DNA of 64,000 bases from Monocercomonoides exilis PA203 (taxonomy: Eukaryota; Protista; Preaxostyla), in assembly GCA_001643675.2 (NCBI GenBank), contig LSRY02000027.1, positions 620,001 to 684,000 of the forward strand. The letters run 5' to 3'. Made by a program: the position numbers and the translations under genes. The notes under the pieces were generated by a model, which was given only the letters and a program-made list of their open reading frames with translations, was not told the DNA's origin and did no database searches. Numbering within the stretch: position 1 is the stretch's first letter; each line of letters opens with the position of its first letter. Below are positions 1 through 64,000 of the stretch, piece by piece.

Positions 1-3000
1 GGAGGAGGCGAGTCGGTGAATCTCTCGCTCAGCACCGAAATGTTGGAGGAGGAAGAAACAATGGTCAGTGAAGAGATGGATGATGAATCTGAATCATCGG
101 AAGAGCAGTCGGAGTGGAGGGCAATGCAGATGACCATGTGTTCGGAGAAGAGCACAATGTGCGGGCTCAGATTGGCCAAAGAGGGGAGGCCATCTTCCTC
201 GTCCTCAAAGGCGTGGAGCGCCCCATTCGCCACCCAGAACAGGATTTGGGCAGCTGTCATCTCCCTCTCCTTCAGCGTGCCAATCGCCATCTCCTTCTTT
301 TCATTCCTCCCATGCAGCAACATGAACAGAGAATCCCTCAGGTCCACAATCAGCTTCTCATGTGGTGAAGAGCACGCCATTGCATCCACCAAGTTCGACA
401 TGGATGAAGTGGTGGGGCACAGATCCTCTCCGCGAACAAATGTGGATTCTGTGTCTGAAGTGTCTATTGTTGAAGTGGATGAAATGGATGGTGATGGTGT
501 TCTCTTTCGAATCTCTTCTTCTTCAACCTTTTCCAGTACCCATTCTGGGATCTTGTCTGAGTCTCTTCCAAGAATGTATTCAGTTGAACCACACTCAGAA
601 AGAAGATGCTCTGATGACTCGGAGTGCCCCAAGCTTTTCTCATACACTCTTTTCTTTATCCTCTCATCGTTCTTCTTCTCAACATCCCCTGACACTCTCC
701 TCCACTGCTCCTCGGGTGACATCTCCATCGTCACCATCTCAAATGCCTTCGGATCCTTTCTGATGTTATCGTTCACAATCTCTTCTAACTCTTCGGTTCT
801 TCTCTTTTGCTTTCTCCATCGGATGGTCACAACAACAGATGCAATAATCACGATCATGAGAATTATTGCCATAATGATCACGATGATTGGCCAAAGTGAT
901 TTTCCTTCTTTCCCTCCTTCAGCAATTCTTTCATCGCTGTTTCCTTGGATTTCACTTCTGTTCTTCAGGATGAATGCCCCGGTCGATGAAGGAGCATCTT
1001 TCCTGCCAAACAGAATGCACACTGACACTTCTGTCTCTGCACCCACCGCTGCCAGCTGTGCCGACAGAATGGCTGTTTGGATTTCATTCTCCCCCACATA
1101 TCCATCTTCCTCGATCTCATGACCCTCGATATGCTCTTCGCTCCCGTCTCTGAAGCACACTCTCACCGACAGATTGCACGGCACCAACAACTTTCCGCGT
1201 ACACTCAAACTTATCTTCTCTCCTCCTCTGCCCATCTCTGCAGACTCCAGCACAGGGATAAACAGCGCAGAAGGTCTCTCTCCTGCAATCCCCTCCAATG
1301 TGCATCCCTCATCCAGAATCCACAGTGATGTGTTATCCTTCAATCCATCTCCCCCTTTCAAGTTGACAACATTCACCATTCCCGAATCCGAGCAGAGAAT
1401 ATTTCTTCTGATTGATGGATATTTTTCAATGGATGGGTTGTTGTTCTCAAACTTACCATCTTCAATTTTCAAACTTCCTCCCCAAATGGAAAGACCTCCA
1501 TCAGAGCAGTTCACAAAACTCATATCCTTTATATAACCTGAGCTCTCCTTCATCTCAACAACTGATCCATTCCATTTGCACACATCCACTTCCTCATTTG
1601 ATTGCTTTTCATTTATTTTTCCGTCAAACAAGCACTGCTTCATCTGAATATTCTTGCACATCAAAAGAGATATCATCTTCCCTTTCTTTCTTCTCGATTC
1701 ACATCCAACAAACGAACAGTTCGAAAACTCCACATTTCCTTCCATCTCCTCAACATCAACCACTCCTGCACTCTCATCCACACACGTGATGTTCTCAAAT
1801 GAAGATGACAGAATTAAAATTGAAAACTCATTATCCTCTCTGTTCTTCATTTCTGCTTCATCGCCATTCACACTCTCCATCCATCCATTTTCCACTCTCG
1901 AATTACCAGCTCCACTGATCTTCAAATAACCTTTTCTTCCCTCAATATTTCTGAGTGTCAACCCACTCACGTCAGTATCTCCTTCAATCTGCATCACTGT
2001 TTCACTCAAAAACGAAAGCCACATAACACTCACATTCCCCATTGAGCATTTCCCTCTTTCCACATATATCAGACAGAATGGCACTTCCACCATTTCCCTC
2101 TCAACCGAGCTCACTCCTTCAAATGAACACATGCTGATCGATGTCTTTCCTGAACTTATCTTCATAAATGATGAATGCGTTGTTGGAAGTGGAGTTTGTG
2201 TTGTTTCAACTTCTTCAAATGAAAATTGAATCCATCGCACATGCACCTGCTCATTTGTCTCCACAATCATTTCTTTGCTGCAATTCATCCTCCCTTTCAC
2301 AATCACACGGCTCTGCGCTTCATGAATCCCGCTCAGTGTGAGTGTCTCCAATCCAATTTCCTCATCAATCACTGACTCCTCGTCAACAAACACCTGGCTG
2401 AAGAAATCGTGTGTCAGATGCCTCAGCCCAAACCCAATCGTTGCACAAGGAAGTGAAGGCTTCCCACATTGCTGTTCATTCCTCCCTCCTTTCCCTTCTT
2501 TGCTCGAGATAACAATCGTGTCTGACTGGTATTTCACAATCAGAGTCATCAAATCAATTGCCTTCTCTTTGTGCTCTCCCGCATCCATCCCATAGATTGC
2601 ATTTTGTTCGATGAACTCTTTATCACGGAAGTCAATGTTGAACTGTGTTTCGTTGATCTGTCTCTCTATGCAGTCGCACATAATAAACACATCATTCCCA
2701 ATACTTGCTGTATTCCTTCGGAAAATCACACCATCAAACACATAATCCAGCTCTCCCCTCAATTCAGTCTTCAGATACACTCCACCTCCTTTCCCTACGC
2801 TCACAGAGCATCCACACTGCTTCACGCTCGTGTTCACAACATCGAACAACCCTCCTTCATTCAACTCAAACAGAATCGCCCCTCCCTTTGTGCTTCTTCC
2901 ACAACTGCACCCTTCTATCAGCGAATCTTCAACAACAAGCGTCACTCCACTTCCGCTCTTGCTCAAAATAACACTCGGATCAACTCCTTCTCCTTCAACT

Positions 3001-6000
3001 GATCCAATACTGCAATTCTTCATCCTCATCTCACCTTCTCCATTTGCTCCCTCTCCTTCAATTTCAAACAAACCCCCACTCTCCAATTTCGCTTCAATAA
3101 CTGTAAATTCGTCAATCACACTCACAACTTCTCCACTCACCGCAAACACACCTCTCTTCCCAAAATACGAAAGTAATTTGAACCTCTTCATCTCCAGCTC
3201 CCCTTTCTTCACAACACAAAATACAACGTTTCCCATCCCTTCTCTCTTTCCCTTCCATGAGATCGAACAGTCTTCCCATTCAATTTTCTCTCCCTCACTC
3301 ACAATCATCCCTGCTTCTCCACTTCCCAAAACATTCATCACACACATCTCCAGTGCTCTCAGAATGATCATTCCACTGTTGCGAATGCACACTTTTGTTC
3401 CACTTTCTCCTTCACTCCCCATCACAACTGTTCCATATTCCATCTCATCACATCCTGCTCCCACTGATTCCACATCAATCCCACTCAAATCATGTTCCCC
3501 CTCCACTCTTATCTTTTCCTTCACTCCCACCACTTTTCTCCCTTCTCCTCTCTCAATATGCTTCAATCCCATTTCCAATGTCTCACACGGATCCTCTTCA
3601 CTCCCACATCGAACAACATCATCTCCGTTTTCCCACACCACTATCCTCTCGCTCCTGTATTCAATGATAAATCTCAACAGATCTGTGCTTATCCGCTTCT
3701 CATCACTTCCAACAAACAGATTCTGATCATCTTCCATCCCCTCAACATGAATCGCAAATGTCTCATTCCTCACAGTCACATTTAGATCTTTATCCAAAAT
3801 GAACATGTTCTTCCCAACAAATGCCTCGTTCCCCGCAAACTTCACTCCCTCAAACTTGAATGGTATCCATCCCCTCCTTTCACTGCAATTCGCATACAGC
3901 CATCCTCCTTTCCCAACACTTGCTTCCTCTGCATTACACTCCTTCATTAGCCCACCATTCACATTAAGAAGCGCGTTTTCAACAGCTGCAATACACATTC
4001 CTCCTCCATTCCCTCTCCCTGCCACACATCCCTCAACGCTCGTGTTCCGCACATCTACTATCCCTCCTTCACCAACCGTTCCACGCACCATCCCTCCATC
4101 TCCATCTTTCACAAGGATACTGCTCCCATTGCATCTCCAAATGGATACCTCTTTCGCATCAAGTCCCCTTATCACTCCTGAATTTTCAAAATTACATGAA
4201 CTCCACGAACACTCCCTCATCTTCGCAATACAGTTGCTCTCTACACAAATCATACTGCTTCCTCCCATGTTGCACCCACTGGCAATCACTCTTTCTGATG
4301 TGAGAATGCTTCCTTCCTCACAAACAATAAATCCTTTTTCTCCTTCAAACGTGATATCATTCAGCTCCACATTCTTCAACGAGACAGATGACAATCTCCC
4401 ATTCGCTCTTATTCCAGCCTTACCAAACCTCACAGAATCAAATCTCAGTGAAGTCACATTCGCCTCTCCCTTTTCCACGACAATAAAGCTGTAACCAACA
4501 TAACTCACTCCAACTCCAACTTCAAATGTGACAATACATTCACTCAAGTTCAGTGTTTCTCCTTTCAGCTGGAATATCGCCTCATGATGCTCAAGAACAG
4601 ATGGAATCACCAGCTCAATCTTTCTCATCGTTGTTTCCTTCAACGCCACAAATACTCCGTTGCATCCTTCCTCATCACCATTGCATGCTACCTCGCATTT
4701 AACAACAAGTGATCCATCATCACCTGTTCCTTCAATCACTCTTGCCATTTTAGAAAAGATCACTGTCGAACCAACCTCAACTCCATTTCCAGCTTTCATC
4801 CTCACTTCTGTTCCATCTGCTGATGTATTCTCTTCCCTTTCAATCGGACAGTTCAATGTTCGGCACTCGAAAAATGTGTGCCCACACTGAGGATGGTCAG
4901 CTCCTGAAGCTGAAACATAGATCTCACTCCTCGGAACATCCAGGAGATAGCACACAATCGGAATCACCAGTGTTGCATTGTTTGTGTCTCCCGCTCCCTC
5001 CGCATCATGCACATCTTCACTCAAAAGCGAAACAAATTCATACCTCTCTTTCGGTATCAACTCCAGATGAGGCGAGGAAATAAACACATTCTTTCCATGA
5101 ACCGCATCGTTTCCTTTAAAAACTACATTTGATATTTCAAATTCAGTTTCTGGTTCTTCTAGCATAAGGTGCAACGCTCCTCCACCGCCAAAGTCTGATG
5201 ATGAATTATCAAAAGCAGAGCATTTGCAAAATGTCACTTTTTTACTGTCATCACTAATGTTACCAATTCTCAAAAAAGATCTATTATTCAACATGATGCT
5301 TATGCATCCTCCATTCCCATTCATGCAACTGCAATTTACATGTGATACATTTTCAATTGTTAACTGCTGCGAAAATGATAATGATGCTTCAATAACTGTT
5401 CCACTTCCTGAAACTCTTGTTATTGAATCAAGTGCCAATCCACTAAAATTTAGATGATTAAACTCTGCTAACTTGAAAAGAGGATAAAGTGAAAAGAAAG
5501 ATTTAATTTCAACTGATTGAAATGATACAATTCCATTTTGAATGATAAAAATAGATTGTTGCAATGGTTTGGACAAGTCGCTTGCATATTTAATCCAAAG
5601 TTTGTTCAATGACAAACATGAATCTTGCATCACTTCAAACAACGAGAATTTCTTTTCAGGATTTATATCAAACAAAATATTCAACGAATGAATTGAGAAG
5701 TTTCCATTCTCAATGTGGCACCAGCTTGGAAGAGTTATATTTGTGATTATTGAAGGTGCTTTAATTTCTGCATTTGAAATTGAAGGCGTTGAATAAGACG
5801 TTTCAAACACTTCTTGGGCATAAATGGAAATTGTTCTGTGATTCACAAAAAGACAATCAGTCATATAAGTTTCTTCGCTGACAAAAACATTTAATGATCG
5901 AAGAAACGTTATGTGAGATATGGCGTAATGAATAGATTTGCATTCTTCACCTTCAACTCCACATATAAGAGTGTCCAAACCACTATTTAAATTCACATGT

Positions 6001-7433
6001 AATTCAACTGGACTCATATCTGGAATCCAATCTGGTTCGTTATAAGACGAATTACAACTTCCAGAAATTGGACATCTTACAAAGCGAGGTTGTTCACTTG
6101 TTGAGAAGCATAATTGAAAAGAAGATGAATTAACATACGAAAAAAATGTTGAATTACAAGCCACATCATTCCCATCTTCTCCAGCTTTGTTATTAAGAAA
6201 CATCAAAAATCTAAACTTTAGTGATGTTGTTGAAATGGGAGACCACAAATAAATTGCTCCACCCCTATATCCAGCATAATTATTTTCGAATATACAGTTA
6301 AAAATTCTATAGTTATTGGGTGGATAAGGAACACCTATTGATCCTCCATATGACTTTGAAGTGCAGCGTGAGAAATTACATTCCGCCAAGAAACTGTTTT
6401 CATTCATTCTTTCCATGTTTAACGCACCAAAATAATTATCAACGACCGAACAATTCATGAATTGTGAATTCACAACAATTGTAGTAGTTCCGAACCAAAG
6501 AGATATTGCACCGTCTTGAATTCTTGATGAGCAGTTTTGATATGTGCAATTTATGATATTTGTTTGGCACTCGGATTCATGATAAACAGCTCCACCAAGT
6601 TTTTCTGCGCTGCAGTTTTTGAAAATGCATTTGATTGCGTCCAAATTGCATTTATTTCCAGCGTATATAGCACCACCGTTAGATGCAGATGAACAATTAG
6701 TAAATGCATCGCAATTGAACACAGCATTAGTTGTTGGTGTTTGCCTGCCATTTTCTCCGATGTATTCAGTATTGTTAATTGCTCTCCGATTACAAAAAAG
6801 ATATGTTGTATTTTCAGATTTACAAGATGATGAACATGAAATAAAGAAAGGAATTAATGAATAGCATGGCAAATGATCAATAGAAATAAATGAAGTTGAA
6901 GAAAAACAAGACAAATGTCCCTTTAATAATGGTTTCCAATTAGCTTTGATATGAGGCACTGATAGGTTTAAAAACAAGCATCTGTGAACATTGCACGATA
7001 TTACAGATGAAGATTTCTCGAACGAGTGTGACAAAAAGGAAATAGAATTAAAAGTGCTTGACGATAAACTAAATGAATTAACGGGAACCGTTAACTGTCT
7101 TGCATTAACACTTGAAATTATTGAATGATATTCTAATATTGAATCTGTGGCTTTAATTGTTATGTTTATTAAATCAACGTTGCTTTTATCACAAGTTAAC
7201 AAATTTTGGGACTTTTTCGAAGAAATATCAATATGGCACGCAACCATCTGTAGTTGCGAAGAAATAAGTGTTGAAACGTATTTATCATCTTTCTCAGATT
7301 TTTTCCAAACTTTATTGAACGATAATGAAGAGTTATCAGAAACGATACCTGTAGAAACGATTGAAAGGAACCCAGTATTATGTTTTTCTGATTGAATTTC
7401 AAAGATGATGAGAGCAATGATGAATAAGTCCAT
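1..7433 (-). CDS. Giant type-I membrane protein with Pmp-like (GGAI/FxxN) Cys-rich modular ectodomain, one TM helix and a cytoplasmic pseudokinase-like domain; 3' end lies beyond the window (>2477 aa)
   Basis: ATG at 7433 (MDLFIIALIIFEIQS, signal-like). Hand translation of both ends gives the same frame, and the track lists no stop-terminated ORF in this frame, so it appears open to base 1. Motifs: SNGGAIY, KLGGAVY, and four G-x-D/N-x3-CG-x5-C modules (~5960, 4880, 3610, 2460). TM WPIIVIIMAIILMIVIIASVVVTI (~820-893) is followed by RWRKQKRR. Cytoplasmic DSLFMLLH...QILFWVANGALH...ANLSPHIVLF. Confidence 0.88.
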   Translation of the reverse strand, partial: MDLFIIALIIFEIQSEKHNTGFLSIVSTGIVSDNSSLSFNKVWKKSEKDDKYVSTLISSQLQMVACHIDISSKKSQNLLTCDKSNVDLINITIKATDSILEYHSIISSVNARQLTVPVNSFSLSSSTFNSISFLSHSFEKSSSVISCNVHRCLFLNLSVPHIKANWKPLLKGHLSCFSSTSFISIDHLPCYSLIPFFISCSSSCKSENTTYLFCNRRAINNTEYIGENGRQTPTTNAVFNCDAFTNCSSASNGGAIYAGNKCNLDAIKCIFKNCSAEKLGGAVYHESECQTNIINCTYQNCSSRIQDGAISLWFGTTTIVVNSQFMNCSVVDNYFGALNMERMNENSFLAECNFSRCTSKSYGGSIGVPYPPNNYRIFNCIFENNYAGYRGGAIYLWSPISTTSLKFRFLMFLNNKAGEDGNDVACNSTFFSYVNSSSFQLCFSTSEQPRFVRCPISGSCNSSYNEPDWIPDMSPVELHVNLNSGLDTLICGVEGEECKSIHYAISHITFLRSLNVFVSEETYMTDCLFVNHRTISIYAQEVFETSYSTPSISNAEIKAPSIITNITLPSWCHIENGNFSIHSLNILFDINPEKKFSLFEVMQDSCLSLNKLWIKYASDLSKPLQQSIFIIQNGIVSFQSVEIKSFFSLYPLFKLAEFNHLNFSGLALDSITRVSGSGTVIEASLSFSQQLTIENVSHVNCSCMNGNGGCISIMLNNRSFLRIGNISDDSKKVTFCKCSAFDNSSSDFGGGGALHLMLEEPETEFEISNVVFKGNDAVHGKNVFISSPHLELIPKERYEFVSLLSEDVHDAEGAGDTNNATLVIPIVCYLLDVPRSEIYVSASGADHPQCGHTFFECRTLNCPIEREENTSADGTEVRMKAGNGVEVGSTVIFSKMARVIEGTGDDGSLVVKCEVACNGDEEGCNGVFVALKETTMRKIELVIPSVLEHHEAIFQLKGETLNLSECIVTFEVGVGVSYVGYSFIVVEKGEANVTSLRFDSVRFGKAGIRANGRLSSVSLKNVELNDITFEGEKGFIVCEEGSILTSERVIASGCNMGGSSMICVESNCIAKMRECSWSSCNFENSGVIRGLDAKEVSIWRCNGSSILVKDGDGGMVRGTVGEGGIVDVRNTSVEGCVAGRGNGGGMCIAAVENALLNVNGGLMKECNAEEASVGKGGWLYANCSERRGWIPFKFEGVKFAGNEAFVGKNMFILDKDLNVTVRNETFAIHVEGMEDDQNLFVGSDEKRISTDLLRFIIEYRSERIVVWENGDDVVRCGSEEDPCETLEMGLKHIERGEGRKVVGVKEKIRVEGEHDLSGIDVESVGAGCDEMEYGTVVMGSEGESGTKVCIRNSGMIILRALEMCVMNVLGSGEAGMIVSEGEKIEWEDCSISWKGKREGMGNVVFCVVKKGELEMKRFKLLSYFGKRGVFAVSGEVVSVIDEFTVIEAKLESGGLFEIEGEGANGEGEMRMKNCSIGSVEGEGVDPSVILSKSGSGVTLVVEDSLIEGCSCGRSTKGGAILFELNEGGLFDVVNTSVKQCGCSVSVGKGGGVYLKTELRGELDYVFDGVIFRRNTASIGNDVFIMCDCIERQINETQFNIDFRDKEFIEQNAIYGMDAGEHKEKAIDLMTLIVKYQSDTIVISSKEGKGGRNEQQCGKPSLPCATIGFGLRHLTHDFFSQVFVDEESVIDEEIGLETLTLSGIHEAQSRVIVKGRMNCSKEMIVETNEQVHVRWIQFSFEEVETTQTPLPTTHSSFMKISSGKTSISMCSFEGVSSVEREMVEVPFCLIYVERGKCSMGNVSVMWLSFLSETVMQIEGDTDVSGLTLRNIEGRKGYLKISGAGNSRVENGWMESVNGDEAEMKNREDNEFSILILSSSFENITCVDESAGVVDVEEMEGNVEFSNCSFVGCESRRKKGKMISLLMCKNIQMKQCLFDGKINEKQSNEEVDVCKWNGSVVEMKESSGYIKDMSFVNCSDGGLSIWGGSLKIEDGKFENNNPSIEKYPSIRRNILCSDSGMVNVVNLKGGDGLKDNTSLWILDEGCTLEGIAGERPSALFIPVLESAEMGRGGEKISLSVRGKLLVPCNLSVRVCFRDGSEEHIEGHEIEEDGYVGENEIQTAILSAQLAAVGAETEVSVCILFGRKDAPSSTGAFILKNRSEIQGNSDERIAEGGKEGKSLWPIIVIIMAIILMIVIIASVVVTIRWRKQKRRTEELEEIVNDNIRKDPKAFEMVTMEMSPEEQWRRVSGDVEKKNDERIKKRVYEKSLGHSESSEHLLSECGSTEYILGRDSDKIPEWVLEKVEEEEIRKRTPSPSISSTSTIDTSDTESTFVRGEDLCPTTSSMSNLVDAMACSSPHEKLIVDLRDSLFMLLHGRNEKKEMAIGTLKEREMTAAQILFWVANGALHAFEDEEDGLPSLANLSPHIVLFSEHMVICIALHSDCSSDDSDSSSISSLTIVSSSSNISVLSERFTDSPP

Positions 7434-7781
7434 CTAAATTTTCTTTGGTGATCTTAGTTAATCTTTGCCCATATTTTGAAATTTGAGTTGATATAAATGA
7501 AAATGTTTAACTGTTGATATCAAATGCATTTCAGAAAAGTCATTTTTTATTGATATTTAGATTTCAAAGAGAGTGTGCAGATTTATTTTTCGATAGTGCA
7601 TTCATTCAATAATAAAACACTTTTCTTAAATATTGTTTATTTTCATCGAAATGACAAAAAATGAAAAATAATAAATATAATAATAATAAAGAAATTCAGT
7701 AAAATACAATGTAATCAAACCATTTCAGTATAATTATCAATAAATTGAATTTTATTGATTAAGATAAAACATTAGTTTGGT

Positions 7782-9869
7782 TTATTCCTTTATTTCCTCT
7801 TTAGTATCAATGCTTTCATTTTCTTCATTAGGTTTTTTAACTCCAGAATTTGAAGTCAGCAAAGTGTTAACACTTTTATCAATATCTTCGATTTTATCTT
7901 CTTTTTCATTTTTTTGTGCTTTTTCTGTATTTCCCTTTGTGCTGCTTTGCCAAATTTTCTTTTTTTTCTTCACCAATGTTATTGAGTCTTTTGTTTCCCA
8001 CTTAGCGAGGTAAGGAAGATTATACTCAGCAGGAGCGTCAGAAAGAAGTTCTGCATATCGCACATTCAGTGACAAAGCTGGTTTGTATTCTGCATTAAAA
8101 ATAAAATCACCATACAGAGACAAAAAACTTTTCGAAAATGTATGATGTTGCAAATGCATCAAGAATGATCAAAATCTGTGAGAATAAAAAAACAAAACAA
8201 ACTTTAATAATTCTTGTATTGTTGAAGATAGATATTCGAAGTCGGTTGTTTGATAAAAAGAAGAATTTTGATGAAGAAGAGAAGGAAGCTTTGCTAAAAG
8301 ACGAAGAAAATGTTCTCCTCCGTAAATATCACAGAAGTTTTCAATATTTGCTGGGAGAATTCCGTCAGTCAGAACGTCGAGCGAAATATGATGTGAGGAG
8401 GAAGCAGAAGAAAATATGTGTCCATCATTGCTTTGGACTTGTAATTTTGGAGTTGTAGAAGGCGTTGGAAAAGCTGATGATGAGGGAGTTGGAAAAGGAG
8501 AAGAGGAGTCACCAAGAATTGATGGGAAAATAATCTGATTTGTCATCGAAGAAGAAAAATCGAGAGGGGAAGGAAAAGCATCCAGTGAAGACATGTTTGG
8601 AGCAAGTAGCATTGAGGGTATTATTGATGATAATGAATATGATGAGGAAGATAAAGAAGAAATTGATTGTGTTGAAGGTGACTGAGAAGGTGAATTAGAA
8701 GAAAGTTGTTTTGATTCGGTTGAAGGTGATGGGCAATCGACAGGTGCAGAAAGTGGATGAGATAATTGAGGTTGTTCAATTTGTTGAGAGCAACTGCTAT
8801 TTTTTGCTTGTATTTCTTGAGTTAATTCAGGAGAATCTTCTATTATGTCATCAAATAAATCATCGTCGTTATCCAGTGACTGTGGATCTGTTTTCTTTTT
8901 TAAAAGCCACTGGAAACATTTAAATTGAAGTAATTCTTCGTCAGTTAGCAGTATTGATTCTATACATATATTAAAGTAGTTCCGCAAATCCTTTAAAAGT
9001 CTGACTAATAGCTGATCTTGAATGTTAATTTCAGATTCTTTGGATTCATTGTTTTCCTTTGCAATTGTTTCACCCGAATTTTTCGTTCCTTCCAATTGTG
9101 AAGCCCAATTTTTTTGTTCAGAATTGCTATCAGAATGCTTTGTTTCAAGCTTATTGCAAATTGATAAATCTCCTTTTGATGCTCTATAAAGAATTAAAAA
9201 TGTATTTAAAATTGTTGTAATGGATGGTTTACGTGGCAATGAAATTAACTGTGTTAAATTTAAAAATTGAAGAATCTTGTACAAGAGAGATTTCACACGC
9301 TTTCGCCTCCAGACGTTTTTTCGTAATCTGAAATCAATTGCATGCTCAAAGAGTTTGGAAAAGAAATTGAAAAATGTTTTTTCCTTTTGTTTTTCTCTGC
9401 TTCTGTGTTTGCCATCCTTTTTTTACTTCTATTTTGAAAAGATAACAACTCTATTCGAAGATTAAAAAGGAAATTATTTAAAATTCAGTGATTAAAAATG
9501 ATAAATCAAAAGTTAAATACCTTCTGCAGATTCTTGATCTTGTTCTAAATCAGAAAAATTCACGCTTTCTTCGCTTTCTGAATAACAATCTTCATTTTCA
9601 AGAAGATGCGATAATAGCTCTTTCCTCTTGATTTTTCCTTCTCGATAAAGTTCTTCTTTTTTTATTATACGGGCGACTTTCGCATTTTCTTTGGTATCTT
9701 TCATCATCATGTACGACGTTCGCCATTCATCATGAGATGCACCCCAACCCCGGTATCTTAGTTTGTATTCCGTAATTCCATCGCTTTGGCGCATGTCATA
9801 TATTGTTGCCTTATAATAGCAAACGCCAGATTTACCATATACCACCTCCTTCAAATGATATTCATCCAT
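7782..9869 (-). CDS. MRG15/Eaf3-family chromatin protein (N-terminal chromo-barrel/Tudor-knot plus MRG domain), 3 exons
   Basis: Exon 1 (9869-9521) contains YYKATI...YKLRYRGWGASHDEW (chromo-barrel). Exon 2 contains LISLPRKPSITTIL, LRNYFN..ILL..EELLQF and DIYGGEHFLRLLAKLP (MRG signatures). Intron 8202-8128 joins in frame to FLSLYGDFIFNAEY. The first intron acceptor (~9428) does not give a clean frame, so that boundary is uncertain. Confidence 0.9.
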
Positions 9870-10027
9870 TAGAATGAAAATTTTAAAAAAGTAAATTAAC
9901 AATGGTTATGATCTTTTTTCATTCAAAAATCAGTTGTTTGCAGTTTATGAATGCAAAAGAAATATTTATTCAAATTACCAGTTTAATTTTCTCCAAATAA
10001 TAAACGAATGAGAACAATCAAACACAC

Positions 10028-10029
<2 letters not shown>

Positions 10030-10066
<37 letters not shown>
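10030..10066. repeat. Poly(dT) tract, T37
   Basis: 37 consecutive T in the divergent intergenic region between starts at 9869 (-) and 10696 (+). Confidence 0.95.
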
Positions 10067-10067
<1 letters not shown>

Positions 10068-10695
10068 ACGAAGAGCTGTTGAATTATAAAAATCGAATTC
10101 TTTTTTCCCATAAGTGTTGGATGTATTTGAATAAATATATATATCCTTCAAAAGGCCTTTTTTCATTTCCAAAATAGACCTCAACATTCTTTTAAGATGT
10201 CATAGCTGGTTAACAATATAGATTTCTCTTCATTTCTGCCCTCTTTATATTTTCATAAAATGAAAATATTTTCCTAATGTTAAAAATTTAGATAATATCA
10301 TTTCCAATTGTGTTGTTTGACTCGCTTTGCTCACGGAACCATTTGAATTATAATCTTGAATGTTAGTGTAATTTCAGTAATACATTGTCCTTAAAGAAAA
10401 CTTATTTGAACAAAATATGACTACCACAAATATATAAGAATTTTTAAATAATCGCATGGAAATGCATTGCATATCTTTTATGAATATAGTAGTTGCTTTT
10501 TATGAAATTAAATTTTAAAATAGAGAAATAATCAAAGTTCATTCTTCAAAACTATATTCAATTTGTGAAATTGTTTTCTTTTTGCAATCATTGAGATTTC
10601 AAACAATAAAATCACTTTGAAAAGAACAATTCTTATGTATTAAATCACAATAGTTTTGATCTAGATCTTATGTATAATTAATATAGATTTTTCAC

Positions 10696-13600
10696 ATGAG
10701 ATCAACAAGAAGAAATAACAGAACAGCCTTACCTATTTTCAAGGTATTTCGTATTCTGTTATGATCGCATTATTTGTTTATGTCTATTTATTGTTATTTT
10801 TTTGTTAATATTTGTTAAAAATTGATGGATTGCAAATCATATTTTTTAAATTATCAATATGTTAAATTTGCTTGCACTTTTTGTGCAACATGCTTCATTC
10901 CACTTAGGATGTAGAAGTTGAAATCGTCAACAATGAAAGTTTGCTTTTTAACCATTGTGCTTGATCTTTGTTCGTTCATACTTTTTCAAAAATTTCAGTC
11001 ACCAATAAACTGGATGAGTTATCCACAAGATTGCAGTATGCATATAATTTTGCTTTTCCATATTTCATGGCATGCTATTTTAGATCGAAAAAGTACAAAA
11101 ATGAAGAATTGCTCGATATTTCAAAGCAAATTAAAGATTTGCTGTCTCAATGTGTTGGAAGCATGGAAACTGTTCCATCATTAATATTATATAATATCAT
11201 AAATGAAAGCAAGACAATACTCAAGGAAACTGTTGATGATAGCGTTGTTGCAGCATACATTTTGGCGGTCGTACACATTATTGATTCAAAATCTTATTCG
11301 GAGCAGCATAGAAAACTTAGGGAGATACAAATTCCACTCACAGCCAAGGAAAAAAGAAACATGTATGTTCCCTATGGTCAAGAGAAGCCAAAAACACGGA
11401 GTCAAATCGTTTCTGATTTTCTGACTTCACCACTTCTACAAAATATCATTGCAGAAGGGGACGTGATACCAGCTGTAGTTGAGCGGATACACGTCACAGA
11501 AAGCGATGAAGCATTGAGCGCGTTGTCCAAGTTAGTTCTTAACTTTGTGAAGATGGCCGACGAAAAAGGAATAGCAACGATGACAGGGCATCATCTTCTT
11601 GATGGTATCGACTCAATTCTCATACGATGTCAGAGCGAAGAAGGATTGTTGGATGCGATTAAAGCCTTGCGAATTATGAATAACATTGGAACGAAGATCG
11701 CCCAGGGGCTTTTTCAAAACTGGCAGAAAGAGTATCGAAATCATTGTTTTGAGGCTGTCTTGACAGAAATTGTTGTTGGGAATAGAACCAGAGGAATTGC
11801 AAGAGAGAAGATTAATTTCAGCATTCCGTCATATCGAAATGCTGTGGACGTTCAATGTGAGGTGGAAAATGTCGAAAGTCTATACGATGAAATTCCACTG
11901 ACTGATGACGAAAAGCAGCAAATCAGAAGGGAAATGCCAGCAGACATTGAGGACGGAGAAGAAAATGAAGAAGAAGAGGATGAGAATGAAAAGTCTGAAA
12001 TTAAACAAAAGAAACAGAAAGGGAAAAATGCAAAGGATAGCGCAAAAGCGAAGCCCAAACCGAAATCAAAAGCAAAAGCAAAAGCAGTTGGCAAATCGAA
12101 GACTGGAAAGAAGGCAAACGAGGAATCTGAACAAACTAAAAGAAAGCAAGGAGCAGAAATAAAAGCTAAAAATCCTTCTGCCTCAGTAACAGCTGCTGAA
12201 ACATCTGCATCTCGTAATGCATCGAGCATATCTCCTATTTCATTTCAAGTTCGCATCGAAGCCGCCTTAGCTCTGGTGAATGGTGGAACGTATTTTGGGA
12301 TGCTTTTGCCAATGAAGAGCCTTGCACGTGCTCTTGTGGAAGGGATAAGGTTACCGGATGGTATTGAAGAAGAATATTTGAAAAAGAAAAATGAAAATTT
12401 ACCAGAAGCAGTAGGAAGTGAAGCAAATGATGAAGGATCTTATGCCGTTATGGAAAATGCAATTAGATTGATGAATGGAAAGATTGACATTCCTAAGATT
12501 CAGCATTGCATTTTTTGTATTGATTCTCTAGCTTTTCAAAATGGTTTGTGCATAAATTGAATATTAGTGAATAATTATTGAAAAATACTTGAACTTATTC
12601 TATCTTATTAAAAAATGTTTCGATTAAATGGAACTTGTAGTTCACACCAGACGAGAAAATAAGCTTTCAGATTCGCAGGTGAAGGAGTTAATGGAAGTAT
12701 TGATCCGTTTGAGCAAGTCTGAATTTTATTTTTATTACTTTGCTGAGAATTTGATTTAAATGAATTAATTGATTTTCATCGTGTCAATTATTTGTAAATA
12801 GATTTCCTGATGGATTATTTTTCAATTTGTCGAGTCATTGCATCGAAAGCCTTTGTGCAGTGTACCGAAGTCAAATGAAGCAACTATTTCTTTCGGTATA
12901 TGAAAAGCAGTTGGTGGAGGACTTAAAACTTGCGGAGGAAGAGATGAAGAAGATCGTGGAAGCAGAGAGCAAGATGAAAGAAGAAAAGGCAAAAGAAGTT
13001 ACCATGGAAGTCAGTACGCAGAATGATCCTTGGTACTATAATTCATATGATAATTTTGATAAAAAGCCTTTACCGTTTAATTTTGCAAGAAAACCTTCTT
13101 ATACTGAGTTTGAATCCAAGTCTGAATATGACTTGCTGTGCATGATGAGTAGTGGGTTATTAAGCCTTGAAAAGAAAAAATACATGCAGAACTTATCACA
13201 AATATTCGTCCCTCGAAACACTGCTTACGGATTTGGCTTCAGAGCGAACAAGCAATCTTTATCAGTTCCGAAATATCATTACTCTTTGACGGCACTACGT
13301 GTCAATCACTCACTCAACGTTATTTCTTGCATGCACAAACTTGAGTATGATAACAGTGATGAGATTGCAATAAAGCAGTATTTTGAGGTATTGGTATCTC
13401 GTATGGCTCGTCCTTTCCCTCTGATTGCACCAACTTCTGTTGGGCAGCTATCCAGCGCAGTGTATCAACTTCAGTCTCTTGAGTCTATTCAGAATTCGAT
13501 TGACCTGTTTGTATTGAAAGTGATGACGAATGTTGTAAAGGAGCTTCCATTCGTGTTCAAAATGGGGTTTGTCAACGTTCTGTTCGAATGGTTGGCAAAC

Positions 13601-14242
13601 GGCAAAGACTCAAACGCATCAACAATTTACATAGCAATTCAAATAATTCGTGAGACCTGTATTGTTTATATGGATATCTCCAGGCAAAACAGAATCGATG
13701 AAGTTGTTCCATACAACGAAAGCGTGGTGGAGCGAAATAAATATAACTCAGTTGAAGGTAACAAACCATGGATGGGCCCACAATTATACCAAGTTAATGT
13801 AATTTCTGTATTGGAGAAGAATAAGTGCTATGACGATAATCATGTAATGTTCATGGTTGATCCAGTTTCAAATAAGATGCCACAACTGAAATTGCAAGAT
13901 TTTACAGAGGATGCATGCGAACTTTCAAAAAGAGAAAACATTGGAGCATATCTTCTACGTTTTATTGATGATGCAATAGAAGAATATGGAATTCGTGATC
14001 TTGTTGAAAGTACTGTTCAATCCGACAATATTCAGTTGTTTTGGAAGTGTTCCGGTGGATTACCAACAATTAACCGGAAAATTATTGGGAGAAACGTTGG
14101 TATATATGATTCTAATGATATTTCACAGCTTCCGCTTGTTGAATTTGAAATGACTCCAGTAGATTTGCGTGAAGTGGAGAATGACAGAAGGCTTGGTGCT
14201 GCTAACTTTTATCGTCCGGTTCCGTTAATGATAGCCAATTAA
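10696..14242 (+). CDS. Hypothetical, probably largely alpha-helical protein with a central Lys/Glu-rich segment, 5 exons
   Basis: Exons 10696-10743, 10908-10938, 10999-12543, 12641-12716 and 12802-14242 join in frame through GT-AG introns, merging track ORFs 10968..12560 and 12827..14242. No family motif recognised. Confidence 0.75.
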
Positions 14243-14646
14243 ATTTTATCTTTAGCTAATGAACAAATTGTTCCTTAAATTAATTTGAACTGTTGAGTAT
14301 TCGTTAGATTGTTTGTTGAATTTCTAGCTATTCTCTTTTCTCTCTATCTTCACTTTCACTTTTAAAATCTTTTTAATATGGATCATTGTTTTTGAAACCA
14401 CTTTTTTCTGTTTATTTTATTTTGTATAAAATGTTTTCTATTTTAAAACTTGTTCAGAATTTATTTATTATTCAAATTTTATTTTATTTTTATTTTTTAA
14501 TATGATTGATAGATTATTCTGAGCATTCAAAATACCAAAAAATGTTCCAGAGAGTATGTAAAGATATTTTTTTGATTGATGAGCATTGCAATGGAAATAT
14601 TATCAAAATTAATGTTTGAATTTATTATCTTTGAAAACCATATATC

Positions 14647-15132
14647 ATATGGCTGATCCTTTTTGAAATCATACTTTCGTTCGAGTTTTGATCTAAAAAT
14701 TTTTCTTAAAGGGATTTTGAAAAATTGAACAAAACATGAGGCAAAATATTTTGCATCAGTCATTTTCATTGAAAAATAATGCACTTTTCATTGATTTTTT
14801 AAGGTCAAAGAACACAATAAAAATGGGTTCATTTTTTGTCATTAGTGAAATTTTGGAAAACTTAATGTTTTGATTTCAACGATGACTGTTTTCTGATAAG
14901 AAAATCAAATTTATTTAGATATCTGAGAAAGCTAAATAAAGTTATGAGTGAAGCAATTTTTCTATGCCTTGTGCAAAAAAAGCTTGAAAGTCCGTATTTT
15001 CCCCCACATGTTAACACATATTGTTCATTATGTTGTTTTAATTATAACAAAATTATTTTTTAAATTACATTGAAATTTTATTTTTGATCAAAACTCGAAC
15101 GAAAGTGTGATATCAAAAAAGATCAGCCATAT
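14647..15132. repeat. Inverted repeat pair A: 47-bp arms at 14647-14693 and 15086-15132; MITE-like
   Basis: atatggctgatcctttttgaaatcatactttcgttcgagttttgatc matches the reverse complement of 15086-15132 at 44 of 47 positions. Confidence 0.85.
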
Positions 15133-16560
15133 AGAAAATTGAATTTTCGAAAAGCAAAACTTGAAGATGTTCGAATTTTTATAATAATGTTTCATATTTG
15201 ATAAATGAATTTCTTTTTGTATTTTTAAACTTATCTCGATGTTGAATTTAATAAAAATATCTATTCAGTCTGAACAGGTTATTATCACACAAATATAACC
15301 AACCTCTGTTAAAATCATATATTTTAATGAAACAATATTTTTTGCTCGTTTCAAACTTATTTTTCATATCATATTATCACTATTTATTACACTATTTGTA
15401 ATTTTTTCTTAGAAAAATCGATTTTTTTGAACAATATTTTGAAAATTTCAATTTTTCAAAAACGAAGAAGAATAAGTCTGAATTTTTTATGTGTATGATA
15501 AAAAAAAGAGAGATTGATATTAAATACTGTGAATTTGTGAAGAATTATCGAAAATGGAAAATATGTCCTTAAATCAAAAAATAGATAAACTTATATTAAA
15601 TCTTCTCTGTGGAAATACGTGTCATGTGTTATCACAATCGGACAAATTCACAATTAGTTGAGCAAGACCCGACGTGATAATATCCGAATCAGACTGTATT
15701 TTCGAAGAAATATCTTTTTTCTGGGTGTTGATAATGGAAAGGTTTTTTGTCATTCACAGAAAAATCTGATTAATGAATATGAAATTAATTATTTTTATTT
15801 TCAAAAGAAATTTTTAAGATGAATAAATGAAAAAGTCAAATCATGATCTCCTTTAAACCGTTCACAGTATTTTCTAACAAACTTTATTTAATTTTTATTT
15901 ACAAAATTTATGGAAAATAAAATAATGATTTGAAATTATCATCCTATTTAATATTAATATTTATTTTTTTGAAAATTTCATTTCTTCCAGAATGTGGATC
16001 ACAAAAAAACTTGTCGAAATTTGCAAAGAAAGTTTTCATTCAAATTCTTGATAAATAGCAATTTCTTCGAAAGTTGATGTTCAAGTTGAATTTTTGATAA
16101 TAATATTTTCGAAGAAAGATTTTCCTTTTCATTGTTCATTTAAGGATTCAAAAAGAAATAAAACAACGAAAATTTTTTTTGTGGAAATAATTCGATCAGA
16201 ATAACAAACAAACATGTTTTGAATAAGGTTCAGTATTATAGAAAATTTTTTTCTCTTTATAATTGTATAAATTGGTCACCTTTTCATTAAAAGGAAAATA
16301 CGGACTTTCAAGCTTTTTTTGCACAAGGCATAGAAAAACTGCTTCAGTCACAACTTTATTTCACTTTCTCAGATTTCAAAATTAATTTGAATTAAATGTC
16401 AGAAAACAGGCATCGTTGAAATCAAGACATAAAGTTTCCCAACATTTCACTAATGACAAAAAATGAACCCATTTTTATTGTGTTCTTTAATCTTAAAAAG
16501 TCAAAGAAAAGTGCATAATTTTTCAATGAAAATGCTTGTATCAATATTTATTGCCCCATA
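14736..16560. repeat. Inverted repeat pair B: ~265-bp arms at 14736-15002 and 16293-16560; possible non-autonomous TIR element or dispersed repeat
   Basis: Perfect 46-bp block at 14957-15002 vs 16293-16338 and perfect 45-bp block at 14807-14851 vs 16444-16488. The alignment is collinear but more diverged elsewhere. Confidence 0.92.
15263..15699. repeat. Inverted repeat pair C: 26-bp arms at 15263-15288 and 15674-15699
   Basis: attcagtctgaacaggttattatcac vs gtgataatatccgaatcagactgtat; 21 of 26 positions complementary. Confidence 0.55.
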
Positions 16561-16926
16561 TGAATAAAAGCAACAATAGCAACACGACTGAAATACATTG
16601 AATGAAGAGATTTTAACAAACAAATTTGTTAGTGGAGTTTTAAAAAAACAATATTTAAATCATTCCACCTTTTTATTTTTTTATTCATTTTAAATTTTCT
16701 TATGTCAAATTTGTGAACACAAACTTAAATCAAGTTTTTCACCAAAGAATCAAATTGAAAATAAGTTAATTTAGTATATTACCGTTGATTTCTTCATTAT
16801 TAATTGCTGAGATAATTTCCTCAAAATATAAATTATATTGAGAAAATTGATCAAGTTTTGATAATTAAACTTTTTTTGTTTCCTTTGTTGAAGTTGTGCA
16901 ACTTATCTTTTTAAAAAAGCATATAA

Positions 16927-19900
16927 ATGTATGCAATTTTACTGATTTTTTTAGTCCAACAGATAAAAATTTGTTTTTTAAAAGGGCTCGTGATTCTTCA
17001 AAATCATCCTCTGCAAAAATTGCACCTGCTGCACCTCCTTCCAGAAAATTTAAAAGACCATCGACTACTTTTTTTCCTGCTGTTATCACGCTGGTTACAT
17101 CATCATTAGGAGCTGAACTCCTTGGGCTACCTTTGGCCTATGCTAAATCAGGCCTGATTATCAGCATTATCATGGGTGTTTATGTGCAATTGATGTCTTT
17201 GATTGGAATGTTCATGTACTGCTATTGTGCGGATGCAGTTGGAAATTACACACTTGGAGGAGTTTGCTAAAGCAAGGATTTATCTCAATTTTTTTTATTA
17301 TTCATTTATTTCTAATTTAGCTTGCAATTCGTTTTTATGGGGGTTTAGGACTGTTACTAATGGAATTGTCTGCATTCCTCGATACATTTGGGTCAATTTG
17401 GGCTTTTTCTATTTTGATAGCAGATTATATTCCTTCTTTTATGCGCTTTGCTGGATGTGATCCAAATGCATTTTATACACAGCCATGGTTTTCGATATTG
17501 GTTGTAGGATTTATCGTATTACAGCCATTGTCATGGGTTAAAGGGTTAGAGGAGCTATCATTCACTTCATTTTTAACAACAGTGGGAATGCTTTTTGTTG
17601 TAGTTGTCGTAATAATACACACCGTTAATCCACATCCCGAGCCAGGCGAAGAACCTCCTGACGTTGAGTTAATACACCCAAGCATTACTATTATTCAAAC
17701 ATTTTCGACAATGCTTTACTCTGCTGTATGCCATGAAAATATACCAATTATGATGGGAGAAGTGAAAGGAAGATCAAGAACACTGATGTACAAAGTATCT
17801 GTAACAGTTCAGTGCGTGATAATTGCTCTCTATGTAGCGACGGGAGTTTTTGGCTATCTGGGATTTGGAGACGATTTGCTGGAGACTGAAGGATCAGGGA
17901 ATATTCTGACACTATTTCCTGATAATGATATCTTGGCGCTTGTTGCTCGTGGAGTGATGCTGGTAGTGATTGTGTTCTGCTATCCACTTCAAATGCTGCC
18001 AGCGCGTCTTGCAATGAAAAATATTATCACGATGCTTTATCGTGCATACAAAGAAAGCCAGAGGAAGAAGAAGGAGAAGAAAAGGGAAAAGGAGATGATT
18101 GAAAAGCAAGCTTTGCGAAGACATCGTCAGCTGAAAGAAAAAGAATACGAGAAGAAAGCAATGAAAAGAGAGCTGGACCGTTCAATGGGCGTGAGCTCTG
18201 AGAGCGACAAAGAGATAGCAGAGGACACAGAGGCAGAGAATGAAAGTGCGATAGAAGGTGGGCACGAAGAAGAAGATGAAGTTGAGAAGGAGCTGATGGT
18301 GGAAGAAGACGAGCAGCTGAAGCGCAAGATCCAAAAGGACAGAGAAGAAGGCATCGACGACCGCCAGCCGATTTCGCACTTCCGGCTGGTGAAGACGACT
18401 GCTGATTTTTACGGGAACGACCTGGATCTACCGACTGACGAGGAAGACTCGCTCCACACGTCGCTTTTGGGCGATGCTCCCGGCACGACAAAGAGGAGGT
18501 CTGGAAGCCGCTCCAAGACCATTTCGTATGCGGGCGAGCTCCGCGGGGAGCTGAGAAATCACAGGCCGAGCTCTCCTTCGTTCTTTGATGCATTCGACAC
18601 CATGATGCTCCCGAAGCCAGCATACGATGTGTTCTGCACACACGAACAGGACAACATCACAAACGAGGAGTATGCGGTGGAAAGCGGATACGAGTTTGTT
18701 GGAGGCAAAGCACTTCCAGGATCTGTCTTCTTGTCCACAACACAAGAGCTTGCTGCGTCCTCTTCAGAACTGGAACAAGGGGAAGCAGAGAGCTTTGGTG
18801 CAAAAGGGAACATTGTGCCGATGGTAACACAGAATGCGCCTGAAGAGGAAACAGCCACTCAGTCAGCCAGCAGCACAGCTGTTTCAGCAGCACTTGGCGA
18901 GTCAGCATCGTCGTCGACTGATGCGCAATCATTGTCTGATCCTTCAATGCCGACAATCCATGTCTCTTCTATCGAGCCTACGATCGATACAACCGCCAAG
19001 CACATTCCGCTCCTGTCGTATTCATCGTCAGAGGATGGAGTTCTGAAGGCAGATGCAGCGAACGATATTGATGTGCAGCGCGATTCAAGCGACACTTCGT
19101 GGTCAATGCTGTCGATGACTGAAGAGGCTGAGAAGAAGAAGAGAGACATGTGGCGCAAGACGCTGCAGATCACTTCGGCTGTGGCAGCATTCAAGAGCGG
19201 TGCAAAGTCGAAGCAGGCACCAAGTTCACTTCATGAAGTCAATGCTTCTGTATCACCTGCACTTTCTACCAACACAATCACATCGTCTTCTACTTCTCCC
19301 TCTTTGGAAGATGCTGCTGATGATACAAGCAATGCGATGTCTGAAGTGCCTCTTCTTTCGTCTGATTCATCTCAAAGAGCATCTCCATCTGGATCTGATT
19401 CGAACGCAACAACTGCCGCTGCCTCCAGTTCTTCTTCTTCTTCTTCTTCTTCTTCTTCTTCTTCTTCTTCTTCTTCCTCCTCTTTATCTTCTCCATCTGA
19501 ACCATCAGAGCCTTCTTCAAATCAGACTCGCCAAAAATCCAACAAAATATGCTGCATGAAGAAGGACACTTTCATCAACTGCCTCATCGGCTCGTTCCTG
19601 TGCTATCTTGGAATGATACTGGCATATCTGCTGCCAGAAGTCAATCTTGTGTTCGATATTGTGGGCGCCACAGCCGGCACTGCCATCATCTGCCTCTTCC
19701 CTGCTGCGTTTATGCTGAAGCTGCTGAACAACCCGAGGAAGTACGTGACGCGGAAGAGATACTTCGATCCAGACGATCCGTATTGTGTTGCACGCAACCA
19801 GCGCCGTGTGAAAAAGCTGCTGACGAAGAACAACGGATGCACCTGTGCCCGCTGCATTTCTGTTTATTTCCTTATCTTCGGATTCATCATGGGCCTTGTG

Positions 19901-19969
19901 TCGCTGGCAATGGCAATCATCTTTGATACGCCTCTTGAGAAACTGCTGGACAGTGATTTTTTTGATTAA
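16927..19969 (+). CDS. Amino-acid transporter, AAAP/SLC38 (Aa_trans) family, with a ~500-aa hydrophilic insertion before the last TM helices
   Basis: Motifs: TLVTSSLGAELLGLPLAYAKSG (TM1), PLSWVKGLEELSFTS, YSAVCHENIPIM, GVFGYLGFGD, FCYPLQMLPAR and VFDIVGATAG..ICLFPA. Introns 16929-16984 (splits AT|G) and 17262-17320 are both in frame. Confidence 0.92.
19430..19480 (+). repeat. (TCT)n coding microsatellite, poly-Ser
   Basis: Run of TCT codons inside the transporter insert. Confidence 0.9.
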
Positions 19970-20705
19970 GCATATTCATTCAGAATTGAGTGCGTGTTTC
20001 GATTTTATTGTTTTTTTTTCCTACAACTTTTTGAATTATTTACTTAATTTTTCTTTTTGTTCATTTTCATTTTCACACGTTATTTTGCATTTCCGTTGTT
20101 CTTTTTTGATTAACATTCAAAATGTGAGGTTCTTTATTCTGAAGTTACTCAATTATGTTCTTGCTGATAGTTCGATTTTTTGTTTAGAAAGCAAAGTTTT
20201 CGTGTTATTTTTGGAGATTTAGTTAACGTGTTACAGTTTATTTATTTCATTTTTATTTTAATTCTTAGACTTAAATTCTTTAATTCTTTAATTATTTCGT
20301 AATTATTTTTTGTTATCTTTATCTATGAAAATTTGTCAGCAACTTGCACATTATATATTTTCACTGTCTAATTATTTCTTTTTGCTTTCTCCACTGTACC
20401 ATCAAGTGCGTGATTTAATACCTTGTGCTCGTTAACTTATTTGCTTTCCTTGTTTGAAAAGAAATCCAAAGGGAAAAAAAAAGAGCAATTTTAATAATTT
20501 TGTTTGGTCTTTCTCAATGTTTTTGATACTTTCAAATTACAAGTCAATATTTACTCACTTGTTTGAAGATTGCATATAATGTATATTTAAGATATATTTG
20601 TATATGACTGAATTTTGAATGGCTTAAGGCTTTACAACTTTTGTGAATGCTGTGGACTTCTCTTTTGTGTAAACTCTTTTTTTGATGAGTTCAGTGTTAA
20701 TGTTT

Positions 20706-20820
20706 TCTCCCTCCCTCCCTCCCTCTCTTTCTTTTTCTCTATATCTTTCTCTCTCTCTTTCTTTCTCTCTCTCTTTCTCTCTATCTTTCTTTCTCTCTCT
20801 CTTCTTCAATTTCTCTTCTC
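20706..20820. repeat. CT-rich simple repeat
   Basis: (CCCT)n/(CT)n/(CTTT)n polypyrimidine stretch downstream of the transporter. Confidence 0.85.
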
Positions 20821-22288
20821 AGTTTCTGAATAATTCTATAGTTTATGGCTTCATTTCGCATCTATGTTTTGAGTGAAACTATTCATTTCCTGTGGATTAA
20901 ATAAAATTTTGATATTTTTTTTTAAAAAAAAACGCACATTTAGCTATTTCAACCTTTTAAAAAAGGTGAGAGAGGAACAAAATTAGTTGCTTTATTTTGG
21001 GTTTTTTTGGAGATGGAAAATGAAATACTTGAAGTCTGCCAAACTGAAAATCGAAGTGAGATACAGCAAAGATGCCTATGCTTAAATAATTAAAAAAATG
21101 GATATTTTCACAGAAATAGAATTGAACTTCAATATTTGTGAAAACGCATTTATGAATGACTAAAATGAAAATCTCCAAATAAAATAGCATCTGTGATTGT
21201 AAATAAAGAAATTAAAAAGATGATTCATAATTAATTCTTTTTTCGCCAACTGAAAAAAGAAAAGCAAGAAATATGCAATACTCAATATAAAAACAGAGGG
21301 AAAGCGCGTTAAATTTTGCATTCAGAAAGATGAAGTACAACAATGCTAAATAAGACGCAAATAAAAATTTAATAAATAAGAAAATACAAAAACTTTAATA
21401 AAGCAACGCAGAATCATTTATTTGCTGATTGATCACAAATACTTTAGTCATTCAATGAGTTGGTCAAAAATGGATCCTTGAGGCAAATAGCCACACAAAA
21501 GACAGAATAAAGCCGGTATACACAAACGTTCGAAAGAAAATGCAACAACAAAAAGAGAAGTTGTTAGAAACAGAAAAAAATAGAATATAGTTTGTTGTTG
21601 GTTAGAAACAAAGGGAAATGTGTTTTTGTAAGAAAGATAAGTATTGTGCGAAAGAATTACTTATTCAAAAAAAAGAGCTTATAACAATCACATAGATAAG
21701 CCAATACAAACGAATGAATTAGCCGCAACGCTCCAGTTAATAAATAAGTGAAGAAAAATATAACACATAAGAATAGAGCAATGAGCGTATAGAAAGATTT
21801 TTAATGCAAGAGCTTCAACCTCTGCCAAAAGCCATTTTTTTTGAAAGAATGATTCAGAAGTAACTTTAAAAAAGCACACGAAACAAAAACTGAATAAACA
21901 ATTAATTCAAAACCACTCACAAATACTTATTCGTCAATCACAGTTTCTAATTAAAACAACTTAAAAACGATATCTCAAATTATTAAACAGAAAAATAGCC
22001 ATATACAAAAGAGAAACAAGACGCTCAAAGATATATAGAAAATCATTATTTCAGATGATATACAGAAAACAAATAAATAAGAAACAGAGAGATACAAATA
22101 AAAACTCAAAGAATTTCATTGGATATACATCCAAGGAAACATTCTTTGCAAAATTTGATGAGAGAATTGTTAGTCGAAAGTATTTATAGAGTTCATTTTG
22201 TCAAATGTATTTAAATAAAAATAAGACAACTTCAAAACTACTATAAAAGAATATATTGGAAATACAAGTAAGATATATATACAAACAG

Positions 22289-25200
22289 TTAATTAAAATT
22301 TTCTCCACTTTCATTTGAAGCTTTTGCTTGTTCTTTTGTATCATCTGCTGAAGATAAAAATGTTTCCGTTTGATCTGCAGATGGCTGATGCGATGACTCT
22401 TCAACAGAAGCTGAAGGTTTCAATTCTGAAGAAGACTCAATCACATCTGTTTGCTCAGTTGGCAAGCTCTTGCTGGGTGTTTGTGGATTTGTTTGATCTG
22501 ATTCAGGAAAAGATAAAGAGGCAGTTGGAGCAGTTGCATTTGGTGTTGTAGTATTCTTGCCCAAAGCATCGGATGCTGGAAGAGCATCAGATGTTTGAAC
22601 AAAAGGAAAGTTATTCAGAGAAGACACCTGCGATTCATCTGACTTGATTGCCAGAATGGATGAAGAAGAAGACAGAACAGAAGACGAAGACGCTGGAGAG
22701 CTCGGTGCAAACAAGCTCTCAGCGCTGTCTGTGGCTGCTGTTGAAGAGCCAGCCTTAGAGGTGTTCAGAGGCATGGACTGTGCCATGTATTCATTCACCG
22801 GCTGTTTCTGCGCAGAGTCAGACAAAGAACCATTGAACAGCAGGCGCTGTGGATGCTCGCCAATCGATGGATGATTTGATTGAGAAGCAGTTGAGTCAAA
22901 AGAACGAGGCGAGTCATCTGAATCCTCAGAGGTCTTGGAGGTGTAGCTTGAAGACAGCGAGCCAAAGGAAAAAGGAGGAGAAGGAGAAGGAGAAGCGCTG
23001 GAAGCATTTGAATCTGGTTGCGCGTTGATGTGGCTTGTTTCTCTTTTGGACTGCGAAGACAGCAGCAGCCGCATGTGGTTTGTGGGGACCCTTGGGTGTG
23101 CTGACTTCAGCTCAGCTGTACGTTCAATGTCTGACTGGGAAAAGGACGGATACGACGTTGCTGGCATTGAGACAGCCGAGGTTGAGCGGTTGTGCTGCTG
23201 ATCGCTCTGCTCAAAGGGAGATGAGTCTGAACCTGCGATGGTTGTGTCCATGCTGATCATCGGTTCGTAATGCGGACCTGGGGAAAGGGTGTTGTCGTCC
23301 CAGTCATATTGTCCGAAGGAGAAAGGAGAAAGGTGCATTTTGTGTGACATTGACAGCGTTTCAAGTGAATTTGATGGGTCCAATGGAGGAAACGTTGCTG
23401 AAGAATCTTGTGGAATGCTTTGCTTCTGCAAATCAGAAATTGCTTGAGCTTCTGATAATAAGATTGGCGATGATGGGAATAACGAAGAAGAAGAGGAAAA
23501 AGAAAAACTCGAAGAATTTGAAGAAGATGGAGGCAAATTAAGCATCGAGAAGTTCATAGCAGATGAGGTAGATGATGAATAAGGCACTGTTCGAGGTCTG
23601 GGAAGTGTTTTCAAATAGTCAAAATTCAAAGAATCATCCGAAATGCTCGTTTTCTCTGTTTTTGTGTTTTCCATCGCGGCAGCAGCAGAATTAGAATCAG
23701 AAATGATTGGTTGCTTTTGCCGAGATTCCGATTCAAATCTTCTTTCATCCAACAATCCTTCATTTGATCGTTGCTGCAACTGAAACTGCTGCAGCTGTTG
23801 TTGTTGAAGTTGCATTCCAATTCTTCCCTCTCCTGATTCAATCATCTGCCCTTGCTGCTCATTCCTTTTATTCTCCTCCTCATTCCTGTTTCCAATCAAC
23901 ACTCCATCGACAGTTCCAACCACCACCACTGCACCTTCACCTTCATCTCCTTTATTCTCCACTAGTCTGATCTGTTGTTGTTGTTGTTGCTGCTGCAGAG
24001 ACACATTCGCCGAGTCATCCATACTTGTTGGTGGCAGAATCACTCCCATCATCTCCAGCTGCGGTGTTGACATCTCCTCCATCGACTGCGTTCGCTTCAG
24101 TTTCATCTTGCTGTCTCGCGTGCGCTGCGAGGATTGTGTGGTTGATCCATCTGACTGCTGCTGTTGCTGTTGCTGCTGCTGAATTGAAGTAGAGCGGGAA
24201 TCGCCAGAAGATACTGCATTGGACGGGGCAGAGGAGTGCGTGCCAATGGAAAACGGAGTCAATGAATGCGATATTGTTTGGGAGCGCCCATTGGAAGGCG
24301 ATTGAGACAGCGAAAGCGATTGGGTGCGGCGGCCAGACTGCGAAAGGGCAGAAAGCTGTGAACCTGCAGGGGAGAAAGACCTGAACGATTGCGTGAGCGA
24401 AAGCGACTGCTGGTTGGACATCGCGCCAGACGCTGAGCCCAACGAGGATTTTGTGGCTGAATTGAGCGAGTGCTGAGCAGAGGAGAAGTGTGAGTGAGTG
24501 CGCATCAGTGTGCCAGAGAAGGAAAGCGATTGTGCATCAGACATCACATAGGAGCTTTCGGTTCCACGCTGCTGGCTCATTGAAGGCGAGCTGTCTGACT
24601 TGGTGGAAGGACGTCGCGACAGCATATCATCTCCATCTTCACTCCTGCCTCCACGCACCAGTGAATAAGGTGTTGTCTCTGTTGCATTGCTCCTCTTCCC
24701 TTCTTCTTTCGTGCTCGACTCCTGGCTTTCCTGGCTGTTGCTGCTTGCATCTGCAAAACTCTGCTTGTCCATCCGCTCTGTCATTTTGCTTTGTGCTGAA
24801 ACAGAACTTCTCTTCCTCTCATTCTCCAGCATGTGCATCGACTGCATGTTCTCTGCTGTGTGGTAGGATGCACTCCCTTTCAGCGAGTGCGAGCGAATTG
24901 GGCGAGGAGACAGCGTCAGCGACTCAGCAGATGACAAATGAGTGTCCATTGAATTCCCAGCAATCGAGGGAGACGTCTGATGCAAGGCGTTCTGCAGATA
25001 AGGTGAGATCATCGGCTTGTCAGACTTTGGCGAGCGGTCAGTCACTTTCTGCCGCAGCGGCACATTCACCAGAGACAGATTCGTTGCGAGTGATGACTGA
25101 GACAAGGTGGATGTGGCTGATTGAGTGCGATCGATGAAGAGGCCTTTGTCGAAATAGCCTGGGGACATCACAGACGCATCAGAATGCTCCTGCTGAGAAG

Positions 25201-28200
25201 AGTGGGCAGAGATTGGAGAAGCAGTTGATGCAGAGGCACGGGATTTGGTGTCGAGGTTGGCGCCTTTGGGAACAAATGAGGGAGCCAATGGCGACAGAAC
25301 ACGGTGAGTGAGAGAGGAGAAGGAAGAGGCTACAGACATGTTGGATGCACGCGACGCTGGTGAGTTTGTGAACGGCCCCAGCGAAAAAGCAGATGCGACT
25401 GAGAAAGAAGCTGATCCGCGGTAGAGCGAAGCTGAGGTAGTTCCAATAGTCCCAGTGGTTGCAGAGGTCCCGCTGTTGCTTTCAGACTCGGTGGAGAAGC
25501 GGGAAGACGCCTCGTTTCTGGAGGAGAGTGTGGTTGTGGAGGAAGTGTCTGAGAGAGAAGAGTCGCTGCCGGGTGAGATGCGATGAGAAGAGACGTCTTT
25601 GGCTTCAGTGAGATGATCAGGCAGACGCTGCAGATGAACCTGCGAGGAGGAGAGCATCATCGACGGTGACTGGACAAACTGCTGAGGAGGATGGGTCATT
25701 GAGAAGATGGAAAAAGAAGAGGAAGAAGAGGAAGAAGAAGAAGAGGAGGAGGTGTTATGAGTAACAGTGGACATATCAGTTGGGATTAGAGAAACAGACG
25801 ATTGAGATGAAGCATTTGAACGAATGACAGAAGAAGTCGATGTTGGAGACGTTATAGGTGAGGAATGCGAAGACACCAGCGAGTGAGAAAAAGACGTGAC
25901 TGACTTTGAAGATGCAGATGGTGTTAATGTTGTTCCTTTTGTCTGCGTGGATGAGTTACGTCCGCTGTTGTTGTCGGTCGTGGGTGTTGTTGTGTGTGTC
26001 AGGATTGGCTCAGGCAGCTGCGAAAGTGGAGCAGAGAGGAGCCTCTGCTCGTATTCTTTGCCTTTCTCGTCCTCTTCCACCTGCTGCAGCCCTTCAGTCA
26101 AGTAGATGGAAGGATGGCTGGCTGAATACGACGGACTGGTCATCTGTTTGTGCTTGCTGGTATGTGTTGGCCTCAGCTGCTGCATCGACTGAGATATGCC
26201 CAGCGGTATTTCAGTCAGCTTCTCAAAGGAAGAGCTGCCATCTGACAGGCGCTGGAAGGCAGTTGCGCGGCTGATGACTTGTTTCGATGGCTTGCTGTGT
26301 CTGTCCATTGCACGATGCACATGATAGCGCATGTGGCGGTGAGTGCTGCTGTTGCTTTGGCTGAGACTCTGGCTGATGCTCTGGCTAATGCTCTGAGTTA
26401 TGCTTTGACTGAGACTTTGACTGAGACTTTGGCTTATGCTCTGACTGTCGCTGTGATCTTGATGCTCATGCTGACGTTGATGTTGATGTTTGTGTTCATG
26501 TTGATGTTGACGTTGGGATTCTTGTTCATTTCCACGTTGTTGGCTGTTATGATGATGCTTGTGATGCTTATGGTGCTTATGATGCTTATGGTGTTTGTGA
26601 TGACGATGCTTGTGTGAATGTGAATGTGAATGAGTGTGAGTACTGCTGAGATCTAACTGACTTGTGTGGCTAATGTCATTGCTATGTTCACTATGACTTG
26701 TGTGTTGATTGTTCTGTTCGGTCTGTTTGTGTTTATGCTGATGATGCTTCTGATGGTGTTTCTGATGATGCTGATGATTTGTGTGATTATGAGCTATTCC
26801 ATCATTAAATGCGCCAACTTGCAGTGTCTTTGCAGAAGAGAGTGTTGTTGGAGAAGGCCATGTTGTTGGAGTTGTTGTGGTGGTGGCTGTTGACTCGCCA
26901 GAGCCAGGGACGATGAAGAGAGATTCATTCATTGACTCAATGCTGTTGCTCTTGAAGTGGGTGGAGGAGTTGGGAGAGGCTGAAGAATGCAGAGAGGCAG
27001 AGAGAGAAGAGGAAGAAGAAGAGGAAGAAGAGGAAGAGGAAGAGGAAGAAGATGAAGAGGAGGAGGAGGAGGAGGAGCTAGAAGAAGATGCAGCAGCAGA
27101 AGAAGAAGCAGAGGCAGAAACAGAAGATGAAGTGGAATGCTTCGAACCAGCTGCAGTTGATACAGAAACAGAAGAAGATGTCGAAGAAGAGGAAGAAGAA
27201 GAAGATGATGATGAAGAGGAGGAAGAAGAAGATGAGGATGTTGAAGCAGTTGCAGAAGATTGAAGAGAAAGAACAGAAGCTGTTTCACCTTGTTTCTTTT
27301 CTGATTCTTCAGTGTGCTCATGAATTCTTGTTTGTAGCGATTCATTTCCTTCTTTTCCTTCTTCAATTTCTTCTTCTTCTTTTCCTTCTTCTCTTTCTCT
27401 CATTTTCCCTTCTGTTTCTGTATTCAAAGGTGTATTTTGTGCTCCAACAGAAGAAATATCAGAAGAAGCAGCAGCAGCAATTGCATTGCTACGTGGTGAT
27501 AATAACAGAGAATTTTGATTGGAATCAGAAGAAGAGGATGAGGAGAAAGAAGAAGAAGCTGAAGAGGAGGAACCCGAAGAAGAAGAAATAGAAGATAAAG
27601 CAACAGCATTCGGAGAAGTGATTTCCGAAATGTTTAGATTAGCAGTTGCGTGCTGCAATGGAGAAGAAGAAGGAGAAGAAGAAGGAGAAGAAGAAGGAGA
27701 AGAAGAAGCAAAAGGAGAAGGAGAAGGAGAGAAAGAGAAAGTGTTGTCAGATGAAAGAACACGTTCAGGCAACGCCAGCTGAGAAGAAGAAGAAGAAGAA
27801 GACAAAGAAGAAGAGGGGAAAGGTGAATTAGCATTCGTTTCTTGAAGATTGCTTAAAGATGACCGAGAAGCCTGAAAAGAAGGTTGATTGGCAGATAACA
27901 AGAATCTTGTGTTAGTAGTGAAAGGAGAAGAAGAAGAAGGCGAAATTATTTGATTCGAGGCCAAAAGAGAAGAATTGCCTGGTTTTTCAATCGGAGGCAG
28001 AACAGTTCCATTGGGCAGGCGAATAAGACCATTTCCTGTTGTAGATGATGTTGTTGTTGTTGATTTCACAGCTGAAGGAGAAGAAGAAGGAGAAGAAGGA
28101 GAAGAAGATAATGATGATGAAGCAGGAATAGAAGACAATGAAGAAGAATTAGCAGAATTAGAAGCAGAAGCAGAAGAAATAGAAGGTATAGCAGCCCCTC

Positions 28201-30266
28201 TTGCAGACAGAGCCATTTGGAGTGCAGTCTGCCTTGATTGCAGTTCAGCAGAGGAGATTTGGTGTATGCTGTCGTGTATGCTCAGTGCAGGTGTCTGTGG
28301 CTGGGCAGAGATTGGGATGGGGCGATAGGGAGAGAGAGAAGAGGAGGAAGAAGAAGAGGAAGAAGGGAAGGAAGAAATTGAGAAAGAAGAAGAGGAAGGG
28401 ATATCTTTGGCATAGAGTTGAGATGAGGAAGAGGAAGAGGAAGAGGAAGAAGAAGAAGAAGAAGAAGAAGATGATGATGATGACGGAGTAGATGAAGGAA
28501 TCGCAGAGAAAAAGAAAGAAGTAGAAGGAGAAAGTGAAGGAGAAGGAGAAGGAGAAAAAGACAATGAAGAATAAGGAATCAGATTATGCATTTGTTGCTG
28601 AAGCTGCTGCTGCTGAAGCTGCTGCTGCTGCAAATTAAATCCTTGAGAAGATTTCATAGAAGCATCTGCGAATAAACTGGATATTTCATCTTCTTTCTGT
28701 CTCTTTTGAGGGAAAGGCTCCTGAAACATAGACACATTTGATGAAGAGATAGCAGATTCTGTTGAATCATCTGGAAGAGAGGGCTGATTAACAGCATTTG
28801 AAGTAGAAGAAGAAGGAGAGGAAGAGGAAGAAGATGATGAAAATGTAGAAGAAGGAGAAAGAGAAGGAATTTTTGTTGGCACAGGAGAAATTGTAGATAA
28901 CGCATCTAATGAATCTGAAGAAGAAGAGGAGGAGGAAGAGGAAGAAGAGGAAGAAGAGGAAGAAGAAGAGGAAGAAAAAGAGGAAGAAGAAGAGGAAGAG
29001 GAGGAGGAGGAGGAAGAAGGCTGTGAAAAGGAAGCAAGAGAAACGAAAGGAGGAGAGAAAGAAGGAGAAGGAGCAGCAGAAATAGAAGACATGGAAGTAT
29101 ACAGAGATTTGCTGAATGGAGGAGGCAGAGGAGATTGCGAGGGAAGGAAGGAGTCACTAAGCATAGGAACAGAAGAAGAAGAAGAGGAAGAAGAAGAAGG
29201 AGAAGGAGAAGGAGAAAAAGATGAATTCTGATTAGGACTATTATCTGATGGCATAACTGATGATGAAGATGTAGAAGATGAAGAAGAAGATGATGAAGAA
29301 GAAGATGATGATGATGTTATTGTTGTGAAAGGAACAGGAGAAACATAAGAGAAAGAAGAAGCAGAGGGAGAAGGGTAAGTCAAAGAGAAGCTGCCATGAG
29401 AAGAAGAAGAAGGAGAGCCAATGGAAGAGCCAGGAAGAGGGTTTAGCTGATTGGAAGGAAAAGAAGATGAGGAGGAGGAGGAAGAAGAAGAAGAAGAAGA
29501 AGAAGAAGAAGAAGAAGAAGAAGAAGAGGGGGAGGAAGAGGGAGAGGAGAAAGAAAGAGAGGGAAAAGAAGAAGAAGAAGAAGAAGAAGAAGAAGAAGAA
29601 GAAGAAGAAGAAGATGATGATGATGATGATGTATCAGGGAGTGTATTTAGAGGTTTTGTTGCGTTTTGTCCAGCATTTGAAGAAGAAGAAGAAGAAGAAG
29701 TCAAAGAAAAATCCGAAGACTTAACAGAAGAAGAAGAAGAAGAGGAGGGGGAAGAAGAAGAATTGTCAGTGAAAGCAGCAGCAGAAGGAGGAGGAAGCGG
29801 AGGAAGCTGAGAAAGTGTTGCATGAGCAAAATGTTGCTGTGACAGTTGTTGAGGCAGTTGTTGTTGTTGCTGCTGTAAATGGAGTGAATTATGAAACATG
29901 TGTGAATTAAGCGAGTTATGTGAATTAAGTGAATGGAGTGATTGTGGTGAGTATTGTTGAGGATATTGTGGAGCATATTGTGAGTGTTGCGTGTGAGGAC
30001 TTGAATGTGGAGTAGAATGTGGAGTTGTATGAGGAGTTGAGAGAGGAGAAGAATGAGGGTGGAGATGAAGAAGGGGAGGAGGTGGGGGAGGGAGAGAAGA
30101 GATGGTGGAGAGAGGGAAAGAAGAGGAAGAGGAAGAGGAGGAGGAAGAGGAAGAGGAAGAGGAAGAGGAAGAGGAAGAGGAAGAGGAAGAGGAAGAGGAA
30201 GAGGAAGAGGAAGAGGAAGAGGAAGAGGAAGAGGAAGAGGAAGAGGAAGAGGAAGAGGAAGAGGAA

Positions 30267-30301
<35 letters not shown>

Positions 30302-33300
30302 TGATGATTGATTTGAAATGTTAGTTGAAGATAATGGAGTTGGAGGACGAGAAGAAGATGAAGAAGAAGTCTTTGAAGAAGAAGAAGAAGAAGAAGAAGA
30401 AGAAGAAGATGATGATGATGATGATGATGAATTGTTAGCAGCTGATGCAAATGAAGGAGGAATGGAATTGTTATTAGATGATTGAGAGGAAGAAGAAGAA
30501 GAAGAAGAAGAAGAAGAAGAAGAAGAAGGAGAGGAAGAAGCAGATTGTAATGATAAGTTTGAGCTGTGTTGATAGACAGAACCAGCAGAAAGAGGGCGCA
30601 TTTCAGCATTCAACAGAACACGATTGAATTCTCTATTGGACGAAGAAGACAGTCCATTGAATGAATGAAATAGATGAACAGACGGAGAAGAAGAAGAAGA
30701 AGAAGCAGAAGAAGAAGAAAGAGGAGGCAAAGAAGATATTGTTCTGCTATTAGAGGGTATTTCTAGTGATGGGTGTGGATACATTCCAACAGCCGGCAAA
30801 AGAGGCAGAGAACTGCCCCTGCTGCTGCTGATGGCGCTGTTGTGAATGAAAGAGGAGGAGGAAGAAGAAGGTGTTGCAGGGAGAGGAGAATGGCTGGGGA
30901 TGAAAGGAGGAGAAGGGGTGTGGCGGAGGGAAGGAGGGAGAGAAGAAGGAAGAGTTTGGGGAAGAGAAAGGGGGGCTGTTGAAGAAGAAGAAGAAGAAGA
31001 AGAAGAAGAAAATGATGATGATGATGATGAAGGATTGGGAACAGGAACAGGAAGAGGGAGATGAAGAGGCAAAGGAAGAGGAAAAGACTGCTGATGTTGC
31101 TGCTGTGACTGAGAATTGGGTGATTGCTGAAGAGAGGCAGAAGAAGATGAGGAAGAAGAAGAGGAAGAAGAAGTAGAATTCAATGGAGGAGCAAGAGAAA
31201 GAAGCTTTTCATTGTTTGAAGTGGCAGAATTGCTATCGATGTACAAAGGAAGTGAATTGCAAGAGCATGTCTTGTACATTCCAACAGAATGCTTAGATGA
31301 AGAAGAAGAGGAGGAAGAAGATGTTGATGATGATTGATTTGGACAGTTGCTCTGGAAGGAGGAAGAGAAACCAGGGTGTTGCAGTTGTCTATTTGACATG
31401 GAGGAGGAGGAGGAGGAGGAAGAAGAAGAAGAAGGTGAAGATGAATATTTGCCAGAGTCATTGCCAAACAGCTGTTGAGGGATGCTCTGTTGCTGAGAGA
31501 TGATAGGAACAGACAGAGGACGCGAACAATACACAGGTGGCTGGCTCTGAAGATGCCTTTTCTTGTTTTGATAATGCTGTTGGTTAAGCTGTGGTTGGTT
31601 AATTTGTTGGTTATTATTATTATTATTCATAAATTGTTGTTGATTGTGCTGTATCTGTTGTAATTGCAATTGTAATTGAAGTTGCTGCTGCTGCAACTGC
31701 TGCTGTGTCTGTTGGTGTGGCAGCATATTCAATCCGTGTGGCTGGCTGAATGCTGGCGAGAAATGCCGCTGTGTCTGTGCATCTGATGCCTGTTTGTGCG
31801 AATAATTAGACATCTTCTGAGGGGCAGGGAGCGACATGGGCGAATTGTACAGGCTGAGCGATGGGGAATATTCAGAGTCTGAAGACGCAGGAGAGAAAGA
31901 GCAAGAGCGCGATGGAGTGGAAAACCGCCCTGTGTCAGCATTAGGGTCGCTGCAAAAGGTGCTGGATGAGAAAGAGGCAGAGGCAGAGGCAGAAGAAGAG
32001 GAAGAGGAAGAAGAGCAGGAGCGAGGAGGCACCACAGGAAGTGACTGGATGAAAGATCCCTGCGATTCTGAAGGCTTCAGCAGCTGTGGGGTGCTCTTGT
32101 GTGAGTCGTTGTCTTCGTCCACACCGAATTCGCGATGGAGAGACAAGTGAGAACTTCTCGTTGATTGTGCGGGACTCAAAAGGCATTTCGTGTTGCTCTT
32201 CTCTTTGTCGCTCTCGTCTTCCACGCTGCTCAGCACACTTTTGGACTTTTCATTCGCATTCTTGGCTTCTTCTCCTTCGTCTTTTCCTTTCTCTTTCTCC
32301 TTCTCTTTCTCCTTCTCTTTCTCTTTCTCCATTTTTTCTTTCATCTCTTTTTCTTTTTCTTTTTCTTTTTCTTTTTCTTTCTCTTTCTCCATCTTCTCCC
32401 TCATCTCCCTCATTTCCTTCTCTCTCTCCTTCTCCTTCTCCTTCTCCTCCTTCTTCCTCTTCAGCTCCCAGCTGATCTTCTCCTCCACAACCACCTTCAG
32501 ATTCGCTGCAGGCTTCAGCGCCTTCAAACAGCATCCACAGCAGCACTGCGAAGCCACACGGTACACATCCACATACCGCAGCAGCCGAAACACAGGGCAG
32601 ATGAACTCTCCCTTCGCTGCTGCTTGTCTGATGGACAGACTGTTCTGCAGGAGCTTCAGGTGCAGCTGCTGTGCCTGCTCAACTGCATCGATGTTCCCTC
32701 CTCTTCCTCTGTCGCCTTCTCCTTTTTCTCCGTCGCGCCGCCCTTTCCCTCTTTTGTCTCCTCGCCTCCCTCGGTCTTCCTTTGAGACAGACAAAGGCGT
32801 CAGATCAAAGCCAATGCAGAAGCGGATGCTTTGCTGCGGGGCTTTGTCTGAAGGAGAAGAAGAAGAGGAGGAGGAGTAGGAAGAAGAGGAAGGAGAAGAA
32901 GAATTCGACACAAATTGAGTGATGGGCGAGGATGAGGACAATGTTGGAACGAGAGCGTGTTCAGAAGCAGAGAGCAGCGGGAACAGCGGGTGGAGGATTC
33001 CGAGTGGAGGCAAAGGGAAGAAAGAACAGCCAGTAGAATGCTCAGAAAAAGATGTTGCTGCGCAATCACTGTGCAAGTCAGATTCAGTGTGCGATAATTC
33101 AGATTGTTCTGGAGATGATAACAATGACGATTCAATTGTGTATTGGGTGTATTGAATGTTCTTTGTGATGATCGAAAGGATTGTGCCTGGTTTGATCACA
33201 AGCTGCCCTTGTGATTGGGCTGAGCTGATGATTTCTTTAGGCGAAGAAGGCGGCTGCGATAAAAGTGGTTTGTTGCGCTCCTGCTCCATAGACTTTGAGC

Positions 33301-34436
33301 TCTGTGCATCGCCTGCTTCTTCTTTTCTTTTGCTGCTGTCATCCAAAGGCTTTTTCGATTCTGACCGTTCGGCTTGTTGAACAAAATTCATTCTCGGAAA
33401 ATGCAGCTCCTTCTCAAACACATCGTTTCTCTTCCCTTTGGCAACGATGCTCTGTATGCTTTCCTTGAAGCCTATCCTCTTCCACTTCATCATCTCGTCC
33501 AAAGTGAATGACAGGCGATCCTCATTCTGCATTTGCAGCTGCAGCAGCGTTCTTTTAGCCACGTTCAATACAGCCATTGACCGTCCTCGTTCGCTAAGCT
33601 CAAATCCTGCATCAGCAGGCGACAGAAGAGAAATTTGCGGGGAAAAGACAAAAGTTGGTATCATTGCAGCATGGACGTGATATGTATTGTTCTTTCTACG
33701 TCCGCTCTTGACAATTGAATGCTTTGGATGACTGTTTTTGCCTATAATTGTAAATGCCTCGCCTTTTTGTTGTTGGGCGGAATAAGGAACTAAACGTCCA
33801 GGAAACTGTGAAGGTTGATTATATAAGTGAGCTGCGTATCTTGGGTTTTGTGCACGCCGTTCAAAAGATGCCTTTGAAGATTGAAAAATAGTATTCCTTG
33901 CAGTAGAACTATTTGTCGGAGCAACCGAAAATGTTGATTGACCATGCGCTTCTCGTTCTTTTTGAATTAGACGATAAAACGATTGCGCAAGACTTGGTTC
34001 ATCAAACATAATTATCCAATCTTGAAGAGAAACATCGCGAAAAGCAACAGAGCAATTGTCATTCATCTTTAATATCAATAAACGAAAGATGTTGCACAAA
34101 CTCATTTTCAAAAAGAAGATAAAAAGTTAAAATTTACAAACCCTGCACAAAAAATTTGGGTTCAAGATATCAAAATGAATTATTGTCGTTGTAATTTGAT
34201 CTATTTGTCGAAATAACTGGAAATATACGCAATTCGATATTTTATCCTTCAAAAGTGTAACATATGATGAGCCTTTAAAATCATAATGCTGTTCATTACT
34301 TAACAAACAATATTAATATATGAAAATAACAATTAGTCTTCAATAAAATAATAATAAAATACATTTGATAGCAACTAGCTAGCGCACAAAAGATACTCTC
34401 AAACGATCCTTGTGGCATATTCCATTGTGTTGCCAT
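22289..34436 (-). CDS. ~4000-aa Ser/Gln/His-rich low-complexity protein with a probable N-terminal WH1/PH-like domain resembling that of FKBP15, 3 exons
   Basis: An 11.8-kb open exon (34066-22289) plus upstream exons 34436-34363 and 34298-34142 splice in frame to give MATQWNMPQGSFESIFCALASCYQINEQHYDFKGSSYVTLLKD...VYFQLF...NDNCSVAFRDVSLQDWIIMFDEPSLAQSFYRLIQ. The domain call is from recalled motif similarity only. Confidence 0.8.
30120..30300. repeat. (GAGGAA)n hexamer array encoding ~60 consecutive Ser on the minus strand
   Basis: Near-perfect GAGGAA tandem run. Many further (GAA)n runs occur between 27000 and 31450. Confidence 0.95.
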
Positions 34437-36201
34437 CAAGGATGGAGTACGCTTTGATTTCTATGTCCAAAATTTCAAATTTGTATGACGGTTCGGATCA
34501 TTTCATTTTTTATCTACGTTGTTTATACAATTTGAGAACATCACCATAGACATTTGAAAAGATAATACATTTGTTATTTTTATAAAGTATTTAATTTTTT
34601 GAAAAACATTTCATCTGGATTCGTTTTTAATTAGAAAAATTTCTTCAAAACAATTAAAATATCTCACTTGTTGAAAGCTAATCTTCTTTTGCGTATTTGT
34701 GTTGAATTGGAACACATATGTGACATTTCAAAAACAACTTATATATGATTCACGCAAAAATTTTCATGTTTTGACACAACTTCTCAATAACAGATCCTGA
34801 TGAATGTTTACGAAATTATTTAGCGTACCAATTCAACGATTTGAAACAAATGCATCAGTGACTTAAATGCACAAAAAAATTAAGCTTCAATAGCGTCATT
34901 TTGTATGTTATGCTTTTTGATTAAAAAAAAGAAAGCTGATCATCTCAATTCTCATATTGTTGCGACGAGTTTAATAAAGATATAAAACAACCAGAGAATG
35001 AGTAATAAAAATAGAAAAAAAATGAATGCCTCGTCAGAATAAAGACTAAATGAAGAATAATTGCAAATAAAAATTAAAAAGGCAAATCGAAAAGAAATGA
35101 CAACTTGCAAAAGGAATTCTATTTTCCAATATAACAATAATAAAAAGGCAAAGAATGTACAGTTAAACAAGATAAATAAGTTAAGAATTGATTAATAACG
35201 TTGAAAGTTTGGCTGATAACATTTATGATTTGAGCTCAAAACTAACTTTAACTTTTTACAAAAATTTATCTTTAGAAGCGCTAACACAAGAATAGAAGGA
35301 ATAAGGAAGAATTCTGATAAAAACAAGCAAAACTATAATTATTTTTAAAAAAGAGAAATGTGAAATATGGCTAATAAAAATGCACGACATCAAAGAATAA
35401 AAATGCATTTAAATAAAAAAAAAAAAAAAAGAAAGAAAGAAAAATTCATAGCTTAGCATTCATATATAAAATGGAATGAAAGCAACAAACACTTTTAAAA
35501 TATGTGTTATAATTGTGCTTCTTCTAAGGAATAAGAGGTGGAAATAACTTTTAGCAAAAAAGAAAAATGAATAAAACATTTCACGACAGCATCAAAAAAA
35601 TAAAGTTGAGCGTCATGTTTAAAAAGAATAAAAATTAATAGATTTAACAATCATTCAAAAATGATAAGAATAAGTTGCTTTCATTTTCGAAGTTTAGAAA
35701 GAAATTGTGAGGTTAAAAAGGTAAAGATTAATAGAAACGCGAACTCAAATTGAGGAATAGTTCAAAAAATTCCGATAAGTCAAACGAAATTTTATCAGGC
35801 AATGATTGAAATTTTGCTGCAAGGCACGGAAAATTATAAAACATCAAAGAATAAAACAGAGGATTATTACACTTTACAAGAAGTTTAACGAATGTCAACT
35901 TGCAACAAAATTTCAATTCTTTGAAACGCTTTCGATGAACAAATAGAGAAGAATATCACAAAGCTGCTCGAAAATAACAAGTTGGAAGATATAAATTTCC
36001 AGTTGACTTTGTTGAAAATATCTTATGCCACTGATCTAAATCAGATAAAACGTATTTTCCATTTCTTCCTTCAAAGAACAAATCAATTCTGTGACTTCAT
36101 TAATTGGACAAAACGGTTATTTTTTTTTTTCTTCCGAAAATAGATCGACATTTCATGAAATCAACAATTTGTGAAAGTGCTTGTTCGCGTAAACAGCAAG
36201 A

Positions 36202-39200
36202 TTACTGCTCAGCCTGACCAAGCCCTTCCTCAATTGCAACTTGAAAATCTGTATCTGTTCCAGCAAACGTTAGTTCCTCTGGAACAGCCTCTTCTTTCTT
36301 ATTGTGCTTCTTCTTCTTCTTCTTTTTCTTCTTTGGTTTTTCTGTTATTATTTCTTCATTTGTATCCTTTTCTTCAATGAGATGTTGTGCTTCCTCCTCA
36401 TTCTGCTCATTTTGCGTCAAAGAAACATCAGCAAAGTTCTGTGTATCAGCCACTGCCAACTCTTCGGCTTTAGTCGAATTCGTTGAAAGAGTGATATCAT
36501 TCAGTGCTTTATCATCAGTTGCTGTTGATGCTGACAACTGGCTGGCATCTGGTGGCAACAGATCTCCAATAAGTTCATCAAGCTGAATAGGCACACCTGC
36601 AGATGGATCAGCATTCACTTCTTCTTCAGTACTCTTTTGATGCTTCTTCTTCTTCTTCTTCTTCTTTTTCTTTTGAGGTTGCTCTTGTTCCGTTTCTCCA
36701 GATACAACTGCTGGATTCTCTAATTCATTGTCATTGACAGCTGCATTTGTTTTGCTCTGTTCTGTTTGTTCTGAATCAATAATCTCTTCAGATTTTGTTT
36801 GTTCGGATATTGCAATTGTCGAATTTGCTCCAATTGAATCTTCACGAATTATTTCCGAATCAACAGCATCATTTGCGAAAGGAGCCATGCCATCTGATTC
36901 TCTTTGAGTTGAACTTTCAATAGCTTTTTCTTCATCTCCAAATAATGTGAATGGAGTGCTTGATGCTGAAGAAGATGCGTGATAGTATTCTGGCAATTTG
37001 TCCTTTGCAACTTTTTCGTCAGCAGGTGGTGCCAAAGAATCTGAAGAAATCTTTGCTCCTTCCTCAGGCTCTCTATCTTCTCCTATCTCCTGTTCATCCT
37101 CGTTTGCTTCCTGCAAACGCTTCGACTTCTTTCCTTTTCTGCGCTTTCCTTTCTTTCCCTTCTTTCTGCCCTTCATATTGGAAGTGCCAATATCGTCATC
37201 AAAGCCAGGAATCATGATATCGTCATCCTGCATAGCCGAAAGAGGAGATATTGTGTGTGCGTCTGTCAAACTGTCTGGAGAATTTGTCATGACACCATCT
37301 TGTTGCAACGAGTTTTCTAGCAAAGTTGTTTCTAAAAGCTTTCTCATAATGTCTTCTTCCAAAGAGTCGCAAAGCGAATCAGTTTCGCCAATGTCAAACT
37401 GGCTGGTTGCCAAATTAGTGCTGGATAGAGTACAATTCATACTTTGTGCAGCAGAATCGCTTTCATTTGCAAGAAGCGCAGCTGTGGACGAGTTAGAATT
37501 TAAATCAGCAGAATTGTTTCTATTTGCATGCCTCTTCGATTTCTTTTTCAACGGATATAGAGGCTCAGTTGTTCCAAACATGTCAACATCATGCGATGCT
37601 TCAGATGATGAGCATTTGTTGCTATCATCATCGAATAAGCAGCCATTTATCTCGCCTGGACCGTCTGACAGGTTTATTGAACCAGGCGAAGATATCCCAA
37701 GCTCTTTTCTTTTGAGTTCAGCTTCTTCAAACTTCGACACATCGACTCTCTGAATGACAACCGACGAGTCACCACCTTTGGACGATGTTTCGCTCACAGG
37801 ATTCATCACAATTCCAAGTTCGTCCATTTCAAAGGTGTGAATAGATCCTTTAACTTCTGCCTCGTCTTCAAACTCGTCAGATTCAATAGCAGATGTCTTC
37901 TTTGATTGTCTGCTCTTCGCAATCACTACTGCAACAATCACAGTCACAATAACAAGAGCTCCAATGACAATCAAAATAATCCACCAAGGAAATGACTTTG
38001 TTGAAGACTTGGAATATCTGTTGTTCCCTTCATTCCCATCATCAGTTACATCTGGAATGGGATCCGGTGTTGGATCAGTAATTACGATAATATCTTGCAA
38101 AAGAATATATTCCGTCCTCACAACGCTCACGCCGTTCGAATGTAACTCTGATGTTGAATGCTCCTTCAAATTCAGCACAGCTCGTGCCCAGATCTGAGTT
38201 TTTTCCATTTCAAAGGCTAATTGAAGTTGGGATATTGAAGCCTTGATCATAAATACATTTTGATTCACAAAGATGCACTCCGCAAATGACAATGGAACCG
38301 TTTGCTTTTCGGCCATCGCATCAGTTGTGTCCAAAGAAAAGAGCTCGAATGAAGCAAGGCACGGAAGAAGATTGCTTCCGACAAATCTGATGAATACTTG
38401 ATCTTCGTCTTCTGCCCTGTTAATTGAATTCACGTGAGGTCTGCAAAATTGATAGACTTTTTGAGGAAATGCTTTTAATGTCTCCTCAGATAAATCTTCG
38501 CTCTCTTGCAATCTCTGACCAACCGAGCCATTTATCGTGCAGCCGCTATTCTGCATCCAAAGTTCGAGGTATTCTCCTTCCAGTAGATTGTCTGGATCTC
38601 TCAATCCAGACTCATCAGAATACGAATCAATAATAAGAGCTCCTTTTTCACACAAAATGTTCCTATGAACAGAATTGTAGTCAGCATTGTTGATGGTGTT
38701 GTTAATGAATGCACAATTTTCAAAATGAGTTTCGCCTTCAATTATTGATAGTGCACCAATCGACGAATTAGCAAACGTAACTGAACTAATCGTAGAAAGA
38801 CAATTTCTGAGAGTAATAAGTGATCCCTCAAATTTACAGCTGAAATCTTCTTCAAAGTCTGCTTCATTATTTTCAGAACTAGCAAAGCCATTCAATCCTG
38901 ATATTGAACAATTAGACATTCTAATTATGCTTTCTGAGATGTTCAAAACTGTTCCATTTCCATGGACTTTATTGTTGCAACACAAATTTGAATCTTCAAT
39001 AAATAAAGCGAATGAAGAGAGACATAACAATGATTTTGAGCCATTCTGAGTGGCGTTTGCTAATTGCATTTTCGTTATGCTAGCATTTGCCCAGAATAAT
39101 TCGGTTGTTGAAGAATTGCTTAAAATGGAAGCAGAGGAAAATATTACATTATCAAAGACAAGTTCATTCAAATACAAATCCAACAAGTTCTCTCCATATG

Positions 39201-42200
39201 CAATTATTGAGGTATTTATAAATTCAGTGTTTTTGCATGTCACACAAGACATTGAGCATCTTCCGCGGTTCAAGGAGAAAATGTAATAGTTAATCATTGA
39301 GGAAGTGGAATCGAGGCATTCAAGCTCACAGTCGTTTATTCTCAAATAATTCGTTGATTCAATAAACGCTAAATGTGTTTGGAATGCATCTGGAAGTCTA
39401 ATTGTGAGATTGCTTATCGTTAGGTCAGTGTCTGCTGTAATAAGCGCATAAGCATCACCTGAAGCATTGGAACTTATGTTCCATCCGCTCAATTTTGTGC
39501 CTCCTTTGATTAAATAGATGCAATCACTTGCTTTAATCTCTTCTTCAAAGGCAATTGAATCCAACACACATATTTTTTTGTCATCTTCTTTTCTGCTAAA
39601 TGAGTACAAAAGTGTCAGGCAAGAAAAGTCGTTAAACCCACACACATTGACATCCAGGCCACTCGAAGAAACAAACACAAATTCGTCCAATTCTCTCACA
39701 TACAATGGCAATGAAACAGATGGCTCGTTATCCGGAGGTTCAGCTCCTTCCATCGAAGAATTATCAATAGTTGGATCATCTATTGAAGGTATCGTCTCGT
39801 TATTGATCACTTCACTCAGAGATGGAGCAATTATGTAGAGATTACGGCCGTGGTCAGCTGAATTGGCGTTTGGAGCATCTTTATCAGGGAAAAATGGTTT
39901 GTTGATGTAAAAGCCTGCATCATTTGACTTTAAAATCAGTAAAATGCCACCACCATTTCCGGTCGAACCGCGAAGAACTGCAGAGCAATTCGCAAATGAA
40001 CAATTCTCTATTCTCACCATTTGATCAGCATCAATCGCACTAAACAGCCCTCCTCCCCCAGTTTCGTTGGCTGTTACGCCGCAGCTATTAAGTGTGCAAT
40101 TGATGATACCAGCTGTATTTGTTCCAGTCCCCCAGCTCTTAATTTCAATCGCTGCTCCTGCTCCTATTTGTCTGATAGATTCTTGAATTGTTGTTAATTC
40201 CACCCTAAGATTTCTTGTTTTTGAAGATGAAATAACAGAACAGTCTTTGCAGCCTATGTGAGTGAATGTGCTTTCGTAAACAGAGACATTGGATCCAATG
40301 CCATTGATAAATGGAACTGATAAATTCAGTGAATCTCCAATACATTTGTCAATATAAACAGAAGTTTCATCAGAAGCGAAAATAAATCCATTTGCCGAAT
40401 CATCTTCAGAAAAAAGACAGATATTTGAAAAGCTACACGAATTCAAATATAATTCATTGTTGGAATTTTCATTGTGAGGAGTGTCAGCGATTATTATTCC
40501 ACAAGCATTTTTAATGCGAATATCATGGAATACGAAATCTTTGAATTTCATTTGTCCTGATTCAACTTTAACGAATGTGTAGGAAATAGTTTGAGTCACT
40601 GAAGTTACAGACCCATCTGCGAGCAAAAATAAGGAGAACGATTCAAACACGGTGTCATGCCCTGTTATTGAGTTTGGCAGAATCAATTGACAATTCTTTA
40701 TTTCAGTATCAATATTCACTTTCATCAAGCTTCCATCAGCTGTCTCATTATGTGCTTCAATTTCAATACAAGCTGCATCATGTTCAGTACCAGCAATTCT
40801 AATAGGGAGCTCTTCAAGTAATGCGTTGTCAGAAATAGTAGATGTGTTCAATACTTGAATCACAGAAGAATCACTGCGAAACTTCAATGCGTAATCGATC
40901 GTAATGCATGGATACAGTTTATATCCACATCTCTTGTTATCATTTCCATATCCTTCCTCAACAAGCGATGAAACAAACACATCTGTAATATTGAAAAGAA
41001 AGACAAATAATGGGATTGTCTCTTCTCTTCCTTCTTCAATGTAATTCCCTCTCAGAGAATTAGATGAAAGATTTTCTTCATTAATAAATGGAAAGCTCGA
41101 AACGGTTATGCATTTCGAAATGTTGGATGAGTTAATGAACAAATCTTTTCCCCATTTAGCCTTGTTGGAGTCAAATGATGGTTCAAAAATGAGAAAATCT
41201 GGATAGCAATTACTTAGATCTACAAATATTCCACCTCCTCTTCCATCCTCTGATTGAGCGCTACAATCTACAAAAGAACACCTCTTGAAATTGAACTGCC
41301 CTTTCGTCTGCAAATAAATGCCACCTCCCATTTCGCTTGATGTACAATTCGAAAAAAAGCAATTTTCCAACAAAAATGATCCGCTTGCTGAAACTGAGAA
41401 TGACTTTTCTAAGCTTGAAGATGTTATGCTTGAAATATTAGTGATGTTGCAGAAGCTGAAATTCATACAATTCGAAATTGGGTTTTCTGATTTAATCAGA
41501 GATGAAGAATCGTCCAATGTAATAAACGACGCTAAGCAATTTGTAATTGAATAAAGAGAATCTTCATTTGTTTGTGAATTTGATGATGAATTAGTGATTA
41601 TTTTTATTAATTCACCTGAAATAAGGCTCATATTATAGATTGAAACGTTATCAATAGACAGAATCGATAACGAAGTGGAAATATTAAATAGAGATGCTTC
41701 TGAATATGCACCATTTTCGCTGTTGTAAAGTCGAACGCTTGAAATAGTTAATTCCCCTTTCACTTTTTCGAGTATTCCTACATTCGTTGATTCACTGCTA
41801 AAAGTGAAGTCGCATTCTCGAACTTTTAAGATTCCTGCAGTTGAATGAATAACGCGCATATAGCCCAATTTTCGAAGGTCAAAAAGAAATCCTCCTATTG
41901 TAATATTTCCGGTCGAGGTGAACAATGAATCGAGCCTTTCCTCACCAGTAGGTGCTGAATATCCAATAGTTACTGGAACAGGATAAGGGTCGCTGCTGCC
42001 AACTCTGCAAAATCCATGAAGTCCTCGGTTCTCAAGTTCACCTTCAAAAATTATTTTTGATATTAATGAATAGGACGAATCAACAAAGAGAATTGTGGAC
42101 GAGACGTTTTTCTCGAATCTGCTTTCAATGATATCTTTGGATCTGCAAGGAGATGATTTCGAACCGCACAAAAAGGTGTCTTCTCCATCTCTAAGAGATA

Positions 42201-45200
42201 AATAAACAAACTCTCCATGATACGCCCAATACGTGTATAAATTGATCGGATCCGCACCGTTCTGATATTTTGTTCCGTAGTAAAATCTGCAATCATCTAT
42301 ATCTGTTACTGGAAGGTAAAAATCAAATTGGGTTACTGGGGCAACTACCTCAAGATCATCGCATTCAACAAATATGTTTTCACCAAACATTGCAGCGTTG
42401 CCGCTGAACAAAAGTGTTGTAAATTGAAATCTATTTGCTTCTTTGGCAATCACTTTCATGAAAATTGCACCTCCCCTTCCTGATGATTCAGAAACGGAAC
42501 ATTCAGTGAAGGAAGATTCTCTAATTTCACAGAAACCATTCGAAGAAACAACAAAGTATTGCGCTCCTCCATTTGTGTATTCGTTGATTAGGTTATTGTT
42601 TGAAAAGTTGCAGTTAGAAATAAATGTTCTCTCATTTTCTTTAATCGCATATTTTCCTAGCGTTCCATTCGATATTCTAGATTCAATGTTTATGAAGCTG
42701 CAGTTTTCAAAGGAAATCTGTGCAGATTGATCATTAGCCTTTGATTTGGCTGTTGATCGCAAAGCCAAAGAATCTCTTTCAAAAAGTTTAAATGGAGCAA
42801 CAGAAAAGTTCAAATCAGAAAGATAACAATTATCCAGAGTAACAGGTCCTGATAGCACTATCATTAACGAACAATAAAGAATTGCATTTCTGTCTTCTTC
42901 TGAAAACGTGACAGATCTCAACTTAGTGCTTTGTGAATTAGAATCAGATTTAATGATCGAAATGAGCGAGCTTGGAAGTTGCCAAGAAATGCAAAATCGA
43001 AGATCAGATAAGCCCAAAGTCTGATTATTAAATATGGCACAGTCAACTACATCAGAGAAAGATGAAGAAATATTAACATTTGAAATTGAAGAATCGTCAG
43101 ATCTCAGTTCGTATCCACTTAACTCTTCTTTAGAGCGTAAAGTGAAATTGGTACAAATGCAGATAGTGAACGAATCGCTTCTTAAATGAAGTTTTGCAAA
43201 ATGGATTGTCTCGCAAGGCTCGCTGGCAGACCCGCACCTCGAAACATCGAGACCTTCGTCAGAAATAAATGTGCTATTTGAGGAATATTCAATCAATAAT
43301 CGAAGAAGATTGAAGTTCACCATCCTTCCATCATTCGTATCATTACCTACAAACGCATTTTCATCATCTGCAAATGCTTCATAGTCAAAATTAAAACTGC
43401 TTTTGCTTACAGACTTGTTGAGATTTGTGCTAATCACAAAAATATTTTTGCCTTTCCAAGCAGAACAATCATTAAATTCAACACTTTTCAAAATTATATC
43501 TTTCGTAGAATTGAGATAAGAATAGATCGCCCCACCATATCCAACAGATTCAATTTCCGCTGTGCATGATTTAAATGAAGAATTATAAATACTGAACTGG
43601 CCATTTTGCTCAGTTAATATGCAAACACTTCCTCCCCTTCTACTTTGCGGAGATGAAACATTTATTAACGAGCAGTTGTTTAGAGATAACGATGAATAAA
43701 CTTGAGTAGAAATAAGAGCTGATGAATTTGTATCTTGAAGTGTTACATTTGTTAATGACCAATCATATAACAAAGCGATACAACTTTCAGCATTTGCATC
43801 AGTTCCTTCAGATTGAGTGAAACAAATAAGTGGAACCTTCGGTAGATTAAGATTTTTTGCTGAAATGTTGATCTCATTCCTTCCTTGTAGAAATGGAGCT
43901 TCAATCATAGAGTGAGAGGGAAAGATTCCTTTGCATATTACATCTTTCATATTCACAGAACCTTTTGCAATTGTAATAAGCGCATAATGAATGTAAGTAT
44001 CAGGATTGTTTTCCTGTTTCTTAAATCCGCAGTTGCATAGTAACAAATTGCTTGCGTTGCAATAGAAAAGAGTATTTGCATTGTTAGTAAACGACTCACT
44101 CAACACAAAATCCAAGTTTGAAAATGATACATCATTTGTCAAACTTATGATTTTGCCTGACGATCCAGATTGAGCGCTAAGACAGTTGAGCTTAGATTGC
44201 AACGAATCAAGAGAATTTACACAAACACCGTCAAGTAAAATTTCTGAGGTTATAGATGATTCTGTGCAAATAATTATTTCTGTTGTGTTGTGTTCGTGAA
44301 TGTTTGATGCAACGTAACAGAAAGAGAGGCAAGGATATTGAATAAAGCCACACACTTCAATATCAATTCCTGCTGCCGACAAATACGCTGTTGTTCCCCT
44401 TTCGAGAAAATAGAAAATCAGAGGAATAATAATATTGCTCTGTGTCTCAATTGAGCCACACATTGAATGAATTGTTGTATTATCGATGTCCAAATACTGC
44501 GCAAATGGCAAGGAGGTATTTGTAATGCACCTTGATAATCTGTCCGAACTGACAAACAAATCATTTCCATATTTCGCAGCATTCGGTTTTTCTCTTTGAA
44601 AATCTGGCTCAGAAACAACAAAAGATACTCTGTTAGATGGAGAACAAATGAAAATACCTCCACCACAACCTGAATTTGGTTCAGTAGATGTAGTGCACCC
44701 CAAAAACGAGCAACAGCCGATGAATGATGCACCGCAAACTGTATTCAAATAAATTGCTCCTCCGCACGAAATAATATCTTTAACAGAAGTATTAGAAAAA
44801 GTGCAATTGAAAACACTAATCTGACAATTGTGATCATATGCATCATTAATGAAAACGCATGAACCATTTTCTTGTAGCGTGCAGATTTTTTGAAAAGAGC
44901 AGTTAGAAATATTCAAATTTGATATGCATCTTCCGTAAACGATGCTGCCGATGTTAAATTGCAATTCAGTAAATCGCGAGTCAGAAATGTTAATATCCAC
45001 GTTATTCGAATTTGCAGCAAATATGTGCACAGTTGAAAAGCTTAGCAAAGATGCAGAAAAATTACAAATACGAATACCTCCTCCACAAATTAGTGCAAAT
45101 CCATAATCAATTTCGTTTTCATAACTTTGAATCCCACAATTGCTCAAATTCAGGGTTTCTGAATCAATCATGAACACTGACGTTCTTCCGTTCAGCGATT

Positions 45201-48200
45201 TAGTCAAATTAAACATTATATTATTGAAATTTGAATTCATTTTTGTAATAATTAGCGCGTCAAAGACATGTTCATTCGGCGATTGTACTGCAAAGCCATT
45301 TGACACAGAGCAAGATAATGAACTTACGTTCCATTCATCACCATCAAACATGTATTCAACATCAAAAGCAAAAGGCTGCGAAATAAACAAATTATGAGAT
45401 TCAGAGCCAAATCGCGATTCGGACGAAATGTTCAAGGAACAGCAAGGATAGTTAGCAAATCCACAGGCAGAGAAATCGGCTCCGCTTGTCCCATTTACAT
45501 AAATCGGCAATGACAAATTCCTCAAATAGAGAACAAGCGGAATAATTAATTGTTCTTCGGTTGTGTCTCTTTCAATTCCTGAATATGATATTTCGTCTGT
45601 TAAATCAATTTCAAAACTAAGTGTTGTAAAATTAATTTTTCTGAACAAATTGCTTGCGTTAACAAATACATTTGCACCCTCGTTTGCCGAACACTGTTCG
45701 AATGTGATGCTGTTCAGCTCGAATTCAGAGGAATCATCTTCAAACAGCAAATAAATTCCTCCTCCAAATCCTTTTGTGCCTTCACCATTGGTTTCCGCAC
45801 AGCAACCACAAAACGAAGATGAATCATTCACAACAATTTGACTTGATCCAGCAAGATGAGCATATATTCCTCCTCCTTTGATGCTTTCTCCAATAACTCC
45901 AATGTTTTTGAAGCTGCACTTCTCGATTAAAATATAAACATCCTCCACCAAATCAGAAGATCCGTATTTGTAGCAAAGCAAACCTCCATTGCCATCCTTC
46001 CTTGTAATTTCAGAAAATGATCCATTCTTCAATGATATGTTTTTCCCTCTGTCAACAATAATTGGTGAACTCTTAAAATGACTGTTAAATCTTAAATCAA
46101 AATCTCTAAGTTTTAAGTCTCCTCCAAGAACTGCTATTATGCTATATGGGATATTTTCAGAATGCGAAGGAAATGAGAAATAAAAATGTGACATCTCCAG
46201 AGAAGAAAATGAGCAGATGAAATATTTATGAACATCGCTCAATTCAATCGGCATCTCAAATATCAAATAACTAAAATTAGTTTCTGATTTGCATAAAATA
46301 AGTCCCTCATGTGAAGCATCCTCGTTATCAGAAATTGATACATTGGCTTCATGATAAAATTCTCCCTTTATACAAACGGCATAGTTTTCAATTAATATTT
46401 CACTACTAATAGTTGACACATTACGAATCAAAATTGTTCCAAAATCGACAGAAATAATCCTTTTCACGCAATACTCGATGCTGTAGCATGCAAAAAATGA
46501 AAACCCACACCGCGAATGGTCTGCCCCTTTGCTGCCGTCCGCATACACCTGCCCCTCCAGCTTGCACAAATAAATATATAACGGTATTACAGGCTCTCCT
46601 CTCCCATCCTCGCTCCCGCTCAGATCATCCAGATCCTCCGGCACCACAGAGGCATCCACAAATCTCATCGATGCCTCATTGATCTTCTGCTCTAGAAATA
46701 CCCCTCCCTCACACTGCACATACACATCCTTCCCATGCTTCGCCTTGTTTTCCCCAGGCGCCCCAAACTTACACCCGCTCGATATTTCAAACTCGCTCGA
46801 TGGCTCCATCAGTCGCAAATATATCCCCCCTCCAAGCCCATCCCCAGTGCTCCCTCCTCCTGCCTGGCATCCTCCAAAATGACTTTCATTTATATGTATC
46901 GCGTCGTTACCGTGCAAACTCGCACAAACACCCCCGCCATTCCCTTCACTCGCGCTCGCATTACATCTCGTTACATTGCACCCAACAATTTCAACGCTTC
47001 TTCTTTGCGCCCTTGCCCCACTGCTTTTCGCAAAAATACTCCCTCCCAGTCCATTGATCCCAACCTCCGTGAATACACATTCTCTTATCCTCGCCGCATT
47101 CCATTCGCTCATCGTAATAAGCATCGTGTCAAATATTAATCTTTCAAAATTACATCTATTAAGATAGAAATCCCCTCGATTGATCACTATCACACTAATT
47201 CTAATATGCGAAGCACCTGATCCCATTCTTATCGAACAATTACTCAGCTCAAGCAACTCTTCCGAACTTATAATCGCTTTCCGCCCTCCATTCATTTCTC
47301 CTTTAATCTCAAAATCCAAATTCGTAAAGTTCGTCCTTAACTTGCATAAAATAAGCCCATCCTGCGTTACAGTGCCGCTATCGTTTATACCAATATTCCC
47401 TCGCTCCTCTTTCGACAAAATATCCACCGGAAATTTCTCAATGCACAGCTCACAACCCACAGATGCAGTGTTCACAACATTGATCTTCGTCAAATTTATA
47501 TCCAATCTCTTCTTCACGCAATACTCGATGCTGTAGCATGCAAAAAATGAAAACCCACACCGCGAATGGTCTGCCCCTTTGCTGCCGTCCGCATACACCT
47601 GCCCTCCAGCTTGCACAAATAAATATATAACGGTATTACAGGCTCTCCTCTCCCATCCTCGCTCCCGCTCAGATCATCCAGATCCTCCGGCACCACAGAG
47701 GCATCCACAAATCTCATCGATGCCTCATTGATCTTCTGCTCTAGAAATACCCCTCCCTCACACTGCACATACACATCCTTCCCATGCTTCGCCTTGTTTT
47801 CCCCAGGCGCCCCAAACTTACACCCGCTCGATATTTCAAACTCGCTCGATGGCTCCATCAGTCGCAAATATATCCCCCCTCCAAGCCCATCCCCAGTGCT
47901 CCCTCCTCCTGCCTGGCATCCTCCAAAATGACTTTCATTTATATGTATCGCGTCGTTACCGTGCAAACTCGCACAAACACCCCCGCCATTCCCTTCACTC
48001 GCGCTCGCATTACATCTCGTTACATTGCACCCAACAATTTCAACGCTTCTTCTTTGCGCCCTTGCCCCACTGCTTTTCGCAAAAATACTCCCTCCCAGTC
48101 CATTGATCCCAACCTCCGTGAATACACATTCTCTTATCCTCGCCGCATTCCATTCGCTCATCGTAATAAGCATCGTGTCAAATATTAATCTTTCAAAATT

Positions 48201-51200
48201 ACATCTATTAAGATAGAAATCCCCTCGATTGATCACTATCACACTAATTCTAATATGCGAAGCACCTGATCCCATTCTTATCGAACAATTACTCAGCTCA
48301 AGCAACTCTTCCGAACTTATAATCGCTTTCCGCCCTCCATTCATTTCTCCTTTAATCTCAAAATCCAAATTCGTAAAGTTCGTCCTTAACTTGCATAAAA
48401 TAAGCCCATCCTGCGTTACAGTGCCGCTATCGTTTATACCAATATTCCCTCGCTCCTCTTTCGACAAAATATCCACCGGAAATTTCTCAATGCACAGCTC
48501 ACAACCCACAGATGCAGTGTTCACAACATTGATCTTCGTCAAATTTATATCCAATCTCTTCTTCACGCAATACTCGATGCTGTAGCATGCAAAAAATGAA
48601 AACCCACACCGCGAATGGTCTGCCCCTTTGCTGCCGTCCGCATACACCTGCCCTCCAGCTTGCACAAATAAATATATAACGGTATTACAGGCTCTCCTCT
48701 CCCATCCTCGCTCCCGCTCAGATCATCCAGATCCTCCGGCACCACAGAGGCATCCACAAATCTCATCGATGCCTCATTGATCTTCTGCTCTAGAAATACC
48801 CCTCCCTCACACTGCACATACACATCCTTCCCATGCTTCGCCTTGTTTTCCCCAGGCGCCCCAAACTTACACCCGCTCGATATTTCAAACTCGCTCGATG
48901 GCTCCATCAGTCGCAAATATATCCCCCTCCAAGCCCATCCCCAGTGCTCCCTCCTCCTGCCTGGCATCCTCCAAAATGACTTTCATTTATATGTATCGCG
49001 TCGTTACCGTGCAAACTCGCACAAACACCCCCGCCATTCCCTTCACTCGCGCTCGCATTACATCTCGTTACATTGCACCCAACAATTTCAACGCTTCTTC
49101 TTTGCGCCCTTGCCCCACTGCTTTTCGCAAAAATACTCCCTCCCAGTCCATTGATCCCAACCTCCGTGAATACACATTCTCTTATCCTCGCCGCATTCCA
49201 TTCGCTCATCGTAATAAGCATCGTGTCAAATATTAATCTTTCAAAATTACATCTATTAAGATAGAAATCCCCTCGATTGATCACTATCACACTAATTCTA
49301 ATATGCGAAGCACCTGATCCCATTCTTATCGAACAATTACTCAGCTCAAGCAACTCTTCCGAACTTATAATCGCTTTCCGCCCTCCATTCATTTCTCCTT
49401 TAATCTCAAAATCCAAATTCGTAAAGTTCGTCCTTAACTTGCATAAAATAAGCCCATCCTGCGTTACAGTGCCGCTATCGTTTATACCAATATTCCCTCG
49501 CTCCTCTTTCGACAAAATATCCACCGGAAATTTCTCAATGCACAGCTCACAACCCACAGATGCAGTGTTCACAACATTGATCTTCGTCAAATTTATATCC
49601 AATCTCTTCTTCACGCAATACTCGATGCTGTAGCATGCAAAAAATGAAAACCCACACCGCGAATGGTCTGCCCCTTTGCTGCCGTCCGCATACACCTGCC
49701 CCTCCAGCTTGCACAAATAAATATATAACGGTATTACAGGCTCTCCTCTCCCATCCTCGCTCCCGCTCAGATCATCCAGATCCTCCGGCACCACAGAGGC
49801 ATCCACAAATCTCATCGATGCCTCATTGATCTTCTGCTCTAGAAATACCCCTCCCTCACACTGCACATACACATCCTTCCCATGCTTCGCCTTGTTTTCC
49901 CCAGGCGCCCCAAACTTACACCCGCTCGATATTTCAAACTCGCTCGATGGCTCCATCAGTCGCAAATATATCCCCCCTCCAAGCCCATCCCCAGTGCTCC
50001 CTCCTCCTGCCTGGCATCCTCCAAAATGACTTTCATTTATATGTATCGCGTCGTTACCGTGCAAACTCGCACAAACACCCCCGCCATTCCCTTCACTCGC
50101 GCTCGCATTACATCTCGTTACATTGCACCCAACAATTTCAACGCTTCTTCTTTGCGCCCTTGCCCCACTGCTTTTCGCAAAAATACTCCCTCCCAGTCCA
50201 TTGATCCCAACCTCCGTGAATACACATTCTCTTATCCTCGCCGCATTCCATTCGCTCATCGTAATAAGCATCGTGTCAAATATTAATCTTTCAAAATTAC
50301 ATCTATTAAGATAGAAATCCCCTCGATTGATCACTATCACACTAATTCTAATATGCGAAGCACCTGATCCCATTCTTATCGAACAATTACTCAGCTCAAG
50401 CAACTCTTCCGAACTTATAATCGCTTTCCGCCCTCCATTCATTTCTCCTTTAATCTCAAAATCCAAATTCGTAAAGTTCGTCCTTAACTTGCATAAAATA
50501 AGCCCATCCTGCGTTACAGTGCCGCTATCGTTTATACCAATATTCCCTCGCTCCTCTTTCGACAAAATATCCACCGGAAATTTCTCAATGCACAGCTCAC
50601 AACCCACAGATGCAGTGTTCACAACATTGATCTTCGTCAAATTTATATCCAATCTCTTCTTCACGCAATACTCGATGCTGTAGCATGCAAAAAATGAAAA
50701 CCCACACCGCGAATGGTCTGCCCCTTTGCTGCCGTCCGCATACACCTGCCCCTCCAGCTTGCACAAATAAATATATAACGGTATTACAGGCTCTCCTCTC
50801 CCATCCTCGCTCCCGCTCAGATCATCCAGATCCTCCGGCACCACAGAGGCATCCACAAATCTCATCGATGCCTCATTGATCTTCTGCTCTAGAAATACCC
50901 CTCCCTCACACTGCACATACACATCCTTCCCATGCTTCGCCTTGTTTTCCCCAGGCGCCCCAAACTTACACCCGCTCGATATTTCAAACTCGCTCGATGG
51001 CTCCATCAGTCGCAAATATATCCCCCCTCCATATCCATCAAGGGCTGTACAACTGCTATAAAATGTGTTTTGTACTGTTGATCCAATTGTTATTTTTCCA
51101 TTATTATTCACTATAAAACTTGTTGCGCTTCCATTTCCATTTTTGCAGCAACACTTTGTAAAATTTGTGTTGTTTATAGTAATGAATTGATTATTTACAG

Positions 51201-53526
51201 ATTTTTCAATGACGGCTCCGCTTCCATAATTTTTTGTAATATCATTAAAAGTGCATTTATCGAAAACAATTGAAGCATTTTCCCATTGGAAAAGCGAAGA
51301 ATCAGCTAATGTAAAACTTGAAATGTTTACTAAGTTAAGAGTTACAATTCCTGATTGCAAAATAAAAACAGATCTTGTGTGAATATTTGTTGGATTATCC
51401 GTTCCGATAAAACAATTGATAATACTCAAATTTGAACCGCCAACATTTATAAAGCTGTTTTTTGAGTTACACTTGAAAGTGAGGTTATATAAATTGAGAA
51501 CTCCATTTGACAATTTCATCATAGGATCAAAGCTTGATGCAACTGTTTTCTGTGATAAGCTCGAATTTACATTAATGAATTTGCTATTTATCTCAACTGA
51601 TTGTAATTCATTTGTGTCAGATTTTAAAACAATCGGATATGCTGCTGAATTGCTCCATCGCTGTGAAGTCACATATGCAACAGTCTTGCAAGGTGAATTT
51701 TCGTATCCGCATGTTGAATTATCTGCTCCTGTGCTTTCAACATAAAAGGTATCCATAACTTCTTCTGTTTTATTAAAATCCTTAATATCGTCCACGATTT
51801 CTTCTTTGTCTTCTTCTCTTTTATCCTCATTTTGTGTAAGCCAATCTCTCCAGTCAGCATTTACGTAATCATCACAGTAAACTGAAAAAGATTTATCGTA
51901 TGGTTTCCCGTTGTATTTGCTGGATATTGAGTAAGACTCATTATCAAATGGACTAATGCTCCATCCCTTGCTACACCACAATGTGAAATCTCGTGCACCA
52001 TTATTATCAGGATCAGTTGCAATATTATCCCGAAATCTGCATTCAAAAAATATCTTTTGGTTTGTTTCGCTGTCATTGGATGCTTCATAAAAAAAACCTC
52101 CACCATCACTTGCACTACAATTAATCCACCATGTACTAATTGCAGATACTCTTTGACTGTTGATATAGTTGTAAATCACTCCTCCTCCATATCCCATTTC
52201 ACCTGCTTTGCAATTTGAAAAAACGCAATAGTTTACTCCTTCGTTTTCTTCTTCGTTTTTTTTCTGTAATGAATATATTTCGTCAGCTGCTGTCCATTCA
52301 GCTCCACCTCCATCATTGGAGCTGCAATTAATAAAATAGCATTCAGACCACACACAAAAAAGTGCAATGGTAAAAGAAGTCCCTCCTCCTGAAAAAGAAG
52401 AAGTACAGTATTTCACTATCATTTGAGTAAACAAAGCACGCTTCACATTCTCACATTTCATTCCTCCACCAGATTCGTTTGCTGAGCAGCCTTCTAATTG
52501 GCCTTGAGTCACTTCAAAAACTGTATCAAAATCACTGGAACAAAATATTCCTCCTCCTTTATTTCCGCAAGAACAATTTATTAGATATGTGTAATTTAAT
52601 AGTAAAAAATTTGCATTCATACTGTAAATTGCCCCACCATTATCAGATGAATGACAGTTATTAAATGTGCAATTTTTAATTTTCAAATTAGCAGCTGCAT
52701 TTAAATATATAGCTCCACCAGAATTGCCAGTGCAGTTATTCCACACACAATCTTCAAATGTTTTGTCTTCAGTGATAATCTCTCTTGTTTTTTGTTCGCT
52801 GTTTGGTGTTTCAGCAGGCTTGAAGCGTCGGCAGTAATCAAATGAACAGTTATAAGATGAAAAAGAAGTTGAGCGATCGTTTATAGATCTTAAAATACTT
52901 CCATCCAGAACATCATTAACATGGTTAAATGAGCATCCACTTATTAGAATTGAAGAAGAATCTGAAGAAATGGGAGTATGCTTAACATCTTTATAATAAG
53001 ATATATTTGAAAAAAAGCATTGTCCAACTACAGCTGTTTCGATATTATTTGAGAAAAAATAAGGTGCGGAAGCTACTTGAAAAGAAGAAAATGATGATGA
53101 AATAATATTTATGCACCCGAAATGCAAATTTGATGGAAGTGGAAAAGAATGCGTAATAAGAGAATTGCAAATATTAGATGATGAATCAAAATGAAGTGAA
53201 TCATTAATTAAACTTAGAAAGCCTCCAGAACATAAAAATACACTCTGTGTTCTAACTAAAAGTTCAACAACTGAATTCTCCAAAAAAAATGAAGATAAGT
53301 TGTCAATAAAAACAGAGTTATCAGGGAAGTTATGTAGAAGCTTTGAATTTTCAATTCTAATGGTAGAGTTCTCAATTTTAATTATTGACGAAATGCAGCT
53401 ATAATTACCAAAATTAGTGCTAAAAGGTTCGTTATATTTGAGAAGGTTTATTGAATTGTCGTGATAAACTGCTTCTAAATCTGATGATAAAAAGCATAAG
53501 AAAAAAATTAAAAATTTCGTAATCAT
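36202..53526 (-). CDS. Giant (~5775 aa) type-I surface protein: Pmp-like Cys-rich modular ectodomain (12 modules), TM helix and acidic/poly-Lys cytoplasmic tail; interrupted by three 1-bp frameshifts
   Basis: ATG at 53526 (MITKFLIFFLCFLSS, signal peptide). Repeated GGAIY/GGGIY and FxxN motifs, and twelve G-x-D-x3-CG-x5-C motifs. TM FPWWIILIVIGALVIVTVIVAVVIA at ~37918-37992. Track ORFs 48907..53529, 48563..48967, 47514..48665 and 36202..47616 join if one C is restored at each of 48923-48927, 48651-48653 and 47602-47604. Confidence 0.88.
46463..51031. repeat. Coding tandem repeat, 1050-bp unit (350 aa), ~4.35 copies, essentially identical
   Basis: Identical shadow ORFs recur at 46679, 47728, 48777, 49826 and 50876 (spacing 1049, 1049, 1049, 1050). 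The only differences I saw are three C-run deletions. Confidence 0.97.
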
Positions 53527-53773
53527 CAATTTTTAACTCATGTTATGGCATTGATCTTTTTATTCTCAAATTAATGATAAATATGTTCAATGCTTTAATT
53601 GAGTGAACAAAATCAAAAAAAAATTAATTATCTGGCATCAAATTGATGTTTTTATTTTAAATCATAATCATCGAATTAAGCCGGATTATTTACAAATTGA
53701 AGAGAAAAAAGAAGCTTTCAGATAATTAATCAACTATTAAATTTTGTGATGAAATGATTAAGCGCTTCTCAGT

Positions 53774-54473
53774 TTAACTGAGAGATGAATTATTAAATGT
53801 TTCTTTTTCACTTTCCTTAGTTATGGGAACTTTTTCGTTAAAAGATTCATTAAATAATTCGTTGATGGTATACATTGGCTCGTCTGCACCTTCAACATCT
53901 TTTTTTGATGCCTTCACAATTTGACGATCAAATACTTCCTTGTAAATGAAAAGCAAAATGATCTATAAAAATGATTAAAGGTAAATACTTAACTTGTATT
54001 TAACTATTTAAAGAACTCAAACATTCGATATTTCAAGGAAGAGAGCCGCAAAAAGATAGCTCAGTCCTAAGCCCAGTGGTACTTGAGCAACAAGCAATCC
54101 CACTCCATGAAAGAATTCTGCCACACCTGCGGAAGAAGCGAGAAAAGACGATATAAGTCCAAGAAATAGAATAAGCGTGTATGGATATTTCCTGAAATAT
54201 TAGATATGATTTATAAAGTTGAGTAATTTTTCTCTAATGTTGCATACAGAAGCCAAAACATAATTAAGGAAGATGTTGCAGATAAAGACATTGCAAAAAC
54301 AGAAAAATTCCCGCCAAAAATCAATGGTGTAATTGTTGTTACTGAAAAAATCATTGCAACAATTGATGATGCCACTGCATCTGATTTTACCTTATCATCC
54401 CACTAAAAATGTTGGATTCCTCTTATATTAACAGCGAATAAAAAATTTTTAACATAACTTTAAAAGTGTTCAT
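53774..54473 (-). CDS. Small multi-pass membrane protein, hypothetical (~170 aa), 4 exons
   Basis: Exons 54473-54459, 54402-54248, 54191-54023 and 53938-53774 splice in frame: MNTFKWDDKVKSDAVASSIVAMIFSVTTITPLIFGG...TLILFLGLISSFLASSAG...VPLGLGLSYLFAALFLE. About four hydrophobic stretches. Confidence 0.6.
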
Positions 54474-54651
54474 CCAAAATACAAATCAGCAAAAAAAGAA
54501 AAATATCTTTGCAAATTAATGCTAAATAGATTTATACATACATCGAAATACAGTTGCGAAATGTTAGCTTTTTTGAATAAACAATACTGTAAAAATTTCA
54601 GAAAATAATAAATTATGGGTAGAAAGTTTAGATATTCTGCTTATTTTATTG

Positions 54652-55207
54652 ATGTCCACAGACTATTCTACGGAAGGCGGCCATAGATCAGATGAACTTA
54701 GACATTTAACCCGCACATATTCTTTGGGGGCAAAAATCGGAAATTGGTATTTAAGTACTGAATAGTGTAATTGCTTTTGTTATTGAATTATTTATTGCTA
54801 TAGGTTTGAAGATTATGCATTGAAGGATTATGATGTTACGCCAACATCTGATGTGTGTTTTTCATGAGTTTTACAATCACTTTTTTGTTTTTTTTACCTG
54901 ATTTTTATTTTTTTAGGATCCAGCTTTTAAAACAATGTACAAAGAGCAAACACAATATGTTGCAGAACGCTCTGGAAGGACAATGGATAGAACTTTTCAA
55001 CATGCAACTGCTTATGAACCTTTTCCTGAATCAGAAATGCGTTCTGCTTATCGTTCTCCCAAAGAACAAACTGCCCGTTCATTCAAGGGTCAAAGGAGTT
55101 TTACGACTGACAAATCGGCATATGACCACTACGTTACTCGGTGGACAAGAGGGCCAACTGGAGAGACGCAAACTCAGGTGGTGCATAGAGACTTTCGAAA
55201 AAAATGA
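54652..55207 (+). CDS. Probable flagellar microtubule inner protein with a GNW motif (CFAP107/CFAP95/CFAP68-like), 3 exons
   Basis: Exons 54652-54746, 54804-54852 and 54917-55207 give RTYSLGAKIGNWFED, followed by FKTMYKEQ and SEMRSAY short helical motifs. Confidence 0.7.
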
Positions 55208-55366
55208 ATGCTGATGATATAATTTTTTACAAAAAAATCAGGAAAAAAATTGTGAAGAAAATTAAAGCATTGCTAATATTTGCAATTTATTGTTTTTTAG
55301 AAAGTTTATTTTTTTCGTTATGAGCATTAATAATTCAAATTTAACATTAACTTTCAGTTTTCAATG

Positions 55367-57024
55367 TTATTGAGTTTTCTTTCTTGCTTCAGCTTCTTTC
55401 TGATAATGATGAATAAAAATGATGTTGAATAAAGCAAATTCATCGAGAATAAGCATTAATTGCATAAAATGAAAGTTTTGAAAAAAGCAAACTTTCCTTC
55501 TTTCTTTATCTGCAGCAATATTCGCCCGAACCCTAGCAAGTTCCTGTTGTTCAAATCGTTTTTGGCGAAGACGTTCCTAAAAGCAGACGGAGTAATTTCA
55601 TTATGTGAATATGGAACCATCACAATTGTGTGCAGGAGTCATAAGATAATTGTTCGTTCATTGAATGATGATCACGTTTTCATAAAAGGTCACGTTGAAT
55701 AAAAAGAAAGAAAAAGCAAATATCAGTTTTCTACATAATTGTATGTACTTAATAAAATAAATACTTCTCTTTGAAGGCGCAGCTGTGTCATTTCGTGTTT
55801 TTCCTTTTCCTGTGACAACTGTTTTCCCATTTGAATTCTGCGTCGTTCTCGTTCAAGTTCGTCCTAACACACACGAGAAATATGAATAAAATAATTAATA
55901 AATAATAAGGATCATTGAATAACAGAATAATGCTAATGTGAAATTAATACCTGTTTTTCTTTTTCCGCAATTCGCTTCCGCGCCTCTTCCTGCATTTTTC
56001 TTGCCCTAAATCAAGATGAAAAAAGAAAAAAAATGCAATTAATTGCAGGTTCAAAAATATAGAAAAAAAAGGAAAATTTAGAAAAATAAAGGCTTTACAA
56101 AATTTTGTTCAGATGAGATTTTTCAAGGGGAAAAAAATGTGACTTTTCATGCGCATATAAGAAATCTTTCACGAAATATCTCGCATTCACTTCAATTGCA
56201 TTTTTCTTTTACACACTTTGCTTTAATTTCTTCGGCCGTCATTCTATTTTGAACTCCGCCTTGTGGTGTTTCATTCATAATCGCATTAATTGCAGCTTCG
56301 TCTTCGGGGCTAAGTTCCTGTCCTCCAGCTTTTGTATTAGCAAATCCATTTCAATGTCATTTTTTTTCCGGACCATTAGAAATAATGATGAAAGAGAAAA
56401 TGAATAAAATTCAATAAAAAATGTTTTGTTTTAATTTTCTCTCTTTTTTTGCGAGATTATGTAAGATGACACACCAATACTAACTTTTCCTTTCTGACTT
56501 GCCAAAAAGCTCTTCAGCTGTTCGAAGCCTTCTCCATTCATTTCAAATGTTGGTGTCTGGCCTACTTCTTCTGACGCTTTTGTTGCTGAAGCATCGTTTT
56601 CTTTGCACTCAGCAGCTCCATCAGCAGCTTGAATGGTCTTTTCTTCTTCTTTGCTTTCAGATGCTTCCTCTTCTTTGCTTGAATCTTGTTCTTTCTCGTT
56701 CTGTAAATTATCATCTGTGCTTTTTGCCTTTGACTTTGGTATAATATTGACAAGATCATCTGGATCGTATCCAGAATCTAAAAAGAAGCAAATGGTAAAG
56801 GAAATATGATTCGCGTGGTGATAATCTAAAAAATATTACAAACCAATTAAATCAAGAAGTTTTTTACTTAATGCAGATTTCTCGCCTTCAGTTTTTGGCT
56901 TTGAAGTTAAATCTATTTGATCTAAAGATACTTTTGGTACTGGTTTTGGTGAAGAAATTTGTTTTGTTTGTTTTTGTTCTTTAGGTTGGACAGGGATTGG
57001 AGTTAATGGAACAGAAAAGTCCAT
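55367..57024 (-). CDS. Multi-exon coiled-coil protein with a UBXN1-like charged coil; no UBX domain seen
   Basis: Starts MDFSVPLTPIP. Later exons encode MTAEEIKAK, ARKMQEEARKRIAEKEK, DELERERRRIQMGKQL, ERLRQKRFEQQELARVRANIAADKERRK and KEAEARKKTQ* (TAA at 55369-55367). Confidence 0.62.
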
Positions 57025-57558
57025 TTCACCAAGAGCACCAAATTGAAAAATCCTACAAGAAATATAAAACATAAATACAAATTCGTAAAAGAACAAACCA
57101 ATCAAGAGCAGATTGAAGATTAGGCTTGTCCAGAGCAGCTCTAAGAAAAAATGAAATTTTCGGAAAAACTATAAATAAAAAAGTCAATATGCGAAAAATA
57201 CTCAACAGTTTCCTGAAAAGTGTTAATTCCATAAATTTTAATTCGTTATTTAAACTTAATTGTATGTGACATACAGGAGGCAAAAGAAGTGTCGAAAGAG
57301 AGCGTCTAAGCTGTGCTCGCCTAAAATTTTCTTGCTCTGAATTTTTATCTTCTTTTTGTTCTTTTAAATTAATAGAAATAATATATATAAAAATATTCTA
57401 CATACTCGACAAATCACTGTTATCTTGCATTTTAACTTTTAATTAAGGGTGATATTTTTGGATTGTCTTTTATTAAATGTAATGTGAGTTGTATATCAGA
57501 TTCTAATTTATTTATTTTCACCTTCAAAAATTAAATAAATAAAGGTTCAATAAAATAG

Positions 57559-59152
57559 ATGGGGTGTTGCGCAAGTGAGAACAATCAGCAAAGTTATGAT
57601 CATCATACAAAGGAAATAACAATTTTACTACTTGGTTTAGATAATGCTGGGAAATCTTCGGTTTTGAATGCGTTTAAAGGAAGTTTGTTGTGTTTGAAGT
57701 ATTTATTTTAAAGGAATTATTTCGATATTATGAGAAAGATTTTCTTGAAACAAAGCCAACCTGGGGCTATAACTTTACAAAAATTATGTTTGACGATTTT
57801 ATAATTAAGTTGACTGATGTTGGCGGTGGAAAAAATATAAGAGCTATTTGGCCAAATTATTTTTTTGCTGCTGACGGAGTAATGTTCATTATGGATAGTA
57901 CAGACGATGAAAGATTTGATGAAGTGAAAGATACTATTTTTTCATTATTTAAAGAGCAGTATATTTTGGGAAAGCCGATGCTATTGTTTGTTGCTTTTTT
58001 TTTTTTCAAATGCGCTAAAGGCATATTGCAAAATCTTTTTTAAGTTGCGCAAACAAAAGAGATATAAAAGGATCTCTTCCGCTTGAAGTTATTTATTCTA
58101 GACTTTCGCTTGAGGATCTTCAACTTTCATCGGAACTTTTTCAAATGTTACCAACATTTGCACTTCGAAAAAGCTGCTCTGTGCTTGCACAAAATTCTTC
58201 AAATGAAAAATGTGTTGTTTCAAAGCAAATTCATCCTTCCCCTTTCTCTTCGTTGCAAACTAAAACTCCTGGTCAAACACCATTGTTTCAATCTGATTAT
58301 GGATCATCATCTGATGATATGTCCTTCAACGCTGCTACAAACTCCCGAGGGCACTCTCCTCTTTCATTAACAATCGCAAATTATTCCCAACACACCCCAA
58401 CAGAATACACGGCTTCAATGGGTGTCTCAGCCAACGCATCAGAAGTTGAATCAGCAGAGCATCAGCAAGTCCTGTCTTCTTTGTCTGATCCACTGGCAAC
58501 TCCAGAGCCAATTGTCAGAGGGCTGTTTCCTTCACCTGTTCATCCCTCTGCGCAAAATGCATCTTTTGTGCACGTTAAGTCGACTGAATCAACTGTAGCT
58601 TCGTCTTCTTTGCGCTCTTCATCATTTGAGAAGTCTGCAAACAACAAAGCTGTTGGGGAAAATGGTGATGCTTGTCAATGCAAAGGAGCGGAAGAGTCAG
58701 ACGTGTGTCTGTCCACGCCTCAGTCATCGTCATCTCAGACGTCTGTTGCAGCAGCGCCAACTGAAACTCCTCAGACAGAAGAAAGAAAAAAGCAGAGCAT
58801 AGAAACATTTGAAGGAAATGATGAAGGTGTCTGTGGAATGGCTTGCTCTGATGAAATTGATGCCGCAAGCACTCCATTTCCGGATACGATGAGGTTTACA
58901 TCGTCTGCGTTCTCTTCGTACACGACGTTGTATTCAAGCATTTCTGATGAAGATGCTTTCCAGTCAGAGGCAAAGAAGGCTGACGGTGAAAGATGTAAGC
59001 CTAATGACATGGATGAGATGCTTTGGCAAGGGATGAAGTGGCTGGTCGGTGCAATTGCATCGAAGATGGAGAGGAGCGGGAAAGGGGAGGAGGGAGAAAG
59101 GGGGGAAAGGGGAGAAGGAAATGGAGTGAATGGGAAACGAAGCACAGAATGA
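57559..59152 (+). CDS. ARL13: ARL13-like ARF-family small GTPase with a ~280-aa insertion before the last helix, 3 exons
   Basis: MGCC N-terminus; G1 GLDNAGKS; G2 PTWG; G3 DVGGGKNIRAIWPNY, where Gly replaces the catalytic Gln (ARL13 hallmark); G4 NKRD; terminal helix DEMLWQGMKWLV. Introns 57683-57738 and 57986-58044. Confidence 0.85.
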
Positions 59153-60002
59153 AGGAACAGATAAATGGAGTTAATTAAAGATTCTAATGAGCAAAGATGT
59201 ACTATTATTGAAGAAATTGTTGTTATTCGAGTAATAAATGGCTGGAAAAGTAAAGAAGATGGAAATTGTGTCCATTCGATAGAGGTTGTCAATGACAACT
59301 GTACTGAAAATGAAGCGTAACTGAAACCTTTGAAGAAATCAACACCCAGAAGATGTTAGTCTCAGTTCAAGATGAAGAAATCTGAATCAAATGTGATTGT
59401 TCAAAAAAGAAGAAGATGATGATGATGATGAAGGAAAAAAGATTGCTTTTCTGAAAAGTATTTTATGAGCATTTGTTATTTTGATGGAGTATATTTGTGG
59501 CTTATGGAGTCCATATTTTGGTTGTTTTTGAGTTTTTTCAATCAGATGAATGCTTTTCATAGTGTATTTATATTCAAACTATATTTAGTTGGCATTTCAT
59601 GTATTTTATTAATAAAGCAATTTTTTTCAAATTAATTCAATCATTTCAGCTCAACTGAAAAGGAAAAGAAAAAATTAAAATTAAAATTAAAATTAAAATT
59701 AAAAGTACTTTATTTTATTACTATTTGTCATGAAATGATGAAGAGCTTCGAAATATCTGAATGGCAGATATTGCTTTAAAAAAACAAAAACTTTTTAAGC
59801 AAAAGCACATGAAATGACTAATCCGACCGCTTAACAACAAAGTAACTCTTTGCATATCTTTCAGCTCAACCAGCAGCCTCAAGCAAAAATGAAGTGTGTA
59901 TGTGAAAGATGGAATGGAAAAAAAGGAAAGAAGAAAAAAAAAAAATACTCTTTTTCTTAATCCTTTCTCCAATTTCTAACATTTCTCTATTTCAAATTTA
60001 TA

Positions 60003-60140
60003 AAAGGAAAAAAAAAAGAAAGAAAGAAAAGAAAAAAAGAAAAAAAGAAAAAAGAAAAAAAGAAAAAAGAAAAAAAGAAAAAAGAAAAAAGAAAAAAGAA
60101 AAATGAAAAATGAAAAAAGAAAAATGAAAAAAGAAAAATG
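60003..60140. repeat. A-rich simple repeat, mainly (GAAAAAA)n
   Basis: Tandem heptamers immediately 3' of the USP gene (U-rich on its sense strand). Confidence 0.9.
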
Positions 60141-60157
60141 AATCAAGAGGAAAGCGT

Positions 60158-63100
60158 TCATTGGCTTTTGGCAGCTGATTCTTGTGGTACTTGCTCGTAG
60201 AACAGAATGTAGGCCTCTGCCTTGTTCACTTCTGTCATATTCACTGGATACACAACAGAGTCTGAGGCATACAACCACTCAGGCTGGTAATATGATGCAT
60301 GAGGGGTAAAACAGTGAGGGAAAATTTAGTTTAAAAGAAAGACATATTCAAAAAAAATAAATGAATAATAAAACAAATAAATAATCAAATAATCAAATAA
60401 ATATAAATATGAATATAAAAACATGAATAATTTCAATTCCATTGTGATATTTGTCAACACACTGGTGAAGCACCACATCTGCGTGTGTATGAAGTGTAGT
60501 GCCCTCCATTCAGAGAGCCGCTGTGGCAGACAACACCAAACAGCGAATAAAGAGAGCTTCCGCCAAGCTTAGCTGATGGAGATGAGGATGGAGATAAAGA
60601 AGATGAGGGAGATGGAGAAGAAGAAGGAGAAGAAGAAGGAGATTGATATGGAGATGGAGATGGAGAAGGAGGAGAAGCAGAAGGAGAAAAAGAAGAATTA
60701 GAAGAAGACTCACCAGAAGAGCCAAGTTGCGACTGCAATGCACCAGATCCTTCATCTTTCACACCTCCACATCCATCTTCTTTCCCCAAGCATTCATCAG
60801 CGTCTGGCTCATCTTCATCCACACCCACGCCTTTTCCCAGAACATCGTCCATTCCTCGCCACCTCCACTGCTCGAGATTCAGTATCAGAGGAAACTCAAT
60901 CACACCCCCAACTTTCGCCAGCGCCTGCGTCTTGTGCTTCCCTTTCTTCCCTTTCTGCCACAAGTAGTCATCATAGTCATATCCACTCCCCCCATGTTTA
61001 TTCCCCCGTGTCGAATACTCCTTCGGATTGTGTCTTCCTCTCGTCTTTCCTCTCCTCCCACCCAGCAGCCTCCCTGCAAAGCGCTTCAGGTGCAATACAA
61101 GCACCTGAGGAAACGTCAGAATGCGCCAGCACATCAGCGCTGGCCGGCGGACTGGGCGGAGCGAGTGGAGAAGAGTGGCGTATTGCTGGGTGAGTTGTGA
61201 AGGTTGTGAAGGTTGTGAAGGTTGAGTGGATTGAGAATGGGAAGAAGAAGATGAGGATGAAGGGGAAGACGATTGTGACTGTGATTGTGATTGTGATTTG
61301 GATTGAGTTTGTGATTGGTTGGCGGCTGAAATGGTTAGATCAGTCATTTCTTCAGCGATTTTGTCCACTGAGTCAGTTGTTTGTTCACTTTGATTCATGT
61401 TTCCTTTGCTTTTCTCTTCCTCCTTTTCCTTTTCCTCTTCTTTCTCTCTTTCTCTCCTCTCCCTCTCAACCAGCTCCTTCCTCACAGCCTCTGCCAGTCT
61501 GCGTGTGCATCTCTCGCAGATTGGCGTGTCTTCGCCTTCAATCCGCTCAAAAGAGAAGAAGCGCCTTAGAGCCACTTCGATCGACGGACAGACACCAGAA
61601 AAGAGAGGAACCGGGGGAAGAGGAGGGAGAGCTGAGGATGAAGAAGAAGAGGAAAGAGAAGAAGAAGATGATGATGATGATGATGATGATGATGGAAATG
61701 GAGGTGTTGTTGATGTGGCTGAGGAAGTTGTTACTTCGTTTGTTTTTTTCCCTTCTTCTTCTTCTTTTGCATCTGCTGTCTGTTCTTGTGTCTGTGCATT
61801 TTCTTCTTTCTCTTTGTTTTCTGTATCAGATAATTCTTCTTCTTTTTCATCCTCTTCTTCTCCTTCTTCTCTTTTCTCTTTCTTCTCTTTCTTCTTCTCT
61901 TCTTGTTCGTCTGCTTTCATTTTCCTTTCCTTCTTCTCTTTCTCTTTCTCTCTTCTTCTTCTGTTTCGTTCCGCTTTCTTCTCCTTTTTGGATTTGTGTG
62001 TGTTTCTTTTATTTTGAACAACATCTTTTTTTTCTTCCTTTTCTGTTGAAGATTCATCATCTTCGTCTTTCTCTCTCCCTTTCTCTTTACCTTCGTCTTC
62101 ATTTTCGTCGTTATCTTCTTTGTCATTGTCTTCTTCTCCTTCTTTCTTCTCTTTTTCTTCATTTTCCTTCTTTTCGCATTCCTCCTCTTTCTCTTCTTCT
62201 TTCTCTTCCTCCTTCTCCTTTTCAGCATTTTTGTCTTTTCTTTGACTTCCTCCATTCTTCTTCTTGTTCCTCAGCTTTCTCAGCTCTTCATTCCTCTTCC
62301 TTCTCTCCTTCTTCTCTCTCTCTTTCCTCTCCTGCTGCTCCTTCTGCTTCCTCACCCTCTCTTCTTTCATCTTCTCCCTCTTCTCCTTCTCCTCTTTCTT
62401 CGCTCTCCAATACTCCAACAGCCTCTGCTGCTCTTCAAACTCTGCATCCATCGCCAGCTCTGCTTCTGTCAGCTGCAAATTCACTTCTTCATCGAATTTC
62501 TCTTCTCCTTCGCCTTCTTTTTCTTCCTTTTCTTCTTTTTCTGATTCTTTTTCTGATTCTTCTCCTTCCTTTCCTTCCTTTCCTTCTTCTTCTTTTGCAT
62601 CTCCTTCTTCTCCTTCTTTTTCATCTGTTCCATTTTCTGCTGTTGTCTTCTTTTCCTTCTCCTTCTTCTCTTTCTCCTTTTTCTCTTTCTCTTTCTCTTT
62701 CTCCTTCTTCCTCTCCTTCACTTCCTCTCCCTCTCTCTGCACACTCCCCACACGCTGCCAGATAGGAGGCACCAAAGGAAGAGACAGGTTGTAAAAAGAA
62801 GCCACACTTTTTGTGACGTTGTGGCAGACAGAACAGACACGCATGCTGATCAGCTCTCCTCTGAATGTGCTGTCAACTATCGTCGGATGCTGCAGCTGGT
62901 GCGACAAAACGAGGTGTTTGCTTCGGCTGCATTTGCGGCTGGACTCGTTGGAATTGGAAGGGTTTTCAATTGAAATGGAATCTTCAGTGTTGTTGGACTT
63001 CTTTGTGCTTCTTTTGCTTTTACGGTGATTTGAAATTTTGCTTTCTATTTCATTATCTTCTTCATTATCTTCCTCTTCCTCCTGTTCCTCTTCTTCCTCA

Positions 63101-64000
63101 TCTTCCTCATCCTCATCATCATCTTCTTCTTCTCCTTCTTCGTTTGAGCTTTCTGCTGAATCAGAATCGCTGTCAGAGTCGTATTCAATCATAATTTCAT
63201 CAACTTTGTTGCGGAATCTCTTCATCAGCTGAAGTTTTCTCTCCTTCCGAGTGCCATGTGCATCACAGCCACTTCTATTCTTCTCTTCCACAAGACAACT
63301 TTCTTTGCCTTCTGTATTACCTTCTTTGTCTTTTTCTTCTTCTTTTTCTTCTTCATCCAAATAGTCTGAGATATTGTCTGCAATGTCGCTGATGTCCTGT
63401 TCTTCCAGCACTTGTGCAAATATGCCCTCTTTCAACACTCGCTGCATCACCTCAAACAAACGGGAGAATCTCATTCTTTTCTGCTCTTCTTCGTCCAGCC
63501 CTTGCAGAAGAGCCAAAAGCAGATCAAGAGAATCTGAGTGTATTGGACAATATGAAATGATTTGGTTAATAATGAAAATAATTATAAAACAGTAGAAAAA
63601 GAAGTTATTAAATTCATTTAAAGTTAAACTTTTAAAAATGAAAGAAGGAAAAAATTGATATTTCTGTGAAATCTTCGTTTTTCAAATTTCATTGTTTTTT
63701 TCTTCTTCTTCTTCTTTTGTCTTTAACATCTTCCCCTTTCAACACACCTTGTTGATTAAATCCCAGAAAAGTATGGTCTATTTTCCCTATTTGCGAGAAA
63801 AGAGAAGATGGGGTGACAACAGCATTCCCCTTCTTCGTTCCAACTGACTCCCACACTTGGTGATACAGTGACCTCAGCTCCTTCGTCAGCTTCCCTTCCT
63901 CGTTCACGCGCGGTGTTGGAACAGCATCTGACGACGAATGCACCTCAGAAGCTGCTTCGCTTGCTTTTGATTTTGATGCTTTAGAAGCGTCTTCTTTCGC
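60158..64000 (-). CDS. Ubiquitin-specific protease (peptidase C19, USP16/45-like); 5' part including the Cys box lies beyond the window
   Basis: Motifs: FLGFNQQ|DSLDLL across intron 63747-63534; FRGELISMRVCSVC; FYNLSLPL; ICERC; PQVLVLHLKRF; IEFPLILNL; His box YSLFGVVCHSGSLNGGHYTSY. The last exon (60283-60158) is WLYASDS...EAYILFYE. Confidence 0.93.

Follow-up and report, generated by a model that had tools for sequence, protein, structure and literature searches.

A gene of the gut flagellate Monocercomonoides exilis quite probably encodes a single-pass type I surface receptor, in which a large and variable beta-helix ectodomain is joined to a cytoplasmic tail that derives from a TKL kinase, is truncated and catalytically dead, and serves for docking. 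The core of this tail is a TKL-like C-lobe of the eukaryotic protein kinase superfamily (PF07714/PF00069; subdomains VIa-XI). The genome contains at least 815 copies of the tail, which is under strong purifying selection. The whole C-lobe has been kept, including alphaD to alphaI, the APE motif and the Arg of subdomain XI, and probably also the beta4-beta5 hairpin. Lost are beta1-beta3 and alphaC, together with the catalytic residues of the part that remains.

Gene layout and ectodomain

The gene lies on the minus strand of contig C22, in a stretch of 64,000 nucleotides referred to here as the window. Its unbroken ORF of 2651 codons, at C22:619478-627433, runs from window position 7433 to 522 nt past the window start, and an in-frame stop is located immediately upstream of the first Met. 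Past the TM helix the frame reads as quoted in the original prediction and stays open throughout. Extension beyond the window supplied the C-terminus, which carries RWKAPE (43 nt past the window edge), SIGMMLWE, GERP and RPT, corresponding to kinase subdomains VIII-XI. The features within the window are the following.

1..7433, minus strand: in-window portion of the ORF, residues 1-2477 of 2651, in one uninterrupted frame
7389..7433, minus strand: hydrophobic stretch at the N-terminus, MDLFIIALIIFEIQS, read from the sequence as a probable signal peptide
897..7388, minus strand: Cys-rich ectodomain (86 Cys) of some 2,160 residues, containing GGA[ILVM] motifs
822..896, minus strand: single TM helix LWPIIVIIMAIILMIVIIASVVVTI, followed by the stop-transfer sequence RWRKQKRR
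420..821, minus strand: juxtamembrane region (tail residues 1-134), charged and E/R/K-rich, predicted to be helical, then disordered
567..626, minus strand: conserved juxtamembrane motif HSESSEHLLSECGSTEYILG, almost invariant in 71 paralogues
309..419, minus strand: probable beta4, beta5, hinge and alphaD remnant CPTTSSMSNLVDAMACSSPHEKLIVDLRDSLFMLLHG, from the model, HMMER and a low-confidence hhalign extension
204..269, minus strand: equivalent of helix alphaE EREMTAAQILFWVANGALHAFE, from hhalign of A3 against A2, the RIPK1 alignment and model helix 64-88
147..182, minus strand: catalytic-loop equivalent SLANLSPHIVLF (LANLSPHIVLF), from hhalign column pairing with HRDIKSGNILV
108..140, minus strand: equivalent of beta7-beta8 and DFG, HMVICIALHSD, with DFG replaced by LHS
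1..107, minus strand: start of a Ser/Asp-rich insert (tail residues 239-283) in the place of the activation loop, continuing beyond the window

From this arrangement we infer a type I topology: a signal peptide and the ectodomain precede one TM helix, and the cytoplasmic tail of 447 residues contains the kinase-like domain, which lacks catalytic residues. All 30 paralogues in the alignment have a hydrophobic TM helix, but with variable sequence (dN/dS 0.36).

The ectodomain probably consists of right-handed beta-helix modules of the Pmp/DUF1565-like type, arranged in a chain. GG[AG][ILVM] motifs are found seven times, as opposed to 0.6 expected from shuffled sequences, and the neighbours of the ectodomain in the ESM Atlas belong to Chlam_PMP, DUF1565 and Beta_helix clusters (at 0.95). 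FxxN is not enriched (8 observed, 7.1 expected). It is these repeats and neighbours that speak for the Pmp-like ectodomain originally proposed, at the level of a lead, whereas the Pfam family Chlam_PMP (PF02415) matches the encoded protein at E 0.63 and 10.9 bits, far under the cut-off of 20.6 bits. Precomputed matches to Beta_helix (PF13229) exist for two paralogues only (P0038 and P0061), and a PDB sequence search with one segment of the ectodomain gave no match.

A kinase fold without its catalytic residues

Searched as a single sequence, the in-window tail shows no significant match, and the Pfam and PDB matches fall past the window edge, where tail residues 284-379 match PK_Tyr_Ser-Thr (PF07714) with 24.2 bits against a threshold of 23.1. 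Alignment by hhalign of a shallow paralogue profile of tail residues 1-245 with kinases also yielded nothing (probability 0.1%), and the kinase match of the in-window tail became significant only once divergent relatives had entered the profile. This diverse family profile, A3, includes relatives from Blattamonas and uncultured oxymonads. It matches 1447 PDB chains, KSR2 among them, the best being RIPK1 (8.6e-20, profile positions 69-268), and the HMMER matches to B-Raf (7e-17) begin at profile position 45. The paralogue profile matches 362 PDB kinase chains, among them the pseudokinase ILK. Furthermore, hhalign pairs A3 with M. exilis kinases from alphaE to alphaI at a probability of 99.3% (E 1e-20), and PF07714 is matched by 29 of 29 diverse members (best E 7.9e-15).

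Structure prediction leads to the same superfamily. An AlphaFold model of the whole tail, built with 71 near-identical paralogues, reached a pLDDT of 42.8 and was kept out of the fold search, while the model based on A3 reached a pLDDT of 73.8 and a pTM of 0.73. For this second model Foldseek gave at least 500 matching chains (E<=0.001), with kinases only among the matches listed, and VIA-align likewise gave kinases only (Z 19.3-18.1), including CTR1 (19.3) and ILK (19.1, rmsd 4.0, 200 residues aligned), so that the kinase fold assigned to the tail from the outset withstood both searches. A complete bilobal kinase fold was not found: the model consists of beta4-beta5 and the C-lobe, and the profile comparisons revealed no N-lobe homology.

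The description of the domain as C-lobe-only is correct for beta1-beta3 and alphaC, which are gone, but the beta4-beta5 hairpin and the hinge seem to survive. In the A3 model this stretch folds into two strands (model positions 25-30 and 37-41) followed by a helix (46-51), with pLDDT 82-89. A colinear greedy hhalign extension over the beta4-beta5 stretch is of low confidence, and some VIA-align rows begin on kinase beta1 rather than beta4. The element DSLFMLLH lies within window positions 309-359 on the minus strand, and the alphaE stretch quoted in the original prediction, AAQILFWVANGALHAF, within 204-269. Together, the segment at 309-419 and the alphaE equivalent are the most constrained portion of the protein (dN/dS 0.067). 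Because the hairpin and hinge seem to have been retained, the domain would be better described as a kinase minus beta1-beta3 and alphaC than as a bare C-lobe.

The complete protein bears out the proposed loss of HRD and DFG, as GxGxxG, [VA][AV][IVL]K, HRD and DFG are all absent from its full tail. A Gly-loop, a VAIK Lys and an alphaC Glu are found in no family member, and upstream of the hinge the profiles match nothing. Both motif alignments first drawn by eye, of LANLSPHIVLF with HRDLKPxNILL and of ICIALHSD with KIxDFG, were reproduced by hhalign, and Blattamonas sequences such as LTALSTHNILLD stand between the two forms of the catalytic loop. In this near-invariant segment (120 paralogues), HRD is replaced by LAN, the loop Lys by Ser and the loop Asn by Ile. 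Across the family the position of the HRD Asp is taken by N, S, Y, H, T, A, R, G, C or F; a single paralogue has Asp there, and the divergent relatives never do. The DFG columns read LHS or MHS, and D[FLY]G is absent at this place from every family member examined. Residues P175, E176 and R251 of the core, which represent APE and the Arg of subdomain XI, are invariant in 29 of 29 diverse members. The APE Glu and this Arg form a structural salt-bridge pair in kinases. The Ser/Asp-rich insert is long in M. exilis only, is modelled with pLDDT below 50 and evolves at a dN/dS of 0.16. Because neither canonical ATP binding nor phosphate transfer is to be expected of such a domain, the tail would act as a docking platform; as in some pseudokinases, it might still bind nucleotides in a non-canonical manner.

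Could the family nevertheless consist of active receptor kinases, which obtain their N-lobe by splicing, from an alternative exon or from a separate N-lobe protein in trans? The published name of the family, tyrosine kinases (PMC6759080; PMC8767320), would suit such an arrangement, as would the richness of M. exilis in introns (PMC6759080) and the many short genomic ORFs that match PF07714 positions 2-165 only. We regard it as extremely unlikely. A single open frame joins ectodomain, TM helix and C-lobe without a break, and for the short N-lobe-only matches the simplest explanation is that they are exons of ordinary kinases with introns. In the C-lobe, the loop Lys, the loop Asn and the DFG Asp are missing throughout the family, and the HRD Asp from all but the one paralogue mentioned above, so an added N-lobe would not restore catalysis. 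The five loci fetched for their long ORFs matching full-length PF07714 included no active receptor relative; they encode TM-less cytosolic proteins with Ser-rich tails and, in one case, an ordinary family member.

Family size, selection and the proposed mode of action

The tyrosine kinase (TKL) family has been described as the largest of the M. exilis genome, with 332 predicted members, 320 of them TKL (PMC6759080), and as overlapping the unclassified repeats of the assembly (PMC8767320). It is the same gene family as that described here, and some of its members carry the annotation 'putative Protein tyrosine and serine/threonine kinase'. The searchable papers on it are silent on lost catalytic residues, a missing N-lobe, the ectodomain and receptor topology, and the word 'pseudokinase' does not occur in PMC6759080. 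Two checks suggested with the original prediction concern the number of paralogues genome-wide and the dN/dS of the tail. Counted by the octapeptide NLVDAMAC, which the genome encodes 815 times and the control 0 times, the tails are well above 332 in number, and dN/dS amounts to 0.067-0.10 over tail residues 1-238 and 284-345, at a dS of about 0.9-1.1.

These values also bear on whether the copies are decaying repeats or pseudogenes without protein function, in which the kinase resemblance is a fossil. RepeatModeler places a large part of the family among the unclassified repeats (PMC8767320), one or two TGA or TAA stops occur in about a dozen of 94 copies, and some copies are truncated. No called gene on record has exactly the product of the copy studied here, the closest annotated relative of the encoded protein being MONOS_2898 (87% identity). 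Decay is nevertheless highly improbable in view of the dN/dS of 0.07-0.10 in the tail at a dS near 1, the intact ORFs of 2,000-4,000 codons in most copies, and the tail core of Blattamonas and uncultured relatives, which is still 20-30% identical.

Between the TM helix and this core, the juxtamembrane region contains no N-lobe motifs, and its hhalign comparison with kinases is empty. AlphaFold predicts helices only, at low confidence, and given the poor whole-tail model the region could harbour something unrecognised. In divergent relatives the region comprises only 50-100 charged residues, too short for a Gly-loop, VAIK and alphaC, and the conserved motif takes the forms SESQQNLL, SDSQQSLL and SESTQDLL.

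This recurring SESxxxLL, along with a constraint on tail residues 1-124 as strong as that on the kinase core (dN/dS 0.087), directs attention to sorting. The tail might chiefly be a sorting or endocytosis module, driven by the conserved juxtamembrane motif and the acidic Ser clusters, with the half-kinase as a structural plug, and the protein an adhesin or phagocytic receptor rather than a signalling one. The adhesin-like ectodomain would fit, as would the life of M. exilis among bacteria, with which it is also cultured (PMC12308965). The motif, as read from the sequence, is off the canonical [DE]xxxL[LI] spacing, however, and what all oxymonad relatives conserve, even those whose juxtamembrane regions are short and unrelated, is the kinase-derived core and no other part. 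We consider a primarily sorting role improbable.

In the preferred reading the tail would serve for docking. When the ectodomain binds a ligand or clusters, the rigid C-lobe surface would be joined with two flexible elements, namely the Ser/Asp-rich insert in the activation segment and the juxtamembrane SESSEHLL/EYIL motif, and C-lobe surface and flexible elements would be shown to cytosolic partners. Such partners may be active TKL kinases, which would phosphorylate the flexible parts, or sorting or cytoskeletal adaptors, and surface recognition would thereby be coupled to uptake or signalling. A bolder and rather unlikely version holds that the 800 or more genes are a diversified recognition repertoire of this anaerobic gut protist, in which one invariant N-lobe-less remnant reads out the variable beta-helix ectodomains and signals by a mechanism undescribed for kinase folds. 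The remnant might then be the obligate C-lobe-type partner or the decoy substrate of a trans-acting kinase or, alternatively, the half-kinases might be clustered by ligand. If true, this repertoire would rest on a new signalling module and be a protist counterpart to receptor families for prey recognition or of an immune-like kind.

Significance and comparison with known systems

M. exilis is a model amitochondriate eukaryote, and its largest gene family is now counted as about 330 TKL kinases. If all members lack the N-lobe, are dead and number 800 or more, its kinome and signalling capacity have been misread and, if the receptor reading is true, about one tenth of the coding capacity of the genome would serve a surface-recognition system. 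For oxymonad biology, the family is a candidate for the recognition of bacteria, host surfaces or one another. For pseudokinase biology, it would add to KIND a C-lobe-only module of separate origin, the second of its kind and the first on a transmembrane receptor, with hundreds of natural variants that could be used to map the conserved interaction surface.

By analogy with KIND, ILK and the receptor pseudokinases, the tail would function as a non-catalytic docking module. KIND and the tail are both derivatives of a kinase C-lobe without N-lobe and without catalytic residues, a resemblance in kind that is no proof of descent. KIND proteins are cytosolic and metazoan, whereas the module described here belongs to an oxymonad, where it forms the tail of a single-pass receptor. 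Membership in the KIND family (PF16474) was considered and rejected, with one of 29 members matching at E 0.094 and the encoded protein showing no match at E<=1, as opposed to 29 of 29 members for PF07714. Because of this missing sequence membership and the other setting, the derivation from TKL kinases looks independent of KIND. As a protein-protein interaction module (PMC2064798; PMC5338823), KIND is probably the best precedent for how the tail works.

In sequence and structure, the TKL-group pseudokinase scaffolds ILK and KSR2 belong to the best matches of the tail. ILK, called a 'scaffold protein' by its PDB depositors, has been crystallised with alpha-parvin and still binds ATP (PDB title 'ILK/alpha-parvin core complex (MgATP)'). 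In contrast to the tail, which is devoid of beta1-beta3 and alphaC, ILK and KSR possess a complete bilobal domain.

Receptor pseudokinases include HER3 and Entamoeba transmembrane kinases, and these, like STRUBBELIG, retain both lobes. We know of no receptor pseudokinase that combines a beta-helix or Pmp-like ectodomain with an N-lobe-less kinase, or that occurs in more than 800 copies. What the protein appears to share with them, judging here from its sequence, is the type I layout, a variable ectodomain and, in the cytoplasm, a kinase-like domain that would signal without catalysis; STRUBBELIG is an atypical receptor-like kinase of plants (PMC3095605). To speak of an unusual receptor class, as was done initially, is fair, but KIND and the receptor pseudokinases are known kinds and the family has been published as 'tyrosine kinases'. 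On the outer side of the membrane, the GGA[ILV] repeats and the Atlas neighbours of the ectodomain may recall chlamydial Pmp and Pmp-like beta-helix surface proteins of Trichomonas. Chlamydial Pmp is anchored by an autotransporter barrel, whereas here a TM helix and a cytoplasmic tail take over this anchoring role.

Gene architecture and genomic setting

The minus-strand frame encoding the receptor-like protein is open from window position 7433 to the window start and runs a further 522 nt into the adjacent DNA before reaching a stop codon. In the genome (G000; 82.3 Mb, 101 contigs), in which the window is G000:C22:620001-684000, this gives an ORF of 2651 codons (L009:481-8433, minus strand) whose first Met directly follows an in-frame stop. 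The strings quoted in the original prediction were all found where it had placed them, and the protein is organized as follows:

ORF start, minus strand: short hydrophobic N-terminus, read from the sequence
About 2,160 residues, minus strand: ectodomain
Residues 2180-2204 (window 822-896), minus strand: single transmembrane (TM) helix
L001:981-2321 (tail-bearing DNA), minus strand: tail of 447 residues, residues 1-273 within the window

The proposed Pmp-like nature of the ectodomain stands as a lead: GG[AG][ILVM] is found 7 times where 0.6 are expected, and its closest feature neighbours in the ESM Atlas are Preaxostyla proteins, followed by bacterial DUF1565, Chlam_PMP and Beta_helix clusters (0.95), but Pfam Chlam_PMP scores far under threshold on the protein, FxxN is not enriched in the ectodomain and a PDB sequence search with a segment of it was blank. 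Large surface genes at window 38191-38925 and 52171-53028 (minus strand) weakly share the ectodomain type (about 25% identity), and no match to this tail was found in the window's other surface genes.

A twin gene converges with the studied gene and has a tail 95% identical to its own, at C22:610373-611707 (plus strand). The two genes are separated by 7.7 kb of near-perfectly palindromic DNA around a 199-nt centre (within L058:1-9000, the flank G000:C22:611001-620000 just before the window start). The arms are 99-100% complementary close to the centre and 94-98% at the gene ends. An acidic ORF of about 400 residues is present twice in the palindrome, one copy lying at L058:5487-6689 (plus strand) and the other being split in two frames. 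Genome-wide, the back-translated pattern of the invariant octapeptide NLVDAMAC yields 815 sites against 0 in a reversed control, and the ORF is intact, at 2,000-4,000 codons, in most copies. Many of these sites are plus/minus pairs about 5.3 kb apart (C1:2263/7586, C1:75562/80860, C1:189532/194832), which suggests that the family is commonly arranged in convergent inverted gene pairs. Separately, five loci on contigs C14, C47, C13, C31 and C60 (L052-L056) encode several ordinary cytosolic kinases whose open frames span 700-2,000 codons; the very long low-complexity tails, rich in Ser/Thr/Pro, that come after these kinases inflate apparent ORF lengths in this genome.

Kinase homology and extent of the domain

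As the adjacent DNA reveals, LRWKAPE, SVAFSIGMMLWECLT, PFGEYE, NGERPD and GERPTLSELRREF follow just past the window edge and correspond to kinase subdomains VIII to XI; this part, which lay outside the view of the original prediction, settles the first half of the question whether the tail is a kinase remnant. Pfam PK_Tyr_Ser-Thr matches tail 284-379 with profile 163-257 at 24.2 bits, just over its curated cut-off of 23.1. A profile built from the tails of 71 paralogues (A1) matched 362 kinase chains in the PDB, all on the same C-terminal part, for which hhalign against five M. exilis kinases gave 97.7% probability. For the window part (tail 1-245), where subdomains V-VII had been proposed, hhalign with the shallow paralogue profile found no match, and AlphaFold modelled the complete tail poorly (pLDDT 42.8). 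The paralogue tails are too alike to give a signal (73% mean column identity).

Deeper evidence comes from a core alignment of 29 sequences (A3) with identity down to 20%. A3 matched 1447 PDB kinase chains at E<=0.001, including RIPK1 (8.6e-20, profile 69-268), B-Raf (7e-17, from profile position 45), TNNI3K, TAK1, KSR2 and CTR1, and aligned with M. exilis kinases from alphaE to alphaI (hhalign, 99.3% probability, E 1e-20). Its AlphaFold model (tail 120-405) reached a mean pLDDT of 73.8 and a pTM of 0.73, with residues 20-118 and 161-270 confident and the Ser-rich insert disordered. Foldseek returned at least 500 PDB matches at E<=0.001, and those listed are all kinases, including RIPK1, TAK1, B-Raf, BTK, ILK and FGFR3. 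The proposed kinase fold was also recovered by VIA-align, with CTR1 (Z 19.3, rmsd 5.0, 192 aligned), ILK (Z 19.1, rmsd 4.0, 200 aligned) and B-Raf (Z 18.6, rmsd 2.6, 170 aligned).

The description "C-lobe-only" holds in that the N-lobe is largely absent: neither hhalign of tail 1-245 nor motif checks of the tail and its relatives gave evidence of beta1-beta3 or alphaC, and in relatives only 50-100 charged residues separate the TM helix from the core. The family-wide conserved core, however, begins upstream of the hinge, at PTTSSMSNLVDAMACSSPHEKLIVDLRDSLF, where the A3 model places strands 25-30 and 37-41 (pLDDT 82-89) with alphaD directly after. By topology these strands are probably beta4 and beta5. 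Greedy hhalign extension makes them colinear, at low confidence, with HPNLVRLVGC and FIVMQY of a TKL kinase, and the tighter B-Raf superpositions start at B-Raf 510-511, which we take to be the start of beta4. Because the core reaches upstream of the hinge in this way, the domain is, with less certainty, better regarded as a kinase without beta1-beta3 and alphaC than as a bare C-lobe.

Loss of catalytic residues, relatives and selection

A motif check of the complete tail bore out the reported absence of GxGxxG, a VAIK-like motif, HRD and DFG. In the hhalign columns of A3, SLANLSPHIVLF stands opposite THRDIKSGNILV and ICIALHS opposite KMTDFG; HRD is therefore replaced by LAN, the catalytic-loop Lys by Ser, the loop Asn by Ile and the DFG Asp by Leu. 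Together with the visible intermediate at the catalytic-loop site of Blattamonas BLNAU_18289 (LTALSTHNILLD), this pairing backs the subdomain alignment first proposed for the window part. The APE-Glu/Arg structural pair of the folded C-lobe is invariant across the 29 sequences. Phosphotransfer and canonical ATP binding need the Gly-loop, the VAIK Lys, the alphaC Glu, the HRD Asp and the DFG Asp; judged by this established biochemistry, the tail is predicted to be unable to bind ATP canonically or to catalyse phosphotransfer.

A profile search of a 1.84-billion representative library gave 2781 matches at E<=0.001, comprising, beyond the M. exilis copies, divergent yet clearly related tails in Blattamonas nauphoetae (BLNAU_16836, 18289, 17738 and 24705) and in Logan and JGI contigs, of which P0224 (1792 residues) has the same full architecture. 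No HRD, DFG or Gly-loop was found in the tails of these divergent relatives. Among remote profile matches, P0208, P0217, P0219 and P0234 contain between 3 and 10 kinase domains in tandem, with HRD and DFG intact. Only M. exilis has a Ser/Asp-rich insert, about 45 residues long, in place of the activation loop (window 1-107, minus strand, and past the edge); in Blattamonas and the uncultured relatives this site holds 15-40 unremarkable residues.

Pairwise dN/dS (Nei-Gojobori) among 30 paralogues, with dS of about 0.9-1.1
Juxtamembrane 1-124: 0.087
Tail 125-238 (stretch of the original prediction): 0.067
Ser-rich insert: 0.156
Tail 284-345: 0.10
AlphaH-alphaI: 0.41
Extreme C-terminus: about 1.1
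Last 480 residues of the ectodomain: 0.35

Given this dS, the low dN/dS, including 0.067 over the stretch first highlighted, means that the tail is conserved through selection acting on the protein, not because the copies are recent. Within the C-lobe, constraint is strongest from beta4 to beta8 and from APE to alphaG.

Published standing and a proposed docking model

Karnkowska et al. (2019; PMC6759080) reported that no M. exilis family is larger than the "protein tyrosine kinases", of which they counted 332, 320 of them TKL, annotated by homology to a kinase database, and these kinases overlap unclassified repeats (Treitli et al., 2021; PMC8767320). The 2019 paper does not use the word "pseudokinase", and searches of open-access papers found no description of the family as pseudokinases or receptors. 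The family is already published, under a misleading name, and both receptor pseudokinases and C-lobe-only modules are known kinds; the dead-kinase interpretation, with the beta4-beta5 correction, is supported.

Two conserved flexible elements flank the C-lobe, namely the juxtamembrane HSESSEHLL...EYILG and the acidic Ser cluster at the activation-loop site. The juxtamembrane motif (HSESSEHLLSECGSTEYILG, window 567-626, minus strand) is nearly invariant in M. exilis and recurs as SESQQNLL, SDSQQSLL and SESTQDLL in the divergent relatives P0225, P0222, P0236 and P0180. It may be a phospho-dependent di-leucine sorting signal. Via the tail, engagement of the ectodomain would be linked with kinases of the cytosol and with the sorting or cytoskeletal apparatus. 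We infer that the tail most likely acts as a docking scaffold, as KIND domains (PMC2064798, PMC5338823) or ILK do.
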